From assembly GCA_963789945.1 (NCBI GenBank), contig CAWBMN010000018.1:105156-169155 (forward strand): DNA of 64,000 bases. The letters are read 5' to 3'. The stretch is from an uncultured beta proteobacterium. Lineage in GTDB: Bacteria; Pseudomonadota; Gammaproteobacteria; Burkholderiales; JACQAP01. Made by a program: the position numbers and the translations under genes. Of the stretch, positions 1-64,000 are shown in pieces. The notes under the pieces are model-generated. The model did not search any database and was not told the origin of the DNA. It saw nothing but the letters and a program-made list of their open reading frames with translations. Numbering within the stretch: position 1 is the first letter of the stretch; each line of letters opens with the position of its first letter.

Positions 1-880
1 CGTTCGGATTGGCGGCCAGGAAACCCTTCATGTAGTCGAGCGACTTGGCGCGCGACTCGCTGGTCAGCGCCTGCGCCTGGAACAGCGCCGCCGCCTCCCA
101 ATCCGGCCTGATGCGCAATGCTTCGCGTATTTCCGCCAGTGCCGCATCATATTTATTGGCTGCAAGCGCCGCCTGCGCCACCGCGAAGTGTGCCTCCGGC
201 AACTGCCGATACGGCTTGACCAGATCCTTCACCATCGCCAGGACGGCATTCTTGTCCGGGTGCTTGGCCAGCAACGCGTGCAATTGCATCAGCGAAGGCC
301 CGGCGTTGGCGCCCTCGGCGGAGAGAATTTCCTGCAGCAGCGGCCGGGCCGCCTGCAGATTGTTAGTAGTGACGAACAATGCCACCAATGTCTGCCGCGC
401 CGAAGTCGAGCCCTTCTCCGCTGCCAGCCAGATCTTGGCGGCTTCCAGCGCCATCGCGTTCTGCCGCGCGTACAAGGCCAACTCGGTGGCGCGCCGGGCA
501 ATGCGCGGATCGCGCGTGGCCTTGGCCATCTCAAGATAGGCTTGCGCCGCGACCTGATAACTGCCGCGCTGACCTGCGATCTCGGCCAGCAGAAACTTAT
601 AGAGCAGATCCGAATCCAACTCGCGACCGGGCAAGTCGGCCGGGGACAGCGATTGCGTGCCAAAAACGCGCCGGGCGCGTTCCTCGAAACTGTCCTCCGG
701 TCCAGATCCTTCGTCTGGGTCAGTGGCCTGCGCCGACCAGTCCATGGACGCCTCGGAAGCCATCACTCCGTCCGCGGCGAGCACGGGGGAGCCGGTCTGC
801 GCGCCCGGCTGGGCGCAGGCGCTCAGCGCCAGGATGGACGCGGTCAGCAACGGAGCGAGACTGGAAAGCAATGACGGCAT
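1..880 (-). CDS. TPR-repeat lipoprotein (N-terminal part; 3' end cut by window edge)
   Basis: Absent from the ORF track because it runs off the left edge. Hand translation from the ATG at 880 gives MPSLLSSLAPLLTASILALSACAQPG (signal peptide plus LSAC lipobox), then Ala/Leu-rich helical repeats typical of TPR proteins. The + strand ORFs 45..539 and 188..874 look like Ala/Arg-rich antisense artefacts. Confidence 0.6.
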   Translation of the reverse strand, partial: MPSLLSSLAPLLTASILALSACAQPGAQTGSPVLAADGVMASEASMDWSAQATDPDEGSGPEDSFEERARRVFGTQSLSPADLPGRELDSDLLYKFLLAEIAGQRGSYQVAAQAYLEMAKATRDPRIARRATELALYARQNAMALEAAKIWLAAEKGSTSARQTLVALFVTTNNLQAARPLLQEILSAEGANAGPSLMQLHALLAKHPDKNAVLAMVKDLVKPYRQLPEAHFAVAQAALAANKYDAALAEIREALRIRPDWEAAALFQAQALTSESRAKSLDYMKGFLAANPN

Positions 881-1033
881 GGAGTAGTTGGGGCCGTGAA
901 ATAGATTAATGCGCGAGATTGAACTTTAGAGGGCATGGCCACGCGCGAAGTTCTTCAACCCGGAACACAGTTTAGGTATATTTGGCGGCCGTCACAAGTA
1001 ACCCCAACCCATCGGCCGACATTCTGGCGGCAT

Positions 1034-1055
1034 CGCCTTCCGGATCCGGAAGGCG
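1034..1055. repeat. Perfect 22-bp palindrome CGCCTTCCGGATCCGGAAGGCG in a divergent promoter region
   Basis: Read directly from the sequence. It lies 68-89 nt upstream of the ABC operon start at 1123 and has no following T-tract, so it is more likely an operator than a terminator. Confidence 0.5.
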
Positions 1056-1122
1056 CTGAAAACATTAAGGGGTTGCAACAGCAACGGCAGGAACTTCCAC
1101 CATATCCATACAAGGCGAGGGC

Positions 1123-2088
1123 ATGACCACAACGGCAAGCTCTGAACTGACCGTTTCCGCGCAGTCACTGACGCGCACTTACGGCGCCCATCGCGCAGTG
1201 CGCGACGTGTCGCTGGAACTCAGGCGCGGCGAGGTGCTGGGCCTGCTCGGGCCCAACGGCGCGGGCAAGACCACCACCATGCAGATGCTCACCGGCAATC
1301 TTGCGCCGACCAGCGGCGAAGTGCGCATCTGCGGTATTGACCTGATCGACCAGCCCACCCAGGCCAAGTCGCGCATTGGCTATCTGCCGGAAGTGCCGCC
1401 GTTGTACCGGGAACTCAAGGTGGATGAGTACCTGCGGCTGGCAGGGCGCCTGCACAAACTCAGGAAAAGTGTGCTGCTGCCGGCAGTGGAGCGCGCCAAG
1501 AATCGTTGTGGGCTCGCCGACATGGGCAGGCGGCTGATCGGCTCATTGTCGAAGGGCTACCAGCAGCGCGTCGGCATTGCCCAGGCGATCATCCACGATC
1601 CCGACGTGATCATTCTCGACGAGCCCACCGTCGGCCTGGACCCGAATCAGATTCGCGAGATCCGCGCGTTGATACGCGACCTCGGGCGCGATCACAGCGT
1701 CATTCTGTCCACGCACATCCTGCCCGAAGTGGAAGCGGTGTGCGACCGGGTGCAGATCCTGCACCTCGGCGAAGTGGTGTTCTACGACAGCATTGCCGGA
1801 CTCAAGCAGTTTCGCGGCGGCCAGGCCCTGCAAATCGGCCTGCACAAACCACCGCCGATGGCAGAAATCGCCGGCGCGGCCGCCGATGCCGAAGTCGACG
1901 CCGTCAATGCCAACCTGTTCCGGGTGCGGCCTCGCGGCGGCATCGATCCCACAGATTCCCTGGTTCGCGCCGCGGTCGAGCGCGACTGGGGGCTGTATCT
2001 GCTGCAACCAGCGCTGGCAAGCCTGGAAGAGGTGTTCGTCCAGTTGACCCAACGCGAAGACAATCAAGGTGAGGAGGCATCCGCATGA
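1123..2088 (+). CDS. ABC-2 type transporter ATP-binding protein (GldA-like)
   Basis: Walker A GPNGAGKTT, signature LSKGYQQR, Walker B VIILDEP. The stop overlaps the next start (ATGA at 2085-2088). Confidence 0.9.
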   Translation: MTTTASSELTVSAQSLTRTYGAHRAVRDVSLELRRGEVLGLLGPNGAGKTTTMQMLTGNLAPTSGEVRICGIDLIDQPTQAKSRIGYLPEVPPLYRELKVDEYLRLAGRLHKLRKSVLLPAVERAKNRCGLADMGRRLIGSLSKGYQQRVGIAQAIIHDPDVIILDEPTVGLDPNQIREIRALIRDLGRDHSVILSTHILPEVEAVCDRVQILHLGEVVFYDSIAGLKQFRGGQALQIGLHKPPPMAEIAGAAADAEVDAVNANLFRVRPRGGIDPTDSLVRAAVERDWGLYLLQPALASLEEVFVQLTQREDNQGEEASA

Positions 2089-2828
2089 TCTGGACCATCG
2101 TTACCAAGGAGCTGAGAACGCTGTTCGCCTCGCCCCTGGCGTGGGTGGTGCTGGCGTTCCTGCAGATCATCCTGGCGTGGATCTTTCTCACCCGGGTTGA
2201 CTACTTCCTGACCATCCAGGCACAGCTCACGCGCGTGCCGAACGCACCCGGGCTCACTGAAATCGTGGTGGTGCCGATGTTCGGCATCGCCTCGATCGTG
2301 CTGCTGATGTCGGTGCCGCTGCTGACCATGCGCCTGGTGGCCGAAGAGCGCCGTAACCAGACCATGGCCATGCTCATGTCGGCGCCGATTTCGATGACAC
2401 AAATCGTGCTCGGCAAGTTCCTCGCCACGCTGGCCTTCCTCGCCATCGTCGGTGGACTGATTGCGCTGATGGGACTGTCGCTGCTACTGGGCGGGAACCT
2501 GGATCTGGGCTTGATCGCCACCAATCTGCTCGGCCTGTTGCTGCTGACCGGAAGCTTCGCCGCGATCGGCCTGTTCGTATCCTGCCTGACCACCCACCCC
2601 GTGGTGGCGGCAATCGGCACGTTGGCAGCCTTTCTGGCGCTGTGGCTGGCGAACATCGCCGCCTCCGACCCGGAAAGCCCGCTACACCTGCTGTCGCTGC
2701 TGAAGCATTTCGAAACCTTCATGAACGGCTCGATCGCTGTGACCGATCTGATCTACTTTGCGCTGCTGACCGCAACCTTTCTCATCCTTTCGATCCGGCG
2801 TCTCGATGCCGATCGCCTGCGCGCATGA
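2085..2828 (+). CDS. ABC-2 family permease (GldF-like)
   Basis: 247-aa polytopic hydrophobic protein directly coupled to the ATPase gene. The stop overlaps the next start (ATGA at 2825-2828). Confidence 0.85.
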   Translation: MIWTIVTKELRTLFASPLAWVVLAFLQIILAWIFLTRVDYFLTIQAQLTRVPNAPGLTEIVVVPMFGIASIVLLMSVPLLTMRLVAEERRNQTMAMLMSAPISMTQIVLGKFLATLAFLAIVGGLIALMGLSLLLGGNLDLGLIATNLLGLLLLTGSFAAIGLFVSCLTTHPVVAAIGTLAAFLALWLANIAASDPESPLHLLSLLKHFETFMNGSIAVTDLIYFALLTATFLILSIRRLDADRLRA

Positions 2829-4174
2829 AACTGAATCGCAAACTGCGGCTGCAACTGTTGCTCCAGAACGGCTTGTTCGTGGTGCTGCTGCTCGGGCTGG
2901 CGGCCGCCATCGCCTGGGTTACCCGGGACGTCAAGATCCAATGGGATCTGACGCATGGCCAGCGCAACACCCTGTCGCAGGCTTCCGCCGAGGTGCTCAA
3001 CCAGTTGGCCGGACCGGTTACCGTCACGGCCTACGCCACGGCGCAGGATGCCGAGGGCGACGTGCGCAAGACCGTCCAGACCTTCCTTGCGCCCTTCCAG
3101 CGCACTAAGAAGGACTTCACGCTGGAATTCGTCGATCCGCGCGTGCAGCCACAGAAGGCGCAGGCGGCCGGGGTGCGCATGAACGGCGAGCTGGTGGTCG
3201 AGTACAACGGCCGAAACGAACACCTCACCAATCTCACCGAGCAGGAACTCACCAATCTGCTGGTCAGACTGGCGCGCTCTTCGGAGCGCCGGGTGATGGC
3301 ACTGGACGGGCACGGCGAACGCAAGCTCGACGGCCGCAGCAATCACGATCTGGGCGAGTTCGGCAATCAGCTTGCCACCAAGGGTTTCAAGACCGCGGCG
3401 CTGAACCTGGCACAGGCGCAGGATGTTCCGGACAACCTGAGCGTGCTGATCATCGCCGGACCGCGGGTGGACCTGCTGCCCGGCGAAGCAGGCAAGATCA
3501 GGCGCTGGGTGGAGAAGGGCGGCAATCTGTTGTGGCTGATCGACAACGATACGCTGCGTGGACTGCGGCCGCTCGCCGACGAACTGGGCCTGGACCTCAT
3601 TTCCGGTACCGTGGTGGACCCGCGCGCCGGCGGCCTGAACCTGCCGGCGACCTTTGCTCTCGCCACCAGCTACGACAAGCACCGCATCACGGAAAACTCG
3701 ACGGTGACCAGTGTGTTCCCGTATGCGCGCCGCATCGCGGCCAGCGAGGGCACGAAATGGCACTTCCAGCCGCTGGTGGAAGTGGCGAAGGACGGCTGGC
3801 TGGAGACCGGCGGAATCAATGACAAAGTCGCATTCGACCGCAATCGCGACATCGGCGGGCCAATCGTGGTGGCGGCGGCGCTGGAGCGCGACCTTGGCGG
3901 CCGCAAGCAAAGAGTTGTGGTGGCCGGTACCGGCCATTTTCTGTCTAACCAGTATGTGGGGCTGCTCGGCAACCTCGACCTGGGCGTGAACATGGTCAAC
4001 TGGCTGGCCGGAGATGATGCCCTGATCACGGTTCAGCCGCGCCCGCGTCCGGATCTTTCTCTGGAACTGTCGCGCGCGGGACTGGCGCTGATCGGCATCG
4101 GATTCCTGGTGGCCTTGCCGCTGGTCTTCCTGGTTGCTGGCGGCGTGATCTGGTGGCGCCGGCGCAAGGCATGA
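2825..4174 (+). CDS. GldG-like ABC transporter auxiliary protein
   Basis: Start re-picked at MKLNRKLRLQLLLQNGLFVVLLLGL (N-terminal TM). There is a C-terminal TM plus WWRRRKA tail and a large central domain, as in GldG-family proteins. The track start 2642 lies inside the permease gene. Confidence 0.7.
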   Translation: MKLNRKLRLQLLLQNGLFVVLLLGLAAAIAWVTRDVKIQWDLTHGQRNTLSQASAEVLNQLAGPVTVTAYATAQDAEGDVRKTVQTFLAPFQRTKKDFTLEFVDPRVQPQKAQAAGVRMNGELVVEYNGRNEHLTNLTEQELTNLLVRLARSSERRVMALDGHGERKLDGRSNHDLGEFGNQLATKGFKTAALNLAQAQDVPDNLSVLIIAGPRVDLLPGEAGKIRRWVEKGGNLLWLIDNDTLRGLRPLADELGLDLISGTVVDPRAGGLNLPATFALATSYDKHRITENSTVTSVFPYARRIAASEGTKWHFQPLVEVAKDGWLETGGINDKVAFDRNRDIGGPIVVAAALERDLGGRKQRVVVAGTGHFLSNQYVGLLGNLDLGVNMVNWLAGDDALITVQPRPRPDLSLELSRAGLALIGIGFLVALPLVFLVAGGVIWWRRRKA

Positions 4175-5028
4175 AATCAAAAGTCCTGGTGAACCTGGTG
4201 CTGGTCCTGTTGCTGACAGGCCTGGTGCTGTATGCCTTGTTGCGTCCCAAGGAACAGACCGATCCGGGAATTCGCCTAACGCAGCTGAAGCGCGACGAGA
4301 TCAACCGCATTACCGTGGAGCGCCGCGGCAGCCCGACCATCCAGCTGCACAAACGCGACGGCGGCTGGCGCATCAGCGCGCCGCTGCAAACCCGCGCCGA
4401 TTCGATCCAGGTGGAGCGGCTGGCTGACATCGCGACGGCCACCGCCAAGCACAAGTTGCCGTCCGGCGATCCCGGCCGCTATCAACTCGACCCTCCCCAA
4501 GTGAAACTCACGCTCAACGACCAGGCCTTTGCCTTCGGCGGCGTCAACGAGGTCACCTACGAACAGTATGTCGAAACCGCGGGAGCGGTCTATCTGGTGG
4601 CGCCTTTTTACGGCCAGGGCATTCCCACCGGGGTCGGCAACCTGGTGAGCCGCAAACTGCTCGGCGACGCGGAAGTGCCGGTGGCCTTCGACTTCGGCCG
4701 TTACCGCATCGCAAAGGACGAGCGGGGCACCTGGACCATCACGGGTGCATTTCCGGCGCAGCAAGGCAAGACGCTGTCGCAGGACGATTTCAACCGCTGG
4801 GCCGACGAGTGGCGTTTCACCTCCAGTCTCAGCGCGGCGCCGCGCCGCGGCCCGCGCGGCCAGGAGCGCCTGGTGGTGCAACTCAAGGATGGAAGGAAAG
4901 TCACCATGGAAATCGTGCAGAAACAACCGGAGTTTCTGCTGGTGCGCAGCGACGAAAACATGCAGTACCGCCTCGGCGCCGAAGTCGGAAAACGTCTGCT
5001 CGACCCCCGCGTGGTCGCCGAGAAGTAG
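4171..5028 (+). CDS. DUF4340-like membrane-anchored protein, fourth gene of the ABC-2/GldG module
   Basis: Start at MKSKVLVNLVLVLLLTGLVLYALL overlaps the upstream stop (ATGA). An N-terminal TM anchor followed by a soluble domain is the usual partner of GldG-like genes. Confidence 0.55.
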   Translation: MKSKVLVNLVLVLLLTGLVLYALLRPKEQTDPGIRLTQLKRDEINRITVERRGSPTIQLHKRDGGWRISAPLQTRADSIQVERLADIATATAKHKLPSGDPGRYQLDPPQVKLTLNDQAFAFGGVNEVTYEQYVETAGAVYLVAPFYGQGIPTGVGNLVSRKLLGDAEVPVAFDFGRYRIAKDERGTWTITGAFPAQQGKTLSQDDFNRWADEWRFTSSLSAAPRRGPRGQERLVVQLKDGRKVTMEIVQKQPEFLLVRSDENMQYRLGAEVGKRLLDPRVVAEK

Positions 5029-5037
5029 CCGAGACGC

Positions 5038-5853
5038 GTGCCCGAACTGCCCGAGGTTGAAATCACCCGCCGGGGACTGGTCCCGCACCTGATCGGCCGG
5101 CGCGTGGAGACGGTGGTGGTGCGCAACCGCAACCTGCGCTGGCCGATTGCACGCAATCTCGGCACACGGATCAGCGGGTCCACCGTATGCAGCGTGGAAC
5201 GCCGTGCCAAGTATCTGCTGATCGGCTGCGGCAGCGGCTGGCTCATCGTGCACCTGGGAATGTCCGGCAGCCTGCGGGTGCTGCCACGCGCAACCCCGGC
5301 AGGGAAGCACGATCACTTCGACCTGGTGATCGATTCCGGATTGATCGTGCGGCTCACGGACCCCCGCCGCTTCGGCGCGGTGTTATGGGAGGCGCGCGAC
5401 CCTCACGCTCATCCCTTGTTGGCCAATCTTGCGCCGGAACCCCTCGGCACCGAGTTCAATGCCGGCTGGCTGCACGCGCACACCCGCGGCCGCAGTGCCG
5501 CAATCAAGACGGTACTCATGGACAGCCACACCGTCGTGGGGGTGGGCAACATCTACGCCAGCGAGTCGCTATTCCGCGCCGGTATCCATCCGAAAACGGT
5601 GGCCGGCAAAATTTCTCGCGAACGCTGCGATCGTCTGGTCCAAGCGATTCGGGAGACGCTCAGCGCGGCCATCGACGCCGGCGGCAGTACGCTGCGCGAC
5701 TTTGTCGGCTCCGATGGCAATCCCGGTTACTTCCAGCAGAATTACTATGCCTATGGCAGAGGCGGCGAGCCTTGCAGAGTATGCGGCCAGACCATCCGAC
5801 TATTGCGCCAGGGACAGCGTGCGACCTTTTTTTGCCCGCAGTGCCAGCGCTAG
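5038..5853 (+). CDS. mutM: Formamidopyrimidine-DNA glycosylase
   Basis: N-terminus (M)PELPEVE with the catalytic Pro, and a C-terminal zinc finger CRVCGQ...FFCPQCQ. GTG start. Confidence 0.95.
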   Translation: MPELPEVEITRRGLVPHLIGRRVETVVVRNRNLRWPIARNLGTRISGSTVCSVERRAKYLLIGCGSGWLIVHLGMSGSLRVLPRATPAGKHDHFDLVIDSGLIVRLTDPRRFGAVLWEARDPHAHPLLANLAPEPLGTEFNAGWLHAHTRGRSAAIKTVLMDSHTVVGVGNIYASESLFRAGIHPKTVAGKISRERCDRLVQAIRETLSAAIDAGGSTLRDFVGSDGNPGYFQQNYYAYGRGGEPCRVCGQTIRLLRQGQRATFFCPQCQR

Positions 5854-6132
5854 CCCCACCATGGACCCTGTTAATTCGCCGTGAATTCGTTAGTAATGGC
5901 CTACTTTCCCTTGACTAGCCGGGAAAACATCCCGAGAATCGCCCAGTACCGAAGTGCGAAACCGGGCACACAAGCCTGGGTTGGGGGCGTTCCCGCGCCT
6001 CCTGCAGTTTGGCACTTGGAGTGGATCAGGTACGGTAAGTCGCCCGCCTGCCAGCTTTAATCCAAAGAACGACCCAACGGCGACATCGCAGTTTCTTGGG
6101 GAAGAACGAAAAACTTTGAGAGGAAAATCACT

Positions 6133-7878
6133 ATGAACAGCAACACGTCTCGCTTTGCGCGCGCAGCGCTGGCGACGGCATTTTCGGCCGCGCTGCTTGC
6201 CGCCGGAAGTTCCTTCGCCGCCGATGTGGACGCGAAGCGCCTGGTCGATTCGGACAAGGAACCGGGCAACTGGATGAGCTATCACGGCTCCTACAAGTCC
6301 TGGCACTACAGTTCGCTTGATCAAATCAACACGCGCAACGTCAGCAAGTTGACCGAAGCCTGGTCGCACGTCGCCTCGCGCGCCAACCGCGGCCTGCAGG
6401 GCCATCCACTGGCGATCGATGGTGTCCTGTATTACACCAGCCCGTACAACCAGGTCTATGCGCTGGACGGCGCCACCGGCAAGATGATCTGGACCTACAA
6501 ACACAAGCTCAATGAGGATCTGGTCGCACGGCAGACCCACTCGCCGTACAACCGCGGACTCGCGGCCGGTTATGGCAATTTGTACATGGGCACGCTCGAC
6601 GGCAAGCTGGCCGCCATCGACATGAAGACCGGCAAGCTGAACTGGGAGACGAAACTCGTCGATTCGGAGAAGCTGACCGTCGGTTTCACCGGTGCGCCGC
6701 TACTGGTCAAGGACAAGGTGATCATCGGCGCCCAAGGCGGTGAGTGGCCCGATCGCGGACCGATCTTCGGCGTCAACGCCAAGACCGGTGAACAAGTGTG
6801 GCGGTTTTTCACTTCCGGCGGCAACGAGGGCACAGCGTCCGACGCCCTCAAAACCTGGGGTGGAGATTCCTACAAGACCGGCGGCGGCGGCGGATGGATG
6901 GCCGGCAGCTATGATCCGGAAACCGACACGGTATGGTGGGGTACCGCCAACCCGGCGCCGCTGTACGACTGGGCGGGCGACAAGTACATGACTGAAGGTC
7001 CGCGTCCCGGCATCAACCTGTACACCTCTTCGGTTATCCTGCTCAATCCCGATACCGGCGATCTGAAGGCCTTCCACCAGGTGCTGCCGCACGACGCGTG
7101 GGACTTCGACCCGGCGCAAGGCGAGCTGATGATGATCGAGCGCGACGGCAAGAAATACGTCGTGCATCCGAGCAAGAGCGGCTTCGTGTTCGTGTTCGAC
7201 CGCAAGACCGGCAAGCCTGTCAACGTCTACAAGGGCGTGGATGCGATCAACTTCGTCAAGGATATCAAGCCCAATGGCGAACTGGTCGGCCGCTGGGATC
7301 CGCCCGAAGGCAAGCACGTGAACCTGTGCCCGGCCATCGCTGGCGGCTACAGCTGGAATGCGGGCAGCTACAGCCCGAAAACCGGCCTGCTGTACAAAGT
7401 CGGCTTCGAGTGGTGCATGGACCTCGATATCAAGAAGACCGAGCCGATCACCGAACCCGTGGTACAGCTCAACATTGGCGCCGATTTCACCATGCACGGA
7501 CCGGGCAAGGATCCAATGTCGGGCCATATCCGCGCGCGTGATCCGATCACCGGCAAGGTCAAGTACGAGATCAAATACAACGGCGCCACACCGCACGGCG
7601 GCCTGCTGACTACCGGGGGCAACGTGTTGTTCGTGCCGGAGGCCGAGGGCACTCTGGTTGCGTATGACGCCTCCAATGGCAAGAAGCTGTGGAGCCACAA
7701 CCTCGGCCAAGGCAGCAACGGCGGCACCATCACTTACATGGCCAAGGGCAAGCAGTATGTGGCCGTGATGACCGGCTGGGGCAGCTTGGTCGGCGACGGC
7801 TACGGCGAATGGTTTGGTGAACCCTGGAAGAGCATGCCGAAGGACTCTGGCGTGCTAAAGGTGTACGCACTGCCATAA
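6133..7878 (+). CDS. PQQ-dependent dehydrogenase, methanol/ethanol family (XoxF-like organisation)
   Basis: Signal peptide ending SSFAADV, eight-bladed propeller W-motifs, GGEW, and WDFD at 7099..7110. Followed by cytochrome c and MoxJ-like genes. Confidence 0.9.
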   Translation: MNSNTSRFARAALATAFSAALLAAGSSFAADVDAKRLVDSDKEPGNWMSYHGSYKSWHYSSLDQINTRNVSKLTEAWSHVASRANRGLQGHPLAIDGVLYYTSPYNQVYALDGATGKMIWTYKHKLNEDLVARQTHSPYNRGLAAGYGNLYMGTLDGKLAAIDMKTGKLNWETKLVDSEKLTVGFTGAPLLVKDKVIIGAQGGEWPDRGPIFGVNAKTGEQVWRFFTSGGNEGTASDALKTWGGDSYKTGGGGGWMAGSYDPETDTVWWGTANPAPLYDWAGDKYMTEGPRPGINLYTSSVILLNPDTGDLKAFHQVLPHDAWDFDPAQGELMMIERDGKKYVVHPSKSGFVFVFDRKTGKPVNVYKGVDAINFVKDIKPNGELVGRWDPPEGKHVNLCPAIAGGYSWNAGSYSPKTGLLYKVGFEWCMDLDIKKTEPITEPVVQLNIGADFTMHGPGKDPMSGHIRARDPITGKVKYEIKYNGATPHGGLLTTGGNVLFVPEAEGTLVAYDASNGKKLWSHNLGQGSNGGTITYMAKGKQYVAVMTGWGSLVGDGYGEWFGEPWKSMPKDSGVLKVYALP

Positions 7879-7924
7879 GCTGGGGCCGGAACAGTTATAG
7901 TTATATCGGCCGCATGAGCAAGAA

Positions 7925-7952
7925 GGGTGGGGATTCGTCCCCGCCCTTTTTT
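7925..7952 (+). terminator. Rho-independent terminator after the PQQ dehydrogenase gene
   Basis: GGGTGGGGA-TTCG-TCCCCGCCC stem-loop (one G-T wobble) followed by TTTTTT. Confidence 0.7.
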
Positions 7953-8051
7953 CTTGTCAGCGAAATGGTTATCGAAATCGTTAAACTATTTTTTAGTTTG
8001 CAGATAACACTGTGGACGAACAATCTTGAATTGTGCGAAGGACGCCTGCAA

Positions 8052-8405
8052 TTGGAAAAGTTCAACACCGGTACGAATTTTCGAAAGCTGCTAGCATGCC
8101 TGATCATGATCTGCGCCCTGGCCGGACCGGCGTTGGCTGATGAGGCACCCAAGAAGGCTTTTGACGTAAAGTCGACGTTCCGCAACATTTGCGGCTTCTG
8201 CCATGCGGACTACGGGCGCCATGCCAGCAAGGGGCCGCAGTTGATGAATTCCGAACGCACCGACGAGTTTCTGTTCAACCGGATCAAGATGGGGATGCCC
8301 GGGCGCATGGCCGCCTTCGGCAGCGCCTTTAACGACGATCAGATCGGGCAGATCGTCAAATTCATCCGCAATCTCAAACCCGACGAAGAGCCCCAGAATC
8401 CATGA
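8052..8405 (+). CDS. Monohaem c-type cytochrome (XoxG-like by position)
   Basis: Haem motif CGFCH and a distal Met region MGMPGRM. Signal peptide FRKLLACLIMICALAGPALA. The track start 7914 overlaps the upstream terminator, so I prefer the in-frame TTG at 8052 after GAAGGA. The exact start is uncertain. Confidence 0.7.
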   Translation: MEKFNTGTNFRKLLACLIMICALAGPALADEAPKKAFDVKSTFRNICGFCHADYGRHASKGPQLMNSERTDEFLFNRIKMGMPGRMAAFGSAFNDDQIGQIVKFIRNLKPDEEPQNP

Positions 8406-9205
8406 ACCGATCAATGAAGATGCCCCGCACGCGCGCCGGGTTTGCCCTGGCCTGCCTTTGTGCCGCCTCGTTTTTGCCGGCCGCTGGGAACGCCGATGCC
8501 CGCACGCTTGCCGAAGTGAAATCGTTGGGCGCGATTTCCATGTGCGCCAATCGGGATGCGCTCCCCTATGCCAGCAACAAGCCGGAAACGCCGGGATTCC
8601 AGATCGAGATCGGACGCGCCATCGCCGAAGGCTTGGGTGTGCCTCTCAACATTGAATGGATCCTGCCGCGAAGGCGCGCCAACGTCGTCAATTGCGACAT
8701 GATGCTCGATAGCATCAATGACCCGAAGGTCCACGAAGGCCGGTTGCTGTTGTCGCGGCCCTACCAGAAATCAGGGCTTGCACTCGGTCTCGGGCGGGAT
8801 GCCGAGGCCATCAGCGACTTCAAGGAACTGAAAAAGGATCAGAAAATCGGCGCGATGGTCAGCTCGGTTGCCAATATGGTCCTCCTCAAGGCGGGCAAGA
8901 CCACGTCGCCCTATGCGTTCCAGTCCGACCTGGTGGAGGATTTGGCGAAGGGCGAGTTGTACGGGGCTGCGGTCTCCATGGCGACCATGAGCTACTACAT
9001 TCTCGAGCACCCGGCATCCGGACTGCGGCTGGTGAATGCCTTCGACAGCGAGCCTCAGCTCACCTGGGAAGTGTCGGTGGGTTTGCGCAAATCGGACCAG
9101 GCACTGGTGGATGCCGTCAACGAGGTACTCGACAGAATGCTGGCAGACGGTAGTCTCACCCGCATCTACGCCAAGTACGGCGTCGAGCATCGCCGGCCGC
9201 AGTAG
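8402..9205 (+). CDS. Periplasmic family-3 solute-binding protein, quinoprotein-dehydrogenase-associated (MoxJ/XoxJ-like)
   Basis: Signal peptide, about 240-aa two-lobe binding-protein composition, start overlapping the cytochrome c stop. The position after a PQQ dehydrogenase and cytochrome c matches xoxFGJ-type clusters. Confidence 0.75.
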   Translation: MNRSMKMPRTRAGFALACLCAASFLPAAGNADARTLAEVKSLGAISMCANRDALPYASNKPETPGFQIEIGRAIAEGLGVPLNIEWILPRRRANVVNCDMMLDSINDPKVHEGRLLLSRPYQKSGLALGLGRDAEAISDFKELKKDQKIGAMVSSVANMVLLKAGKTTSPYAFQSDLVEDLAKGELYGAAVSMATMSYYILEHPASGLRLVNAFDSEPQLTWEVSVGLRKSDQALVDAVNEVLDRMLADGSLTRIYAKYGVEHRRPQ

Positions 9206-9223
9206 GCTCCGGCCGGTGCACGT

Positions 9224-9985
<762 letters not shown>

Positions 9986-9989
<4 letters not shown>

Positions 9990-10537
9990 GGTCGAACCCA
10001 TTTTATCAGTAGACCGTGTACCCGCCCGGCTCGGGATTGCCGCAGTAGCGCATAACCCTCGGGCAACTCCGGCTGCCGGTCGAATTCGAGGTAGACGCGT
10101 GCGCCACCGACCAGATGGCCGGGCAACAGCGGCAACACGCGAGGCAGCAGATGCAGATGATAGGGCGGGTCCAGAAACACCACGTCGTAGCGGCGCGCGT
10201 CGGATTGCAGGAACGCCAGCGCATCGGCGCGCACCAGCTCAACCTGACCGGCGCCAAGAATGGTCTGAGTCGCCTGCAGCGCGCGGAATATCTGCACGTC
10301 GCGCTCCACCATCACTACTTGCCTGGCGCCGCGAGAGGCTGCTTCAAACCCGAGCGCGCCGCTGCCGGCGAACAGATCCAGACAGGTCTTGCCGGTGAGG
10401 TCCTGTCCCAGCCAGTTGAACAGGGTCTCGCGCATCCGGTCCGGAGTGGGCCGCAGGTCCGCAGCGCTGGGGAAACGGATCAGACGGCGGCGCCACTCGC
10501 CGCCGATGATGCGAACGCTGTTGCTGCGCGCCGGCAT
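9986..10537 (-). CDS. rsmD: 16S rRNA (guanine966-N2)-methyltransferase
   Basis: [11 protein letters not shown]...[18 protein letters not shown]...VFLDPPY motifs, and the conserved rsmD-coaD arrangement. Confidence 0.9.
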
Positions 10538-10552
10538 CGGGGCTGCGCCGGT

Positions 10553-11878
10553 TCAAGGCTGTGCCGAGGCGCCGACCACCACCGTGATCATGCGGGCGGG
10601 GTCGATACGGCGGCGCCAGGCGTCATTTACCTGCGCCAGCGTCACGGCCTCGATCCTCGCCGGAAAGTCGTCCAGATAAGTCGGCGGCAGGCGGTAGAAG
10701 CCGATCAGCGACAGGTACTCGAGGATTTTTGCGTTGCTGTCGATGCGCAAAGGGAATCCGCCGACGATGTTCTGTTTTGCGGCCTCGAATTCCTGCTGCG
10801 TCGGACCTTCTGCGACGAATCTCACCAGCGTGTCGCGCGCCACCATGAGGGCTTCCGCTGCCTGATCTTTCCTGGTTTGCAGTCCGATCTGGAACGGCCC
10901 CTCTTGTGCGAGCGGATTGAAGTAACTGTATGCGCTGTAGGCAAAGCCGCGCTTCTGGCGGATTTCTTCAGTGAGGCGGGAGGAGAATCCGCCGCCGCCG
11001 AGCACGTAATTGCCCAACCACAGCGGAAAGTAATCGGGATCGAGGCGCTTGATCCCCGGCTGGCCGATCAGGATATGTGCTTGAGTGGCCGCATGCGTGA
11101 TCCAGTTCGTCTGTTCCTTGGCAATGCGCGGTACCGGCGGCAGCACTGGCAGCGGCACAGCAACCTTCAATCCGGAAGTCAGCTGTTCCGCGATCACGCG
11201 TGCCTGTTCGCGGCTGAGATCGCCGATGATCGAAACCACCGCCACCCCGGCGGAAAAATGGCGGCGGTAGAAATCCATCACATCATCGCGTGCGAGACGT
11301 GCGACCGCGTCGATTTCTCCCGAAGCGCGCAAAGAATAGGGGTGGTCGGCGTAGAGCAGGCGCTTGAATTCCCGGTCGGCAATGGTCTCCGGCTTGGTAT
11401 CGGATTCCTGCAGCGCCGCCAGCATTCGTTCCTTCTCACGTTCAAAGATCGGCTGCGGGAATGTCGGCTTGTGCAGGATGCGCACCAGCACGGCAAGCGC
11501 CTGGTCGCGCTCGCGCACACTGGACAGCGTGCGCAGGCCGTATCCGGCGCGGTCCGTATCGAATCGCCCGCCCATATTCGCACCGACGTCAGCAAGGCGC
11601 TCGGCAATCTGGTCCTCGTCGAGACCTTCCGCGCCCAGTCGAAGCATGCGCAAGGTCAGGGCGGCCAGACCGGACTTCTCGCGCGTGTCGCGGCTGCTTC
11701 CGGCCGGGAAGTCCACGGCCACATCCAGCATCGGCAAATCATGGGTCTCGACAAACAGCACGCGCGCCCCACTCGCCGTCTGCCATTGCTGGATCGGCAG
11801 CATTGCCTGTACCGGCCCCGCGCACGCGACCGCGACGACCGCGAGCACGCGCGCAAGCACTTGTGTGCCGTAAGTCAC
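10553..11878 (-). CDS. M16 family peptidase, non-catalytic-type subunit (no HxxEH)
   Basis: The GTG start overlaps the upstream stop (GTGA at 11875-11878). Signal peptide LAVVAVACAGPVQA. M16 fold signature without the inverted zinc motif. The track ORF 10553..12400 has a spurious N-terminal extension. Confidence 0.8.
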   Translation of the reverse strand: MTYGTQVLARVLAVVAVACAGPVQAMLPIQQWQTASGARVLFVETHDLPMLDVAVDFPAGSSRDTREKSGLAALTLRMLRLGAEGLDEDQIAERLADVGANMGGRFDTDRAGYGLRTLSSVRERDQALAVLVRILHKPTFPQPIFEREKERMLAALQESDTKPETIADREFKRLLYADHPYSLRASGEIDAVARLARDDVMDFYRRHFSAGVAVVSIIGDLSREQARVIAEQLTSGLKVAVPLPVLPPVPRIAKEQTNWITHAATQAHILIGQPGIKRLDPDYFPLWLGNYVLGGGGFSSRLTEEIRQKRGFAYSAYSYFNPLAQEGPFQIGLQTRKDQAAEALMVARDTLVRFVAEGPTQQEFEAAKQNIVGGFPLRIDSNAKILEYLSLIGFYRLPPTYLDDFPARIEAVTLAQVNDAWRRRIDPARMITVVVGASAQP

Positions 11879-13251
11879 GGCCGTTTTCCGTTTTGGGAAG
11901 CGCGCGCGCCGGCGGCGAGCCGCTGCGGATCGAGCACCGCCACCGTCAGGTTGTCGTCTACCAGGTACTTGCGCGCCACCTCGCGCACTTGTGCGGCGCT
12001 GACTTCCTGCAGTTTCTTCATCTGCCGGTCCACTGAGTCGTGGGGCAATCCGACGGTATCCAGCGCACCGATTCGCATCGCCTGGTAGAACACCGAGTCC
12101 TGCGCAAAGACCTGGGCTGCGATAACCTGAGCCTTGACCCGCACTAACTCGTCTTCGCTTATGCCTTCTTCCACCAGACGCCGGATTTGCTCGCGCATCG
12201 CCGTCTCGACCTCGGCTGCGCTTTTGCCCTCTGCCGGAACCCCGTCGAGGAAAAACAGTCCGGGCCCGCGATTGGTGATGTCGTAGCTTGCGCCCGCGGA
12301 ATTGGCGATGCGCTTCGTCTTTACCAGTTCTCTGGGAAGCCGCGCCGCTGCGGACCCGTCGAGCACGCCACCCAATACCGACAGCGCGTAGGGCTCCCAA
12401 TCGTTGTCGACATCACGCAGCACCGGCACGTGATACGCCATCAGCAGGTAAGGCTGCTCGGCGCTCGCCTTTACGTCGATGCGCTTCACGCCCCGTTGCG
12501 CCGGCTCGACTTGCCGCTTGCGCAGCGGCAGCGTGCGCGCTGCAATAGGGCCGAAGAATTTCTCGGCAAGCCGGTACACTTCCTCGGCTTCCACGTCCCC
12601 GCCCACCACCAGCGTGGCGTTGTTCGGCGCATACCACGTCCTGTACCAATCCCTGGCGTCGGCGAGGCGCATGTTCTCCAGGTCGTTCATCCAGCCGATG
12701 ACCGGCATGCGGTAGGGATGCACCGCATAAACTGTCGCCATCATCGCCTCGGAAAGCTGTGCATGCGGGTCGTCGTCGGTGCGCATGCGCCGCTCCTCCA
12801 TGATGACCTTCATTTCCTTGCCGAACTCCTCCTCCGAAAACTGAAGATTCACCATGCGGTCGGCCTCGAGCTCGAGCGCCAGAGCGAGCTTCGATTTGTG
12901 CAGTTGCTCATGGTAGGCGGTGTGGTCGCGCGAGGTAAACGCGTTGCTGCGGCCCCCGGCGCGGGCAATGATCCGGGAAAATTCGCCGCCCGCCACTTTT
13001 TGCGTACCCTTGAACATCATGTGCTCGAGCACGTGCGCCACACCGGTAGTGCCGCTAACTTCATCCATGCTGCCGGCGCGATACCAGACCATGGCCACCA
13101 CCACCGGGGAGCGATGATCCTCTTTGACAATGATCTTCAGGCCGTTGGCAAGCGTGCGTTCGGCCGCGCCGGCCGCGGCCCCTGCCGGGACCATGCAGAC
13201 CAGCACCGACGCCAACACCACCCGGCGCGCGCGCGCAAGTTTATCGAACAT
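11875..13251 (-). CDS. M16 family zinc peptidase, catalytic-type subunit
   Basis: Start at MFDKLARARRVVLASVLVCMVPAGAAAG (signal peptide), with the inverted zinc motif HVLEH in GVAHVLEHMMFKGT. The track ORF extends falsely to 14190 across ftsY. Confidence 0.88.
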   Translation of the reverse strand: MFDKLARARRVVLASVLVCMVPAGAAAGAAERTLANGLKIIVKEDHRSPVVVAMVWYRAGSMDEVSGTTGVAHVLEHMMFKGTQKVAGGEFSRIIARAGGRSNAFTSRDHTAYHEQLHKSKLALALELEADRMVNLQFSEEEFGKEMKVIMEERRMRTDDDPHAQLSEAMMATVYAVHPYRMPVIGWMNDLENMRLADARDWYRTWYAPNNATLVVGGDVEAEEVYRLAEKFFGPIAARTLPLRKRQVEPAQRGVKRIDVKASAEQPYLLMAYHVPVLRDVDNDWEPYALSVLGGVLDGSAAARLPRELVKTKRIANSAGASYDITNRGPGLFFLDGVPAEGKSAAEVETAMREQIRRLVEEGISEDELVRVKAQVIAAQVFAQDSVFYQAMRIGALDTVGLPHDSVDRQMKKLQEVSAAQVREVARKYLVDDNLTVAVLDPQRLAAGARASQNGKRP

Positions 13252-13329
13252 GCTTGTGTGGATGATCCTGGAACAAACAGAATAGAATTGCGGGTCCGGT
13301 TTCGGGTACTGCTGTGACAGCGGCAAAGT

Positions 13330-14286
13330 ATGTTGAGTTTCCTCAGGCGTGACAAGAACGAATCGATCAATGGCGATGGCGGCTGGACGGACCGGCTGCG
13401 CCGGGCGCTGGCCGCCACCCGCTCGCGATTCGGCGGGCAGCTTGCCGCGGTTTTCGGTGGCGGACGCAAAGTGGACGAGCAGCTCTTCGAGGACCTCGAA
13501 GCGGTCCTGCTGTCCTGCGACGTCGGCGTGGAGGCAACGCGTTTTCTCCTCGATCAGACCCGCGCACGCGCGCAGCGCGAACATTTGCAGGAGGCAACGC
13601 AGATTCGTGATGCGTTGCGGCAGGCACTGCTCGAACTGCTTGCGCCGCTGGCGCAACCGCTCGATCTTTCCCGCGCCAAACCTTTCGTGATACTGATGGC
13701 GGGCGTCAACGGCGCCGGCAAGACCACTTCGATAGGCAAACTCGCCAACTTTTTCCGGGGCCAGGGAAAATCGGTTCTGTTGGCGGCTGGCGACACTTTT
13801 CGCGCCGCAGCGCGCGAACAATTGAAAGTCTGGGCCGAACGCAACGACGTCGCGGTAGTCTCTCAGGAAGGCGGCGATACTGCAGCCGTCATTTTCGATG
13901 CCGTTCAATCGGCGTTGGCCAAAGGTATCGATGTCGTCATCGCCGACACCGCCGGACGGCTGCCGACCCAGCCGCATCTGATGGAGGAGATCCGGAAGGT
14001 GAAACGGGTGATCGCCAAGGTAATCCCGGAGGCGCCGCATGAAGTTCTGCTGGTGCTGGATGCCAATACCGGACAGAACGCAATCGCGCAGGTGAAAGCG
14101 TTCGACCAGGCGCTGGGCGTTACCGGGATCATCCTGACCAAGCTCGACGGCACCGCCAAAGGCGGAGCCATCGCCGCCATTGCGCGCCACAAACCGATTC
14201 CGCTGCGCTTTGTGGGCGTTGGCGAAGGCATTAACGATCTGCGGCCGTTCTCGGCCGTGGAATTCGTGGAGGCATTGTTCGAATGA
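13330..14286 (+). CDS. ftsY: Signal recognition particle receptor
   Basis: NG domain motifs GVNGAGKTTSIGKL, DTAGRL, TKLDGTAKGG. Confidence 0.95.
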   Translation: MLSFLRRDKNESINGDGGWTDRLRRALAATRSRFGGQLAAVFGGGRKVDEQLFEDLEAVLLSCDVGVEATRFLLDQTRARAQREHLQEATQIRDALRQALLELLAPLAQPLDLSRAKPFVILMAGVNGAGKTTSIGKLANFFRGQGKSVLLAAGDTFRAAAREQLKVWAERNDVAVVSQEGGDTAAVIFDAVQSALAKGIDVVIADTAGRLPTQPHLMEEIRKVKRVIAKVIPEAPHEVLLVLDANTGQNAIAQVKAFDQALGVTGIILTKLDGTAKGGAIAAIARHKPIPLRFVGVGEGINDLRPFSAVEFVEALFE

Positions 14287-14327
14287 CGCAGGGCCGGCAC
14301 CAGGGAAGCGATGGCCAGGCCTCGCGC

Positions 14328-14981
14328 ATGATCAGCGTCAGCCACATATCGAAGCGCTACACCGGCGGTTACGAAGCGCTGCGCGACGTGACCTTCACCG
14401 TGGAGGCGGGCGAGATGGTATTCATCACCGGCCACTCCGGCGCCGGCAAGAGCACGCTGTTGAAGCTGATTGCGGCAATCGAGATGCCAACTTCCGGCGG
14501 CGTGATCATCAACGGCCAGAACGTCTCGGCGATGAAGTCCGGCGCGATTCCCTATCTGCGCCGCAATTTCGGATTGATATTCCAGGACCACAAACTGCTT
14601 TTCGATCGCAGCGTGTTCGAGAATGTGGCGCTACCGCTGGCGATCACCGGCTTTCCGCGCGGCGAGATCGCGCGGCGGGCGCGCGCAGCGCTCGACAAGG
14701 TCGGCTTGCTGGGGCGGGAAAAGGCCAGGCCGATCACCCTCTCTGGCGGCGAGCAGCAGAGGCTTTGCATCGCGCGCGCCATTGTCAATCGCCCGGCCAT
14801 CCTTCTTGCCGATGAGCCCACCGGAAATCTGGATGCGGCCTATGCGGAAGAGATCATCGGCATGTTCAAGTCGTTCAATCAGGTCGGCGTCACCGTGGTG
14901 ATCGCCACCCACGACGAGGCGCTGATCGGGCGCCTCGGACCGCGCATCCTGCACCTCGACCACGGCAGGCTCACCGCATGA
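14328..14981 (+). CDS. ftsE: Cell division ABC transporter ATP-binding protein
   Basis: MISVSHISKRYTGG...GHSGAGKSTLLKLI...LSGGEQQR. Start chosen by similarity to the canonical FtsE N-terminus; the track start is 14283. Confidence 0.93.
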   Translation: MISVSHISKRYTGGYEALRDVTFTVEAGEMVFITGHSGAGKSTLLKLIAAIEMPTSGGVIINGQNVSAMKSGAIPYLRRNFGLIFQDHKLLFDRSVFENVALPLAITGFPRGEIARRARAALDKVGLLGREKARPITLSGGEQQRLCIARAIVNRPAILLADEPTGNLDAAYAEEIIGMFKSFNQVGVTVVIATHDEALIGRLGPRILHLDHGRLTA

Positions 14982-15883
14982 ACTGGCTGCTGGCCCACTT
15001 TGACACCCTGCGTGAGAGCCTGGTCAGGCTGGCACGCCAGCCTTTCGCTACCGGGTTGAACGTGATTGTGATCGGCATCGCGTTGTCGTTGCCGGTAGGC
15101 TTCTATCTCGGCATCGACAATCTGCAGGCTTTTTCGCGCCAGCTTTCCAGCGACCCGCAGGTCAGCATCTTCATGGCCATGGATGCCGGCGAGGCCGATG
15201 TGTCGGCAGTGGAGCGGCGCTTGCGGTCCCATCCCGAAGTCGGGCGCGTCGATTTCATCCCGCGCGAAACGGCACTGGCGAGACTTAAGCGCAGCGCCGG
15301 ACTGGCGGACGTGCTGGCCGATCTGGAGCGCAACCCTCTGCCCGATGCCTTCGTGGTCACGGCCAGGAGCAATGACCCGTCCACGCTGGAGGCGCTGCGC
15401 GACCAGGCTGTGCGCTGGCCGAAGGTCGAGCATGTGCAACTGGACGCAGAATGGGCACGGCGGCTGGACGCCGCACTCGGAGTCGGACGCCTGCTGGTCA
15501 CGCTGCTGGCCACGCTGCTGGCGTTGGCCCTGGTGGCGGTAACATTCAACACCATCCGCCTGCAGATACTCACCCGCCGCGATGAGATCGAAGTTTCCAA
15601 GTTGATCGGCGCCACCAATCCCTTTATCCGCCGACCGTTCCTTTATCTGGGTGCGCTCCAGGGGCTGGCCGGTGGCTTTGCCGCCTGGGCCGTCGTTACC
15701 CTGGCGGTGTTCGTCCTCAACGTCCAGCTTGCCGAGCTGGCCACGCTTTACGGCACGGCGTTCAAGCTTCAACCCCTGGATGCCGGCGACTCGGCCGTTC
15801 TTCTGGTCTTTTCTGCCGCGCTGGGCTGGCTTGGCGCCTGGCTGTCAGTGAGTCGTCACTTATGGCAGATCGAGCCACGGTGA
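14978..15883 (+). CDS. ftsX: Cell division ABC transporter permease
   Basis: Four-TM protein with a large periplasmic loop, coupled to ftsE by an overlapping stop/start. Confidence 0.9.
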   Translation: MNWLLAHFDTLRESLVRLARQPFATGLNVIVIGIALSLPVGFYLGIDNLQAFSRQLSSDPQVSIFMAMDAGEADVSAVERRLRSHPEVGRVDFIPRETALARLKRSAGLADVLADLERNPLPDAFVVTARSNDPSTLEALRDQAVRWPKVEHVQLDAEWARRLDAALGVGRLLVTLLATLLALALVAVTFNTIRLQILTRRDEIEVSKLIGATNPFIRRPFLYLGALQGLAGGFAAWAVVTLAVFVLNVQLAELATLYGTAFKLQPLDAGDSAVLLVFSAALGWLGAWLSVSRHLWQIEPR

Positions 15884-15986
15884 AGGGCTCCAGCCATCGT
15901 GCGCGGGAACTTCCGGGCCTCCCTGGCACTCCCATGATGAGAGTGCTAATATCTGCGAAAGCTGATGCAGCAAGGAGGAATATTTG

Positions 15987-16850
15987 ATGAACAATGCACT
16001 GACTGTTGCGGTACCGTTCCCGTCGAAAACGGGCAGCTTGGACACTTATGTTCAAGCTGTGAACCGCTACCCGCTCCTGACCCAGGAGCAGGAAACCGCG
16101 CTGGCCCGGCGCCTGCGCGATGAAGATGATGTGGATGCGGCACGCCAATTGGTGCTGTCGCACCTGCGTGTAGTGGTGTCGATTGCCCGCGGCTATCTGG
16201 GTTACGGATTGCCGCACGCCGACCTGATCCAGGAAGGCAACGTCGGCCTCATGAAGGCGGTAAGGCGCTTCGATCCCGAACGCGGCGTGCGGTTGGTGTC
16301 GTTCGCGGTGCACTGGATCCGCGCCGAGATCCACGAATTCATCCTGAAGAACTGGCGAATCGTCAAAGTGGCCACCACCAAGGCGCAGCGCAAACTGTTC
16401 TTCAATCTGCGCAGCCTCAAGCAGGGCCATTCGACCATGAACCCCGAGGCGGTGGCGGACATGGCCAGACTGCTCAACGTCCGGGCAGAAGACGTGGTCG
16501 AGATGGAAACCCGGATGGGCGGACACGACGTGGCGCTCGAACCTTTGTCCGGTGACGAAGACGAGGGTTTCGCGCCCATCGCTTACCTGGCAGACCCTTC
16601 AGATGAGCCCGGCGTCGTGCTCGAACATGACCAGTCTGAACGCGCTCGCAGCCAGGGGCTGGAACAGGCGCTGGCCGCGCTCGACCCGCGCAGCCGTCGC
16701 ATCATCGAGGCACGCTGGCTGCGCGAGCAGGATGCGGCGACACTGCATGAATTGGCAGACGAATTCGGCGTTTCCGCCGAGCGCATTCGCCAGATCGAGG
16801 GCCAGGCGATGAAGAAAATGCGTGTGCTGATGGCGCCAGAGGCGGCCTGA
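15987..16850 (+). CDS. rpoH: RNA polymerase sigma-32 heat-shock factor
   Basis: RpoH box QRKLFFNLR and sigma-70 regions 2 and 4. ATG at 15987 lies 7 nt after AAGGAGGAA. Confidence 0.95.
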   Translation: MNNALTVAVPFPSKTGSLDTYVQAVNRYPLLTQEQETALARRLRDEDDVDAARQLVLSHLRVVVSIARGYLGYGLPHADLIQEGNVGLMKAVRRFDPERGVRLVSFAVHWIRAEIHEFILKNWRIVKVATTKAQRKLFFNLRSLKQGHSTMNPEAVADMARLLNVRAEDVVEMETRMGGHDVALEPLSGDEDEGFAPIAYLADPSDEPGVVLEHDQSERARSQGLEQALAALDPRSRRIIEARWLREQDAATLHELADEFGVSAERIRQIEGQAMKKMRVLMAPEAA

Positions 16851-16875
16851 CCCGGTTGCACAGCTTTACAGGAAA

Positions 16876-16902
16876 AGCTCCGCGAACGCGGGGCTTTTTT
16901 TT
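16876..16902 (+). terminator. Rho-independent terminator of rpoH
   Basis: AGCTCCGCG..CGCGGGGCT stem followed by an 8-T run. Confidence 0.7.
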
Positions 16903-16914
16903 CGGCCGCGCTTG

Positions 16915-17502
16915 CTACGACTGTTGCAGCAGCAAGGCGATGTCGTGGGCAAAAACCTCCGGCCCCTGCCCGTAGCTCACGTACACGCGCAGCCGACCCT
17001 GCGGGTCGAAAACGTAAGTACCAGCGGAATGGTCCATGGTGTAGCTGTCCGGGCGCGCGCCGGCGACTTTCTGGTAGATGATCTTGAATTCCTTCGCCAC
17101 CCGCGCGGTCTCCTCCGCAGTGCCGCGCAACCCCAGGAAGCGCGGGTCGAATGCGGTCACATACTGCGACAGGATTTGCGGCGTATCGCGTTCCGGGTCC
17201 ACGGTCACCAGCAGCACCTGCACTCTGTCCCCGTCGGGGCCCAGCTTTTTGACCGCCACCGCCAGTTCCGCGAGCGTCGTGGGACACACGTCCGGGCAAT
17301 GCGTGAAACCGAAGAACATCACCACCACTTTGCCGCGAAAGTCGGCCAGCGTCCGCGGCCTGCCGGTATGGTCCGCAAGTGCGAAGTCCCGCCCGAACTC
17401 GGCTCCGGTTATGTCGGTCGCGCGAAAACCAGGCTTGCCTTGCTGGCAGGCGCCAAGTGCGAGCAGGAGAACGAGCAGGCACAGGCGCAGCACGGCTTTC
17501 AT
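16915..17502 (-). CDS. SCO1/SenC copper chaperone (lipoprotein)
   Basis: Lipobox LALGAC, CPDVCP (CxxxC) motif and the downstream His region of the SCO family. Confidence 0.9.
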   Translation of the reverse strand: MKAVLRLCLLVLLLALGACQQGKPGFRATDITGAEFGRDFALADHTGRPRTLADFRGKVVVMFFGFTHCPDVCPTTLAELAVAVKKLGPDGDRVQVLLVTVDPERDTPQILSQYVTAFDPRFLGLRGTAEETARVAKEFKIIYQKVAGARPDSYTMDHSAGTYVFDPQGRLRVYVSYGQGPEVFAHDIALLLQQS

Positions 17503-17515
17503 GACGGGCTCCCGC

Positions 17516-18424
17516 TCAGATGCGGAAGTAGTGATCCACCAGCAGCGCGGCGAACAGCAGCGACAGGTACACGATTGAGTAGCGAAAGGTCTTCTTCGCC
17601 AGTTCGTCGCTGTAGTGCATGCAGATGCGGATTGCGTAGATCAGAAAAACCGCACCCAGCGACACGGCGCTGGCAAGGTAGATTAGCCCGCTCATGCGGC
17701 TGGCGAACGGCAGCGCCGTTACCGCCACCAGGATCACGGTGTAGAACAGCACGTGCAGGCGGGTGAAGCGATCGCCGTGCGTGACCGGAAGCATCGGCAC
17801 GCCGGCCTGGGCGTACTCGTTCTTGCGGTACAGCGCCAGGGCCCAGAAATGCGGCGGGGTCCATGCGAAAATGATCAGGAACAGCAGCAACGCGTCGGAG
17901 GCGACTTCCCCGGTCACCGCCGCCCAGCCAAGCACGGGGGGCATCGCCCCGGAGGCACCACCGATCACGATGTTCTGCGGCGTGAGCGGCTTGAGCAGCA
18001 CGGTGTAGACGACCGCATAGCCGACAAAAGTGGCCAGCGTCAGCCACATGGTGAGCGGATTGACCAGCAGGTACAGGATGGTCAGTCCGAAACCGCCTAC
18101 CATGCCGGCAAATAAAAGTGTTTCCAGCGAAGTGATGGTGCCCATCGGCAGGGGACGGGCGCGGGTACGCGCCATCCTGGCGTCGATCTTCTGTTCCACC
18201 AGGCAATTGACCGCCGCGGCTGAACCCGCCACCAGTGCAATCCCCAAGGTCGCAAACACTGCTGCGAACCAGAACACGGGCGATACCAGACGCTCGGCCG
18301 GTACCGCCAGGAACATTCCGATCACTGCGGTGAAGACAATCAGCGATACCACGCGCGGCTTGGTGAGTTGCAGCAACTGCTGCATCCGCGACGGCTGCGT
18401 CCGGGAGGGAATGGAGACCGACAT
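17516..18424 (-). CDS. ctaB: Protohaem IX farnesyltransferase (haem O synthase)
   Basis: UbiA-family polytopic protein with LTKPRVV and NxxxDxxxD-type regions, within the cox cluster. Confidence 0.93.
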
Positions 18425-18427
18425 TTG

Positions 18428-19534
18428 CTAACGAAAACTGGACGGCGAGTGGAGCGCGAAGTTTAGCATTACCAGCACCGCCAGCAACAGCGCGGCCACG
18501 CCGTTGTGCGCCACCGCCACGGGCAGCGGCAGACTCGCCAGGACATTGGCGATGCCCAGCGTCACTTGCAGCAACAGCAGCGCCAGTACCGCGATACCGA
18601 ACCGGCGCAGGCCTCTCAGCCGCATCGCGGAATGTGCAAGGACCGCGAGATACGCAAAAGTTACCAGCGCGCCGACGCGATGCGTCCAGTGGATTGCATT
18701 GAGCGCCTGGTTCGACAACGCTTCGCCTTCTGCAGTCATCCCCAGCTCGCGGAAAAAATGAAATCCGTGCCCAAAGTCCATCGCCGGCGCCCACTCGCCA
18801 TGGCAGGTCGGGAAGTCCACGCAGGCCAGCGCCGCATGATTGGTGCTGACCCAGCCGCCGAGCGCGATCTGCACGCCAAGGATGATCAGGCCAAGAATCC
18901 CCCAGCGCCGGAGTGCGTGCAACGTCGAGGGTTGTCCGCCGCCGATGCCGATATGCCGCGCGGTCAGCCAGGCCAGCAGCGCCACCAGGGCCATGCCGCC
19001 CAGCAGATGCAGCGTCACGATCGCCGGCTTGAGCAATAAGGTCACCGTCCACTTGCCAAATAGTCCCTGCAAGACTACCAGCCCCACCAGCGCCAGCGGC
19101 AATCCGACCTGCGCGGCCGGGTCATCGGCCCCGGGGTCGCGGCGCCGGCGGCGCAGCGTTTGCCAGACAATAGCCACGATCATCACGCCGACGAACGAAG
19201 CGAAGTAGCGGTGCAGCATCTCATTCCAGGCCTTGGGCAGCGACACCGGACCCGAAGGTGCGACCGCCTCGGCAGCGCGGATTTCTGCCGCCGCGTGCGT
19301 CGGCGACAGCTTGCCGTAGCAGCCCGGCCAGTCCGGGCAGCCCAGCCCGGCGTCGGTCAGCCGCACATAGGCGCCGAGCATGACCAGCCCGAGGGTCATC
19401 ACCGTGGTGGCGATCACCAGCGTACGCAGCGGCAGGTAACGTGCGAACACGACGAGCGCCGCCAGCAGCGACCCGCCCCACGCGGCCGCGTGCAGTGCAT
19501 CCAGGGAGAATTGCCAGACGGCCGCATCCTGCAT
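18428..19534 (-). CDS. ctaA: Haem A synthase (COX15/CtaA)
   Basis: Eight-TM protein with GLGCPDWPGCYG and conserved His pairs. Confidence 0.88.
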   Translation of the reverse strand: MQDAAVWQFSLDALHAAAWGGSLLAALVVFARYLPLRTLVIATTVMTLGLVMLGAYVRLTDAGLGCPDWPGCYGKLSPTHAAAEIRAAEAVAPSGPVSLPKAWNEMLHRYFASFVGVMIVAIVWQTLRRRRRDPGADDPAAQVGLPLALVGLVVLQGLFGKWTVTLLLKPAIVTLHLLGGMALVALLAWLTARHIGIGGGQPSTLHALRRWGILGLIILGVQIALGGWVSTNHAALACVDFPTCHGEWAPAMDFGHGFHFFRELGMTAEGEALSNQALNAIHWTHRVGALVTFAYLAVLAHSAMRLRGLRRFGIAVLALLLLQVTLGIANVLASLPLPVAVAHNGVAALLLAVLVMLNFALHSPSSFR

Positions 19535-19547
19535 TCTTTGCCCTTTT

Positions 19548-20141
19548 TCAGTCGTCCTTCTGCAGCCAGCCGCTGGAAACCTTCACCAGCCTGGTGACGT
19601 CTTGCTTCATCTGTTGCGGATCGGCGTCGCGCGGAAAACGCATCATCAGATTGCCGAACGGATCGACAAGGTAAATGTGGTCGCGCGCCGAACGCGGCGC
19701 CGGCAAGAGCCGCAGGATCTGGTGCGCGTCGCCGATGAACTGGCGCGTGCCCTGGTACTCCGATTCGATCCCCGGCGCCGGTCGCACGCCATCGGGAATC
19801 AGCCACAGGCGTTCGATGCGATCGCGATTTCTGCCCTGAGTGAGCCGGATCTGGCGCATCAGGTACAACTTGGATCGACAGTATTCGTCGCAGACACCGG
19901 CATCGACCATGAGGAACACCCAATTGCCCCGCAGTTCATCGAAGCGGAAGACCTTGCCGTCGCGGTCCGCGACCGCGACACCGGCCAGCGGCGTGACCTC
20001 CAGCAACTCGCCGTAGTTGGTAAACGTCTGCGGCTTCCAGAGGTAATACAGCAGGAAGGAAGCAACGAACGGCGCCAGGCTAATCGTGCCCAGGAGCAGC
20101 AGGGTCCTGCGGGTCTTTTTCGGATCGGGAGCGTCTGACAT
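19548..20141 (-). CDS. Membrane-anchored thioredoxin-fold protein with CxxxC (SCO-like), conserved in cox clusters
   Basis: Start re-picked at MSDAPDPKKTRRTLLLLGTISLAPFVASF (TM anchor). Has a VCDEYC motif. Overlaps the SURF1 3' end by 62 nt. Confidence 0.6.
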   Translation of the reverse strand: MSDAPDPKKTRRTLLLLGTISLAPFVASFLLYYLWKPQTFTNYGELLEVTPLAGVAVADRDGKVFRFDELRGNWVFLMVDAGVCDEYCRSKLYLMRQIRLTQGRNRDRIERLWLIPDGVRPAPGIESEYQGTRQFIGDAHQILRLLPAPRSARDHIYLVDPFGNLMMRFPRDADPQQMKQDVTRLVKVSSGWLQKDD

Positions 20142-20838
20142 GAAAAAAAATGTGGAGAAATGCAACCAACGCGCACAGCGAAAACCATTGCACCGCGTAT
20201 CCATAATGCCTGGCGATGCCAAAATCGGGACGGGGCCAGGAGCGCACCAGGCCGTCGCCCAGGTCATTGTGCTGCTCGATCACCACCGGCTGGATGTCGA
20301 GTTGCATGCGCCGGCGATAGCGCTCGATGGTCAGGTTCTGCCACACCGGTCCGGTAGGCGGTGCCCCGGACAATTCCAGGAATCGCCCCGGCCGCATCGC
20401 GACACCGGCGACCGTCACGCTGCCGTCGGGCGTCTTCACGTCAGGCAGCCGATTTCGATCCGCCCCCGCCGCAACCCAGCCGCGGTTGACCAGGACGTAC
20501 TTCTGCGAACCCGCAACTTTCAACGGCATGACCACGTGGTAGCCGGCTACGCCTGCCAGTACTTTATTGTCGAGCAGCACTGCCGCCTGCGGCACGAACT
20601 CACCCGTGGCTTCGACGCGGCGGAACAGGAGTGGCTCTGCATCCACCGGCGCGGCTGAAAGGGCCACCGGAGCATCGGCAGAACCGCGTTCGTAGGCCTG
20701 CTGCAATCCCTCTTTCTCATGCGCCCGGTCAAGCTGCCAGTTCCCTGCAGCCGCGGTCAGCGCAATGCCGGCAATTGCCACCACCGTTGGCAGCCAGCGC
20801 GGCCGGCGCCACCTCACGGAGTGACTCGGCACGTTCAC
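20080..20838 (-). CDS. SURF1 family cytochrome oxidase assembly protein
   Basis: Two terminal TM helices, GNWQLDR and YAVQWF motifs. Confidence 0.85.
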   Translation of the reverse strand: MNVPSHSVRWRRPRWLPTVVAIAGIALTAAAGNWQLDRAHEKEGLQQAYERGSADAPVALSAAPVDAEPLLFRRVEATGEFVPQAAVLLDNKVLAGVAGYHVVMPLKVAGSQKYVLVNRGWVAAGADRNRLPDVKTPDGSVTVAGVAMRPGRFLELSGAPPTGPVWQNLTIERYRRRMQLDIQPVVIEQHNDLGDGLVRSWPRPDFGIARHYGYAVQWFSLCALVAFLHIFFHVRRSRSEKDPQDPAAPGHD

Positions 20839-20913
20839 CCGATCCGCCGCGAAAGTGGATGCGGCAAGGCGTACCGGCTACACTGGGCGCCACTTGCTTC
20901 GGCCTCCGCGAAC

Positions 20914-21111
20914 ATGAAACTCGTCGTCATCGCCTTTCTCGTCGTCATCGTTGCCAGTCTCGCCTCGGCGCTGATCTACCTGATCCGCGACAAGGGACAA
21001 TCGGACCGTACGGTGAAGGCGCTAACCGTCCGCGTTGCGCTTTCCGTCACCCTGTTCCTGCTGCTCATGGCCGGATACTACTTCGGCATCATTCCGCAGC
21101 ACGGGTTCTAA
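20914..21111 (+). CDS. Twin-TM small protein (DUF2909-like)
   Basis: 65 aa, MKLVVIAFLVVIVASLASALIYLIRDK...LFLLLMAGYYFGIIP, in its usual position within betaproteobacterial cox clusters. The track ORF starts falsely at 20719. Confidence 0.65.
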   Translation: MKLVVIAFLVVIVASLASALIYLIRDKGQSDRTVKALTVRVALSVTLFLLLMAGYYFGIIPQHGF

Positions 21112-21141
21112 AAAAAACAGCCGCACAGTTTTGTGTGCGGC
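21110..21141 (-). terminator. Rho-independent terminator downstream of ctaE (hairpin shared with the convergent + gene)
   Basis: GCCGCACA-N6-TGTGCGGC stem, followed on the minus strand by an 8-U run (the A-run at 21110-21117). Confidence 0.6.
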
Positions 21142-21215
21142 CCCAGTCGCCCGCTTATCCTGCGGGTCTCCTCCTCCTTCTGTTTTTCTTCTTGCTTTTC
21201 CTTGCCGCGGTTTCT

Positions 21216-22070
21216 CTACAGCCAGTAGACCAATATAAACAGCAGCAGCCAGACCACGTCGACGAAGTGCCAGTACCACGACACACCTTCGAAAGCGAAA
21301 TGATGATCGGCGCTGAAATGCCCCTTGATGGAACGGGCCAGAATAACCATCAGCATGATGGTGCCGATGGTGACGTGGAAGCCGTGGAATCCGGTCAGCA
21401 TGAAGAAAGTCGCGCCGTATGCCCCCATGTTCAGCGTCAGGTTCAGTTCCTGGTAGGCATGTACATACTCGTAGGCCTGCAGGCCCAGGAACAGCAAACC
21501 GAGAGCGACGGTGGCGACCAGGCCCCAGATCAATTGCGCGCGGTTGTTCTTCTTCAGACCCCAGTGCGCCCAGGTCACGGTCACGCCGGAACTCAGCAGG
21601 ATCATCGTGTTGATCGCCGGGATGCCCCAGGCACCCATCGGCGTGAAAGTTTCTTCGATCCCCGGACCGGATATCGGCCAGTTCTGCGCCGAGAAACCCG
21701 GCCATAACTGCTCCAGCGTATCGCCGCTCCCCAGCCAGGGCACCGACAGCACCCTCATGTAGAACAGCGCGCCGAAGAACGCGGCGAAGAACATGACTTC
21801 GGAGAAGATGAACCAACTCATGCCCCAGCGAAAGGAAACATCCACCTGCTTGTTGAAACTGCCGCCCTCGCTCTCGCGGATCACGGTGCCGAACCATCCG
21901 AACATCATGTAGACCAGTATCGCCATGCCGGCCAGCACCACCCATTGCCCGGGGCCGACTCCGTTCATCCAGAGGACTGCACCGATCGCCATCAGAAACA
22001 GCGCAGTCGACCCGACGACGGGCCAGTGCGACGGCTGAGGCAGGTAATAACGTGTGGATTGGCTAAGCAT
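21216..22070 (-). CDS. ctaE: Cytochrome c oxidase subunit III
   Basis: Seven-TM Cox3 sequence (FHGFHVTIG, HFVDVVWL). Confidence 0.95.
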   Translation of the reverse strand: MLSQSTRYYLPQPSHWPVVGSTALFLMAIGAVLWMNGVGPGQWVVLAGMAILVYMMFGWFGTVIRESEGGSFNKQVDVSFRWGMSWFIFSEVMFFAAFFGALFYMRVLSVPWLGSGDTLEQLWPGFSAQNWPISGPGIEETFTPMGAWGIPAINTMILLSSGVTVTWAHWGLKKNNRAQLIWGLVATVALGLLFLGLQAYEYVHAYQELNLTLNMGAYGATFFMLTGFHGFHVTIGTIMLMVILARSIKGHFSADHHFAFEGVSWYWHFVDVVWLLLFILVYWL

Positions 22071-22121
22071 TCCTGATTCTCCCTAAGTATTTTGCCCCTG
22101 GTTCACTTGCACTTGTCCGAC

Positions 22122-22334
22122 TCAGCCGACAATGAATCTCACCAGCAATATCAGCGTGGTGACAAATATTGCCGCCCCGATGACGCCGGCGACGATCACC
22201 TGCACCGGCGTGATACTGGCCAGATCCGCCTGGTTGTCCGCCTGCCTGCGCACGCCGAAAAAAGACCAGAACACGGTCCTGAATACGCGCAGGAACGGTG
22301 CCTTTGCCGGTTTACCCGGCTGTTGGTTCACCAC
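22122..22334 (-). CDS. DUF2970-like small membrane protein
   Basis: The C-terminal 70 aa of track ORF 22122..22562 (VVNQQPGKPAKAPFLRVFRTVFWSFFG...VIGAAIFVTTLILLVRFIVG). GTG start overlapping the ctaG stop region. Typical ctaG-ctaE spacer gene. Confidence 0.55.
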   Translation of the reverse strand: MVNQQPGKPAKAPFLRVFRTVFWSFFGVRRQADNQADLASITPVQVIVAGVIGAAIFVTTLILLVRFIVG

Positions 22335-22881
22335 CGCGTGGCCTCGCTGCGGTCGGTGCCGCGCCTTCCACCTTGAAGAAGGTGTAGGAAAGCGTAACCG
22401 TATCCACATTCCGCGGCAGGCCCTGTTCGATGACGAACACCACCGGCATCTGCCGCACTTCTCCCGCTGCGAAACTCTGCGTGGAAAAGCAAAAACAATC
22501 AAGCTTGCGAAAATATTTCGCCGCGACCTGCGGCCCGTAACTCGGGATCGCCTGGCCGGCAACCGCCTGGTCCGAGCGGTTGCGCACTTCGTACATCACC
22601 TGCACCAGTTGCCCGGGATGCACCTTGATGCTGGTCTGCAGCGGCCTGAACTGCCACGGCAGGTCGCTGCGGATGTTGGCATCGAACTCAAGCGTCACCA
22701 GCCGGCTCTCGTCGACCTGCGTATTGGCCGGCGGCGCGCTGGCTTTCTCGACGTCATAAATGCCGGTGACCTCGCAGATCAACTTGTACAACGGCACCAG
22801 CCCATAACCGAACCCGAACATGCCGACCGCAACGATCAGCAGTTTGACCAGGATCGAACGATTCTCAGAAGCCCGGCTCAT
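22312..22881 (-). CDS. ctaG: Cytochrome c oxidase assembly protein CtaG/Cox11
   Basis: N-terminal TM, then the Cox11 domain including the CFCF copper motif (KLDCFCFSTQ). Confidence 0.92.
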   Translation of the reverse strand: MSRASENRSILVKLLIVAVGMFGFGYGLVPLYKLICEVTGIYDVEKASAPPANTQVDESRLVTLEFDANIRSDLPWQFRPLQTSIKVHPGQLVQVMYEVRNRSDQAVAGQAIPSYGPQVAAKYFRKLDCFCFSTQSFAAGEVRQMPVVFVIEQGLPRNVDTVTLSYTFFKVEGAAPTAARPRGGEPTAG

Positions 22882-22991
22882 TTCCAGTGACGCAGGATCA
22901 CGACGACAAAAAAAGCGAGTGCAACCGACAACAGGATCAGCGCGGTTCTGACGTTCCTCGCCTGAATTTGCTTCGCCTGCTGATCATTCAT
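22878..22991 (-). CDS. 37-aa single-TM protein (cytochrome oxidase small assembly protein-like)
   Basis: Below the track length cut-off. Hand translation gives MNDQQAKQIQARNVRTALILLSVALAFFVVVILRHWK. Its TGA overlaps the ctaG ATG (ATGA). Confidence 0.55.
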   Translation of the reverse strand: MNDQQAKQIQARNVRTALILLSVALAFFVVVILRHWK

Positions 22992-23031
22992 GAGTGCAAC
23001 AGCGTGCCGGCTTGCGCCGTCATGCCCGAAG

Positions 23032-24621
23032 TTACCTTACCGTGGGCGGCGTCTCGAAGGTGTGATACGGCACCGGCGTAGGCAGGTGCGTCCATTCCAG
23101 CGAGTCCGCGCCCTCCCAGGGCTTCTGTGGTGCTTTCTCGCCGCTGCGGATGCACTTCAGCACCACGTACAGGAACAGTAATTGCGACAGGCCGAAACCG
23201 AAAGCGCCGATCGACGAGATCATGTTGAAATCCGCGAACTGCGGGGCGTAATCGGGAATGCGGCGCGGCATTCCCGCCAGCCCGAGGAAGTGCTGCACGA
23301 AGAAGATCAGGTTGAAGAAGATCATCGACAACCAGAAGTGCCACTTGCCCAGCGTCTCGTCGTACATGTGGCCGGTCCATTTCGGCAGCCAGAAATAGAT
23401 GCCGGCAAAGGCGGAGAACAGCGCGCCTGCCACCATCACGTAGTGGAAGTGCGCGACCACGTAATAGGTGTCATGCAACTGGATGTCCACCGGCACGATC
23501 GCCAGCACCAGGCCGCTGAAGCCGCCCAGGGTAAACAGGAACAGGAATCCGATGGCGAACAACATCGGGGTCTCGAACGTGAGCGAGCCCTTCCACATGG
23601 TCGCCACCCAGTTGAACACCTTAACGCCGGTGGGCACCGCGATGAGCATGGTTGCGTACATGTAATAGAGCTGCGCGGTGGTCGGCAGCCCGGCCGTATA
23701 CATGTGGTGCGCCCATACCAGGAAGGACAGGATCGCGATCGAAGCGGTCGCGTACACCATCGAGGTATAGCCGAACAGCGGCTTGCGCGAGAATGCGGGA
23801 ATCACCTGCGATACCACGCCGAAGGCCGGGATGGCGATGATGTAAACCTCGGGATGGCCGAAGAACCAGAAAATGTGCTGGAACAGCACCGGGTCGCCAC
23901 CACCGGCAGCATTGAAGAAATGGGTGCCGAAATGGCGGTCGGTCAGGGTCATGGTCACCGCGCCCGCCAGCACCGGCATTACCGCGACCAGCAGATAGGC
24001 CGTTATCAGCCAGGTCCACACGAACAGCGGCATCTTCATCAACGTCATCCCGGGTGCGCGCAGGTTCAGGATGGTGGTGATGATGTTGATCGAGCCCATG
24101 ATCGAGGACATGCCGAGAAGGTGGACCGCGAAAATCGTCAGGTCCATCCCCATGCCCTGCTGGACGGTGAGCGGTGCATACATTGTCCAGCCCACGCCCG
24201 GCGCGCCGCCGGGAACGGCCAGCGAGAGCAGGAGCAGCAGCGCCGCCGGCGGCAGCAGCCAGAAGCTCCAGTTGTTCATGCGCGGGAAGGCCATGTCGGG
24301 AGCGCCGATCTGCATCGGGATCAGCCAATTGGCGAAACCCACGAACGCCGGCATGATCGCGCCGAAAACCATGATGAGCCCGTGCAGCGTGGTCATCTGG
24401 TTGAACACCTCGGGATCCACCACCTGCATGCCGGGCATGAACAGCTCGGCGCGAATCACCATCGCCATGAATCCGCCGGTCAGGAACATGATGAAACTGA
24501 ACCACAGGTACATCGTGCCGATGTCCTTGTGATTGGTGGTCTTGACCCAGCGCATGAGGCCGCCGGGATAATGGTCGTGGCCGTGTGCGTGGTCGTGTTC
24601 GTGGCCGATGACTGCGCTCAT
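23032..24621 (-). CDS. ctaD: Cytochrome c oxidase subunit I
   Basis: 529 aa, NHKDIGTMY, WFFGHPEVY, HHMY motifs. Confidence 0.97.
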   Translation of the reverse strand: MSAVIGHEHDHAHGHDHYPGGLMRWVKTTNHKDIGTMYLWFSFIMFLTGGFMAMVIRAELFMPGMQVVDPEVFNQMTTLHGLIMVFGAIMPAFVGFANWLIPMQIGAPDMAFPRMNNWSFWLLPPAALLLLLSLAVPGGAPGVGWTMYAPLTVQQGMGMDLTIFAVHLLGMSSIMGSINIITTILNLRAPGMTLMKMPLFVWTWLITAYLLVAVMPVLAGAVTMTLTDRHFGTHFFNAAGGGDPVLFQHIFWFFGHPEVYIIAIPAFGVVSQVIPAFSRKPLFGYTSMVYATASIAILSFLVWAHHMYTAGLPTTAQLYYMYATMLIAVPTGVKVFNWVATMWKGSLTFETPMLFAIGFLFLFTLGGFSGLVLAIVPVDIQLHDTYYVVAHFHYVMVAGALFSAFAGIYFWLPKWTGHMYDETLGKWHFWLSMIFFNLIFFVQHFLGLAGMPRRIPDYAPQFADFNMISSIGAFGFGLSQLLFLYVVLKCIRSGEKAPQKPWEGADSLEWTHLPTPVPYHTFETPPTVR

Positions 24622-24679
24622 GGTTGCTTCTCCTCGATAACCTTGCGTATGTTTCTGGGTGAGAATCGGGTGCCGGCGC

Positions 24680-25546
24680 CTACCTGGCGGTCTGTCCGGC
24701 GGCGCCGGCCGCGGCGACCGTTGTCGCGCCTCCCGCAGCCGATGCGGTCTTTTGTCTGGCAGCCCAGTCGGCGAACTCGTTCTGTTCCAGCGCCACTACC
24801 ACGATCGGCATGAAACCGTGTTGCTTGCCGCACAGCTCCGCGCACTGGCCGCGGTAAGTCCCGGCCTTGTCGACCCTGAACCAGGCATCGCGGATGAAGC
24901 CCGGAACGGCGTCCTGCTTGACTCCGAATGCGGGCACCCACCACGAATGCAGCACGTCGTTGGCGGTGATCAGGACGCGCACCTTTTTGCCCACTGGCAC
25001 GACCAGGGGTTTGTCCACTTCGAGCAGGTAGTGCTCGCCCTTGGGCTCCGATCCGTAGATTTGCGCACGCGGGGTGGACAACGTGCTGTAGAACTGCACG
25101 CCGTCGGCCACGCCGGACAAGTCGCCTTCACCCTTGAGGTATTCGTATCCCCATTTCCACTGGTAGCCGGTAACCTTGATGGTCATGTCGGGCGAGGAGC
25201 TGTCCTTCATCGCCAACAGCGATTGCGTCGCGGGAAAGGCCATGCCGATCAGGATGAAGAAAGGCACGACGGTCCACATGATTTCGACGGAAGTGTTCTC
25301 GTGGAAGTGCGCAGCCTGGTGTCCGACCGATTTGCGGTGCTTGATCACCGAGTAGAACATCATGCCGAACACGCCGACGAAAATGACCAGGCAGATGACC
25401 AGAACGATGGTGTGGAGGTCGTACATCTGGCGGGCAATTTCGGTTGCCGGTTCCTGCAGGTTGTATTTGGCCTGCGCCCACGCCAAGCCGGACAGTGGCA
25501 TCAGCGCCGCGACCGCGCCGACCATTTGCAACAACGTCTTGATCAT
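24680..25546 (-). CDS. ctaC: Cytochrome c oxidase subunit II
   Basis: Two TM helices plus a cupredoxin domain with the CuA motif HSWWVP...CAELCGKQHGFM. No fused cytochrome c domain. Confidence 0.95.
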   Translation of the reverse strand: MIKTLLQMVGAVAALMPLSGLAWAQAKYNLQEPATEIARQMYDLHTIVLVICLVIFVGVFGMMFYSVIKHRKSVGHQAAHFHENTSVEIMWTVVPFFILIGMAFPATQSLLAMKDSSSPDMTIKVTGYQWKWGYEYLKGEGDLSGVADGVQFYSTLSTPRAQIYGSEPKGEHYLLEVDKPLVVPVGKKVRVLITANDVLHSWWVPAFGVKQDAVPGFIRDAWFRVDKAGTYRGQCAELCGKQHGFMPIVVVALEQNEFADWAARQKTASAAGGATTVAAAGAAGQTAR

Positions 25547-25567
25547 GCTTCCCCCAAAGTGTGCCTC

Positions 25568-26044
25568 TTATTTACGGACATTCAGATGTTTTCTGAGACG
25601 GCGCGCCGTGGTGGCAAGCTGCTCGTCGGTCAGGAACTTCCCGAACTCCACTTCCTTGCCGTGGGATCGCAACGCCAATCTGCCGCGTTTCATCCCGCGG
25701 GGCTCGCTGACTATCAGCTGCGCCCAGTGGCGGTTGAATTCTGATCTGCTCACGCTGCCGCGCTCCCGGCGCTCGATCACGACCTGATCGTCGTGCACGG
25801 TCATGCACTCATAGTCACCGGTATGCTGCGCCATGCAATGGAATGCCAGACCCACCGCCAGCAGTTCCAATCCTGCGAACGGCAGGATCAGCCATGCGCC
25901 GTTCAACGCGAATCCAAACGAAATCGCCAGAACAACTGCCGCAAGGGAACCCAATACCAGACGCCTGCTACCTGAGGAGAGGGAGTTGTTGCGCCGGGCG
26001 ACGAGCGTGATATCGTTCGCCCCCTCTGCTGCATCGACGTCCAT
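25568..26044 (-). CDS. DUF2244-like integral membrane protein (cox-associated)
   Basis: Two adjacent TM helices followed by a PH-like soluble tail. Start re-picked at MDVDAAEG; the exact start is uncertain. Confidence 0.6.
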   Translation of the reverse strand: MDVDAAEGANDITLVARRNNSLSSGSRRLVLGSLAAVVLAISFGFALNGAWLILPFAGLELLAVGLAFHCMAQHTGDYECMTVHDDQVVIERRERGSVSRSEFNRHWAQLIVSEPRGMKRGRLALRSHGKEVEFGKFLTDEQLATTARRLRKHLNVRK

Positions 26045-26197
26045 GCCAGACACCCGTTTTTTTGCATGCCCCTGCGAGGGGCCGGCAAGACACAAACCCA
26101 TCGCGTTTTCGCGCGCGGAAATGTAGCACAAGGCCCCCGGCGATAGCAAGAAAACGCGGTGGCGGCCATCGCCGCGAAGCGCGCCGGCAACGATGCT

Positions 26198-26908
26198 TCA
26201 GCGACTTTCGTTTATAAGCGTCTCCAGATCGAGAAAGCTTGCTGCCAGCCCCGCGTCCTGCGTACCGAAAGGCACTGTGCCCAGCAATGGCGCCTCGAGC
26301 CGGCAGCGCAGAGCCTCGACATTTTCTTCGAAGGCCGGCATGGCCGTCTCCAGGCAGTTCGCCACCCATCCGGAAAGTCGCAGTCCTCGTCCCCGGATCG
26401 CCTCCGCTGTGAGCAGCGCATGATTCAGACAACCAAGGCGCATGCCGACCACCAGCACAACCGGCAACTCCAGCAGTCGGGCCAGGTCGGCGAAGTCCTC
26501 GCGATCGTTGAGCGGCACCAGCGGGCCCCCGGCCCCTTCTACGACCACCCACTGGGCCATTGAGGACAGGGCGACAAACGCATCACGGATGCGCGCCAGC
26601 GAGATCGTCACGCCCGCCTGGGCCGCAGCGATATGCGGTGCGATCGCGGGTTCGAAACGATATGGGTTGATGAGGTCCATTGGCGCCTCGATGTTCGCGG
26701 CGCCGGTCAGCGCCATCGCATCTTCATTGCGAAGGCCGTGTGCAGTCTGCGCGCAGCCGGCTGCCACCGGCTTCATGCCTACTGCGCACGCACCATGGCT
26801 TGCCAGCGCACGCAACAGTGCCGCCGCGATCAGCGTCTTGCCCACGCCGGTGTCGGTGCCGGCGACGAAAATTCCGTGACTGGTGACTGGGGGCTGGTGA
26901 CTTGTCAA
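26198..26908 (-). CDS. bioD: Dethiobiotin synthase
   Basis: P-loop GTDTGVGKT and EGAGG motif. Confidence 0.9.
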   Translation of the reverse strand: MTSHQPPVTSHGIFVAGTDTGVGKTLIAAALLRALASHGACAVGMKPVAAGCAQTAHGLRNEDAMALTGAANIEAPMDLINPYRFEPAIAPHIAAAQAGVTISLARIRDAFVALSSMAQWVVVEGAGGPLVPLNDREDFADLARLLELPVVLVVGMRLGCLNHALLTAEAIRGRGLRLSGWVANCLETAMPAFEENVEALRCRLEAPLLGTVPFGTQDAGLAASFLDLETLINESR

Positions 26909-26918
26909 ACCCTGAACC

Positions 26919-27788
26919 TCAGCGCGGCTTGATGTCGATAACCGGACGGCCGCTGGGACTCAAGCGCGGCTCGGGCTTCCACGCGTGCCCGTACACGACT
27001 TCAAAGGTCGCCGGCAGCCGGCCATCGCGCCGCAGTTTCTCGTAACGCCGCCTCACGTCTTCGAGCGTGCGCCGTCCGGTGAGGCCGCGGCTGCGTCCTG
27101 TCGCGACATTGTGCGCGCCGATCGCCTTCAACTCGCGCATCAGCGTCTCCACGTCGGCATAGGTGAGCGTGACCTGCTCCATGTCCATCACCGGATCGGC
27201 AAACCCGGCCTGTACCAGCATATCGCCGATGTCGTGCATGTCGTAAAAGCGGTTGACGTGAACGCGGCCAGCGTCGCCCGCAAAGGCCTGGCGAAGTTCC
27301 TTGAGGGTGTCGGGGCCAAAGGTCGTGAAGATCAACAACCCGCCTGGCTGAAGGACGCGCTGGCACTCGGAGAATATGCGCGCCAGGTCGTTCGCCCACT
27401 GGAATGCGAGGTTCGACCAGAACATGCCGACCGTTCCAGCGCGGACGGGAAGCTGCTCGTTATCGCCGCAGACGAACAATTCGCGTCGCCGTCCAATCCA
27501 TTTCTTCCAGCTCGGCAGATTGGCGCGGGCGGTTTGCAGCATCGCCGGCGCGATGTCGAACTCGACCACCATTGCGCGCGGATAACGCCGTGCCAGCGCC
27601 TGCGCCGCGAATCCGGTGCCGCTGCCGGCATCGAGAACCAAAGCAGGTGCAAGCTTCATGAGATCGAGCCGCTCCAGCGCCCGCCGGCAGATTTCCCGCT
27701 GCAACACTGCCGCCCCGTCGTAGGTCAAAGCGGCGCGCTCGAAGGAACGCCGTAACTGACGCTTGTCCAGGGAGTACGCGGAGCTCAC
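26919..27788 (-). CDS. bioC: Malonyl-ACP O-methyltransferase
   Basis: SAM motif LDAGSGTG, located between bioF and bioD. Confidence 0.85.
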   Translation of the reverse strand: MSSAYSLDKRQLRRSFERAALTYDGAAVLQREICRRALERLDLMKLAPALVLDAGSGTGFAAQALARRYPRAMVVEFDIAPAMLQTARANLPSWKKWIGRRRELFVCGDNEQLPVRAGTVGMFWSNLAFQWANDLARIFSECQRVLQPGGLLIFTTFGPDTLKELRQAFAGDAGRVHVNRFYDMHDIGDMLVQAGFADPVMDMEQVTLTYADVETLMRELKAIGAHNVATGRSRGLTGRRTLEDVRRRYEKLRRDGRLPATFEVVYGHAWKPEPRLSPSGRPVIDIKPR

Positions 27789-28942
27789 GGCGATGTCTGT
27801 TCCGCCCGCCTCAATGCATCCACCAGGCGCTCGACGTCTTCCTCGGAGTGGGCGGCGGACAGCGAGATGCGCAGCCGCGCCGTGCCCGCAGGCACGGTCG
27901 GCGGCCGGATCGCCGGAACCAGAATGCCCTCACGCCCCAACGTTTCGCTTGCCGCCAGCGCTTCGCGATTGCCGCCGATGATCAGCGGCTGGATCGGCGT
28001 CTGTGAGCGCGCCAGTTGCCAGCGCCGCAGCCGCAGGTCGCGGCCGAGTTTTTCTGCCAGGGCGTCGAGGCGCCGGCGCCGCCAGGACTCGTTTTGAATC
28101 AATTCCAGACTCTTGATGAGCGCGCAGGCCAGCGCCGGCGGGCTGGCCGTGGTGTAGATGTAACTGCGAGCGCGCTGGATCAGCATTTCAATCAACTCCT
28201 CGCTTCCCGCCACGAAAGCGCCGCACACGCCGGCAGCCTTGCCCAGCGTACCAACATATGCGATACGAGGCGAGGCAAGGCCCAAGTGCGCAAGCACGCC
28301 GCGGCCTTCCCCGCCGAGAACACCGAAGCCGTGCGCATCGTCCATCACCAGTGCGGCATCGAACCGTTCGCAAAGTTCGAGGATCGCGTCGAGCGGTGCG
28401 ATATCCCCGTCCATGCTGAATACGGCGTCGGTGACCACCACTTTGTCGGTGGCCTCGGAACGCGCCAGCGTCTGCGCGAGCGCGGCAACGTCGCAATGCG
28501 GATAGCGCGTGAAGCGCGCACGCGACAACACCATCGCATCGTTGAGCGAGGCGTGATTCAATCTGTCGGCAAATATCTCACTGGAGCGTCCGGCCAGTGT
28601 GGTAACCACGGCCAAATTGGCGAGATATCCGGACGAGAACAACAGCGCCCTCGGCAGGCGCACGAATTCGGCGAGCCGATGTTCCAGTTCTTCATGGGCG
28701 CGATGGTGGCCACTTACCAGATGCGACGCGCCCGCACCCGCACCGTGAAGCTGCGCGCCCTCACATAGAGCCTGGATTACGCGCGGGTCGGAGGCAAGAC
28801 CAAGGTAATCGTTGCTGCAGAACGAAAGATATTCGCGTCCGTCCACCCGAAGCCCTGCGCCCTGGGCGCAGTCGTTGACCCGGCGGCGGCGGCGCAAGCC
28901 CTGCGACTCGAGCGCGACAAGCTCAGCGGAGAATTCGCGCAT
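27785..28942 (-). CDS. bioF: 8-amino-7-oxononanoate synthase
   Basis: Start at MREFSAELVALESQGLRR. PLP-lysine region GTLGKAAG. The track ORF to 29818 is a spurious extension across bioB. Confidence 0.9.
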   Translation of the reverse strand: MREFSAELVALESQGLRRRRRVNDCAQGAGLRVDGREYLSFCSNDYLGLASDPRVIQALCEGAQLHGAGAGASHLVSGHHRAHEELEHRLAEFVRLPRALLFSSGYLANLAVVTTLAGRSSEIFADRLNHASLNDAMVLSRARFTRYPHCDVAALAQTLARSEATDKVVVTDAVFSMDGDIAPLDAILELCERFDAALVMDDAHGFGVLGGEGRGVLAHLGLASPRIAYVGTLGKAAGVCGAFVAGSEELIEMLIQRARSYIYTTASPPALACALIKSLELIQNESWRRRRLDALAEKLGRDLRLRRWQLARSQTPIQPLIIGGNREALAASETLGREGILVPAIRPPTVPAGTARLRISLSAAHSEEDVERLVDALRRAEQTSP

Positions 28943-29010
28943 CGCAAAGGGCTTGTGGGAGTTAAGGCGTCGTAGCAAACACGCGGGCCGCGCCTGCGGC
29001 CGCGGTCGAT

Positions 29011-30036
29011 TCAGTCCCGAGTCCCGGATTCCAAGTCCCGCTCCCGAGCGATTGCCATTGGTTTCAGGCCGAGTCTGGCGAACAGATCTCGATCGCGTTC
29101 GGCTTCCGGATTGCCGGTGGTAAGCAGCCTGTCGCCGTAGAAAATCGAATTGGCGCCGGCGAGGAAGCACAGCGCCTGCATTTCCGATGACATGTCTTCG
29201 CGTCCGGCAGACAGCCGCACCATCGCCTTCGGCATGGTGATGCGCGCGGCCGCGACGGTGCGCACGAACTCGAATGGGTCGAGTTTTGTGGTTCCGTACA
29301 GCGGCGTGCCTTCGACCTGGACCAGATTGTTGATGGGCACGCTCTCCGGATGCGGGTCGAGGCTGGCAAGTTGCGCGATCAGGCCTGCGCGGCTGACGCG
29401 TGACTCGCCCATCCCGACGATTCCCCCGCAACAGACGTGAATGCCGGCCGATCGCACTTTCTTCAGCGTATCCAGACGTTCGTCCTGGCCGCGGGTGGTG
29501 ACGATATGGCCGTAGAAATCGGCATCGGTATCCAGATTGTGGTTGTAATAGTCGAGGCCGGCCTCCTTGAGTTGCTCGGCCTGTCCGTCCTTCAGCATTC
29601 CCAGGGTAGCGCAAGTCTCCAGTCCCAATGCCTTTACTGCGCGCACCATGCCGGCCACTTTTTCCAGGTCGCGCTGCTTCGGGCCGCGCCACGCCGCGCC
29701 CATGCAGAAGCGCGACGCGCCGTTTTCCTGTGCCGTACGGGCTGCCTGCACGACTTCCTCGACCGTCATGAGCGCCTGATTCTTCACCCCGGTGTGGTAA
29801 CGGGCGGCTTGCGGACAATATCCGCAGTCTTCCGGACAGCCGCCGGTCTTGATCGACAGCAGCGTGGACAACTGCACTTCGTTGGCCGCGAAATGCTGGC
29901 GATGAACCTGTTGAGCACGAAAGATCAGATCGGCGAACGGGGCGTCAAGCAGCGCTTCGACTGCGGCGACGCTCCAGCGCTGGGCCGTCCGGGCAGCCGT
30001 GCTTCGAGTGCTCTGTTGTGCGGACTGGGGCATCAT
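29011..30036 (-). CDS. bioB: Biotin synthase
   Basis: Radical-SAM motif [10 protein letters not shown] and the YNHNLDT region. Confidence 0.96.
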
Positions 30037-30108
30037 GGTTGCAGGGCTAGTTGAAAAGAAATTCCGGCCGGTCGCGGCCTTGGGGAATGTTCGTGGAAGC
30101 CTGAACCC

Positions 30109-30140
30109 TTGTCAAATATTGCTTACAGAGTTTTTGACAA
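30109..30140. promoter_or_regulatory. Candidate BirA-type bio operator (TTGTCAAA-N16-TTTGACAA)
   Basis: 8-bp perfect inverted arms, 73-104 nt upstream of the bioB start. The arrangement resembles the TTGT...ACAA bio operators of proteobacteria. Confidence 0.35.
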
Positions 30141-30825
30141 CTGCCTGTCCTTTGCGCATGCATTGTTGCCACCGGCGTGCCTGTTGTGCGCCGGGTACGG
30201 CGCGGCCGACGGACTGTGTCAGGGTTGCCGCCAATCGCTGCCGCGATTGCCGGTGTCGCACTGCCCGATCTGCGCGGCGCCGGGTACGGGAGCGGAAGTT
30301 TGCGGACGCTGCCTTACCCGGCGTCCGGCTTTCGACCGCGTGGTCGCGGCGCTCGTTTATGCCTTTCCCGCCGACGCGCTGGTGCGCACACTCAAGTACC
30401 GCGGCGGACTGGCTTGCGCGCGACCGCTCGCCGCCGCCCTGGCCGAAGCGCTCGATTCGGAACCCTATCCCGATCTGGTGATGCCGATGCCGTTGGCGCC
30501 GCGGCGCTTGCGCGAACGCGGATTCAATCAGGCGATGGAGATCGCGAGGCTGGTCGGCGCGGAATTCGGACTGGGGATCAAGGCGAACGGCTGCCGGCGC
30601 AGCCGGGAGAGCGCGCCGCAGGCATCGCTGCCGTGGAAGGAGAGGGCTGCAAACGTGCGCAATGCCTTTGCCTGCGAACTCGATCTGGAAGGCAAGACCG
30701 TCGCCGTGGTGGACGATGTGCTGACCACCGGTGCCACGCTCAACGAACTTGCGCTGACACTCAAGCACCGCGGTGCGCGCGAAGTGTGGGGATGGGTTGT
30801 GGCGCGCACGCCGCCGCACCGGTAA
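30109..30825 (+). CDS. comF: ComF family protein (amidophosphoribosyltransferase-like)
   Basis: N-terminal double CxxC (LLCAG...CQGC, CPIC...CGRC) and a C-terminal PRTase motif [13 protein letters not shown]. The TTG start is uncertain. Confidence 0.8.
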
Positions 30826-30840
30826 CCCGATCCCGGCGAA

Positions 30841-32934
30841 TCACTTCCTTGGCGATAGTTCCCGCAACTGGCGCTCGACGAAAGTCTGCAGGTCGGCGTT
30901 GAGCTGATTCGAGGCGGCGGCGCGCTGGAATGCATCGCGCGCGTCGGCAAACTGATTGCTGGCGCGCAGGGACATGCCCAGCCCCATGAGCCACACCGCG
31001 TTGCCCGGAGAGGACTGCAGCGCGGTGCGGTAGTAATCCACCGCATCCCTGTGCCGGCCGTCACGCTGCAACAACGCCGCCAGAAACGCATGGAATTCGG
31101 GGTCGGATCGAACGTAAGGCAGTGCCCCGACCATCGTGTTGATGGCGCCGCCGACCTCGCCACGATCGACTTCCAGGCGCGCCAGCACCATGGCGTGCCG
31201 CGGTTGGCGCGGGTTCAGTTCGAGCGCGCGGCGCAACAACTCCTCGGCTTCGTCATTGCGCCCACCATCCAGGAGCAGCCCGAGCAAGGCCTGGCGCGCG
31301 GCGACGTGTGTGGGGTCCACTTGCAACGCTTCGCGAAAATTCGTCTCGGCCGCGCTGACCCTTCCGTTCTGCAACTGCGCGACACCACTGCGAAAAGCCG
31401 TTTCGGCACGCTGCTGCACTGTCATCTCGCGCATCTGCTTGTCGATTGCGGACGGGCTCTCCGCAGCCGCGGCTTGTGTCGCGGCCGCAGGGACGGAATC
31501 CGTTGCCGCCGCGGCAGGCGGCGCATCGGCAGCCGCGGGAGCGACGACTGGAGCGGATTCGGGCGCGGGGCGAGCGGCGGAAGGCCTGGCTGCGCGGGGT
31601 TTCTCCGTTCGCGTGACGGACTTCGGCTTTGCCGCCCGAACTGCAGGCGCGCCCGGCTCCGGGGTGAAACTCAGCTCGTCGGAAAGCCTGGACACTGGCG
31701 GAAGCAGCACCGCCTGCACCGCCGGCTCGACCGGAACCGGCGCTGTTGGGGATGGGGCTGCGGCAGTTTGCGTTGCCGGAGCCTGTGCCGGAATCTGTTT
31801 CTTTACGGGGTCGGACAGCGGCGTCAAGGTGAGCGGCGTGGTCGCTACCGGCGGCCATCCGCCGCTGAGGTAAATGAACGCACCGACTGCCGTCAACACC
31901 AGGATAAGCGCAACGGCGAGCATGCGCACGACCACCGGCGAACCCGCGCGTACTGCACGCACTTGCGGCGGCAGCGATGTCAACCCGGGATCGGCGGCGT
32001 GCCGTTTCTCGAGTTCCTGCAATACCTGGTTGATCAGACTCATCGATACCCGAACCAATAGGCAAGCGCTGCAATGGCAACAAACAGCGACAGCGCCGAT
32101 TGCCAGCAGCGGAGAGCGGGCGGACCTGGCCGCCGGCGTATCCTGAGCCGCCTTGCGCACATGCGCTGCCGACACATAGTGCCTGCCCTCGCCGTACGCC
32201 GCCAGCATGGCCTTGTGGGCAAGCACGTTGACCAGGCGCGGCACCCCGGCGCTGGCACGGTAGAGCGCGTCCATCGCGGAACGGTAAAACAGGCGATCAC
32301 CGACATAACCGGCAACGCCCAGCCGGTGGCCGACGTAGTATTCCATCTCACGCCGCGACAACGGCGAAAGATGATAGTGATAGGTGATGCGTTGCTGAAG
32401 CTGGCGCACCGATTCGTGCCTCAGGCGGGTGTCCAGTTCGGGCTGCCCGAACAGCACCACCTGGAACAGCTTGCGCTTTTCGGTTTCGAGATTGGACAAC
32501 AGTCGCAACGATTCCAGCGTTTCCAGCGGCATTGCCTGCGCTTCGTCGAGACAGACCACCACGCGTTTGCCGGCACGCGCGTAGTCGAGCAGCGCATGAT
32601 TGAGCGTCTTCACCAGGTGGTGCTGGTCGTCGTCGCGGTCGAACGTAACCCGCAGTTCGTCAGCCAGCGCAAGCAGCAGGCCGAGCGGATCGAGATACGG
32701 ATTGGGGATGTAGGCGGTCACGAATTCGCCGTCAAGCTCGGCGAGAAAGCGCCGGCACAGAAGGGTCTTGCCGGTGCCGACCTCGCCGGTGATTTTCATG
32801 AAGCCTTCGCCGTTGGCAACGGCGACCAGCAGCGTGTTCAGCGCCTCCTGATGCGGCGTGCAGGCAAAGGCGAACGCGGTATCCGGTGTCAGTCCGAACG
32901 GCGGCTCGCGAAGCGCGAAATGGGTGCGGTACAT
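30841..32934 (-). CDS. MshM-like ExeA-type AAA ATPase fused in frame to an MshN-like TM/TPR protein
   Basis: N-terminal P-loop GEVGTGKTLL and the ExeA-type fold. At codon 298 a canonical MshN N-terminus (MSLINQVLQELEKR) begins, followed by a TM helix, a Pro/Ala-rich linker and TPR repeats. See the finding on a possible frameshift. Confidence 0.75.
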   Translation of the reverse strand: MYRTHFALREPPFGLTPDTAFAFACTPHQEALNTLLVAVANGEGFMKITGEVGTGKTLLCRRFLAELDGEFVTAYIPNPYLDPLGLLLALADELRVTFDRDDDQHHLVKTLNHALLDYARAGKRVVVCLDEAQAMPLETLESLRLLSNLETEKRKLFQVVLFGQPELDTRLRHESVRQLQQRITYHYHLSPLSRREMEYYVGHRLGVAGYVGDRLFYRSAMDALYRASAGVPRLVNVLAHKAMLAAYGEGRHYVSAAHVRKAAQDTPAARSARSPLLAIGAVAVCCHCSACLLVRVSMSLINQVLQELEKRHAADPGLTSLPPQVRAVRAGSPVVVRMLAVALILVLTAVGAFIYLSGGWPPVATTPLTLTPLSDPVKKQIPAQAPATQTAAAPSPTAPVPVEPAVQAVLLPPVSRLSDELSFTPEPGAPAVRAAKPKSVTRTEKPRAARPSAARPAPESAPVVAPAAADAPPAAAATDSVPAAATQAAAAESPSAIDKQMREMTVQQRAETAFRSGVAQLQNGRVSAAETNFREALQVDPTHVAARQALLGLLLDGGRNDEAEELLRRALELNPRQPRHAMVLARLEVDRGEVGGAINTMVGALPYVRSDPEFHAFLAALLQRDGRHRDAVDYYRTALQSSPGNAVWLMGLGMSLRASNQFADARDAFQRAAASNQLNADLQTFVERQLRELSPRK

Positions 32935-33000
32935 GATCAGCCGCCGGCCCGCCGTCCTGCGGCGGCGCGCTCCAATGCGATACTCGGACCGGTGGCTGCG

Positions 33001-34761
33001 CTACTGCGCAGGTGTCGCAGGCGATTGGGGCAAAGGGCTGCGCGACTGGGAGTCACTGCGTTGATAGGCGTCGATGCGTTCCTTGGTGTCCAGTATATCC
33101 TGACGCCACGATGCGTCGCTCTCGATCACGGTGGTCTTGAGCAGGATCACCAGCTCGCTTTTCACCACCGAGCGGCGTTTGCTGCCAAACAACGCGCCGA
33201 TCCAGGGTGTCGAGCTCAATCCAGGCAGGCCGTTACTGTCGCGGGCCGACGTTTCCTTCATCAGGCCGCCTATGGCAACGATGTTGCCGTCACTGACGCG
33301 CACGATGGTGTCGCTCTCGCTGATGGAACTGGAGGCAAGCGGCAGGCGGAAATTGCCGGCAGTGCCCAGATCGATGTCCTTGGTTTTTTCGATCACGTTC
33401 GATACCGACGGATGGATGTGCAGGATGATCTGGCTGTTCTGATCAATCTGCGGCGTGACATCGAGGGCAACGCCGGAGAAGAATGGCGCCGTCGTGATGG
33501 TCGGAGACTGGGTGCTGGTGGTGCCGGTGGTAGTGGTATTGGTGGTGATGTTGGTCACGAAGAATTCGTCGGTACCGACCTTCAGCACCGCCTTCTGGTT
33601 GTTCAGCGTTGCGATTCGCGGGCTGGACAGTACCTGCAGATCGCCCTGGGTCTCGAGGAAGGCCATGAGCGCCGCGAAACTGCCGGTCTGGAACGCCAGG
33701 CCGAACAGAGTTCCAGGCGTCCCGGGGCCCACGCCGATGACACCGGGCGCCGCCGGATTGGACGAGAGCAGGGAATTGATGGCAACGGAGCCGTCTGCGT
33801 TGCGCGCCGTGAACGCGCTGATGGCGCCGTTAGGCGACAGCGTCGATCCGGGAGACAGCACCCCGCCCGCGAAGCGGCTGTTGGGCCCCTGCGTGAACGC
33901 CGCCCAGTTCACCCCGCTTTGGTGGGTGTCGGAAAGCTGCACTTCGATGATTTTCGCTTCCAGCATGACCTGGCGCTCGACCACCACCTGCATGGCCTTC
34001 AGGAACTCTTCGACTCCGCGCAGCTCGGCCGGAAAGGCGCGCACCACCATTACACCCGACTGCGGGCTCATCACCACGTTGCGACCGTCTTCGGCCCCGA
34101 TGATCGCCCGCACTGCGGCGCCGATATCCGTCCAGAAGTCGTTGTCCGAAGTGGTCGTCACTTTGCTGCTCTCGATTGCCTGCGCGCCTACACCGCCTGT
34201 CGTCGTCGGTGCGCCAACCACACCCTGCTGAGTCGCGCTCGGCGCATCCGAAATCGCGCCGGAGGTCACGCGCACTTCGGTGCGGCCCTTGCGCTGGCTC
34301 ATCAGGTAGTTGACCTGGAACACCCGCGTTTGCAAGCCGAGCGGCTGGATCAGGACACGGGGGCCCTGCAGCTTGTATTCGTAGCCGTACATCTCGCGCA
34401 GCGTGTCGAGCGCCTCGAACACGGTAACGTCCTTGAGATTGACGGAAATCGCCTCCTTGATGCTCGGGTGCACCACCATGCTGTAACGCGTGCCGGAGAC
34501 GATGGCCATGAAAACCTGGTTGGCTGGCGCGCCGTTTACCACCAGGTCGAAACGGGGCTCGATAGGTCGGCCGTCCACCTTCGGCATTTCAACGGTGAGC
34601 GAAGGCAACAGGGCGCGGTTCACCTCATCCGGTTGCCCCGAAGCAGTCCGCTCGCGCGAGGCTTTCGCCATCTCTTTCTTGGCGTTGCCGTAGGGCACGC
34701 CATAGTGGTTGGCGCACGCGCCCAGCGCGAGGATCAGAAACAGGGTGAGAAGCCTTCTCAT
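33001..34761 (-). CDS. mshL: MSHA-type pilus secretin
   Basis: Lipobox LALGAC, N domains and a C-terminal secretin domain (VSDGNIVAIGGLM...PGLSSTPWIGALFG). Confidence 0.9.
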   Translation of the reverse strand: MRRLLTLFLILALGACANHYGVPYGNAKKEMAKASRERTASGQPDEVNRALLPSLTVEMPKVDGRPIEPRFDLVVNGAPANQVFMAIVSGTRYSMVVHPSIKEAISVNLKDVTVFEALDTLREMYGYEYKLQGPRVLIQPLGLQTRVFQVNYLMSQRKGRTEVRVTSGAISDAPSATQQGVVGAPTTTGGVGAQAIESSKVTTTSDNDFWTDIGAAVRAIIGAEDGRNVVMSPQSGVMVVRAFPAELRGVEEFLKAMQVVVERQVMLEAKIIEVQLSDTHQSGVNWAAFTQGPNSRFAGGVLSPGSTLSPNGAISAFTARNADGSVAINSLLSSNPAAPGVIGVGPGTPGTLFGLAFQTGSFAALMAFLETQGDLQVLSSPRIATLNNQKAVLKVGTDEFFVTNITTNTTTTGTTSTQSPTITTAPFFSGVALDVTPQIDQNSQIILHIHPSVSNVIEKTKDIDLGTAGNFRLPLASSSISESDTIVRVSDGNIVAIGGLMKETSARDSNGLPGLSSTPWIGALFGSKRRSVVKSELVILLKTTVIESDASWRQDILDTKERIDAYQRSDSQSRSPLPQSPATPAQ

Positions 34762-34791
34762 TTTGTCCTTTCTTGTTCTCTGTCCTGTGCG

Positions 34792-35247
34792 CTATCGGGT
34801 CGCATCGTCAGCCCCACCGGCCGCAGGTTTCGCTTCGGCGCGCGACTTGGCCGCATCCCGCTTGGGCTGCTGCGCCTGCGGCATGGCTTCACTGCGCATG
34901 TCCACGTCGGGAAACAGCCTTACGGTGCGCAGTGCCCCGCCGGCTCGCAACGTCACCTCGCCTTCACGGATTGCGACGAGTTCCGCACCGGCCACTGATC
35001 CGCCAAGCGACAAGATTTTGCCGTTGATGATGGCGTATCGCCGCTCGGGCGACAGCAGCACCGACTGAAGAACCCATTCGGCGTCACGGCCACGGCTCAC
35101 GATTCCGCCTTCTCCTGTTCTGCCGGAAAAAAACGCCGGCCGCGTCGGGTCGCGCAGCACCTGCGCCGCGGCGAGCGGTACACACACAGCCAGTGCGGCG
35201 CCGAATACCAGTAATCTGGTCATGGGGCCGGTGATGTGGCTGTTCAT
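34792..35247 (-). CDS. mshK: MshK-like pilus biogenesis protein
   Basis: The ATG overlaps the mshJ stop (ATGA). Signal peptide, small periplasmic protein directly upstream of mshL. Assignment partly by position. Confidence 0.55.
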   Translation of the reverse strand: MNSHITGPMTRLLVFGAALAVCVPLAAAQVLRDPTRPAFFSGRTGEGGIVSRGRDAEWVLQSVLLSPERRYAIINGKILSLGGSVAGAELVAIREGEVTLRAGGALRTVRLFPDVDMRSEAMPQAQQPKRDAAKSRAEAKPAAGGADDATR

Positions 35248-35924
35248 ACCACCAGCCAGGCCTCGTCGAGGCTCAATGTATAAAGCGTCACAGTCATCTG
35301 CACCCGTGGGTACTGCAAGGCGTCGATGCCGGTCCTGGCCCAGAACATCTGCCACTGCAACTTCTCGAGACGCGTCAGATAGTCCAGCAGATCCAGATAG
35401 CCGCCTTCGAGTGTAAGTTCGATGCCGTGTTTATAGACCAGGCGATCGGCGCCGCCCGGCGTCACGGCCCGCACCGGCGCGCCTTTCGCCTCGCGGTCCA
35501 CCAGCGCCGTCACCGGCAGAGTCTTGAGCTTCACCAGGTGTACCCGGCTGTTGCGCGTCAGCACGTCCTCCAGCACCTGGGTCATGCGCGTCGGCGGTAC
35601 CAAACCCTGCTGCACGCCACGCAACTCGGCGTCGAATTGCGCAAGTTGTGCCTTTAACGCGTCGATGCGCGCGCGCGCTGCGGTGTCCGGATCCTGAGCG
35701 GCCGAGCGCATCAGTTCGGCGGTCTGGACCTGAAACTGTGCGAGCGTCGTCTGCTGGCGCGAGATATCGGCGCTGAGCCGCTTGTGGCGCGCCAGTTCGT
35801 TGTCGATTGCCAGCATAAACACCAGCCATCCGATCACGACCGCACCAGCGAGGAATACCATTACGCGCTCGCGCGGCTTGAGCGCGTCGAACCGGGTCAC
35901 TGCTTTTTGCCAGGTCTCGTTCAT
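35244..35924 (-). CDS. mshJ: MshJ-like (PilO-type) pilus assembly protein
   Basis: N-terminal TM plus coiled coil plus a PilO-like C-terminal domain. Coupled to its neighbours by overlapping stop/start codons. Confidence 0.65.
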   Translation of the reverse strand: MNETWQKAVTRFDALKPRERVMVFLAGAVVIGWLVFMLAIDNELARHKRLSADISRQQTTLAQFQVQTAELMRSAAQDPDTAARARIDALKAQLAQFDAELRGVQQGLVPPTRMTQVLEDVLTRNSRVHLVKLKTLPVTALVDREAKGAPVRAVTPGGADRLVYKHGIELTLEGGYLDLLDYLTRLEKLQWQMFWARTGIDALQYPRVQMTVTLYTLSLDEAWLVV

Positions 35925-36574
35925 CGGGCCGCCGCTTTTGCCGCCGGCGTTTCGGAGCTGGTCGCCAGCCGGAATTCGATATACGGCGGCCGTCCGCCGC
36001 TCTTGTCAGCCGGATCGGGGACGGGCACCTGCATCAGCAGTTCCGAGAATGGATGACCCTGCATGACGGTTTCCGAATTGAGCCGCCGCAAGTAGCCCGG
36101 CACCTGCTCCGCACGCAGCGCGCGGCCTTCCACCGCGACGTCCTGGCCGCTGGCGGCGATGTGTAGCCCTGTCAGCCAGACGCCTTCGAAAGACTGCCGG
36201 GCAAAAGCGCGCAGGTGTTCCGAGAAGCCCCTGGTATCGCCGAGTGCGCCGCCTTTGAGTACCGCCATCACTTCATCGCGTCCCTTGATCTCGGATTCCA
36301 GGCGCGCAATCTCCGCGGTGATCAGCGGATCCTGCTTGCGATTCGCTACCTGGCCCGCGAGCCGCTGCATTTCCGCCTGCGCCGCCGTCACCTTGGCTGC
36401 TAACTCTCGCTCCTGCTGCGCCAACTGGCGATTGCGCATTCCCGCGTAACCGGCGAACGCGACCGAAAGCAGCGCAACCGTCAGCCACCCCATCAGTGCC
36501 GTCTTCAGCGTGAGCCGGCCACTCTTGTCCAGAAAGGCCGGGTTGAAGAGGTTGATCTGCTGAGACACTGTCAA
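35921..36574 (-). CDS. PilN-like fimbrial assembly protein (C-terminal half of Vibrio-type MshI)
   Basis: INLFNP motif, a single TM and a coiled coil. Confidence 0.6.
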   Translation of the reverse strand: MTVSQQINLFNPAFLDKSGRLTLKTALMGWLTVALLSVAFAGYAGMRNRQLAQQERELAAKVTAAQAEMQRLAGQVANRKQDPLITAEIARLESEIKGRDEVMAVLKGGALGDTRGFSEHLRAFARQSFEGVWLTGLHIAASGQDVAVEGRALRAEQVPGYLRRLNSETVMQGHPFSELLMQVPVPDPADKSGGRPPYIEFRLATSSETPAAKAAAR

Positions 36575-36583
36575 TCCTTTCGA

Positions 36584-37531
36584 CTAGGGCAGGCCGGTGC
36601 GCAGCGCAGCGCCCAGCGTCTGCCAGCGCTGCATCTGCTCGCCGGGTTCGCGCAATTCCGGAACCTTGTGAAAGTCAAGCACCTCTCCGAGATCCACGGA
36701 ATCGACCTGTGCGGAGAGATTGCCCGCAAGGTACTGCGTCAACCCGATCTCCGCCGGCACAGGTCCGAGCAGCACGCGCGCCACCGGTACATTGCTGAAC
36801 TGCCGGTCGAAGTGGTCGAGTGAACGCTGCAACTCCAGCGCGATGCGCTCGAACATCTGTTCGCGCATGTCGCCGGCCGCATGGGTCAGTTGCTCGAGGC
36901 TCACATCGATTCTGCGCGAAAGGTAGAGTTCGCCGCGCGCGCTGAAAGTCAGCAAGCCGCCTTCCTCGCCGAAGCTCAGCATGGCGAGCGCGCGATCATC
37001 AGTTTCCAGGAGCGTCGCAAGATTGCGTTGGGCCATTTCAGGAATCTCGATCACCCGCAACGGGATTCCGGCCTGCGCAAAGAGCTTCATGCGCGACTCG
37101 ATGTCCGCGTTGCGCGCAGAGACGGCATATACCGAGCGCCCACGCGTAGGCGCGCCGGCGTCGGCCGGAACCTGAACCACGTCGACTGTGGCCGACTCGA
37201 CCGGATATTCGAGAAAGTCCTTGAGCTTCCAGCGCACCGCCGACTTCAATTCCGCATCCGGCACCTTTGGCGCATCCAGCAACTGCAACTGGTACTGCGG
37301 CGCCGGAAGCAACGTCGAGCAGCGGAAGCGCTTGAGGTGAAGTTCGCGGCGCAGACGCTGGAGTGTGTCGGCCTCGTTGCCCTCATGCGGGTGACTCGAG
37401 CAGAATTCCACGACCGGACGCTCCGCACCGTTGCGGGACACCCTGGCGATTTCTACGCGGCCCGCAAAGACGTTCACAGCGGCGAGTTCGCCGGATTCGC
37501 TTCTCGAGAAAATTGAGCGCACCGTAGGCAT
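36584..37531 (-). CDS. mshI: PilM-like actin-fold pilus assembly protein (N-terminal half of Vibrio-type MshI)
   Basis: The start at MPTVRSIFSRSESGELAAVNV fits the PilM/MshI N-terminus. The alternative ATG at 37606 would add an AT-rich 25-codon extension. Confidence 0.65.
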   Translation of the reverse strand: MPTVRSIFSRSESGELAAVNVFAGRVEIARVSRNGAERPVVEFCSSHPHEGNEADTLQRLRRELHLKRFRCSTLLPAPQYQLQLLDAPKVPDAELKSAVRWKLKDFLEYPVESATVDVVQVPADAGAPTRGRSVYAVSARNADIESRMKLFAQAGIPLRVIEIPEMAQRNLATLLETDDRALAMLSFGEEGGLLTFSARGELYLSRRIDVSLEQLTHAAGDMREQMFERIALELQRSLDHFDRQFSNVPVARVLLGPVPAEIGLTQYLAGNLSAQVDSVDLGEVLDFHKVPELREPGEQMQRWQTLGAALRTGLP

Positions 37532-37547
37532 CTTAAAAATTAACGCG

Positions 37548-37576
37548 AACATATATAAATAACTTATTGTTGTCAA
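37548..37576 (-). promoter_or_regulatory. Candidate sigma-70 promoter inside an AT-rich island between mshQ and mshI
   Basis: On the minus strand: TTGACA (37576-37571), a 17-nt spacer, then TATGTT (37553-37548). The surrounding roughly 60 nt are strikingly AT-rich for this genome. Confidence 0.35.
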
Positions 37577-37615
37577 TGGAAAAACGTATTGCCCCACGGT
37601 GGGCATTTCAACCCC

Positions 37616-40600
37616 TCAATAGACCTCCCGGAAATACAGGAACTGGTCGGTATTCTTGAAGATCCCGAAGGTGGCCCGCGCACGCGGATCCTCGTTGTAC
37701 GTGCCGCTGCCCCAGTTGCCTTGGAGCCACGTTTTGTTGGCCGCCGTTGCGGCACTGCTCGTTGCCGAGGTACAGGTGTTGCCCAAGGCGACAGCCCCAA
37801 GATTGACCGTCAGATCCACAGCGCCGTTCTTGTTGCTGCCGGGCGTGGTGAGCTTCACGCCCGTATTTCCGGCCGTGAATGTCAGCGTGCTGCCGGGATT
37901 CAGATGCGTGTCGCAGGCGGCCAGGTTCGGGCCGACAAAACTGAAAGCAATGTCGCTGGCGGCAAGCGTGGTGCAGTTGTCGGCGGTGTTGGTGACGAAA
38001 AAGTTGCCGTCGAAGTACTGGGTCGAGAGCGGCAGGGGCAGGTCGAGCAGGCTGCTGCCGAAGGCGTTGTTCAACCGCAGGCGGCCGAAACGAACTTCGG
38101 TCGTCACTCCGAGGTTGGTCCGCTCGTTGACGCTATTGCCGTCCGCGTCGAAATTGAGCGTGTTCATTGCGACACCGTCCGAATCGATTGGTGCGATACC
38201 GAATTGCACTGCCGTGTAGGGTCCGTCCGGATCGTCGGGCGTGGCCCGGCGGATGCCGGTGACGGCGGTGACAGTGGCGAGGCCGCTCGCCCAGTTCCCT
38301 GAAGGGCTCGTTCCCGAATCGACGCGTGAAATCAGATTGGTGGTCCCGCTCTTCGCGCCAAAATTAAAGTTTGCGAAAGTCCCAATCGCGAGCTTGGCGT
38401 AGCCACCGTTATAGTTCAGCGTCGTGGCGCCTTGAGTGTTACGGGCGACCAGCGTGAACCCAAGGCTCAGCCCCTCGTTCATATGGGTGAATGTAGAGGC
38501 GCAGAGCGTCGCGGAGCGGTTGGTGAGGGTCGGCGTTCCGCTGATGGCGAAATTCTTGGGCCGGAAACGGCCGACATAACCGCCCGCACCGCCGCCGTCC
38601 AGGCCGCTGTCGCCTGCGATGTCCGCATCCGCAGCACCCAGATAGTCATTCAAGGCAGCGGTGAAAATGACGTTGCCCGCCTCGCTGTAACACCAATCTG
38701 CGGCGGTCGCCGTTCCCCCGGACAGTGCGATGGTCGCCGCGCTCGCGCAGGTTGCGCCGCGCGAGACGGAGCCCAGCGCGATGCCCGGCAGGTTGGAACT
38801 GGGAGAAACGCTGACGGTCGCAGCGAAATTCGGCACCGTACCGTTATCGGAGATGTTCGAGCCCGCATCCGGCACGCCATCGTTGTTCGTGTCCTCTCCC
38901 GCGGCCCACCGGTACGCCCGTACTGTCATCGAAAAGTTGTCACCGGCGGCTCCGATCAGCGATCCTGCGGCCGTGTTGCTGTGCCCGATGCCGGGAAAGG
39001 TCAAGCCGAAGGGCCGGACGACGAACTGGTTCGAGGAGCCCACTGCCTCGAATCCCGCGACATCCGGATCGAGGTCATGGCGCGCGTGCAGCGAGATCTG
39101 GCCCGCATCCGGGTAAGTGATCACCGTGTCGGCTTCGGAGGCGGCGTTGAATGTGAGCGACACGCCTGTGTAGGCAGCCGCTCCCGTCCCGCCGTTGTTG
39201 GCGCTGGTCGTGATGTTGCTGCCGTTGACGCTCACCTGGAGGCCTGCGCAGCTCGACGGGCTATTGCATTCCGCGCCAAGGTCCACGCTGCGCGTCTGGC
39301 TGGCAAACAATCCGGTGCATGACCCCGTCACTGTGTCGGTGCGGATCGCCTGGACGCGAACCGTCTTAGCGTTGTACCCGGTGTTGGAAGGCTTACCGGA
39401 GATCTGCGTCGGGATGGCGGTATTGCCGTCGGTCACGTTACGAAATTGGAAGCCAGCTTGCACCATTGTGAACAAGGGGTCTTCAGAGGCGGTAGCGGTG
39501 CCGGTCGCTTCCGAGAGCCCTCCACCGCTCACATTGAAATGGAACGTTTCCGTGGCCGCAACGAGATTGGCGTAGCGGAACGACAGTAGAACCGAGTTGG
39601 AGCCTGGGACGAATTGGTAGGTCGCAGCCCCGTCACCGGCCGTCGTGTCGGTGAGCGTACCGCCACCCGCGAGGATTCCGGTCCACGTCCCCCGCGCGTT
39701 GCTGGTGGACAGGGTCAAGAGCGTCAAGTTAGCGTCCACCGCGACATGGCTCGCGTCGTGCGCTGTGATGGTGATGTCATGGGTATCGCAGGCGATGCCG
39801 CTGCCGGCGTGGCTGATGGAAAAGTGGTCGATCAGCGAGGCGCAGGGCCGGGTCGCGTTCATGTACTGCTGGATTCGTCCTGGCCCGAGCGCCTGCCGGA
39901 ATACGCGTACTTCGTCGATGGCCCCCGCGAAATTGCGTCCGGCGAAGCCCTGGTCGGCGGCTACCTGGAAGGGCATGGCGTTGACCACCAGGGCCGCCGT
40001 CTGGTTGTTGGTGTTGGCGTCCTGCACCCCGTTGAGGTAGATGCGCTGGAAGCCGCCAGCGCGCGAGTAGACCAGCGTTACGTGGGTCCAGGTATTGAGG
40101 GGGACCACGCCGGCCGAAAACAACTCCGTCACGCCGCCGCCCCACCACCAGTCCACCGTTCCGGTCGAGGTCAGGTGCGCCTCGTAGTTCTGGTCCTTCG
40201 ACATCCAGGATTTCAGTAAGCCCGCCGCCGGGTAGGCTGTGGGGCGCAGCCAGGCCATCACCGTCAACTCGTCCGTGATATCCAGCAGGGCATTGTCGGC
40301 CCGTTGCACGTAGTCGTTGTTGCCGTCGAAGGCACCGTAGTGGCAGGTGCCCGGATTGCCGGGGATCGCCCGCGTGACGTTGGCGGTCGCGGCGCCGCCG
40401 AATGCCTGCCCGTGCAGGTTGCTGCCGCTCGTATCCAGCACCTCGCCCGCGGTGCCGTTCCACAGCAACTGGTCCATTGTCCACTCCAGCACTGGAGGCA
40501 ACGCGTTCGGTCGCAGCGCCAGGATCTGGGCCACGCCGACGTCGCCGTTGGCCGCCGCTGTGGCCAACTTGTTGCCGGTTGCGCCGGCCGCAGCCTGCGC

Positions 40601-41881
40601 CACTTCGTTCATTGAGAGCGAGATGCCGCCGGTGCCGCCGCCCGAGTTGAGGTCCACGCGCTCGGTCATCCCCGTGGGCGTCCAGGTGGACGAAGAGCTG
40701 AAGCTGTGCGTGCTGATCACCATCGTGTCCGGCACGGTTGTCGTCACGCCGGTCGCGCGGTGCTGCAGGTTCGTGTCGCCGCCCAGCGGCGTGGCGTTGC
40801 CGGAGAAAATGTCGACCGGAGTCGTATTGTCGACGTTGTCGTAGGTCACGATACCGCCGACAGCGCCCGTATGCGCCGCGCTGAATGTCCAGGTGTAGCT
40901 GGCGGGCTCGGCGCCGGCGACCACGCGCGTGTAGATCGCCTGGCGACTCGCGTTGGCAGCGGCCTGGACGGTGGTGTTCTGCAGGGTCCAGCCGGTGGGC
41001 GTGCTGATGGTAGCCCCAGAGCCGGTAACCGCGATCGCGGCGACCATTACGTCACCGGTTGTGGTCCCGGCCGGCACGTTGACCGTGAGTGAGGCGTCCG
41101 CTGGCTGCAGCGCAATCGTCAGGAACGCGTTGATCGAGCTGGTCACGGTTGCCGTAGTGTTGCCGGTCGCGCCCGCCGTGGCCTTGACGCCGTCCCAGAC
41201 CGCGAATCCGCCGCCATTGTTCGACGTCGTACCTGCATCGGACCGCTCGGCGATGCCCGTGAGGGTCGCGTTCGCCTGCGCACTGAACGCCGCCGCATTC
41301 GAGTCATTGTCCCGCGCGACCGCCTGGACAACGAGCGTGTTGGGCACGCTGGTCGTCACGCCGGTCACCGAGACTGCGGTGCTGGCGGCCGCCTTGACGC
41401 CGCCCGCCGTGACATCCCAGGGATTGCCGGTGGCGACCGCGCCCCGGTACGTGATGATCTGCGCGTACACGTGATTGCCGGGGTCCGCCACCGTCGGCGC
41501 TGCCATCGCCGCCGAGGTCGCGCGCGCCCAGAACACCGTGATCTGCGTACCCGCTGTGCCGGCGCCGGTTGCCTGGGGACTATTCGCAACCGCAACGAAC
41601 CCTGCAGGAGCGGAGAGGGTTGCTGCCTCGCCGCCCGCGCTCTCGATAAAGAGAAGCGCCACATCGCCGGCCACATGCGCTGGCCACGTCGGCGTGACGG
41701 TCCCCGTCGCGGTCACGGCCGTTCCTGCCGCCTGGAACGTCGGAGCCGGCGGGCCTGACGCGGAACTCGCCGAGGCCGCGGCACGGAACGTAATTTGCGC
41801 ATGCGCGGTCCCAGCCGTGGTCGCGCACGCAACCAGCAGAAACGCCAGTATCGTTTTCACAAAGCTATTCATTCCAGTCAT
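37616..41881 (-). CDS. mshQ: Giant MshQ-like pilus-associated protein (signal peptide, duplicated N-terminal module, LamG domain, large C-terminal region)
   Basis: About 1420 aa. Signal peptide MNSFVKTILAFLLVACATTAGTAHA. LamG-like segment (LTVMAWLRP...VTLVY...IDEVRVF). Last gene of the pilin block, as mshQ is in Vibrio. The start could be 41872, 41881 or 41920. Confidence 0.7.
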   Translation of the reverse strand: MTGMNSFVKTILAFLLVACATTAGTAHAQITFRAAASASSASGPPAPTFQAAGTAVTATGTVTPTWPAHVAGDVALLFIESAGGEAATLSAPAGFVAVANSPQATGAGTAGTQITVFWARATSAAMAAPTVADPGNHVYAQIITYRGAVATGNPWDVTAGGVKAAASTAVSVTGVTTSVPNTLVVQAVARDNDSNAAAFSAQANATLTGIAERSDAGTTSNNGGGFAVWDGVKATAGATGNTTATVTSSINAFLTIALQPADASLTVNVPAGTTTGDVMVAAIAVTGSGATISTPTGWTLQNTTVQAAANASRQAIYTRVVAGAEPASYTWTFSAAHTGAVGGIVTYDNVDNTTPVDIFSGNATPLGGDTNLQHRATGVTTTVPDTMVISTHSFSSSSTWTPTGMTERVDLNSGGGTGGISLSMNEVAQAAAGATGNKLATAAANGDVGVAQILALRPNALPPVLEWTMDQLLWNGTAGEVLDTSGSNLHGQAFGGAATANVTRAIPGNPGTCHYGAFDGNNDYVQRADNALLDITDELTVMAWLRPTAYPAAGLLKSWMSKDQNYEAHLTSTGTVDWWWGGGVTELFSAGVVPLNTWTHVTLVYSRAGGFQRIYLNGVQDANTNNQTAALVVNAMPFQVAADQGFAGRNFAGAIDEVRVFRQALGPGRIQQYMNATRPCASLIDHFSISHAGSGIACDTHDITITAHDASHVAVDANLTLLTLSTSNARGTWTGILAGGGTLTDTTAGDGAATYQFVPGSNSVLLSFRYANLVAATETFHFNVSGGGLSEATGTATASEDPLFTMVQAGFQFRNVTDGNTAIPTQISGKPSNTGYNAKTVRVQAIRTDTVTGSCTGLFASQTRSVDLGAECNSPSSCAGLQVSVNGSNITTSANNGGTGAAAYTGVSLTFNAASEADTVITYPDAGQISLHARHDLDPDVAGFEAVGSSNQFVVRPFGLTFPGIGHSNTAAGSLIGAAGDNFSMTVRAYRWAAGEDTNNDGVPDAGSNISDNGTVPNFAATVSVSPSSNLPGIALGSVSRGATCASAATIALSGGTATAADWCYSEAGNVIFTAALNDYLGAADADIAGDSGLDGGGAGGYVGRFRPKNFAISGTPTLTNRSATLCASTFTHMNEGLSLGFTLVARNTQGATTLNYNGGYAKLAIGTFANFNFGAKSGTTNLISRVDSGTSPSGNWASGLATVTAVTGIRRATPDDPDGPYTAVQFGIAPIDSDGVAMNTLNFDADGNSVNERTNLGVTTEVRFGRLRLNNAFGSSLLDLPLPLSTQYFDGNFFVTNTADNCTTLAASDIAFSFVGPNLAACDTHLNPGSTLTFTAGNTGVKLTTPGSNKNGAVDLTVNLGAVALGNTCTSATSSAATAANKTWLQGNWGSGTYNEDPRARATFGIFKNTDQFLYFREVY

Positions 41882-41965
41882 CACTTGACGGCATGCAATC
41901 GCGGCAGGTCCTCTGGTCACGCAACAAGGAGAGTCTGCAAACCGATGTGGCGTGGCTACCCAACT

Positions 41966-42421
41966 TCAACTGCCTCGTTCCAAGGTAGCCTGCAATTGTC
42001 GTTCCACGTAGAACAGGCTTCCGAGGTTGCCTTTCGATGCGGTCACCGTAAGGCGATAGATCCGGATGTTCACGCCTGCCTCGGCGGTGGCGGCGCTGCC
42101 GCACTGAACCTGCACCGCGAAGCCGCTCAGAGTCCCCGGCAGCCCGGCCAGCGCCTGGCTGAAAGGCGTCGCATACGTCGCCCCATCGCAGGAAGTTCGG
42201 AATCCGCCCGCCGGAGCCTGAAGAATCTGCCAGGCGCCCCAATCGACCCCCGCACGCGCCGCCTGATAAGCGCGCGCGCCCTCGACATCCAGCGCTTCGG
42301 CTATATGCTGGTTGGTCGAAAGGGTGGCGACATAGGCCCCGAGCAGGGTCACCACGACCAGCAGGAAAATCGCCGATATCAGCGAAAAACCTCCGCTCCG
42401 CTTACGGAACATTGCCGACAT
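41966..42421 (-). CDS. mshP: MshP-like minor pseudopilin
   Basis: Prepilin-like N-terminus RSGGFSLISAIFLLVVVTLL lacking Glu at +5. Assignment by position after mshO. Confidence 0.55.
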   Translation of the reverse strand: MSAMFRKRSGGFSLISAIFLLVVVTLLGAYVATLSTNQHIAEALDVEGARAYQAARAGVDWGAWQILQAPAGGFRTSCDGATYATPFSQALAGLPGTLSGFAVQVQCGSAATAEAGVNIRIYRLTVTASKGNLGSLFYVERQLQATLERGS

Positions 42422-43187
42422 GAACCTGTTGAACCAGATTGACCGTCTCACCGTCCTTGGTGATCGCAAGCTCCAGGGTCACCAGGCTGTTCTGTGCCGT
42501 TACACCCGCCTCGTACGTGAAGCGGCAACCTGAGAGGTTGCTGGCGATGACCCCGCTGTTGCCGGCGGGCGCAGTGGTACCAAAGCTGTAATTCCAGTAG
42601 CGGGTCAGCAAACCGCCCGCGCAGATGTAGCTCACCGGGGTGCCGACGACGTGAAAGCGCCGCGCTGGTGACGCGAAAGGGAACTGCCCTCCCGAAAAAG
42701 ACACCGTCACGAGGCCACTGCCTGCCGGAGTCGCGTCGCGGCGATTCGAGCCGTCATACGCGTTTGCGCCGGTAATTCCGAGGTTGTAGATGACGATGAA
42801 ATCATCGGCAGCGATATCCACCCCCGGACCGATCACGTCGAACGAGTTGTCCCCGGCACTGGAAAAATTGAGAAAATCTCCAGGACCATCGGCACGGTAT
42901 CGGCCGGCCGACTTGATCGGGATGAATTCGATCGCGGTATTGCCTGACGTCACCCGAATGCTGTTCGGCAGCGCCACGCGCAAATCGCGGCCTATGCGCC
43001 GCAACGCGGTATCGGCAATGTCGGTGAGTTCGGCGCGCCGGGCCACGTCCAGATAGCCTTGAATGGGGGCCCGCAGGAACACGGCAACCGCTGAGGCAAG
43101 TATCCCGGTGAGGACGATCACAATGATTGCCTCGACCAGCGTGAAGCCGCGACCGTGGGCCAGTCGAATACAGCGCCGCGTTTTCAT
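42402..43187 (-). CDS. mshO: MshO-like minor pilin
   Basis: Prepilin motif HGRG/FTLVEAIIV. Confidence 0.6.
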   Translation of the reverse strand: MKTRRCIRLAHGRGFTLVEAIIVIVLTGILASAVAVFLRAPIQGYLDVARRAELTDIADTALRRIGRDLRVALPNSIRVTSGNTAIEFIPIKSAGRYRADGPGDFLNFSSAGDNSFDVIGPGVDIAADDFIVIYNLGITGANAYDGSNRRDATPAGSGLVTVSFSGGQFPFASPARRFHVVGTPVSYICAGGLLTRYWNYSFGTTAPAGNSGVIASNLSGCRFTYEAGVTAQNSLVTLELAITKDGETVNLVQQVHVGNVP

Positions 43188-43801
43188 GGCACCGCGTTGG
43201 GCGCGTAACGAGTTCGGTAACCCTGCAGCACGAGCGAGTCATTTCCCGGACCAGTCACCGTCACCGTAATCAGCAGCGATTCAGCCACCGCGATGCCGCC
43301 TAGCACCGAACCTCCCACTGCGATGGTCGCGGAGTACGCCCCAAGGCCGCCGATCGGCGCGCCGGTAATGTCGGAGATAGGACTGATGTTCAGTGCGGCG
43401 CCGTAATCATTCACATTGTCGAACGGCGTGGTGGCACTGACCCGGGTTTCGCCTTCCGGGCCCAATCCTTCAACAGTCGCCTGACATCCGGTCGGTCCAA
43501 CCGTCGCCGATGTCGCCGTGGTCGCCTGCGAATCGTCTGGGTCGCAATAGGTAAACGGCTTCGCCTGCACTTCTTCCATCAGCGCCTCGGCAATCGCCAG
43601 CATCTGTTTCTGGATCAGGGGATCAGCGCTGGCCTTGGTCGTGACGCTGAACACCATCAGGATTCCGGCAACGCCGACGCCGACGATGATGATGAACATG
43701 ATGAGTTCGACCATCGAGAGGCCGCGCTGGTCGCGGTGCGGGGAACTTTTACTGCGGGCGAGCCGGGGTTGTCCGCCTGACTGGCTAAGAAGTGCGAACA
43801 T
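43184..43801 (-). CDS. mshD: MshD-like minor pilin
   Basis: Prepilin motif QRG/LSMVELIMFIII with Glu at +5. Confidence 0.55.
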   Translation of the reverse strand: MFALLSQSGGQPRLARSKSSPHRDQRGLSMVELIMFIIIVGVGVAGILMVFSVTTKASADPLIQKQMLAIAEALMEEVQAKPFTYCDPDDSQATTATSATVGPTGCQATVEGLGPEGETRVSATTPFDNVNDYGAALNISPISDITGAPIGGLGAYSATIAVGGSVLGGIAVAESLLITVTVTGPGNDSLVLQGYRTRYAPNAVP

Positions 43802-44273
43802 AGCCGGTTTCCTGCTCCACGCTTAGTGTCTTCGACCCGTCCCCGCTGACCGTGATGGTCTGTCCCACGGTCGGGCGGCCGAGTGCGTCGAACTGAAAGT
43901 CGGTCGGCGTGGGAGAGAAAATCACTGCGCCGACACCGCCAGGATCCGGGGCAAGAACGTACGGCGCTACGCCATTCGGGCCGGCAAGGTCAACATCGCA
44001 AGGCGCCGTTGCACCAGCTGACGAAGCAAACCGAAAAGTCACTGAGTTAGCCGTGAAGGTCAGACACACGTTCCGGCGCTTGGCGATCGCCTGCTTTTGC
44101 GCAAACCGGATCCCGGAAGCAACCCGATCATAGAAACCGAGTGTGTTGTAAGCGCCGAGACCCACGAGCTTGGGAATTGCCACCACCGCGAGAATGCCCA
44201 CGAGGATCAGGGTGACTACGAGCTCGACAAGCGTGAATCCGAGGCTCCAAAATCGAAGGGCAAGCGTGGGCAT
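43785..44273 (-). CDS. mshC: MshC-like (GspH/FimT-type) minor pilin
   Basis: Start at MPTLALRFWSLG/FTLVELVV. The track start 44327 adds a spurious leader. Confidence 0.6.
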   Translation of the reverse strand: MPTLALRFWSLGFTLVELVVTLILVGILAVVAIPKLVGLGAYNTLGFYDRVASGIRFAQKQAIAKRRNVCLTFTANSVTFRFASSAGATAPCDVDLAGPNGVAPYVLAPDPGGVGAVIFSPTPTDFQFDALGRPTVGQTITVSGDGSKTLSVEQETGYVRTS

Positions 44274-44359
44274 GTGCCTACAGGTCTCGCCCCTCTGTCC
44301 TGCGCTCCTCAGCGAGGACATCCGCATTGGTCAGGCAAGGCAATCACGGCGGCATAGGA

Positions 44360-44770
44360 TTACGGGTTCGCGCAAATGTAGGTGATTGTGGCCGTGTCCC
44401 CACTATCGGTTTTTGTGAGCGTACACGTACCAGTCAGTCCGTCATTTGCGGGCGCAGCGCAAGTCTGCGTACCGGGTCCGGAGACGGTATAGCCTGTAGG
44501 CACGCCACCGGTCATCACGCCGCCGACGATTGCATTTGTGCAAGGGTCCGCTACAGCTACAGCAACACCCTTGGTCGAACTCGCCTTGCGGCCGCCATAG
44601 TTGATTGCAAAACCCGACGTCGCAGCCGATGCGACACCCGTTGTGGCTGCGGCATTTGCTTCATCAGCCAGGTCTATGAACCTGGGTAGCGCGGTTGCAG
44701 CGAGAATGCCGAGAATCACGATCACCACTACCAGTTCGATCAGGGTAAAACCGCTTTGCTTCGCTTGCAT
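44360..44770 (-). CDS. mshA: Major type IVa pilin (MshA-like)
   Basis: [25 protein letters not shown], 136 aa, four C-terminal Cys. AGGAGA RBS 6 nt upstream of the ATG at 44770. Confidence 0.75.
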
Positions 44771-44832
44771 TATCGTTCTCCTAATGAAAAAACACGAAAA
44801 CAATCTGTTGTTTCGCGGCGCCATGCGCGTGT

Positions 44833-45321
44833 TTACGAGCAGTCCGGCACACCGGGCAGCGTGATGACCGGCGACGCATTGGCAAGTGCCGCTGTATACG
44901 ACACGCGGCAGTTCGGCGCAGTGGCGCCGTTGATATCGATGGTGATGGTCGAACCCGCTAACGCCCCTCCCGCAGAAATGGCCACCTGGTCATTAGTGGC
45001 GTCGAGTTGCAACGCTGTAATGATGCCGGCTGCATCCGCGGTCGGATAACCGTTCACCTGGGTAACGTTTGTGCCCTCCATCGCTACGGTCGCAGCCGCC
45101 GTCGTATTCGTGGCGATAGCCTGTGCATGGGCAAGCGCCGCCGCCGAGCGTACGCCACCGTAAATTGCCTGCATCTTCGCCGTCCGCGCCTGCGTTTGCA
45201 GGGATATGTACCGCGGCAAGGCAACGGCTGCGAGAATGGCGATGATGCTGATCGTGACCACCAGCTCGATCAGGGTAAAGCCGCCACTGCGGCGCCGGGT
45301 TTGGCGTTCAATTGACCTCAT
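44833..45321 (-). CDS. mshB: Second pilin (MshB-like)
   Basis: [24 protein letters not shown] prepilin motif. Confidence 0.65.
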
Positions 45322-45399
45322 CAGTATTACCCCCTCGTAGAGACAACGTTAACGCAAGAAAATCGATCCGCAAGTCAAGACGCACGATCCATGCCCGTT

Positions 45400-45927
45400 C
45401 TACTGAAACCAACCATACTCCGCGACCAGCACCAGACTTACCCAGGTTCCCGCGGACTTGGGAGAACTGTCGGTTACTGTGCCCGCACTGACCCGCATGG
45501 CCCGGTAGCGAACGCTGAAATCCCGATAAAGTGACGGCGAAAAATGCCGCCGATTGTTCACCGTGTACACCAGTTCCCGGTTCCGTTTGTCGAAATGCCA
45601 CTGTCCTTTCGCCTCGTCCGCGGGCGCAGATTCCAGTTCGCCAAGATAGTTCGGCGGCTTTTCCCCGAGCCAGTTCATCGGATTCTCGTCGGCAAGTGTC
45701 GGAATCTCGGACATCCGGTTCGCAAGAATCAGGTCCGCCACCTTGTAGCGCAAACCGGTGCGAATGTTCTCCGCCGTCGATTCCATCGCGATTTTTTCCG
45801 CGTACTCCTGGTAGTAAAGCGCGCGTTCGAGCAGCACGCCGACGACGATTCCCATGAGCGCTATGGACACGGCAAACTCCACAAAACTCGCGCCGCACTG
45901 GTTGCCGCGCACCAGGAATGCACGCAT
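45400..45927 (-). CDS. mshF: MshF-like protein with a degenerate prepilin-type N-terminus
   Basis: NQCG/ASFVEFAVSIALMGIVV (Glu at +5). Position directly after mshG. Confidence 0.5.
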   Translation of the reverse strand: MRAFLVRGNQCGASFVEFAVSIALMGIVVGVLLERALYYQEYAEKIAMESTAENIRTGLRYKVADLILANRMSEIPTLADENPMNWLGEKPPNYLGELESAPADEAKGQWHFDKRNRELVYTVNNRRHFSPSLYRDFSVRYRAMRVSAGTVTDSSPKSAGTWVSLVLVAEYGWFQ

Positions 45928-45930
45928 CGA

Positions 45931-47160
45931 TCATTTCTTCATTGCCGCCTGGCCAAGGTCCCAGATCGGCAGGAATACGCCCAGCGCAAGGATCAGCACG
46001 AGCACGCCAAGGCACAGGATCAGTATCGGCTCGATCTGCGCGCCGAGCGTCTTCAGTTCGTACTCGACCTCGCGCTGATACATGCCGGCGATTTCCTGCA
46101 TCATCTCGTCGAGCGAACCGGATTCCTCGCCCACCATCATCATCTGCAGCACCACCGGGGTGAATACCCCGGCATTGATCGCGGTGCGAAGCACGCTTTC
46201 GCCGCGCTCGACGCCTTCACGCATTTTGTCGACCCGTTCAGCGACAAAACTGTTGTCTACGGTCTGCGCCACCAGCGTCAGTCCCTGCACCACCGGCACG
46301 CCGCTGCGCATCGACAGCGCGAAGCTGCGCGAGAAACGCGCCAGCGTCGCCTTGAGGATGATCTTGCCCGCGATCGGGATGCGCAGCTTGAAACGATCCC
46401 ACGCGTACTTTCCCGCCCTGGTGCGGGTGTAGCCGCGAAACGCGAACGCCGCCCCGACCAGCGCCGCCAGCAGAAACGGCCAGCTCGAAACCATGAACTC
46501 GGAAAAACCGATTAGCACCTTTGTAATCAGCGGCAATTCGGCGTTGAAGCCCTTGTACACCTTGGCAAACGCCGGGATGACGAACAGGTTGATGATGACG
46601 ATCGCGATCGCCATCGCGACCAGAACGAATGACGGATAGCGCAACGCGGACTTCACCTGGTTGCGCATGAATTCCTGGAACTCGAGGTGATTGAACAACC
46701 GCAGGAAGATTTCCTCGAGCATGCCGGTGGTCTCGCCCACGTACACCATGGCGACGTAGAACGGCGAAAACACCTGGTCTTGCCGTTGCAGTGCCACGGA
46801 AAGCGGCCGGCCGCTGTCCAGGTTCTCGCGAATGCTCTGCAGCACCTTCCTGAATGTTGGATTGCCGCTGGACTCCTGCAGGCCCGCGAGTGCGCGCATG
46901 ATCGGCACGCCGGCCTTGAGCAGCGTGTACATCTGGCGGCTGAACAGCAGCAGGTCCTCATGGGAGACCGGGCGCTGCGTCAGCCGCTGCAACACCCCGA
47001 TCGATTCACCCGCCTGCCGGGGCCGCGTCTCGCCGATTTCCACCGGCGTGACGCCGGTGGCGAACAGCTGGGTCGCGACCGCGCCGCTGTCGGCGCCCTC
47101 GACCACGCCCTGCACCAGTTCGCCGGCAGTATTCCTGCCTGTATAGGAAAAGTAGGCCAT
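45931..47160 (-). CDS. mshG: Type II/IV secretion platform protein (GspF/PilC family)
   Basis: Start at MAYFSYTGRNTAGELVQG, sharing one nt with the mshE stop (TGATG). Two GspF repeats and three TM segments. The track ORF to 47385 is an extension into mshE. Confidence 0.9.
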   Translation of the reverse strand: MAYFSYTGRNTAGELVQGVVEGADSGAVATQLFATGVTPVEIGETRPRQAGESIGVLQRLTQRPVSHEDLLLFSRQMYTLLKAGVPIMRALAGLQESSGNPTFRKVLQSIRENLDSGRPLSVALQRQDQVFSPFYVAMVYVGETTGMLEEIFLRLFNHLEFQEFMRNQVKSALRYPSFVLVAMAIAIVIINLFVIPAFAKVYKGFNAELPLITKVLIGFSEFMVSSWPFLLAALVGAAFAFRGYTRTRAGKYAWDRFKLRIPIAGKIILKATLARFSRSFALSMRSGVPVVQGLTLVAQTVDNSFVAERVDKMREGVERGESVLRTAINAGVFTPVVLQMMMVGEESGSLDEMMQEIAGMYQREVEYELKTLGAQIEPILILCLGVLVLILALGVFLPIWDLGQAAMKK

Positions 47161-48860
47161 CAGTCTTCCAGTTGCGTGCTGACGCGCATCGCCTCTTCGA
47201 CCGTGGTACGTCCGCTGATCACCAACTGCGCGGCGTGATCCGTCAGCATCCGTCCTTCCATCTGTGCGCGGGCAGCCTCGACGAAGCGCTCCGGTTCCGG
47301 CCGATTGGCGGCCTCGACCACCGGGCGCGTCATCTCCAGCATTTCGTACACGCCGGTGCGTCCCAGGTAGCCGGTGCCATTGCATTGCGAGCAGCCACGG
47401 CCCTTATGGTAGGTATGCCCGTCCACCGCCGCGCCGATATGGCTGCGCATCCACTCGTGCTCGGTTGCGAGCAACTCGTGATTCTGCGCGCAGCTTTCGC
47501 AAATGATGCGCACCAGGCGTTGGGCCACCACCACCTGCAGCGACATGGCGACCATGTAACGCGGCGCTCCCATGTCCAGCAGCCGGATTGGCGTGCTGAC
47601 GGCGTCGTTGGTGTGAAGGGTGGACAACACCATGTGACCGGTCATCGCCGCGCGCAGACCGGTTTCCACCGTGCCCTGATCGCGCATTTCCCCGACCAGG
47701 ATCACGTCCGGGTCCTGGCGCAGCGCGGTGCGCAGCACCCGCGCAAAAGTCAGTTCGATCTTTTCGTGGATCTGCACCTGGTTGATTCCGGGCAGCCGGT
47801 ACTCGACCGGGTCTTCGACGGTAATAATCTTGCGTTCCGGCGTATTGAGTTCGTCCAGCGCGGCGTACAGCGTGGTGGTCTTGCCACTGCCCGTGGGGCC
47901 GGTGACCAGCACCATGCCGCTGGGCCGGTGGATGATCTGGCGCAGCTTTCCCAGCATCTCTTCCGGCATGCCCAGGCGCTCCAATCCGAGCAGGCCGCCG
48001 CTCTGATTGAGCAGGCGCATGACCGCGGATTCCCCGTGCTGGGTGGGCATCGTCGAAATGCGCACGTCGATCTGGGCATTGCGGACTCTGATGTTGAAGC
48101 GTCCGTCCTGCGGCAGGCGCTTCTCGGAAATGTCCAGTCCCGACATCAGCTTCAGCCGCAACACCAGCGCCGGCGCGATTTTCGGGTCTGACTCCGCCTG
48201 CATGTGCAGCACCCCGTCTATGCGGAAGCGGATCAGCAGCTTCTTTTCCTGTGGCTCGATGTGGATGTCGGATGCGCGCACCTGCACGGCATCCTCGAAC
48301 ACCGACTGCAGCAGCTTGACCACGGGCGCATCCTCAACCCCCGCGGTGATGCCGAGTGCGGCGAAATCGATCGCGTCGCCCAGTTCATCACCGAGTTCCT
48401 GCGCCAGCCCGGTGATCTCCCCGGTGCGCCGGTACACGCGGTCAATGGTCTGCAGCAGCAGCGACTCACTTACCACCGCCAGCTGGATGTCGCGCTTGAG
48501 CACGCGGGTGATTTCGTCATACCCGAAGAGATCGGTCGGATCCGCCATGCCCACCCGGAAGAACGCGCCGGTATCTTCGAGCACGATGGCTCGGAATCGT
48601 CGCGCCAGGGTCTCCGGCAGCCGGTTGGCGACTTCGGGCTTGATGTTGAAATGCTTGAGGTCGATGAAGGGAACCTGGATCTGGCGCGCCAGCGCACCCC
48701 CAATCTGCTCTTCGGTTAGAAAACCCGAATCGATCAAAATGCGGCCGAGTTTGCGCCCACTGCGCTTCTGTTCCTCGAGCGCCGCCTTGAGTTGGTTCTC
48801 GGCAAGCAAGTTCTGCTGGAGAAGAATCTCCCCCAGCCTGATTTTTTCGGGTCTACCCAT
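47160..48860 (-). CDS. mshE: MSHA-type pilus extension ATPase (GspE/PilB family) with an MshEN N-terminal domain
   Basis: Walker A GPTGSGKTTT, Asp and His boxes, tetracysteine CESC...CSQCNGTG. Tandem RLG/KLG 24-residue motifs at the N-terminus. Confidence 0.92.
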   Translation of the reverse strand: MGRPEKIRLGEILLQQNLLAENQLKAALEEQKRSGRKLGRILIDSGFLTEEQIGGALARQIQVPFIDLKHFNIKPEVANRLPETLARRFRAIVLEDTGAFFRVGMADPTDLFGYDEITRVLKRDIQLAVVSESLLLQTIDRVYRRTGEITGLAQELGDELGDAIDFAALGITAGVEDAPVVKLLQSVFEDAVQVRASDIHIEPQEKKLLIRFRIDGVLHMQAESDPKIAPALVLRLKLMSGLDISEKRLPQDGRFNIRVRNAQIDVRISTMPTQHGESAVMRLLNQSGGLLGLERLGMPEEMLGKLRQIIHRPSGMVLVTGPTGSGKTTTLYAALDELNTPERKIITVEDPVEYRLPGINQVQIHEKIELTFARVLRTALRQDPDVILVGEMRDQGTVETGLRAAMTGHMVLSTLHTNDAVSTPIRLLDMGAPRYMVAMSLQVVVAQRLVRIICESCAQNHELLATEHEWMRSHIGAAVDGHTYHKGRGCSQCNGTGYLGRTGVYEMLEMTRPVVEAANRPEPERFVEAARAQMEGRMLTDHAAQLVISGRTTVEEAMRVSTQLED

Positions 48861-48967
48861 TCCGCTTCGCGATTCCGATGATTCGCACTTTCTAGGTCAC
48901 TTGAGGTTTTATTTGCAGTCTGTTGAATTAGCAGATTAAACTGTAAACGTTACCAAGTGCAAGCAAA

Positions 48968-49435
48968 ATGTTCGATATCGTCCTGTACCAACCTGAAATA
49001 CCGCCCAACACCGGCAACGTCATCCGGCTGTGCGCCAATACCGGCTGCCGGCTACACCTGATCGAGCCGCTGGGATTCCAGATGGACGATCGCCAACTGA
49101 AGCGGGCCGGGCTGGATTACCACGAATACGCCCGGGTTCAGGTGCATCAGGAATGGGGCGCCTTTCTGGCGACCGTTGCCTCGAGCCGCCGATTCGCCTT
49201 TAGCGCCAAGGCTGGCAACCGCTACGATCAGGTCGGATTTCGAGTTGGCGACGTGCTGGTATTCGGTCCGGAGACGAGCGGCTTGCCGGAAACAGTAAGA
49301 GCAAGCTTTGACGCGCAAAGGCAGCTGCGTTTGCCGATGGTGCCGGCCAGCCGCAGTCTGAATCTGTCCAATTCAGTCGCGGTGGTGGTCTACGAGGCGT
49401 GGCGGCAGAACGGTTTCATGGGCGCCAACAGTTAG
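48968..49435 (+). CDS. trmL: tRNA (cytidine/uridine-2'-O)-methyltransferase
   Basis: SpoU/TrmL sequence [26 protein letters not shown]...[15 protein letters not shown]. Confidence 0.93.
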
Positions 49436-50424
49436 CGCACACTTTCGGGCTTGGATTCGCGCTGCAGCAGCTCTTCCACCGCGTCCCGGGCAGCGACGTG
49501 GCCGTCCAGGACACGGCAGACCGCGCGGGTAATGGGCATGTCGACATCCAGTTCCTGAGCCAGCCGGTGGACCTCACGGGCGCTGAACACGCCTTCGGCG
49601 ACGTGGCCGAGATCGCCCAGGATGTCCGGCAGGTGCCGTCCGCTTGCAAGTCCCAGACCGACCCTTCGGTTGCGCGAAAGGTCGGAGGTCGCCGTCAATA
49701 TCAGGTCGCCGGCACCTGCCAATCCCATGAAGGTCTCCAGCCGTCCGCCGAGTCGCATGCCGAGTCGGGTTGTTTCCGCCAGCCCGCGGGTTATCAGCGC
49801 TGCGCGTGCGCTGGAACCGAGCTTGAGGCCGTCGCAAATCCCTGCGGCAATGGCAATCACGTTCTTGACCGCCCCGCCGGTCTCGACGCCGGCAAGATCA
49901 TCGCTGGAGTACACGCGCAGGCGCCCGGTATGCAGTTCGCGCGCGGCGGCGGCCGCAAATTCGGCATCGTGCGAAGCAAGCGTGACCGCGGCCGGCAGCC
50001 CGCGCGCAACTTCATCGGCGAAACTCGGTCCCGACAGCGCTCCGAAGCGGAAGCGCTCACCCAGTTCCTCGCCGGCGACCTGATGCGGAAATTTGGCGCT
50101 GCCGCTCTCGAAACCCTTGCACAGCCAGACCACGTCCAATGCGCGTTTCTGTTGCGCGACGCGACACACGGTCTCGCGCAGCGCGGCGGTGGGAACAGCA
50201 ACGATGACTAGTTCGCATGACTGCAACACGGCGTCGGCATCGGCAGCGATTTGAACGGTGTCAGGAATGACGATGTCGGGGAGATAGCGGGCGTTGACCC
50301 GCGTGGCGGCGAGTTGGCCCCCCTGTAGCGAATCGCGGCACCACAGCGTGATCGCGTGGCGCGGTGCAAGCGCGATGCCGAGCGCCGTGCCCCACGCGCC
50401 GGCACCGAGGATGGCGACTCTCAT
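49432..50424 (-). CDS. gpsA: NAD(P)H-dependent glycerol-3-phosphate dehydrogenase
   Basis: [16 protein letters not shown] Rossmann motif and the [15 protein letters not shown]-type regions. Confidence 0.95.
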
Positions 50425-50867
50425 ACGCCCCAGAGCTGGCTGACCCTGATGAAGCCGACCGCACCGTCCGGGTGACGTACCTTGACCCAGCCAGCGGTGA
50501 ATTGGAGAAACTCAAGCACCACGCCTTTTTCGGCAGTGAACGCCAGCGCAGCCGCATCGCTGGCCGACTGGCGCGCCTCCGCGCCGGAAGACTTGACCAG
50601 TACTGTGCGGCGCTCGGACAACTGGCGGTTTTCTATCCAGCCGAATTCGCCGGTGTCGTCGCGCACCCTGGTCCATCCTTCGACCTTGACCACCACTTCC
50701 ACCGGGTAATCGCGGGACAGCAGAAAGAGTTTCTGTGCCTTGGTCGAGGGCGCATCGTAAAGAATTGCCGCTGAGTCCGCCACCGAGAGGAAGTCCAGCG
50801 CAAGCGCAGCCGCAGACCAGAGCAGCAGCCCCGCCAGAAACCCGCCTTGCAGCAGCGCACGCGACAT
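50421..50867 (-). CDS. Exported SH3b domain-containing protein
   Basis: Start re-picked at MSRALLQGGFLAGLLLWSAAALA (signal peptide). Two SH3-like segments (GWTRVRD, GWVKVRH). Confidence 0.6.
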   Translation of the reverse strand: MSRALLQGGFLAGLLLWSAAALALDFLSVADSAAILYDAPSTKAQKLFLLSRDYPVEVVVKVEGWTRVRDDTGEFGWIENRQLSERRTVLVKSSGAEARQSASDAAALAFTAEKGVVLEFLQFTAGWVKVRHPDGAVGFIRVSQLWGV

Positions 50868-50877
50868 GTCGAAAAGG

Positions 50878-51336
50878 CTAATGCGTGGCGCCCTCGGGCG
50901 CCTGCGTCTGGCCTTGTTGCCGGGCATGAAAGATTGCTTCGAAATTCACCGGGCTCAACACTACCGGCGGGAAGCCGGCGCGCACCACCGCGTCCGAAAC
51001 CACTTCGCGCACATAGGGGTAAAGGATGTTCGGGCAGGTGACGCCAAGCACCGGCTCGATCTCCGCCTGCGGCAGGTTGCGGATCTGGAACACTCCGCCC
51101 TGGCTCACCTCCACCAGGAACATGGTCTTGTCGCCGACCTTGGCGGTCACAGTCACCGTCAACAGTACCTCGAAGTAGCCGTCGTCGATCGGGCTGGCGC
51201 TGTTGTTCATCTGGATCTCGACCTGCGGCGCCTCCCGCTCCAGGTAAATGCGCGGCGCATTGGGCACTTCCAGTGACAGATCCTTGACGAACAGCTTCTC
51301 GATGGAAAAGACCGGCTGAGTGGGTTGTTGGCTCAT
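50878..51336 (-). CDS. secB: Protein-export chaperone
   Basis: FSIEKLFVKDLSLEVPNAP...CPNILYPYVRE, characteristic of SecB. Confidence 0.93.
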   Translation of the reverse strand: MSQQPTQPVFSIEKLFVKDLSLEVPNAPRIYLEREAPQVEIQMNNSASPIDDGYFEVLLTVTVTAKVGDKTMFLVEVSQGGVFQIRNLPQAEIEPVLGVTCPNILYPYVREVVSDAVVRAGFPPVVLSPVNFEAIFHARQQGQTQAPEGATH

Positions 51337-51361
51337 GATTTGTGTACTCTTGGTTTGCAGG

Positions 51362-51649
51362 TCATGCGGCGTGGCCGCGGGGGACTCCGGCTTCTTTAGC
51401 CAGCATCGGGTCGAGTTTTCCGGCGCGGTCCAGCTCGGACAGTTCGTCGAAGCCCCCTACGTGAAACTCGCCGATGTAGATCTGCGGTACGGTCCGGCGC
51501 CCGCTTCTCTGCATCATTTCCGCGCGCCGCGCCGGCTCCAGATCGACGCGGATCTTTTCGATATCCAGCACGCCTTTGGTGGTAAGCAGCCGTTCCGCGG
51601 CTATACAGTAAGGACACCAGGCCGTGCAATACATGCTGATCCGCGGCAT
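51362..51649 (-). CDS. grxC: Glutaredoxin 3
   Basis: CPYC active site, TVPQIYIG and GGFDEL motifs. Confidence 0.93.
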   Translation of the reverse strand: MPRISMYCTAWCPYCIAAERLLTTKGVLDIEKIRVDLEPARRAEMMQRSGRRTVPQIYIGEFHVGGFDELSELDRAGKLDPMLAKEAGVPRGHAA

Positions 51650-52060
51650 CTACTTCTCCACCGGAAGATTGGCCTGTTGCCAGGCTCCGAACCCACCAGA
51701 CAAGACCACCACGTCGCCAAAGCCGGCTTTCTTCAGCGCCGAAGTGGCGGCATGGGAGCGGCTGCCGGTCTGGCAGGTCACTACCACCGGCCGGCTTTTG
51801 AACTTCTCGATTTCGCCGAGGCGCTTGTCGAGCTGGCCCAACGGCACGTTCTTCGCGTTCGGTGCATGCCCGGAACTGAATTCGGCCGGCTCGCGCACGT
51901 CCAGCATCACCGCGTCCTTGCGGTTGATCAGTTGCACCGCCTCGAGTGGGCCAACTTCGGCAGCCCCGCTCAAACGCCGGCTGATCCAAGGCCAGACCAG
52001 AACCCCGCCACTTGCCAGCGCGGTCAACACCAGCCAGATATTGTCCTGAATGAACTTCAA
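51650..52060 (-). CDS. Membrane-anchored single-domain rhodanese
   Basis: TTG start after AAGGA. N-terminal TM. Active-site loop CQTGSRS. The track ORF to 52303 is an extension. Confidence 0.8.
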   Translation of the reverse strand: MKFIQDNIWLVLTALASGGVLVWPWISRRLSGAAEVGPLEAVQLINRKDAVMLDVREPAEFSSGHAPNAKNVPLGQLDKRLGEIEKFKSRPVVVTCQTGSRSHAATSALKKAGFGDVVVLSGGFGAWQQANLPVEK

Positions 52061-52212
52061 TTCGATTCCTTTACGCTTGCTGTCATTGTGTACTGAATCA
52101 GGTTCGTCATGCCTTTGCACTGCCCGCCGCCATGGATTGCATTTGCCGGACGACTCCGCCACGGTCCGACGGATAATTTGCCTCCGCGAGAACCTACTGG
52201 GCTCGCGCCGCC

Positions 52213-52242
52213 TCCTGATCGCCCTTGGCCCTTCCTGATCGC
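52213..52242. repeat. Two exact TCCTGATCGC 10-mers in direct orientation, starts 20 bp apart
   Basis: Read directly at 52213..52222 and 52233..52242, inside a 316-nt ORF-free divergent intergenic region. Confidence 0.5.
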
Positions 52243-52376
52243 GAAACCTGAAACGAGGCGTCCGCCTACGTTGCAGGCAACCCTGGGCAAGACGGCGCGA
52301 CACGCGCCCAAGCCAATACTACAATTCTAACTGCGATGCGCAGGCTCCCCGCATATTTCATTTCTGATTGCTCCGC

Positions 52377-53126
52377 ATGAAAAAAATCGTACTGCTCCGC
52401 CACGGCGAAAGTGTGTGGAACAAGGACAACCGCTTCACCGGCTGGACCGATGTGGACCTGTCGGAAAAGGGCCTGATCGAGGCGCGCGAGGCCGGCTTGC
52501 TCCTCAAGGAGGCCGGGTTCAGTTTCGACCTCGCGCTGGGCTCCGTGCTCAAGCGCGCCATCCGCACCATGTGGATTGTGCTCGACGAGCTGGACCTGAT
52601 GTGGATCCCGCAACAGCTTTCCTGGCGCCTCAATGAGCGTCACTATGGCGCGCTGCAGGGCCTGAACAAGGCCGAGATGGCGGCGCAGTATGGAGAGGAG
52701 CAAATCCTGGTTTGGCGCCGCAGCTACGACGTCGCACCGCCGCCGCTTGAGCGCAGCGATCCGCGCTACCCGGGCAACGACCCGCGCTACCGCGGCATGA
52801 AGGCAAGCGAGATTCCGCTCAGCGAATGCCTCAAGGATACGGTGGCGCGTTTCCTGCCGTACTGGAACGATGTGATCGCCCCGCAGGTCCAAACTGGCAG
52901 GCGCGTGATCGTGGTCGCGCATGGCAACGCCATCCGCGCTCTGGTGAAGTACCTCGACAACGTGTCGGAGAAGGACATCGTGGCACTGAACATTCCGACC
53001 GGCATTCCGCTGGTGTACGAGCTCGACGACCAACTGAAGCCGCTCTCCAGTTACTACCTCGGCGACCAGGAGAAGGCGAAGCAAGCCGCCGCCGCAGTAG
53101 CGGCGCAGGCGCGCGCCGGAACCTGA
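52377..53126 (+). CDS. gpmA: 2,3-bisphosphoglycerate-dependent phosphoglycerate mutase
   Basis: [23 protein letters not shown] and the RHYG and HGN motifs. Confidence 0.95.
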
Positions 53127-53137
53127 GCCCGGAGCGC

Positions 53138-54334
53138 GTGCAACGACCCGCATCACTCGTTCTTGTTGCTGCTGAGGCCAGCGTGGCGTTGTTGTTTGCG
53201 CTTGCCGCCCTTGCCGCTCCGGCTCAGGCCGCGCCGAAGGAAGAGCTCGAGGAACTGCGCGGCCGCATCGGGGAGCTGCAGAAACAACTCGCGGATTCCG
53301 AAGAGTCGAAGGCCGAGGCTGGCGACGCACTCAGGGAATCCGAGCGGGCGGTCAGCGAAACCAACCGCAAGCTTTATCAACTCGCGGAACAGCGGCGCCA
53401 GGTTAACGCCGCCCTGACCAAGTTGCGTTCGCGGGCGCGCACGGTCGAAGCCGATATCGCCGCAGAGCAGGCCACGCTGAGCAATCTGCTTTACCAGCAA
53501 TACGTGACCGGCCAGTCGGACGCGGTCAAGCTCGTGCTCAATCGCGAGGATCCCAACGAAATTGCGCGCCAACTGCACTACCTGGGCTACGTGTCCCGCG
53601 CCCGCGCCGAACTGCTGGCGAGCCTCAGGTACAACCTCGCGAATCTCGAGAAGCTTGCGGACGAAACCCGCGACAAGAGCGCTGAACTGCGGGCGCTGCA
53701 GAACGAAGAGGCAAGCCAGAAACGCCGGCTGGAGAAGGAAAAGGCCGAGCGCCAGCAAGTCTATGCCCGCGTTTCCAGCGAGATCACCCAAAGCCGCAAG
53801 CAGTTGTCAACGCTCAAGCGGGATGAGGAGCGCCTGACTCGCCTGATCGAGCGCCTCGCCAAGGAAGTCGCCCGCAAGAAACCGGGTAAGCGCATCACCA
53901 ACCAGGCGCTACCGAGTGCTGATTCGGGATCCGGGCCGTTCCGCAAGCTCAAGGGCAAGCTGAGATTGCCCGTGCTCGGGGAACTCATGAACCGTTTCGG
54001 CAGCCAAAGGAAGGACAGTGGATTGTCGTGGAAGGGTTTGTTCATCTCCGCCGAGCCGGGCCGGGAGGTCAAGGCCATTGCGGGCGGCCGTGTGGTATAT
54101 GCGGACTGGCTGCGCGGTTTCGGCAATCTCATGATCGTGGATCACGGCGACGGCTACATGAGCCTGTACGGCAACAACGAGGCGTTGCTCAAACAGGTGG
54201 GCGACGAGACCCGAGCCGGCGACACCATTGCGGCCATCGGCAACAGCGGCGGTAACCCCGATTCAGGTTTATACTTCGAACTCAGATATCAGGGAAAACC
54301 CTTCGACCCGCTGCCTTGGGTGACGTTGAAGTAA
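53138..54334 (+). CDS. Murein hydrolase activator, coiled-coil plus M23/LytM domain (EnvC-like)
   Basis: GTG start before signal peptide LVLVAAEASVALLFALAALAAPAQA. Long coiled coil. C-terminal LytM domain (GNLMIVDHGDGYMSLYG). The track ORF start 52826 lies inside gpmA. Confidence 0.85.
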   Translation: MQRPASLVLVAAEASVALLFALAALAAPAQAAPKEELEELRGRIGELQKQLADSEESKAEAGDALRESERAVSETNRKLYQLAEQRRQVNAALTKLRSRARTVEADIAAEQATLSNLLYQQYVTGQSDAVKLVLNREDPNEIARQLHYLGYVSRARAELLASLRYNLANLEKLADETRDKSAELRALQNEEASQKRRLEKEKAERQQVYARVSSEITQSRKQLSTLKRDEERLTRLIERLAKEVARKKPGKRITNQALPSADSGSGPFRKLKGKLRLPVLGELMNRFGSQRKDSGLSWKGLFISAEPGREVKAIAGGRVVYADWLRGFGNLMIVDHGDGYMSLYGNNEALLKQVGDETRAGDTIAAIGNSGGNPDSGLYFELRYQGKPFDPLPWVTLK

Positions 54335-54379
54335 GGTCACGAGTAGGGGCAACTCCCTGCATACAAAGGAGTAGTAAAG

Positions 54380-55783
54380 ATGCATAGCAGATTTCGGCAG
54401 GCCGGCCTGATCGTTCTGGGTGCGATCCTTGGTGTGCTGATCAGCCTCAACTTCTCCGCCGTGGCGCAGAAGGGCGCGGGTCCCCTGCCAATCGAGGACT
54501 TGCGCGCGTTTACCGAAGTCTTCGGACGGATCAAGAACGACTACGTCGAGGCGGTGGACGACAAGCGCCTCATTTCCGAGGCGATCAACGGCATGCTTTC
54601 CGGCCTGGACCCGCACTCGGCCTATCTGGATGCCGAAGCGTTTCGCGAGCTTCAGGTGGGCACACAGGGCGAGTTCGGCGGTCTCGGCATCGAAGTCGGC
54701 ATGGAAGACGGCTTCGTGAAAGTGGTCGCCCCTATCGAGGACACGCCGGCATGGCGCGCGGGACTAAAGTCCGGCGACCTGATCATCAAGCTCGACGACA
54801 CCAACGTGAAAGGCATGACGCTGAACGATGCGGTGAAGCGCATGCGTGGCAAGCCGGACACCCAGATTACGCTGACCTTTGTTCGCAAGGGCGACACCAA
54901 GCCGCGCGTGGTGGTACTGACCCGCGCGATCATCCAGATTCAGAGCGTCAAGTCGAAGCTGCTCGAGCCCGGCTACGCCTACTTCCGCGTTACCCAGTTC
55001 CAGGAACATAGCGCCGAGACGCTGGCCAAGGCTATCGACAAGCTTTTCAAGGAGAACCAGGGCCCGATGAAGGGCATCATCCTGGATCTGCGCAATGACC
55101 CCGGCGGTCTGCTCAACGGTGCGGTGGCGGTATCCGCGGCGTTTCTTCCAAACGATGCGCTGGTGGTGTACACCGAAGGCCGTACCGAAGACGCCAAAAT
55201 GAAGCTGTACGCGCGGCCCGAGTATTACCTGCGCGGCAGCAAAGACGACTATCTGAAGAAGCTGCCCAAGGAAGTGAAAACGCTGCCGATGGTGGTGCTG
55301 GTCAACAGCGGCTCCGCTTCCGCTTCGGAGATCGTGGCGGGGGCGCTGCAGGACCATAAGCGCGCGGTGGTGATGGGCACGCAAACCTTCGGCAAGGGTT
55401 CGGTGCAGACCATCCTGCCGCTCGGTAACGGCACCGCCATCAAGCTCACCACGGCACGTTATTTCACGCCGAACGGCCGCTCGATCCAGGCCAAGGGCAT
55501 CACGCCCGACATCGTGGTGGAAGAGGCGACCGTGACCGAGGGGGATGCCGCCATCAGGGTTCGCGAATCCGATCTGCAGCGCCACCTGACCAACCCGGAC
55601 GGCAGCGCCATCGAAAACAAACAGCCGGCGCCGCAGCCCCAATCGGCTGCGCCGGTGCCGGCGCCCAAGGCCGCCGAGAAGCCCGCCGACGAGAGTCCGC
55701 CCGATATCGTGTCCAAGAGCGATTACCAGCTCAATCAGGCGCTCAACCTGCTGAAGGGGCTGCAGATCATCAGCAAGAAATAA
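54380..55783 (+). CDS. ctpA: S41 carboxy-terminal processing protease
   Basis: PDZ domain (GGLGIEV...SGDLIIKLDD), catalytic region GSASASEI and K in TFGKGSVQT. Confidence 0.92.
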   Translation: MHSRFRQAGLIVLGAILGVLISLNFSAVAQKGAGPLPIEDLRAFTEVFGRIKNDYVEAVDDKRLISEAINGMLSGLDPHSAYLDAEAFRELQVGTQGEFGGLGIEVGMEDGFVKVVAPIEDTPAWRAGLKSGDLIIKLDDTNVKGMTLNDAVKRMRGKPDTQITLTFVRKGDTKPRVVVLTRAIIQIQSVKSKLLEPGYAYFRVTQFQEHSAETLAKAIDKLFKENQGPMKGIILDLRNDPGGLLNGAVAVSAAFLPNDALVVYTEGRTEDAKMKLYARPEYYLRGSKDDYLKKLPKEVKTLPMVVLVNSGSASASEIVAGALQDHKRAVVMGTQTFGKGSVQTILPLGNGTAIKLTTARYFTPNGRSIQAKGITPDIVVEEATVTEGDAAIRVRESDLQRHLTNPDGSAIENKQPAPQPQSAAPVPAPKAAEKPADESPPDIVSKSDYQLNQALNLLKGLQIISKK

Positions 55784-55808
55784 GCTGCCTCCCGAGCAAT
55801 CGATTGAC

Positions 55809-55837
55809 GGCAAGGCCCGCCCAGCGCGGGCCTTGCC
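55809..55837 (+). terminator. Strong 12-bp GC hairpin after ctp (no T-tract)
   Basis: GGCAAGGCCCGC-CCAGC-GCGGGCCTTGCC. With no U-run it may be an RNA-stability element or a weak terminator. Confidence 0.35.
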
Positions 55838-55845
55838 GCGTTAAG

Positions 55846-56664
55846 ATGGCCGCAAACTCCCTGGCCGCGATGAACGACAACCAGTTACTGCGCTACAGCC
55901 GCCACATTCTCCTGCCCGAGATCGGCATCGACGGGCAGGAGAAGCTGCTCGGCGCGCATGCCCTGCTGATCGGCGCCGGCGGACTGGGCGCGCCGGTGTC
56001 GCTGTATCTTGCAGCCAGCGGCGTGGGCCGCATCACCATCTGCGACCACGACGCGGTGGACCTCACCAACCTGCAGCGGCAGATCGTGCATGTCACCGAA
56101 TCGATCGGCAGGAAAAAAGTGGATTCCGCACGCGCGGCCCTCGCCCGCATCAATCCCGAAATTTCGATCGAGGCGATCGCCGAACGCGTGGCCGGCCCGC
56201 GGCTCGAGCAACTGGTGCAATCCGCCGACGTGGTGATCGATGCGACAGACAACTTCGCCACCCGCCACGCGATCAATCGCGCCTGCGTGAAGTTCGCGAA
56301 ACCGCTGGTATCTGGCGCCGGCGTGCGCTTCGACGGGCAGATCGCGGTGTTCGATTTGCGCCGCCAGGACAGCCCCTGTTATCACTGCCTGTTTCCGGAA
56401 AGCGGCGACGTAGAGGAAATGCGTTGCGCGGTGATGGGCGTGTTTGCGCCGCTGGTGGGCATTATCGGCTCCATGCAGGCGGCAGAAACATTGAAACTGC
56501 TGATGGGAATCGGCCGCGACCTGACAGGGCGGCTGCTACTGCTCGATGCGCTGACGATGGAATGGCGTAGCGTCAGGCTGAAGAAGGACTCTCAGTGCGC
56601 GGTCTGCGGCGGCGGCGACACCGCCCAGCGTGACTCGGCGGCGGCTTGCACCACGGATCGCTAG
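55846..56664 (+). CDS. moeB: Molybdopterin-synthase adenylyltransferase (HesA/MoeB/ThiF family)
   Basis: LRYSRHILLPEIG, GAGGLGAP nucleotide loop, CxxC pairs CYHC and CAVC. The start could be 55846 or 55870. Confidence 0.85.
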   Translation: MAANSLAAMNDNQLLRYSRHILLPEIGIDGQEKLLGAHALLIGAGGLGAPVSLYLAASGVGRITICDHDAVDLTNLQRQIVHVTESIGRKKVDSARAALARINPEISIEAIAERVAGPRLEQLVQSADVVIDATDNFATRHAINRACVKFAKPLVSGAGVRFDGQIAVFDLRRQDSPCYHCLFPESGDVEEMRCAVMGVFAPLVGIIGSMQAAETLKLLMGIGRDLTGRLLLLDALTMEWRSVRLKKDSQCAVCGGGDTAQRDSAAACTTDR

Positions 56665-56686
56665 GAATTTAGCAATTGGGCGATTA

Positions 56687-56733
56687 AGTGATTGGGTGAT
56701 TGAGTTACTGAATCACTTGATCACCCCATCACT
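56687..56733. terminator. Long imperfect inverted repeat between convergent genes (bidirectional terminator candidate)
   Basis: AGTGATTGGGTGATTGAGT-N9-ACTTGATCACCCCATCACT, 16 of 19 positions paired. Confidence 0.4.
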
Positions 56734-57230
56734 CAATCGCTCCGTCGGTACTCGACCCGCGTCCGCCCGTTGGTGGCGGAGACGTAGATCATCTCCTTGC
56801 CGGTGACTTCCTTGAGCTTCCACGCGGCCGCGAAACCGACCGGCATCAGGCTGGTCAGCGTGGATGATTCGATCCTGGTGTGCAGGTAGCCTTCGCGCAC
56901 CGCCCAGTTGCCGCTCGCAGTAAAGTAGTAGATCAGCCGGCCGTTCTTCACTTCGAAATTGGGCCGGTTCGGCAGCAAATAAAAGTCCGGCGGGACCAGC
57001 AAACGCACCTGTCCCTGCCAATTGACCCGCCCTCCGGGCAGCAGAGTGAACTGGGTCTCGACGATCACGTCGTCCGGCGCCACTTCCCGCGAACCCCATG
57101 TGCCCACCACGACTTTCGCGAACTGGTCGTCCGACGCACCACAGCCGGGCAGCGCCAAGCCTGCACACGTCAGGACGAAAACGACCGCAATGGTCCGCGC
57201 GCTGCGGTCAAGCCGGGCGAAGTCGTACAT
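56733..57230 (-). CDS. Hypothetical lipoprotein
   Basis: MYDFARLDRSARTIAVVFVLTCAGLALPGC lipobox, no family recognised. The ATG shares one nt with the slmA stop. An alternative GTG start is at 57248. Confidence 0.5.
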   Translation of the reverse strand: MYDFARLDRSARTIAVVFVLTCAGLALPGCGASDDQFAKVVVGTWGSREVAPDDVIVETQFTLLPGGRVNWQGQVRLLVPPDFYLLPNRPNFEVKNGRLIYYFTASGNWAVREGYLHTRIESSTLTSLMPVGFAAAWKLKEVTGKEMIYVSATNGRTRVEYRRSD

Positions 57231-57802
57231 CACACGATGCTTGGCCACTGCGCAGGCCAGTACTCGGTTGGATCGCGCCTGAAACCGCTCTTCGCGAACT
57301 GGTGCCAGCGCCCCACCACGAACGCCAGCATCAGGTTCGCCTGCGCGGTGGGATCCACCCCTTCCGGGATTTCCTTTTCCGAAAGCGCAAAGCGCAATGC
57401 CTGCTTGAGCGTGGTTTCGAGCCGGTCGTGCAACTGATTGATGCGCGCCTGCAGCCGTTCGTCCTCGTTCACCAGCGCATCGCCGATCAGCACCCGAGTC
57501 ATACCCGGGTTCTTCTTGGCAAAACCGAGCAGCATCGTCAGCACCGCCTCGAGTTGCTTCATGCCGCTTTTTTCTTCCGCGGTGATCTTGTTGACCAAAC
57601 CAAACAGGGTCTGCTCGATGAACTCGATCAGGCCCTCGAACATCTGCGCCTTGCTGGCGAAATGCCGGTACAGCGCCGCCTCGGAGACGTCCAGTCGCTT
57701 GGCCAGCGCGGCGGTGGTGATTTTCTCCGCCTTGGGATCCTCGAGCATGGCCGCGAGGGTCTGCAGGATCTGGTGCTTGCGTTCTCCCGGCTTGGTCGTC
57801 AT
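57230..57802 (-). CDS. slmA: Nucleoid occlusion factor SlmA (TetR family)
   Basis: Close full-length resemblance to E. coli SlmA (ITTAALAKRLDVSEAALYRHF.SK..MFEGLIEFIE). Confidence 0.85.
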   Translation of the reverse strand: MTTKPGERKHQILQTLAAMLEDPKAEKITTAALAKRLDVSEAALYRHFASKAQMFEGLIEFIEQTLFGLVNKITAEEKSGMKQLEAVLTMLLGFAKKNPGMTRVLIGDALVNEDERLQARINQLHDRLETTLKQALRFALSEKEIPEGVDPTAQANLMLAFVVGRWHQFAKSGFRRDPTEYWPAQWPSIV

Positions 57803-57924
57803 ATCGCGGTGGGATCGCTTGGGATGAGTAAGGGAAAGGTTACCCGAACGGCCGGGAATTTAACACGATCCAGCGGCGTTTGTTCGCGCTCAGGACAAAC
57901 ACTTTCAGAGGAGGCCTTCAAGAT

Positions 57925-58575
57925 TCAGAGCATGTGCAGCAGCCGCGGCAGCCGCGCGATGTGACGTACATTCGCATCCACCCAGGCGGGTGCGCGGCTC
58001 GATTGATCCACCCAGACGGTCTTCATTCCCAGGCGTTTGGCGGTGCGCAAGTTCTCCAGGCTGTCCTCGACCATGATGCAGCGCGACGCCTGCAGCCGGT
58101 GCTTGCGCAGCAGTCTGCGGAATCCATGCACATCGGGCTTGGGCCGGAAGCGGGTGCGCTCGATCGAAAACACGTCGTCGAACAGGTCGTCCACGCCCAG
58201 CACCGCGAGGATCGCCCGCGCGTATTGCGCCGGGGCATTGGAGAAGACGATCTTGCATCCGGGCAGGCGCCGCAGGGCCGACCGCAGTTCGCGGCGGCCC
58301 ACCACAAGACTCCGGATTTCAGGAAAGTCGTGGGTTTCGCGCAGGAAATGATGCGGGTCGATGCCGTGATGGCGAATCAGACCCACCAGCGTGGCGCCAT
58401 AGCGGCGCCAGTAGAACTGCCGCAGTTCGTTGGCAGCTTCCGCACCAAGATCGAGATGCTCGGCCAGATAGGCCGTCATGGACCGGTCGATATGCGGAAA
58501 GATGTGCGGGCGGGCATCGTGCAGCGTGTTGTCCAGATCGAAGATCCACGTTCTGCCGCTGAAACGGGTTTGCAC
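57925..58575 (-). CDS. HAD-superfamily pyrimidine 5'-nucleotidase
   Basis: WIFDLDNTLH motif I and the SNA and VEDS motifs. Confidence 0.8.
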   Translation of the reverse strand: MQTRFSGRTWIFDLDNTLHDARPHIFPHIDRSMTAYLAEHLDLGAEAANELRQFYWRRYGATLVGLIRHHGIDPHHFLRETHDFPEIRSLVVGRRELRSALRRLPGCKIVFSNAPAQYARAILAVLGVDDLFDDVFSIERTRFRPKPDVHGFRRLLRKHRLQASRCIMVEDSLENLRTAKRLGMKTVWVDQSSRAPAWVDANVRHIARLPRLLHML

Positions 58576-58580
58576 TTCGA

Positions 58581-59519
<939 letters not shown>

Positions 59520-59525
59520 TCAGAG

Positions 59526-59554
59526 AAAAAACAAAGGCGGCCGCAGCCGCCTTT
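59526..59554 (-). terminator. Rho-independent terminator of hsp20
   Basis: On the minus strand: AAAGGCGGC-UGCG-GCCGCCUUU, then G and a 6-U run. Confidence 0.7.
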
Positions 59555-59572
59555 GCCCGGGAAACACGACCA

Positions 59573-59998
59573 TTACTGGATCGCGAGTTTTTTCGAAGTT
59601 ACTGCCGCCTTCTTCGGCAGCCTCAGTTCCAGCACGCCCTCGTTGTACTTTGCCTGCGCGGAGGCTTCGTCCACGTCCTGGGCCAGGCTGAAGGCGCGAT
59701 ACACCTTGCCGTAATAGCGCTCGGAACGCAGGACTTTCTCGCCCTGCCTGTCCTCGCGCTCGCGCTTTACCTCCGCGCTGATCGCGACCTGGTTGCCGTT
59801 GATGGTGACGTTGATGTCTTCCTTCTTCACGCCCGGGATTTCGGCCTGGACGACATAGGCACCATCGTCTTCCTTAACGTCGATACGGAATTGCACCTGC
59901 GACTGGTTCTCGAAAGTCATCGGGCGAACGAAAAAACCCTTGAAGAGATCGTCGAAGGTCTCGTCAAGCGGGTAGCTGTAACGGGCCAAACTTGTCAT
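59573..59998 (-). CDS. Hsp20/alpha-crystallin small heat-shock protein
   Basis: Start at MTSLARYSYPLDE after AAGGAGA. Alpha-crystallin domain (AEIPGVKKEDINV...GVLELRLPK). The track start 60115 is an extension. Confidence 0.92.
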   Translation of the reverse strand: MTSLARYSYPLDETFDDLFKGFFVRPMTFENQSQVQFRIDVKEDDGAYVVQAEIPGVKKEDINVTINGNQVAISAEVKREREDRQGEKVLRSERYYGKVYRAFSLAQDVDEASAQAKYNEGVLELRLPKKAAVTSKKLAIQ

Positions 59999-60049
59999 GT
60001 CAGTCTCCTTGTGCGGATAAATTGGGTCGGGCGTCCGGCGCCCTAGCCC

Positions 60050-60080
60050 GCTATATGTGCGCGGGCGGTGTCTTTTCAAG
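60050..60080 (-). promoter_or_regulatory. Candidate sigma-32 heat-shock promoter of hsp20
   Basis: On the minus strand: GGCCTTGAAAA, a 14-nt spacer, then GCACATATA. Compare the sigma-32 consensus CCCTTGAA-N13-17-CCCCATNT. It ends about 50 nt upstream of the ATG. Confidence 0.45.
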
Positions 60081-60469
60081 GCCCTGCGGGAGACGCGAAA
60101 ACCCTGTCCGGGCACCTGTGAAAATCGCGGGTGGTAGCAATCTGAACCCCGTATCCTGTTGTTTTCATAACGTTTCCAAGGAGCCTCACCGGATTCCTTT
60201 CAGCGCGAGTGCAGAGGTAACTTGAGGTGCCCCCCGGCACCGATTCTTTCTATTCCGCTGGAGCAATCCACCACGTACACGCGCACCTGCCTGTGCCGCA
60301 GGCAGTTGCTCTGCCCGGGACGCGCACGCCTGCATCCATGCGCCTTGGCGCAACGTAACTGTCAACGCGATACGCGCGGCGGCACCGGTCCGCGTTTCCC
60401 AAGCAGGGCCAGCTAACGATTGCAGGGTCCTGCAGCCGGGCAAGTCGATAACTAACCAGGGAGAAACAA

Positions 60470-60730
60470 ATGGTAGACGGCAAAAGGAGGCTCGCCGGCC
60501 TCGCGATTGCGGCGACCGCGGCAGCATTATTCATGACAGGTTGTGCCGCAACCGGAGGCTCCTCCAGTGGCAGCAGTGCCAAAGTCCATTGCGACGGGGG
60601 CAATTCCTGCAAAGGCATGAGCGAGTGCAAGACGGCAAACAGCTCCTGCAAGGGCCAAAACGCCTGCAAGGGACAAGGCTTTGTGATGCTTACACCGGCG
60701 GAATGCAAAACGGCGGGCGGAAGGGCGTAA
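60470..60730 (+). CDS. Exported Cys-rich RiPP precursor, bufferin-like (six-Cys BufA2-type), lipobox-bearing
   Basis: 86 aa: [25 protein letters not shown] / [11 protein letters not shown] / [60 protein letters not shown]. Sits directly upstream of the DUF692 and DUF2063 genes. Confidence 0.75.
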
Positions 60731-60752
60731 ACTTCGCCAGACTCGGCACTGC

Positions 60753-60786
60753 GGGGCATCCATTGGTGTGGGTGCCCCGTTTTTTA
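60753..60786 (+). terminator. Intrinsic terminator/attenuator between the precursor and the MNIO gene
   Basis: CGGGGCA-N14-TGCCCCG stem followed by TTTTTT, located 22 nt after the precursor stop and 18 nt before the next ATG. Confidence 0.55.
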
Positions 60787-60803
60787 CGCGACCTTCATCA
60801 TCC

Positions 60804-61643
60804 ATGACCGCACAAACTGCGCTCGGCTTCGGATTGGGCCTGCGCTCCGATCACTACGAGGACATCCTCGCGTCCCGGCCCAACGTGGACTGGTTCGAGG
60901 CGCTGACCGAAAACTACCTGGTGCCGGGCGGCAAGCCGCTGCATTACCTGGATCGCGTCCGCGCCGAATTTCCCATGGTCCTGCACGGGGTGTCGTTGTC
61001 GATCGGAAGCCACGATCCCCTGGACCGCGAATATCTCAAGGCGCTCAAGCAACTGGCGCAACGCGTCGAACCGGCTTGGGTATCGGATCATCTGTGCTGG
61101 ACCGGCGTTGCCGGCCGGAACCTGCACGATCTGTTCCCCCTGCCCTACACCGAGGAAGCGACCGGGCACGTCGCTGCAAAGGTGCGCGAGGTCCAGGATT
61201 TCCTGGGACGGCAGATCCTACTCGAGAACGTGTCCACATACGTGACCTTTCGCCAGTCGGAGATGAGCGAGTGGGAGTTTCTTGCGGAGATCTGCGCGCG
61301 CGCCGATTGCCTGATCCTGCTCGACATTAACAACATCTACGTGAGCGCCTACAACCACGGTTTCGATGCCCAGGATTTTCTGAACGGCGTGCCCGCTGCG
61401 CGGGTGCGGCAGTTCCATCTTGCCGGCCACAGCAATTGCGGCACCCATATCATCGACACCCACGATGCGCCGATCATCGACCCGGTATGGGAGCTTTACC
61501 AGGATGCGCTGCGCCGCTTCGGGCAGGTCGCCACCATGATCGAGCGCGACGACCAGATTCCGCCGCTGGCGGAGCTGGTCACGGAACTCGACCAGGCACG
61601 CCGGATCGCGGCGCAGACGCTGGCGGCGAGGGTCGCGGCATGA
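60804..61643 (+). CDS. DUF692/MNIO family multinuclear non-haem iron oxidase (BufB/MbnB-like)
   Basis: [57 protein letters not shown]: the DUF692 TIM-barrel signature. Start re-picked at MTAQTALGF. Confidence 0.9.
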
Positions 61644-62422
61644 GCGCGCTCACCGGCACCCAGGCACGCTTCCAGGCCTACGTGCTCGCGGGCGATGGAG
61701 CGATTGTCTCTGACATCGCCGGTGCCGACGACGCGTTCCGCCGCACCCGGCTCGACATCTATTACAACGCCTACCGGCTGCGGCTGGCGGAAGCGCTTGC
61801 CACCGACTACGAAATCCTCAAGACCTACACCGGCGACGAGATCTTTGACGCCATCGTCCGCGAATACATCGATGCGCACCCCTCCGTATTCCGCAACGTG
61901 CGCTGGTTCGGCGGGCACCTTGCCGGTTTCCTGCGTGACGAGCCGCGCTATGCGGGGCAGCCGATACTGGCCGACCTGGCGCGGTTCGAGTGGACGTTGG
62001 GACTGGCTTTCGATGCCGCAGACACCGCGGCGCTCCGGTTCGAGGACGTTGCCGCGGTGCCGGCCGAAGCCTGGACCGACCTGCGTCTCACCGTGCATCC
62101 CGCGGTTCATGTTATCGAACTGCAGACCAATGCCGTCGCCATGTGGAACGAGCTCAAGAACGCAGATCGCGGGATCGCGCCGGAAAGCCTGCCCGAGCCG
62201 TCGCGGTGGGCCATATGGCGCAAGCAGCTCTCGCCTTATTTCCGCTCGCTCGAAGCCGACGAAGCCTGGGCGCTGGACGCCATGCGCAATCACCTCGGTT
62301 TCGGCGAGATTTGCGCCGGGCTGTGCCAGTGGCTGCCCGAAGATCAAGCCGCGCCGCGTGCGGCGACGCTGTTGCGAGGCTGGGTGGACGAAGGCTGGAT
62401 CGCATCTCTGGAAACCACCTAG
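61640..62422 (+). CDS. DUF2063 family partner protein (BufC-like)
   Basis: The start overlaps the MNIO stop (ATGA). [19 protein letters not shown] and LARFEW regions are typical of the DUF2063 proteins that pair with DUF692. Confidence 0.85.
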
Positions 62423-62530
62423 CGATTCGCTGCAAGACTCCGTGGACGCGCCGCTCCGGGCCCGGGTTCGGTCTGCATTATAAAATTGCAATTACTAATC
62501 TCATCAGTTCGCCCGGGAGGTGATGTGGCC

Positions 62531-64000
62531 ATGTCCAGACTATTCGTCTCTGTAATCTTGATTCTGGCGGCCCTGGTATGCAGGCCGGCGTTCGGCATGA
62601 CCTCGGCCATGGTCGCGTCATGCCCCGCCGGAATGGACCAGAAGGTCGAAACGCTCAGCGGAATGTTCACTGTGCACGTGATCTGCGACCACGTGCTGTT
62701 CGAGATTCCGAAACCCATGCTGAACCGGGACATGCTGGTGAATACCGAGTTCGCCGCACTCTCGACCGGGAGCGACTTCGTCGCACCGGGCTCGGTGGTG
62801 GACAACCGGGTGGTGCGTTGGGTCCGGCGCGGCAACAAGATGCACCTCGAGGACGTGCGTTACGAGATCTGGGCGCCGAACATGCCCAACCTGCAGCGCG
62901 GCGTTGAATCAGCGTCACTGCGGACGGTGATCCGGGCATTCGACATCATCACCGAGGGCCCGGATGGTGCCCCGGTCATCGACATCACGGGCCTTTTTGC
63001 GACCGAGGTACCGGAAGGTTTTGCTCTGGAATTCATGCAGCACTTCAGCATGGATCAAGTGGACCCGAAACGTTCTTTCATCGAAACCGTCAAGGCGTTT
63101 CCGCACAACATTGAAATCCGCTTCTACCAGACCTGGGTTCCGGATCGCGACCGGTTGCGCAAGTCGGCGGAGCAAGGCGAGGAGCGCATTGCGCCGGGAC
63201 TGGGTTTCATCTTTCACACCAGCATTCTGCTTCTGCCCGAGGTGCCGATGCGGGGACGCTACTGGGACGAGCGGGTCGGTTATTTCGCGACCTGGTTCGA
63301 CGACTACGGCACTGCCGAGCACGGCAGGGTGCAGCGCGCTTTCATCCAGCGTTACCGTCTCGACAAGAAGAATCCGCGGGCCGAAGTGTCCGAACCGGTC
63401 AAGCCCATCACGTTCTTCATCAGCCGCGAAGTGCCAGACAAATGGCGTCCATTCATCAAGCGCGGGATCGAGGACTGGCAACAGGTGTTCGAAAAGGCGG
63501 GTTTCCGCGATGCCATCATCGCCCGCGATGCGCCGTCGGAACAACAGGACCCGAATTGGGATCCGGAGGACGTGCGCTACAACGTGATCCGCTGGACGCC
63601 CAGCGGCCGCCAGAATGCAATGGGACCTGCGGTGGTCGACCCGCGCAGCGGCGAGGTGATCTCTTCCCATGCCATTTTCTGGCACGACGTGCTGCGTTTG
63701 GCCGAGAACTGGTACTTCACCCAGGTCTCGCCGCTGAATACGAGTGCACAGAAGCTGCCTCTGCCGGATGACGTCATTGGGGACATGCTGCGCTACATCG
63801 TCGCGCACGAAATCGGCCACGCGCTGGGGCTGCGCCACAATTTCAAGGGACATTCGGCGTATTCGGTGGCGCAATTGCGCAGCCGCGAGTGGACCGAAAA
63901 ATGGGGCACTTCCGCTTCCATCATGGACTATGCGCGATTGAATTATGTCGCCCAGCCCGGCGACGGAGCCTATCTGCTACCCAAGTTCGGCCCCTATGAC
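62531..64000 (+). CDS. Secreted zinc-dependent metalloprotease (reprolysin-like HExxHxxGxxH), C-terminus cut by window edge
   Basis: Absent from the track because it runs off the right edge. Hand translation gives MSRLFVSVILILAALVCRPAFG (signal peptide) ... VAHEIGHALGLRHNF zinc motif ... SIMDY. The - strand ORF 62915..63874 is antisense noise. Confidence 0.8.
   Translation, partial: MSRLFVSVILILAALVCRPAFGMTSAMVASCPAGMDQKVETLSGMFTVHVICDHVLFEIPKPMLNRDMLVNTEFAALSTGSDFVAPGSVVDNRVVRWVRRGNKMHLEDVRYEIWAPNMPNLQRGVESASLRTVIRAFDIITEGPDGAPVIDITGLFATEVPEGFALEFMQHFSMDQVDPKRSFIETVKAFPHNIEIRFYQTWVPDRDRLRKSAEQGEERIAPGLGFIFHTSILLLPEVPMRGRYWDERVGYFATWFDDYGTAEHGRVQRAFIQRYRLDKKNPRAEVSEPVKPITFFISREVPDKWRPFIKRGIEDWQQVFEKAGFRDAIIARDAPSEQQDPNWDPEDVRYNVIRWTPSGRQNAMGPAVVDPRSGEVISSHAIFWHDVLRLAENWYFTQVSPLNTSAQKLPLPDDVIGDMLRYIVAHEIGHALGLRHNFKGHSAYSVAQLRSREWTEKWGTSASIMDYARLNYVAQPGDGAYLLPKFGPYD

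Follow-up and report, generated by a model that had tools for sequence, protein, structure and literature searches.

Genes of the locus and their surroundings

Three co-directional genes are located on the forward strand at positions 60470-62422 of the window (the whole stretch of 64,000 nucleotides that was analysed), and ORF calls together with model matches identify them as bufA2, bufB and bufC. The host is an uncultured soil betaproteobacterium, Burkholderiales-like. The bufferins, periplasmic RiPPs that bind copper, form a very large family and have been characterised only recently. The initial annotation had described three co-directional ORFs of 86, 279 and 260 aa, the last two joined by an ATGA overlap, and had taken them for a bufferin-type MNIO RiPP cluster. 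The ORFs are present in the sequence as described, and the profile-HMM check, in which all three proteins scored above the cut-off of a matching model, bears out this reading.

The first gene, bufA2 (60470..60730, +), encodes an 86-aa bufferin-2 precursor. It matches the NCBIfam model NF050166 (Cu_RiPP_BufA2) with 87.2 bits (E=6e-25, model positions 2-77 of 79), the curated cut-off being 60 bits. Pfam gave no match to the precursor at E<=0.1; thus, it is not a DUF2282 (BufA1) protein. Of the two precursor profiles that had been proposed for checking, DUF2282 and the 6/12-Cys BufA2 type, only the latter is therefore matched. A total of 478 homologues of the precursor was recovered.

The second gene, bufB (60804..61643, +), codes for a 279-aa maturase of the MNIO (DUF692) family and of the 'Cys-Lys' type. 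BufB scored 379 bits against Pfam PF05114 (E=1e-113) and 392.4 bits against NCBIfam NF050167 (MNIO_BufB; E=9e-118, curated cut-off 310 bits), and all six motifs that had been quoted as the full DUF692/MNIO signature are present. The other MNIO models stayed below their cut-offs, with 277.4 for HvfB (cut-off 360), 72.9 for MbnB (325) and 43 for ChrH (600). Using the iron ligands listed in PMC9060507, we found equivalents of nine out of nine in BufB (H61, H96, E141, D174, N177, H205, D218, H220 and E247), and across 80 homologues these positions are invariant, the single exception being a Tyr in place of H61. The catalytic base and the Cys-Lys determinant correspond to D249-D250 (PMC13097082). 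The closest solved structure is 3bww, followed by TglH and MbnB. An upstream start of bufB at GTG 60768 was considered and rejected, since this codon lies inside a hairpin (see below) and the homologues align from residue 1 at ATG 60804.

The third gene, bufC (61640..62422, +), encodes a partner protein of 260 aa, in which a helical DUF2063 domain at the N-terminus is combined with an RRE-like domain at the C-terminus. The match to PF09836 (DUF2063) covers aa 7-98 with 67.6 bits (E=1e-18, cut-off 27.2 bits), so that the assignments of 60804..61643 to DUF692/MNIO and of 61640..62422 to DUF2063 made in the initial annotation are both carried by significant HMM matches. The only partner model in NCBIfam, HvfC, gave 29.8 for BufC, which is below its cut-off of 142. 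A sequence search of BufC against the PDB returned no match, but a fold search did: the best matches were 3dee (NGO1945) and TglI (8hi7_A), followed by RRE domains of lasso-peptide systems. The AlphaFold2 model of BufC has a pLDDT of 91.9, and a relative with 85% identity is listed at NCBI as 'HvfC/BufC family peptide modification chaperone'.

Against close relatives, the three genes show dN/dS values of 0.08-0.22 (0.17-0.22 for bufA2), which indicates purifying selection on each of them. Horizontal transfer of the locus was considered and rejected on the grounds of normal composition and conserved synteny, since no compositional anomaly was found across the locus and the synteny with relatives is kept. 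The window contains no second bufferin locus and no paralogues, and an Rfam scan of 59400-62700 gave two sub-threshold chance matches only.

The order A-B-C is found in about 71 of 80 related loci, without a conserved fourth gene, and it is also the published Buf2 layout, bufA2-bufB2-bufC2 without DoxX (PMC11626156; PMC12452194). Reading the ORFs after bufC by eye, we recognised no DoxX-like gene here or in the related loci, where the downstream neighbours are heterogeneous. The proposal that the locus deviates from the described layout is thus not supported, and this applies to the lipoprotein-type signal of the precursor as well, since lipoprotein signal peptides are reported for about 16% of the Buf2 precursors (PMC12452194). 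Directly downstream of the operon, and convergent to bufC, the three closest loci for which downstream sequence is available contain a gene for a PCu(A)C copper chaperone; the sequenced part of the window lacks this gene, and no other fetched locus was found to contain it.

The precursor and its predicted lipoprotein signal

The bufA2 ORF contains seven Cys, at positions 25, 41, 47, 53, 60, 66 and 79. Six of them make up the core, and Cys25 occupies the +1 position of a lipobox, F-M-T-G-C25. The initial annotation had listed an export signal and a core with six Cys; the core count stands, and the export signal has to be specified further, because the extra Cys, at +1 of the lipobox, makes it a lipoprotein-type signal for signal peptidase II. 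The predicted signal peptide comprises aa 1-24 (60470..60541, +), with a KRR n-region and an Ala/Leu-rich h-region, and the lipobox M-T-G-C is encoded at 60533-60544 (+). Here, the lipobox follows a positive n-region and a hydrophobic h-region and its Cys falls within positions 15-35, as is usual for lipoproteins; in addition, a regular-expression search showed that aa 1-25 fit the lipoprotein pattern {DERK}6-[LIVMFWSTAG]2-[LIVMFYSTAGCQ]-[AGS]-C. A box of the form [MIVL][TAS]GC is present at the same place in nearly all of the approximately 60 closest precursor homologues; the more distant homologues have AxA-type signals without the lipobox Cys. Judged from these sequence features, the precursor carries an N-terminal Sec-dependent signal in its lipoprotein variant.

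Cys25 (codon 60542..60544, +) is the predicted diacylglyceryl/acyl site and the predicted mature N-terminus; the residue at +2 is Ala and not Asp. We infer the lipidation of Cys25 from what is generally known of the lipoprotein pathway (summarised in PMC13056109). The next 12 residues, aa 26-37 (60545..60580, +), form a Gly/Ser-rich tether that varies in length and sequence among the homologues of the lipobox clade. A folded core follows, aa 38-86 (60581..60727, +), with the six Cys at 41, 47, 53, 60, 66 and 79.

The spacing of these Cys, C-x5-C-x5-C-x6-C-x5-C-x12/13-C, is found in 117 of 120 precursor homologues. Among these 117, Lys is the residue after each of Cys II-V in 108-117 sequences, and the residues after Cys I and Cys VI vary. 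In the present precursor Cys47, Cys53, Cys60 and Cys66 each precede a Lys, and Cys41 precedes an Asp; the lipobox Cys, unlike Cys II-V, is not followed by Lys. We matched Cys I-VI to those of Caulobacter vibrioides Buf2 by their order and the Cys-Lys pattern alone. In that peptide, the first and the last Cys are unmodified and the four central Cys lose 4 Da each (PMC11626156). The numbering of Cys24 and Cys50 in the same paper disagrees with the spacing observed here.

Putative expression signals

A Shine-Dalgarno sequence, GGGAGA, is located at 60459..60464 (+), 5 nt before the ATG of bufA2. The ribosome-binding site of bufA2 is strong; that of bufB is weak, without a recognisable Shine-Dalgarno sequence. 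This difference is also seen in related loci, with an SD-like site before bufA2 in 53 of 69 cases and before bufB in 5 of 49.

Between bufA2 and bufB, terminator scan and folding revealed a stem-loop with a T-run (60751..60786, +). It consists of a GC-rich stem of 13 pairs at 60751-60780 and a TTTTTT tail, and it folds at -29.6 kcal/mol (z = -3.4), a stability reached by none of 200 shuffled sequences. The stem is kept in two relatives (L081 and L083), and 57 of 70 loci have a stem of at least 8 pairs in this spacer, with a median z of -3.06. We regard the hairpin as a candidate for a partial terminator or for an element stabilising the 3´ end of a short bufA2 transcript; it could equally be a full terminator, an element protecting against RNases, or nothing regulatory at all.

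The stop codon of bufB and the start codon of bufC share the ATGA at 61640-61643, resulting in an overlap of 4 nt. Taking the most upstream in-frame ATG or GTG as the bufC start in each locus, we find that in 67 of 74 loci bufC begins no later than the stop codon of bufB, and the gap is -4 in the large majority. From this arrangement, bufC is predicted to be translationally coupled to bufB by the ATGA. Taken together, the comparison of approximately 70 loci suggests a simple expression design, of which the two main papers on bufferins make no mention: the precursor gene combines a strong ribosome-binding site with a hairpin, bufB has a weak site, and bufC overlaps bufB.

Upstream of bufA2, the alignment with the closest relatives revealed a conserved block (60355..60410, +) that may serve bufA2 as a promoter or operator. 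It contains GTAACT (60355-60360) and, after 16 nucleotides, CGGC (60377-60380), followed by CCGGTCCGCGTTTCCCAAGC. When the intergenic region of the window between bufA2 and the divergent Hsp20 gene was compared with those of L081, L082 and L083, GTAACT and the 16-nt spacing were kept and the sequence of the spacer was variable. The sigma-F site of Caulobacter is GTAACC-N16-CGAA (PMC3511200). The block matches this site in part only, and we did not retain it as a sigma-F-type promoter; it is a weak lead. Family-wide, GTAAC is not enriched upstream of bufA2, since the motif was found in 6 of 74 loci with 5.0 expected from shuffled sequences. A scan for sigma-70 promoters on the plus strand upstream of bufA2 gave no site. 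Neither a copper-responsive regulator at the locus nor a SigF/NrsF pair adjoining the operon was found. The k-mer enrichment also yielded CCGGTC, present upstream of bufA2 in 18 loci with 4.2 expected; we make no claim for it as a bufA2 signal, since two related clades contribute most of the signal and its spacing is not uniform.

Proposed product and comparison with known systems

The closest characterised system is bufferin 2 of C. vibrioides (CCNA_03001-02999; PMC11626156), which has the same A-B-C order without DoxX and likewise a Sec signal, a six-Cys core with central Cys-Lys pairs, BufA2 and BufB equivalogs and a DUF2063-RRE partner. There are also differences. Here, the signal is of the lipoprotein type, so that the product is predicted to be membrane-tethered and not soluble in the periplasm, no link to a SigF/NrsF regulon is visible, and the host is a betaproteobacterium. 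From the predicted subset of Buf2 loci with lipoprotein-type signals, which combine a lipobox BufA2 with an MNIO and a DUF2063 protein (PMC12452194; PMC13056109), the locus shows no structural difference and belongs to it. Going by its sequence, it is an intact and ordinary Buf2-type bufferin cluster with a lipoprotein-type precursor.

The initial annotation had called the chemistry of the product open, but homology to C. vibrioides Buf2 and the Cys-Lys rule allow a fairly specific prediction (PMC11626156; PMC13097082). By analogy, Cys47, Cys53, Cys60 and Cys66 should become 5-thiooxazoles, and Cys41 and Cys79 should form a disulfide. The predicted product is a small lipopeptide of 62 residues that would bind copper through Cys-derived groups and is probably held in the cell envelope by its lipid anchor.

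Its formation can be pictured as follows. The strong ribosome-binding site, together with a hairpin that would end or stabilise part of the transcripts, may lead to transcription and translation of bufA2 in excess, and the missing Shine-Dalgarno sequence of bufB and the 4-nt overlap to bufC would keep enzyme and partner low and roughly equimolar; both suggestions draw on the sequence and its conservation in relatives. In the cytoplasm, BufC, with its DUF2063 and RRE-like domains, would bind the precursor and present it to the multi-iron oxidase BufB, as homology to BufA2B2C2 of C. vibrioides suggests. BufB, in which the catalytic Asp, the Lys-reading Asp and all iron ligands are present, would then use O2 to convert the four Cys that precede Lys into 5-thiooxazoles, with a loss of 4 Da each. 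Cys25 and Cys41, followed by Ala and Asp, respectively, fall outside the Cys-Lys rule, and Cys25 would remain a free thiol available for lipidation. After Sec export, the lipobox predicts that Lgt lipidates Cys25, signal peptidase II cleaves the precursor and Lnt N-acylates the new N-terminus; the structural disulfide between Cys41 and Cys79 would also form after export. With no Asp at +2, the peptide would probably be sorted by the Lol pathway to the inner face of the outer membrane. This +2 sorting rule is a rule of E. coli and fails in some bacteria. Once tethered, the peptide might chelate excess periplasmic Cu(I)/Cu(II) via the N/S donors of its thiooxazoles and thereby buffer copper stress, as expected from the characterised family members. 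C. vibrioides Buf2 is induced by copper and protects against it (PMC11626156).

We therefore read the locus as a functional Buf2-type bufferin ('captophorin', Cys-Lys group) operon, bufA2-bufB-bufC, including the proposed copper-buffering lipopeptide, and assign this reading a probability of roughly 80%. The same cluster and chemistry might instead serve another soft metal (Au, Ag, Cd, Zn or Hg), or the delivery of copper, for example to PCu(A)C, SCO1 or cytochrome oxidase, and not its detoxification. The locus shows no copper-specific regulator, and in the closest relatives the PCu(A)C gene adjoins bufC. PCu(A)C proteins work in copper delivery. This gene is, however, convergent to bufC, missing from the sequenced part of the window and restricted to those relatives among the fetched loci, which argues against this alternative. 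Other metals are hinted at by MerC-bufferin fusions (PMC12452194), but both characterised bufferin operons of C. vibrioides respond to Cu and show no induction by Fe, Zn or Mn, Buf1 selected copper out of a metal mixture (PMC11626156), and other thiooxazole peptides point to copper too (PMC13097082). A different metal or a delivery function is thus unlikely.

It is considerably less probable still that BufB makes oxazolone-thioamide pairs as in methanobactin and not 5-thiooxazoles. The two groups are isomeric, cause the same shift of -4 Da and are hard to distinguish, and products of related MNIO enzymes were first assigned as oxazolone-thioamides (PMC11252979). NMR of Buf1 and subsequent labelling and HMBC experiments favour the 5-thiooxazole for bufferins, and the structure of oxazolin has since been revised to a thiooxazole (PMC11626156; PMC13097082). 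The scores of BufB, far above the cut-off with the BufB model and far below it with the MbnB model, point in the same direction. Least credible of all is a variant four-gene system in which a met-zincin metalloprotease (62531 to beyond 64000, +) is the fourth member, for instance as a processing protease. This gene is co-directional and starts 108 bp after bufC, with no terminator detected in between, but a homologue is encoded within 10 kb in none of the 80 related loci, and for this reason we rejected it as a member of the cluster. In the closest relatives the place of this unrelated protease is taken by PCu(A)C and dacC; the protease also carries a signal peptide of its own and is preceded by an AT-rich spacer, and the lipoprotein pathway needs no dedicated protease.

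Returning to the Buf2-type operon, a more far-reaching version can be formulated: a bufferin lipid-anchored in the outer membrane, with four thiooxazoles, a Cys-Lys selectivity that spares the lipobox Cys, a PCu(A)C-linked copper trafficking in this clade, and a conserved attenuator setting the ratio of precursor to enzyme. As a whole we consider this version unlikely. If it were true, one precursor would pass through both the RiPP and the lipoprotein pathway, and in this betaproteobacterial clade the peptide would take part in copper trafficking with the neighbouring PCu(A)C and not act as a copper sponge alone. The bufferins already constitute a large and named family with automatic annotation, and the NCBI pipeline lists close relatives as BufA2 and HvfC/BufC. 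The locus is one more intact member and leaves the knowledge of the family unchanged. On the other hand, it cleanly exemplifies the Buf2 subset with lipoprotein-type signals that two papers have predicted (PMC12452194; PMC13056109), it gives a sharp prediction as to which of the seven Cys are oxidised, disulfide-bonded or lipidated, and it would be a handy construct for asking whether a bufferin can be lipidated.

Other MNIO systems are more distant. Bufferin 1/gig (C. vibrioides buf1, Cupriavidus metallidurans gig) shares the enzyme pair, the predicted thiooxazole chemistry and a Sec-exported, copper-binding small protein; its precursor, however, is a DUF2282 protein (PF10048) with four Cys and it usually comes with DoxX, whereas the present precursor is non-DUF2282 with six core Cys and no DoxX gene was recognised beside it. 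Oxazolin (HvfABC, Haemophilus influenzae), gonophorin and fontiphorin (PMC13097082; PMC11252979) are copper-associated thiooxazole peptides made by the same combination of MNIO and DUF2063-RRE proteins. These 'Lys-Cys' captophorins have EGKCG repeats, of which there are none in our precursor, and a Phe after the catalytic Asp of the MNIO, where BufB has an Asp (D250); the HvfB and HvfC scores are also below the respective cut-offs. Methanobactin MbnABC has the same MNIO fold with the nine iron-ligand positions and likewise oxidises Cys to a copper-binding heterocycle, but its partner is MbnC and not a DUF2063 protein, the MbnB model does not reach its cut-off with BufB, and the short leader-core precursor, the secreted chalkophore and the oxazolone-thioamide product are all unlike the present case. 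The lipidated MNIO RiPPs of the DybA/ChrA type (PMC13056109) likewise have a lipobox Cys and enter the lipoprotein pathway after a cytoplasmic MNIO step; they differ in belonging to another MNIO clade, as reflected in the low ChrH score of BufB, in their macrocycle and hydantoin chemistry and in their hosts, which are Bacteroidota and Neisseria.

The bufferin gene cluster and its three proteins

The initial annotation had proposed a bufferin-like cluster, and this identification is correct. The three genes on the + strand, bufA2 for the precursor (60470..60730, 86 aa), bufB for the MNIO (60804..61643, 279 aa) and bufC for the DUF2063 partner (61640..62422, 260 aa), lie where it had placed them, with an ATGA at 61640-61643 common to the end of bufB and the start of bufC. 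Every MNIO motif that it had quoted was found in the 279-aa protein, and the profile matches on which it had staked the identification came out positive. The opposite-strand ORFs in this region (GC content 62.6%) are antisense frames of the usual kind, and the family matches are confined to the + frames.

The precursor gave no match in a Pfam profile search and is therefore not a DUF2282/BufA1 protein. The NCBIfam equivalog "BufA2 family periplasmic bufferin-type metallophore" matched with 87.2 bits (cut-off 60 bits) and near-complete model coverage. The six core cysteines described earlier are present, but the small ORF holds seven (positions 25, 41, 47, 53, 60, 66 and 79), the first of them within a lipobox, F-M-T-G-C25. 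Among the 478 precursor homologues detected, a [MIVL][TAS]GC lipobox and the six core cysteines are conserved in almost all of the ~60 nearest; remoter ones have just the six cysteines, with an AxA site for signal peptidase I. Lipoprotein signals have been reported for about 16% of Buf2 precursors (PMC12452194), and lipobox-bearing bufferins were also mined in PMC13056109, so the lipobox is a variant already known. It places the locus in this known Buf2 subset, for which lipidation is predicted. In P0002, a 93% identical precursor on a metagenome contig, the lipobox reads F-M-K-G-C in place of F-M-T-G-C; Lys is atypical at position -2; the difference may stem from sequencing, or the lipobox of this precursor may be impaired.

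BufB matched PF05114 (MbnB_TglH_ChrH) with 379 bits and the equivalog "MNIO family bufferin maturase" with 392.4 bits (cut-off 310 bits), and it scored under the cut-offs of the HvfB, ApyH, MbnB and ChrH models. The closest solved structures are the DUF692 protein 3bww, then TglH (8hci/8hi7) and MbnB. The iron ligands of MbnB (His54, His90, Glu133, Asp163, Asn166, His192, Asp208, His210 and Glu239; PMC9060507) were transferred to BufB via HMMER alignments, and none is missing (H61, H96, E141, D174, N177, H205, D218, H220 and E247). These positions are invariant in 80 homologues, except for one Tyr at the H61 position.

The match of BufC to DUF2063 (PF09836; 67.6 bits, cut-off 27.2) is limited to the N-terminal 98 residues, and a PDB sequence search with BufC returned no match. 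From 60 homologues, AlphaFold2 gave a confident model (pLDDT 91.9, pTM 0.87), with NGO1945 (3dee) and TglI (8hi7_A/8hci_A) as top fold matches, followed by matches of its C-terminal half to lasso-peptide RRE domains. BufC corresponds to the DUF2063-RRE partner that PMC12452194 calls "PME-type 1" and gives as about 260 residues long. An 85% identical BufC relative is named "HvfC/BufC family peptide modification chaperone" by NCBI, and the precursor on the same contig "BufA2 family ... metallophore". The family is already known: it is covered by curated equivalog models, and close relatives receive their names automatically.

Predicted product

In Buf2 of C. vibrioides, 18 Da are lost in total: the four central cysteines lose 4 Da each as thiooxazoles, and the first and last cysteines are unmodified and probably paired in a disulfide (PMC11626156). 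BufA2-type precursors have been assigned to a "Cys-Lys" group, in whose MNIO enzymes the catalytic Asp is followed by a second Asp (the pair is Asp249/Phe250 in FonB) with a modelled contact to the substrate Lys (PMC13097082). BufB carries E247-R248-D249-D250, with D249 kept in 80/80 homologues and D250 in 72/80. Across 117 precursor-family sequences, core cysteines II-V are followed by Lys in 108-117 and the residue after cysteines I and VI is variable. The precursor studied here has Lys after each of Cys47, Cys53, Cys60 and Cys66, Ala after Cys25 and Asp after Cys41. The predicted product would carry thiooxazoles on Cys47/53/60/66, a Cys41-Cys79 disulfide and an unmodified Cys25 left for lipidation, and its mature form would span 62 residues (Cys25-Ala86), with a Gly/Ser tether at precursor residues 26-37. 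There is no Asp at the +2 position, which by the E. coli +2 sorting rule (summarised in PMC13056109) suggests that the peptide would be transferred to the outer membrane by a Lol-dependent route. The locus would be a good test case for both bufferin lipidation and the Cys-Lys selectivity rule.

Gene order and neighbouring genes

A scan with one genome per species found MNIO relatives encoded at >596 loci, the nearest (77-81% identity) in soil Betaproteobacteria and Burkholderiales MAGs. In the 80 loci kept, a BufA2 homologue lies immediately upstream of the MNIO in about 71 and a BufC homologue immediately downstream in 76, and the gene 3´ of bufC is not conserved. No DoxX was recognised there when the ORFs were judged by eye. 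The C. vibrioides buf2 operon is likewise A2-B2-C2 without DoxX (PMC11626156), DoxX being a gene of Buf1 and not of Buf2 clusters (PMC12452194). The cluster and its relatives agree with these Buf2 clusters in gene order, and the claimed departure from the described layout was not found.

In two very close relatives, L081 (precursor 91% identical) and L083 (BufB 90% identical), the genes leading up to bufA2BC stand in the shared order gpmA - M23 peptidase - CtpA - ThiF - lipoprotein - SlmA - HAD - ArgB - Hsp20, which makes the locus an old resident of the lineage. No compositional anomaly was found across the locus, and bufA2, bufB and bufC are each under purifying selection (dN/dS 0.08-0.22).

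Downstream of bufC, an AT-rich spacer of 108 bp is followed by a gene for a secreted DUF5118/DUF5117/DUF4953 met-zincin with a HEIGH motif and a signal peptide (62531 to beyond the window end at 64000, + strand, from domain matches). A homologue is encoded at 0/80 related loci, which rules it out as a cluster member. It seems to reflect a local insertion or rearrangement, since the closest three loci for which sequence downstream is at hand have at this place, directly 3´ of bufC and convergent, a gene for a PCu(A)C/LpqE-like copper chaperone (PF04314; - strand, L001 about 1774-2160, L002 9133-9615, L083 12278-12745), followed by dacC, D-amino-acid aminotransferase, DUF493, lipB and lipA. The chaperone gene was not found in the other fetched loci or in the window, which ends within the protease gene; its presence in the close relatives is in keeping with a copper context for the clade. 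In two distant loci, single cases only, the gene after bufC looks thiol-disulfide-type by eye from translations (L010 6537-7028 and L014 5181-5840, both +), one DsbB-like and the other CcdA/DsbD-like; such a neighbour would fit the need for disulfide formation in the bufferin after export. Genes for cytochrome c oxidase, together with SCO1/SenC-like and haem A/O synthase-like genes, lie at 16915-25546 of the window (- strand, from N-terminal translations only); their functions depend on copper, but the set is ~35 kb away from the operon.

Expression and upstream region

The spacer between bufA2 and bufB holds a GC-rich hairpin of 13 pairs and a T-run (60751-60786; -29.6 kcal/mol, z = -3.4), whose stem is also present in L081 and L083. 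Among the 70 loci with a measurable bufA2-bufB spacer, 57 have a stem of at least 8 pairs beginning 4-30 nt past the bufA2 stop, and spacer folding has a median z of -3.06, with z < -2 in 52. With bufC starts called as the most upstream in-frame ATG/GTG, bufC begins at or before the bufB stop in 67/74 loci, the gap being -4 in the large majority. A Shine-Dalgarno-like site precedes bufA2 in 53/69 loci and bufB in only 5/49. Taken together, hairpin, overlap and Shine-Dalgarno asymmetry suggest a design read from sequence in which precursor would be abundant and enzyme scarce, with the partner made in equimolar amount to the enzyme and the hairpin as a candidate attenuator. The hairpin is not mentioned in the two main bufferin papers; its conservation and the coupling pattern are a small, checkable addition.

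Upstream of bufA2, no sigma-70 consensus was found on the + strand, and no Rfam family matched the locus. A block at 60355-60410, conserved among the window, L081 and L083, holds GTAACT-N16-CGGC with fixed spacing and variable spacer sequence. This is similar to the Caulobacter sigma-F site GTAACC-N16-CGAA (PMC3511200) but differs at three positions; family-wide the motif shows no enrichment, and no pair of ECF sigma and anti-sigma genes lies beside the operon. An Hsp20 small heat-shock gene (59573-59998, - strand) is divergent from bufA2 across a 471 bp intergenic region. Since this pairing is kept in L002, L003, L081, L082 and L083, the two genes may have a common regulatory region.

Nine Steroidobacteraceae-like loci (L004, L006, L007, L008, L016, L017, L029, L037 and L056) have the motif TGCAATCC-N14-CGGTCTACTGTA upstream of bufA2, of which the window has only the CCGGTC core, and several of them have a second box, CCGGCG(T/C)TACAATCGGCG, nearer the start codon. 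Possibly, these boxes are clade-specific promoters or operators of bufA2.

Follow-up and report, generated by a model that had tools for sequence, protein, structure and literature searches.

Bufferins constitute a very large and recently recognised family of copper-defence peptides. The location of a bufferin decides which copper pool is buffered (free periplasm, membrane-tethered or vesicle-exported) and whether the peptide can be shed. Buf2 of Caulobacter vibrioides (CCNA_03001; BUF_6/12Cys) was described by Leprevost et al. 2024 (PMC11626156) and belongs to the same NCBIfam family, NF050166, as the peptide reported here. Its four central Cys residues were each found to carry a mass shift of −4 Da, and Cys I and VI were unmodified and probably disulfide-bonded (PMC11626156). 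In Caulobacter, expression of the buf operons is under the control of SigF, an ECF factor (PMC11626156). The enzymes of these pathways were addressed by Gadgil et al. 2026 (PMC13097082), who reported that MNIOs acting on Cys-Lys substrates carry an Asp, and not a Phe, after the catalytic Asp. Predicted lipoprotein signal peptides were found by Antoine et al. 2025 (PMC12452194) in about 16% of Buf2 bufferins. RiPP-lipoprotein hybrids, termed DAG-RiPPs, were defined by Chen et al. 2026 (PMC13056109), who showed triacylation for DybA and for NedA, an EGKCG-type peptide, and who also identified, by genome mining, SPII signals in subsets of the bufferins and of the oxazolins. Of the two peptides, DybA belongs to the macrocyclic ChrH type and comes from Bacteroidota, and NedA is an EGKCG-repeat (Lys-Cys) oxazolin/captophorin and a putative copper binder; in lipo-DybA and lipo-NedA, modification in the cytoplasm is followed by triacylation of the lipobox Cys (PMC13056109).

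The bufA2BC locus and its putative regulatory elements

The window, i.e., the whole stretch of 64,000 nucleotides that was analysed, contains the following features at and around the bufferin precursor gene.

60334 to 60357, + strand: promoter-like motif (ATCCA-N15-CGTA) located 113-136 nt ahead of the bufA2 ATG
60459 to 60464, + strand: ribosome-binding site GGGAGA, read from the sequence, with a GGAG core kept in the syntenic loci
60470 to 60730, + strand: bufA2, encoding an 86-aa BufA2-family bufferin precursor (ORF listing and NF050166; coordinates include the stop codon)
60584 to 60727, + strand: core peptide, residues 39-86, with Cys I-VI at positions 41, 47, 53, 60, 66 and 79
60751 to 60786, + strand: GC-rich hairpin of 13 bp followed by U6, between the bufA2 stop and the bufB start (terminator scan)
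60804 to 61643, + strand: bufB, MNIO (DUF692) bufferin maturase of 279 aa (NF050167 and PF05114)
61542 to 61553, + strand: E-R-D-D motif, BufB residues 247-250, read from the sequence
61640 to 62422, + strand: bufC, DUF2063 partner of 260 aa, whose start overlaps the bufB stop (ATGA)
62531 to 64000, + strand, running off the window end: gene that begins about 109 nt past bufC and encodes a secreted met-zincin with DUF5118/DUF5117/DUF4953 and a HEIGHALGLRH motif

The open reading frame at 60470-60730 was found exactly as listed in the earlier note, with agreement in the translations of leader and tether. It starts with ATG, comprises 86 codons and is preceded by the GGGAGA ribosome-binding site at a distance of 5 nt. 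Met22 was dismissed as an alternative translation start, given that the ribosome-binding site lies ahead of Met1 and that the n- and h-regions show conservation at the amino-acid level. The precursor scored 87.2 bits against NCBIfam NF050166.1 (cut-off 60; residues 11-85 covered), the family entitled 'BufA2 family periplasmic bufferin-type metallophore', and the Pfam search of the precursor returned zero matches, including none to PF10048 (DUF2282). These results support the assignment, already made in the earlier note, of the predicted peptide to the six-Cys BufA2 class of bufferin precursors and not to the DUF2282 class. Cysteines occupy positions 25, 41, 47, 53, 60, 66 and 79, and the six core Cys are separated by 5, 5, 6, 5 and 12 residues; the first four gaps are those given before, and the last had been put at 13 by a one-residue slip. 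The count of four core Cys in an (S/A)-C-K-G context was also too high, as only C47, C60 and C66 occur in it, C53 and C79 being found in E-C-K-T and C41 in H-C-D-G. Lys directly follows five of the six core Cys. The database search yielded 478 BufA2 homologues, and the six core Cys and the C-K-G motifs were invariant in alignment A1, which holds 36 sequences of both lipobox and signal peptidase I (SPI) types. Three close lipobox-type homologues, P0031, P0038 and P0052, are without one central core Cys (…CKTASGPKGQNAC… or …ANARKG…), which indicates from their sequences that the number of modifiable Cys varies inside the lipobox clade. No second bufferin core motif was found elsewhere in the 64-kb window.

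The structure of BufA2 was modelled with AlphaFold2 from the 36-sequence alignment, and the model was poor (mean pLDDT 57.7, pTM 0.31). The order of its two strands and short helices matches the published description of bufferins. A Foldseek search of the model against the PDB returned only meaningless matches (E >7), and a profile search of PDB sequences with BufA2 gave no significant match. Because the model is poor, its predicted fold and disulfide geometry stand without independent support.

BufB was recognised by NCBIfam NF050167 MNIO_BufB with 392 bits (cut-off 310) and by Pfam PF05114 with 379 bits. Its E-R-D-D motif may correspond to the Asp described for MNIOs of the Cys-Lys type; the equivalence to FonB D249/F250 is taken from the text of that paper. 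The second Asp of the motif may be the reported contact to the Lys after the substrate Cys. About three-quarters of the BufA2-linked BufBs examined carry E-R-D-D and the remainder mostly E-R-D-A. BufC scored 67.6 bits against Pfam PF09836 DUF2063 (cut-off 27.2) and 29.8 against the HvfC equivalog (cut-off 142), and was thus classed as a DUF2063 partner and not as HvfC. No signal peptide was seen by inspection of the N-termini of BufB and BufC, so modification would precede export, as in the DAG-RiPP model (PMC13056109).

The order bufA2-bufB-bufC is kept in most of 80 related loci, and no DoxX gene follows bufC in the window. The met-zincin gene was rejected as a cluster member, since it is missing at this position in five syntenic loci and in most other related loci. 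Locus L065 is the only related locus with a homologue nearby (61% identical, 2.4 kb from bufC, opposite strand). The closest genome locus, L001, comes from a Burkholderiales MAG and encodes a BufA2 with 91% identity. A block comprising ThiF, a 171-aa lipoprotein, a SlmA-like TetR regulator, a HAD hydrolase, ArgB, Hsp20 and bufA2BC is common to L004 and L005, and its bufA2-proximal part is present in L001 and L015, which lie on shorter or cut contigs. This shared gene block indicates that the buf operon is stably inherited in the lineage, at a housekeeping location. Related sequence was found in soil, wetland and freshwater-sediment metagenomes, including two soil runs labelled 'METAGENOMIC RNA-Seq', in which the depth over hsp20 and bufA2BC was flat and DNA-like.

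Other proteins with lipobox-like N-termini are encoded in the window. The 171-aa protein of the block (56733-57248, − strand) has a lipobox-like LALPG-C and no Pfam match, and is 77% identical in the block of L004, L005 and L015. A SCO1/SenC copper chaperone (16915-17502, − strand; PF02630, 162 bits) carries a classical lipobox, MKAVLRLCLLVLLLALGA-C (LALGA-C), and would be a second lipid-anchored copper-handling protein in the window. A secretin (33001-34761, − strand; PF00263, Secretin_N_2 and STN domains) begins with a lipobox-like N-terminus, MRRLLTLFLILALGA-C.

The hairpin between bufA2 and bufB folded with −29.6 kcal/mol (z = −3.6), and none of 200 shuffled sequences was as stable. A stable hairpin directly after bufA2 was found in all 15 other loci folded, of lipobox and soluble types (16 with the window: L001-L005, L008, L009, L015, L022, L032, L038, L044, L059, L065 and L070). 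A U-tract follows the hairpin in some of the folded loci and is missing in others. The element looks like a family-wide intrinsic terminator/attenuator or mRNA stabiliser, and would probably serve to keep the precursor transcript in excess of the enzyme transcript, or to make the former more stable. Upstream of bufA2, the ATCCA-N15-CGTA motif was aligned and invariant in 7/7 syntenic loci and occurred once in the 64 kb window. Among 79 related loci, 11 (mostly from Burkholderiales) had the motif ahead of bufA2, compared with one control stretch, and it is possibly an alternative-sigma promoter of the ECF type. The region upstream of bufA2 showed no sigma-70-like promoter, and the generic GGAAC-N-CGT ECF pattern was not enriched upstream of bufA2 genes. 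An Rfam search over the whole window gave nothing at gathering thresholds, with only a chance-level snoRNA match in 59900-60900.

Signal peptide, lipobox and tether

Three features precede the core in the precursor.

60470 to 60541, + strand: predicted signal peptidase II (SPII) signal peptide, residues 1-24 (pattern test; h-region and lipobox conserved in homologues)
60542 to 60544, + strand: TGT codon of Cys25, the predicted site of diacylglyceryl and N-acyl attachment and mature residue 1
60545 to 60583, + strand: tether, residues 26-38, of low complexity and variable

The leader consists of the n-region MVDGKRR (with K5, R6 and R7), an uncharged h-region of 13 residues and the lipobox F-M-T-G at −4 to −1, followed by C25. 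It was evaluated with a self-coded rule of the PROSITE PS51257 type, in which K/R is needed in the first 7 residues, no D/E/R/K is allowed at −10 to −5, and the pattern [LIVMFWSTAG]2-[LIVMFYSTAGCQ]-[AGS]-C has to place the Cys at position 15-35. The leader satisfies this rule with F, M, T and G at −4 to −1 and Cys25. The stricter form, [LVI][ASTVI][GAS]C, fails at −3, where the window peptide has Met; this form holds in 45 of 62 lipobox-bearing homologues, which have I, V or L at −3. Residue statistics were taken from these 62 sequences, which have a full core and pass the lipobox rule. Position −3 was found to be I, M, V or L in 61 of the 62 and position −2 to be T, A or S; −1 was always G, and +2 was A, S or T in 60, with Glu in the other two.

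The database search revealed G-C at the aligned position in 61/61 nearest homologues (about 58-94% identity), a set that includes one sequence with K at −2, one with a mis-called (over-extended) start and one truncated at its N-terminus. The pair is kept as well in the syntenic orthologues L001-L005 and L015. Since all 61 nearest homologues keep G-C, the conservation of the putative lipobox Cys25 exceeds chance. In P0002 (a 23-member cluster, 93% identical to the window peptide), Lys at −2 (FMKG-C) breaks the lipobox rule; either a real polymorphism or a sequencing error could account for it, the contig being 658 nt long. Below about 55-60% identity, most relatives show AxA sites and no lipobox Cys, and distant BufA2 proteins contain six Cys only, with Ala-x-Ala a few residues before Cys I (e.g., ...APAHA, cut before DEAKVHC). 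In the homologues, a spacer of 12-19 residues, 64% of them A/G/S/T, separates the lipobox Cys from Cys I of the core. The tether showed the highest column entropy among six segments compared, and its residues 27-35 had pLDDT values below 50 in the AlphaFold2 model. The proposals of a lipoprotein-type leader ending in F-M-T-G-C and of a Gly/Ser-rich tether were thus borne out by the homologues, and Cys25, whose conservation had been named as a check, proved to be conserved. SPII processing and lipid anchoring are the best prediction for the BufA2 precursor, because a conserved lipobox is followed by a flexible tether.

The main competing explanation for the same residues is a cut by SPI near G24-C25-A26, before A27, which would give a soluble periplasmic bufferin like Caulobacter Buf2, with Cys25 either removed together with the leader or retained as an extra thiol. 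Next to the lipobox there are indeed residues of a size that SPI accepts, Met at −3 is not the canonical Leu, Val or Ile, and every experimentally characterised bufferin is a soluble periplasmic peptide (PMC11626156). Nevertheless, an SPI cut leaves unexplained the invariant G-C in 61/61 nearest homologues, the hydrophobic residue at −3 with T/A/S at −2, and the replacement of the AxA site of SPI-type relatives by a Gly/Ser tether, and was judged to be quite improbable. Lipid anchoring is further favoured by the comparable lipoboxes of other lipoproteins in the window, e.g., SCO1/SenC.

It was also considered that Cys25 might serve as a seventh functional Cys of the metallophore, modified by BufB or binding metal, and not as a lipidation site. 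The function of the family depends on Cys chemistry, and twelve-Cys forms exist (PMC12452194). Cys25, however, stands where the hydrophobic signal ends and is embedded in G-C-A, unlike the modified Cys, which have a C-K context; the position of Cys25 follows the h-region and not the core, and SPI-type relatives function with six Cys and without Cys25. This possibility was regarded as very remote, well below that of an SPI cut.

With lipidation at Cys25 retained as the preferred reading, the destination of the lipoprotein has to be weighed. Under the sorting rule of E. coli, Ala instead of Asp at +2 would mean Lol-dependent transport to the outer membrane; that rule is a weak guide for a betaproteobacterium. 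The lipoprotein might instead be kept in the inner membrane, or be sent to the cell surface or to outer-membrane vesicles, and would then not look into the periplasm from the outer membrane: the rules of Lol avoidance differ outside Enterobacteria, lipo-DybA was detected in E. coli outer-membrane vesicles (Chen et al., PMC13056109), and two homologues have Glu at +2. Against these locations, Ala here and A/S/T in 60 of the 62 homologues give no retention signal by the E. coli rule, and no surface-export motif is known or was detected. Such a location was considered unlikely, if somewhat less so than SPI processing.

Frequency and distribution of the lipobox

The frequency of lipobox forms was determined in two sets. 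A scan of one genome per species gave 80 loci with 86 BufA2 ORFs, and 14 of the latter (16%) had a lipobox. A profile search of 1.84 billion representatives at 50% identity recovered 2,434 family members at E ≤ 0.001; among the best 150 of these, 32 met the lipobox rule and three more had lipobox-like ends on atypical cores (32-35/150). Both shares, 14/86 and 32-35 of the best 150 representatives, agree with the published value of about 16%. Several double-domain (12-Cys or two-repeat) representatives start with a lipobox (P0122, P0123, P0125-P0127, P0129, P0132, P0136, P0149 and P0162), and predicted lipid anchoring is therefore not confined to single-domain forms.

In a neighbour-joining tree of the linked BufBs, calculated without bootstrap and so suggestive only, the lipobox loci fell in at least four separate places.

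Clade 1: the window clade, Burkholderiales/Betaproteobacteria MAGs
Clade 2: L065 and L070, a Burkholderiales pair
Clade 3: L009, L044 and L059, Methylophilaceae, including the cultured Pseudomethylobacillus aquaticus H-5 (L009)
Clade 4: L032, a Gammaproteobacteria MAG

Locus L032 contains tandem bufA2 genes (5908-6156 and 6334-6588) with near-identical cores, both upstream of one bufBC pair. One copy is of the SPI type (…PMAASAG, cut before DKIHC) and the other has a lipobox (MLGA-C ASSGHDEG…), and each has its own ribosome-binding site and terminator. In the soluble forms of BufA2, the end of the h-region is conserved as A-L-F-x-x-G-[S/A/T], and lipobox and soluble types differ little in the distance that separates Met1 from Cys I. 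Because of this conserved end and similar distance, a single Ser/Ala-to-Cys change after the Gly could create a lipobox, the old c-region then becoming the tether. Taken together, BufA2 bufferins may have switched lipid anchoring on and off readily in the course of evolution, a proposal put forward tentatively and held at slightly less than an even chance. If it is true, cells would tune the site of copper buffering (free periplasm as opposed to membrane, surface or outer-membrane vesicles), and soluble and lipidated bufferins would do different jobs.

Proposed maturation and comparison with known systems

The sequences are best interpreted, with good though not full confidence, as those of a BufA2 bufferin of the lipoprotein type: a peptide that is made on ribosomes, buffers copper and is predicted to be lipid-anchored and not free in the periplasm. 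Transcription would start from the upstream promoter and give the bufA2 transcript, most copies of which would stop at the hairpin or be stabilised by it, with some reaching bufB and bufC. In the cytoplasm, by analogy with Caulobacter Buf2, BufB and BufC would convert C47, C53, C60 and C66, each of which stands before a Lys, into 5-thiooxazoles. Cys25, which is set in G-C-A where the hydrophobic signal region ends, should escape BufB and be spared for Lgt. The BufA2 precursor would then be exported by Sec. As suggested by the conserved lipobox, Lgt would attach diacylglycerol to Cys25, signal peptidase II would cut between G24 and C25, and Lnt would N-acylate the new N-terminus. A disulfide between C41 and C79 may form, as proposed for Caulobacter Buf2. 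The mature peptide of 62 residues would stay attached to the membrane through a flexible tether, about 13-15 residues long, and would chelate excess periplasmic copper.

The locus provides a clean and conserved example of a lipoprotein-type Buf2 from soil/sediment Burkholderiales. The suggestion of the earlier note that a lipid-anchored bufferin would be a new variation on the family did not hold, as both the subset of about 16% of Buf2 (PMC12452194) and bufferins with SPII signals (PMC13056109) had already been published; a lipobox-bearing relative, P0017, had also been named as BufA2-family by the NCBI annotation pipeline. The literature searched contained no report of demonstrated lipidation of a Buf2 bufferin itself. 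With the concept in print, the value of the present analysis lies in confirmation and evolutionary detail and not in discovery. The frequency of the subset was confirmed independently, the lipobox was found to be conserved in a vertically inherited Burkholderiales operon, and signs were obtained, a tandem pair among them, that the family has changed more than once between the soluble and the lipidated form. Further additions are the hairpin that follows bufA2 in each of the 16 folded loci, and a promoter-like motif specific to the lineage.

Like Caulobacter Buf2, the window BufA2 has six core Cys with equal spacing, C-K-G motifs and an N-terminal Sec-type signal in place of a RiPP leader, and its genes form a three-gene bufA2-bufB-bufC operon that, as in the Caulobacter buf2ABC cluster, is without a DoxX gene. 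The two differ in processing, as Caulobacter Buf2 has an SPI site and is soluble in the periplasm, whereas the window peptide has a lipobox and a 13-residue Gly/Ser-rich tether. The likeness to the DAG-RiPPs lipo-DybA and lipo-NedA (PMC13056109) lies in an MNIO-modified, Cys-rich precursor with a predicted SPII signal, and the defining arrangement of that class, an SPII-signal precursor beside modifying enzymes without a secretion signal, was found here for a signal that is predicted. Unlike DybA and NedA, the window peptide is a folded six-Cys bufferin of the Cys-Lys type, for which lipidation is predicted only. The SCO1/SenC protein of the same window is comparable in that a copper-binding function is held at the membrane by an N-terminal lipobox, but SCO1 is an unrelated chaperone of the thioredoxin fold with ordinary Cys ligands and is no heterocyclised RiPP. 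The lipoprotein-signal Buf2 of Antoine et al. (PMC12452194), proposed to be membrane-anchored after Sec export, are exactly the same class as the window BufA2, which is a further member of this already described subset. The subset was given one sentence in that paper, in which the tether, the taxonomic spread and the repeated switching of type were not described.
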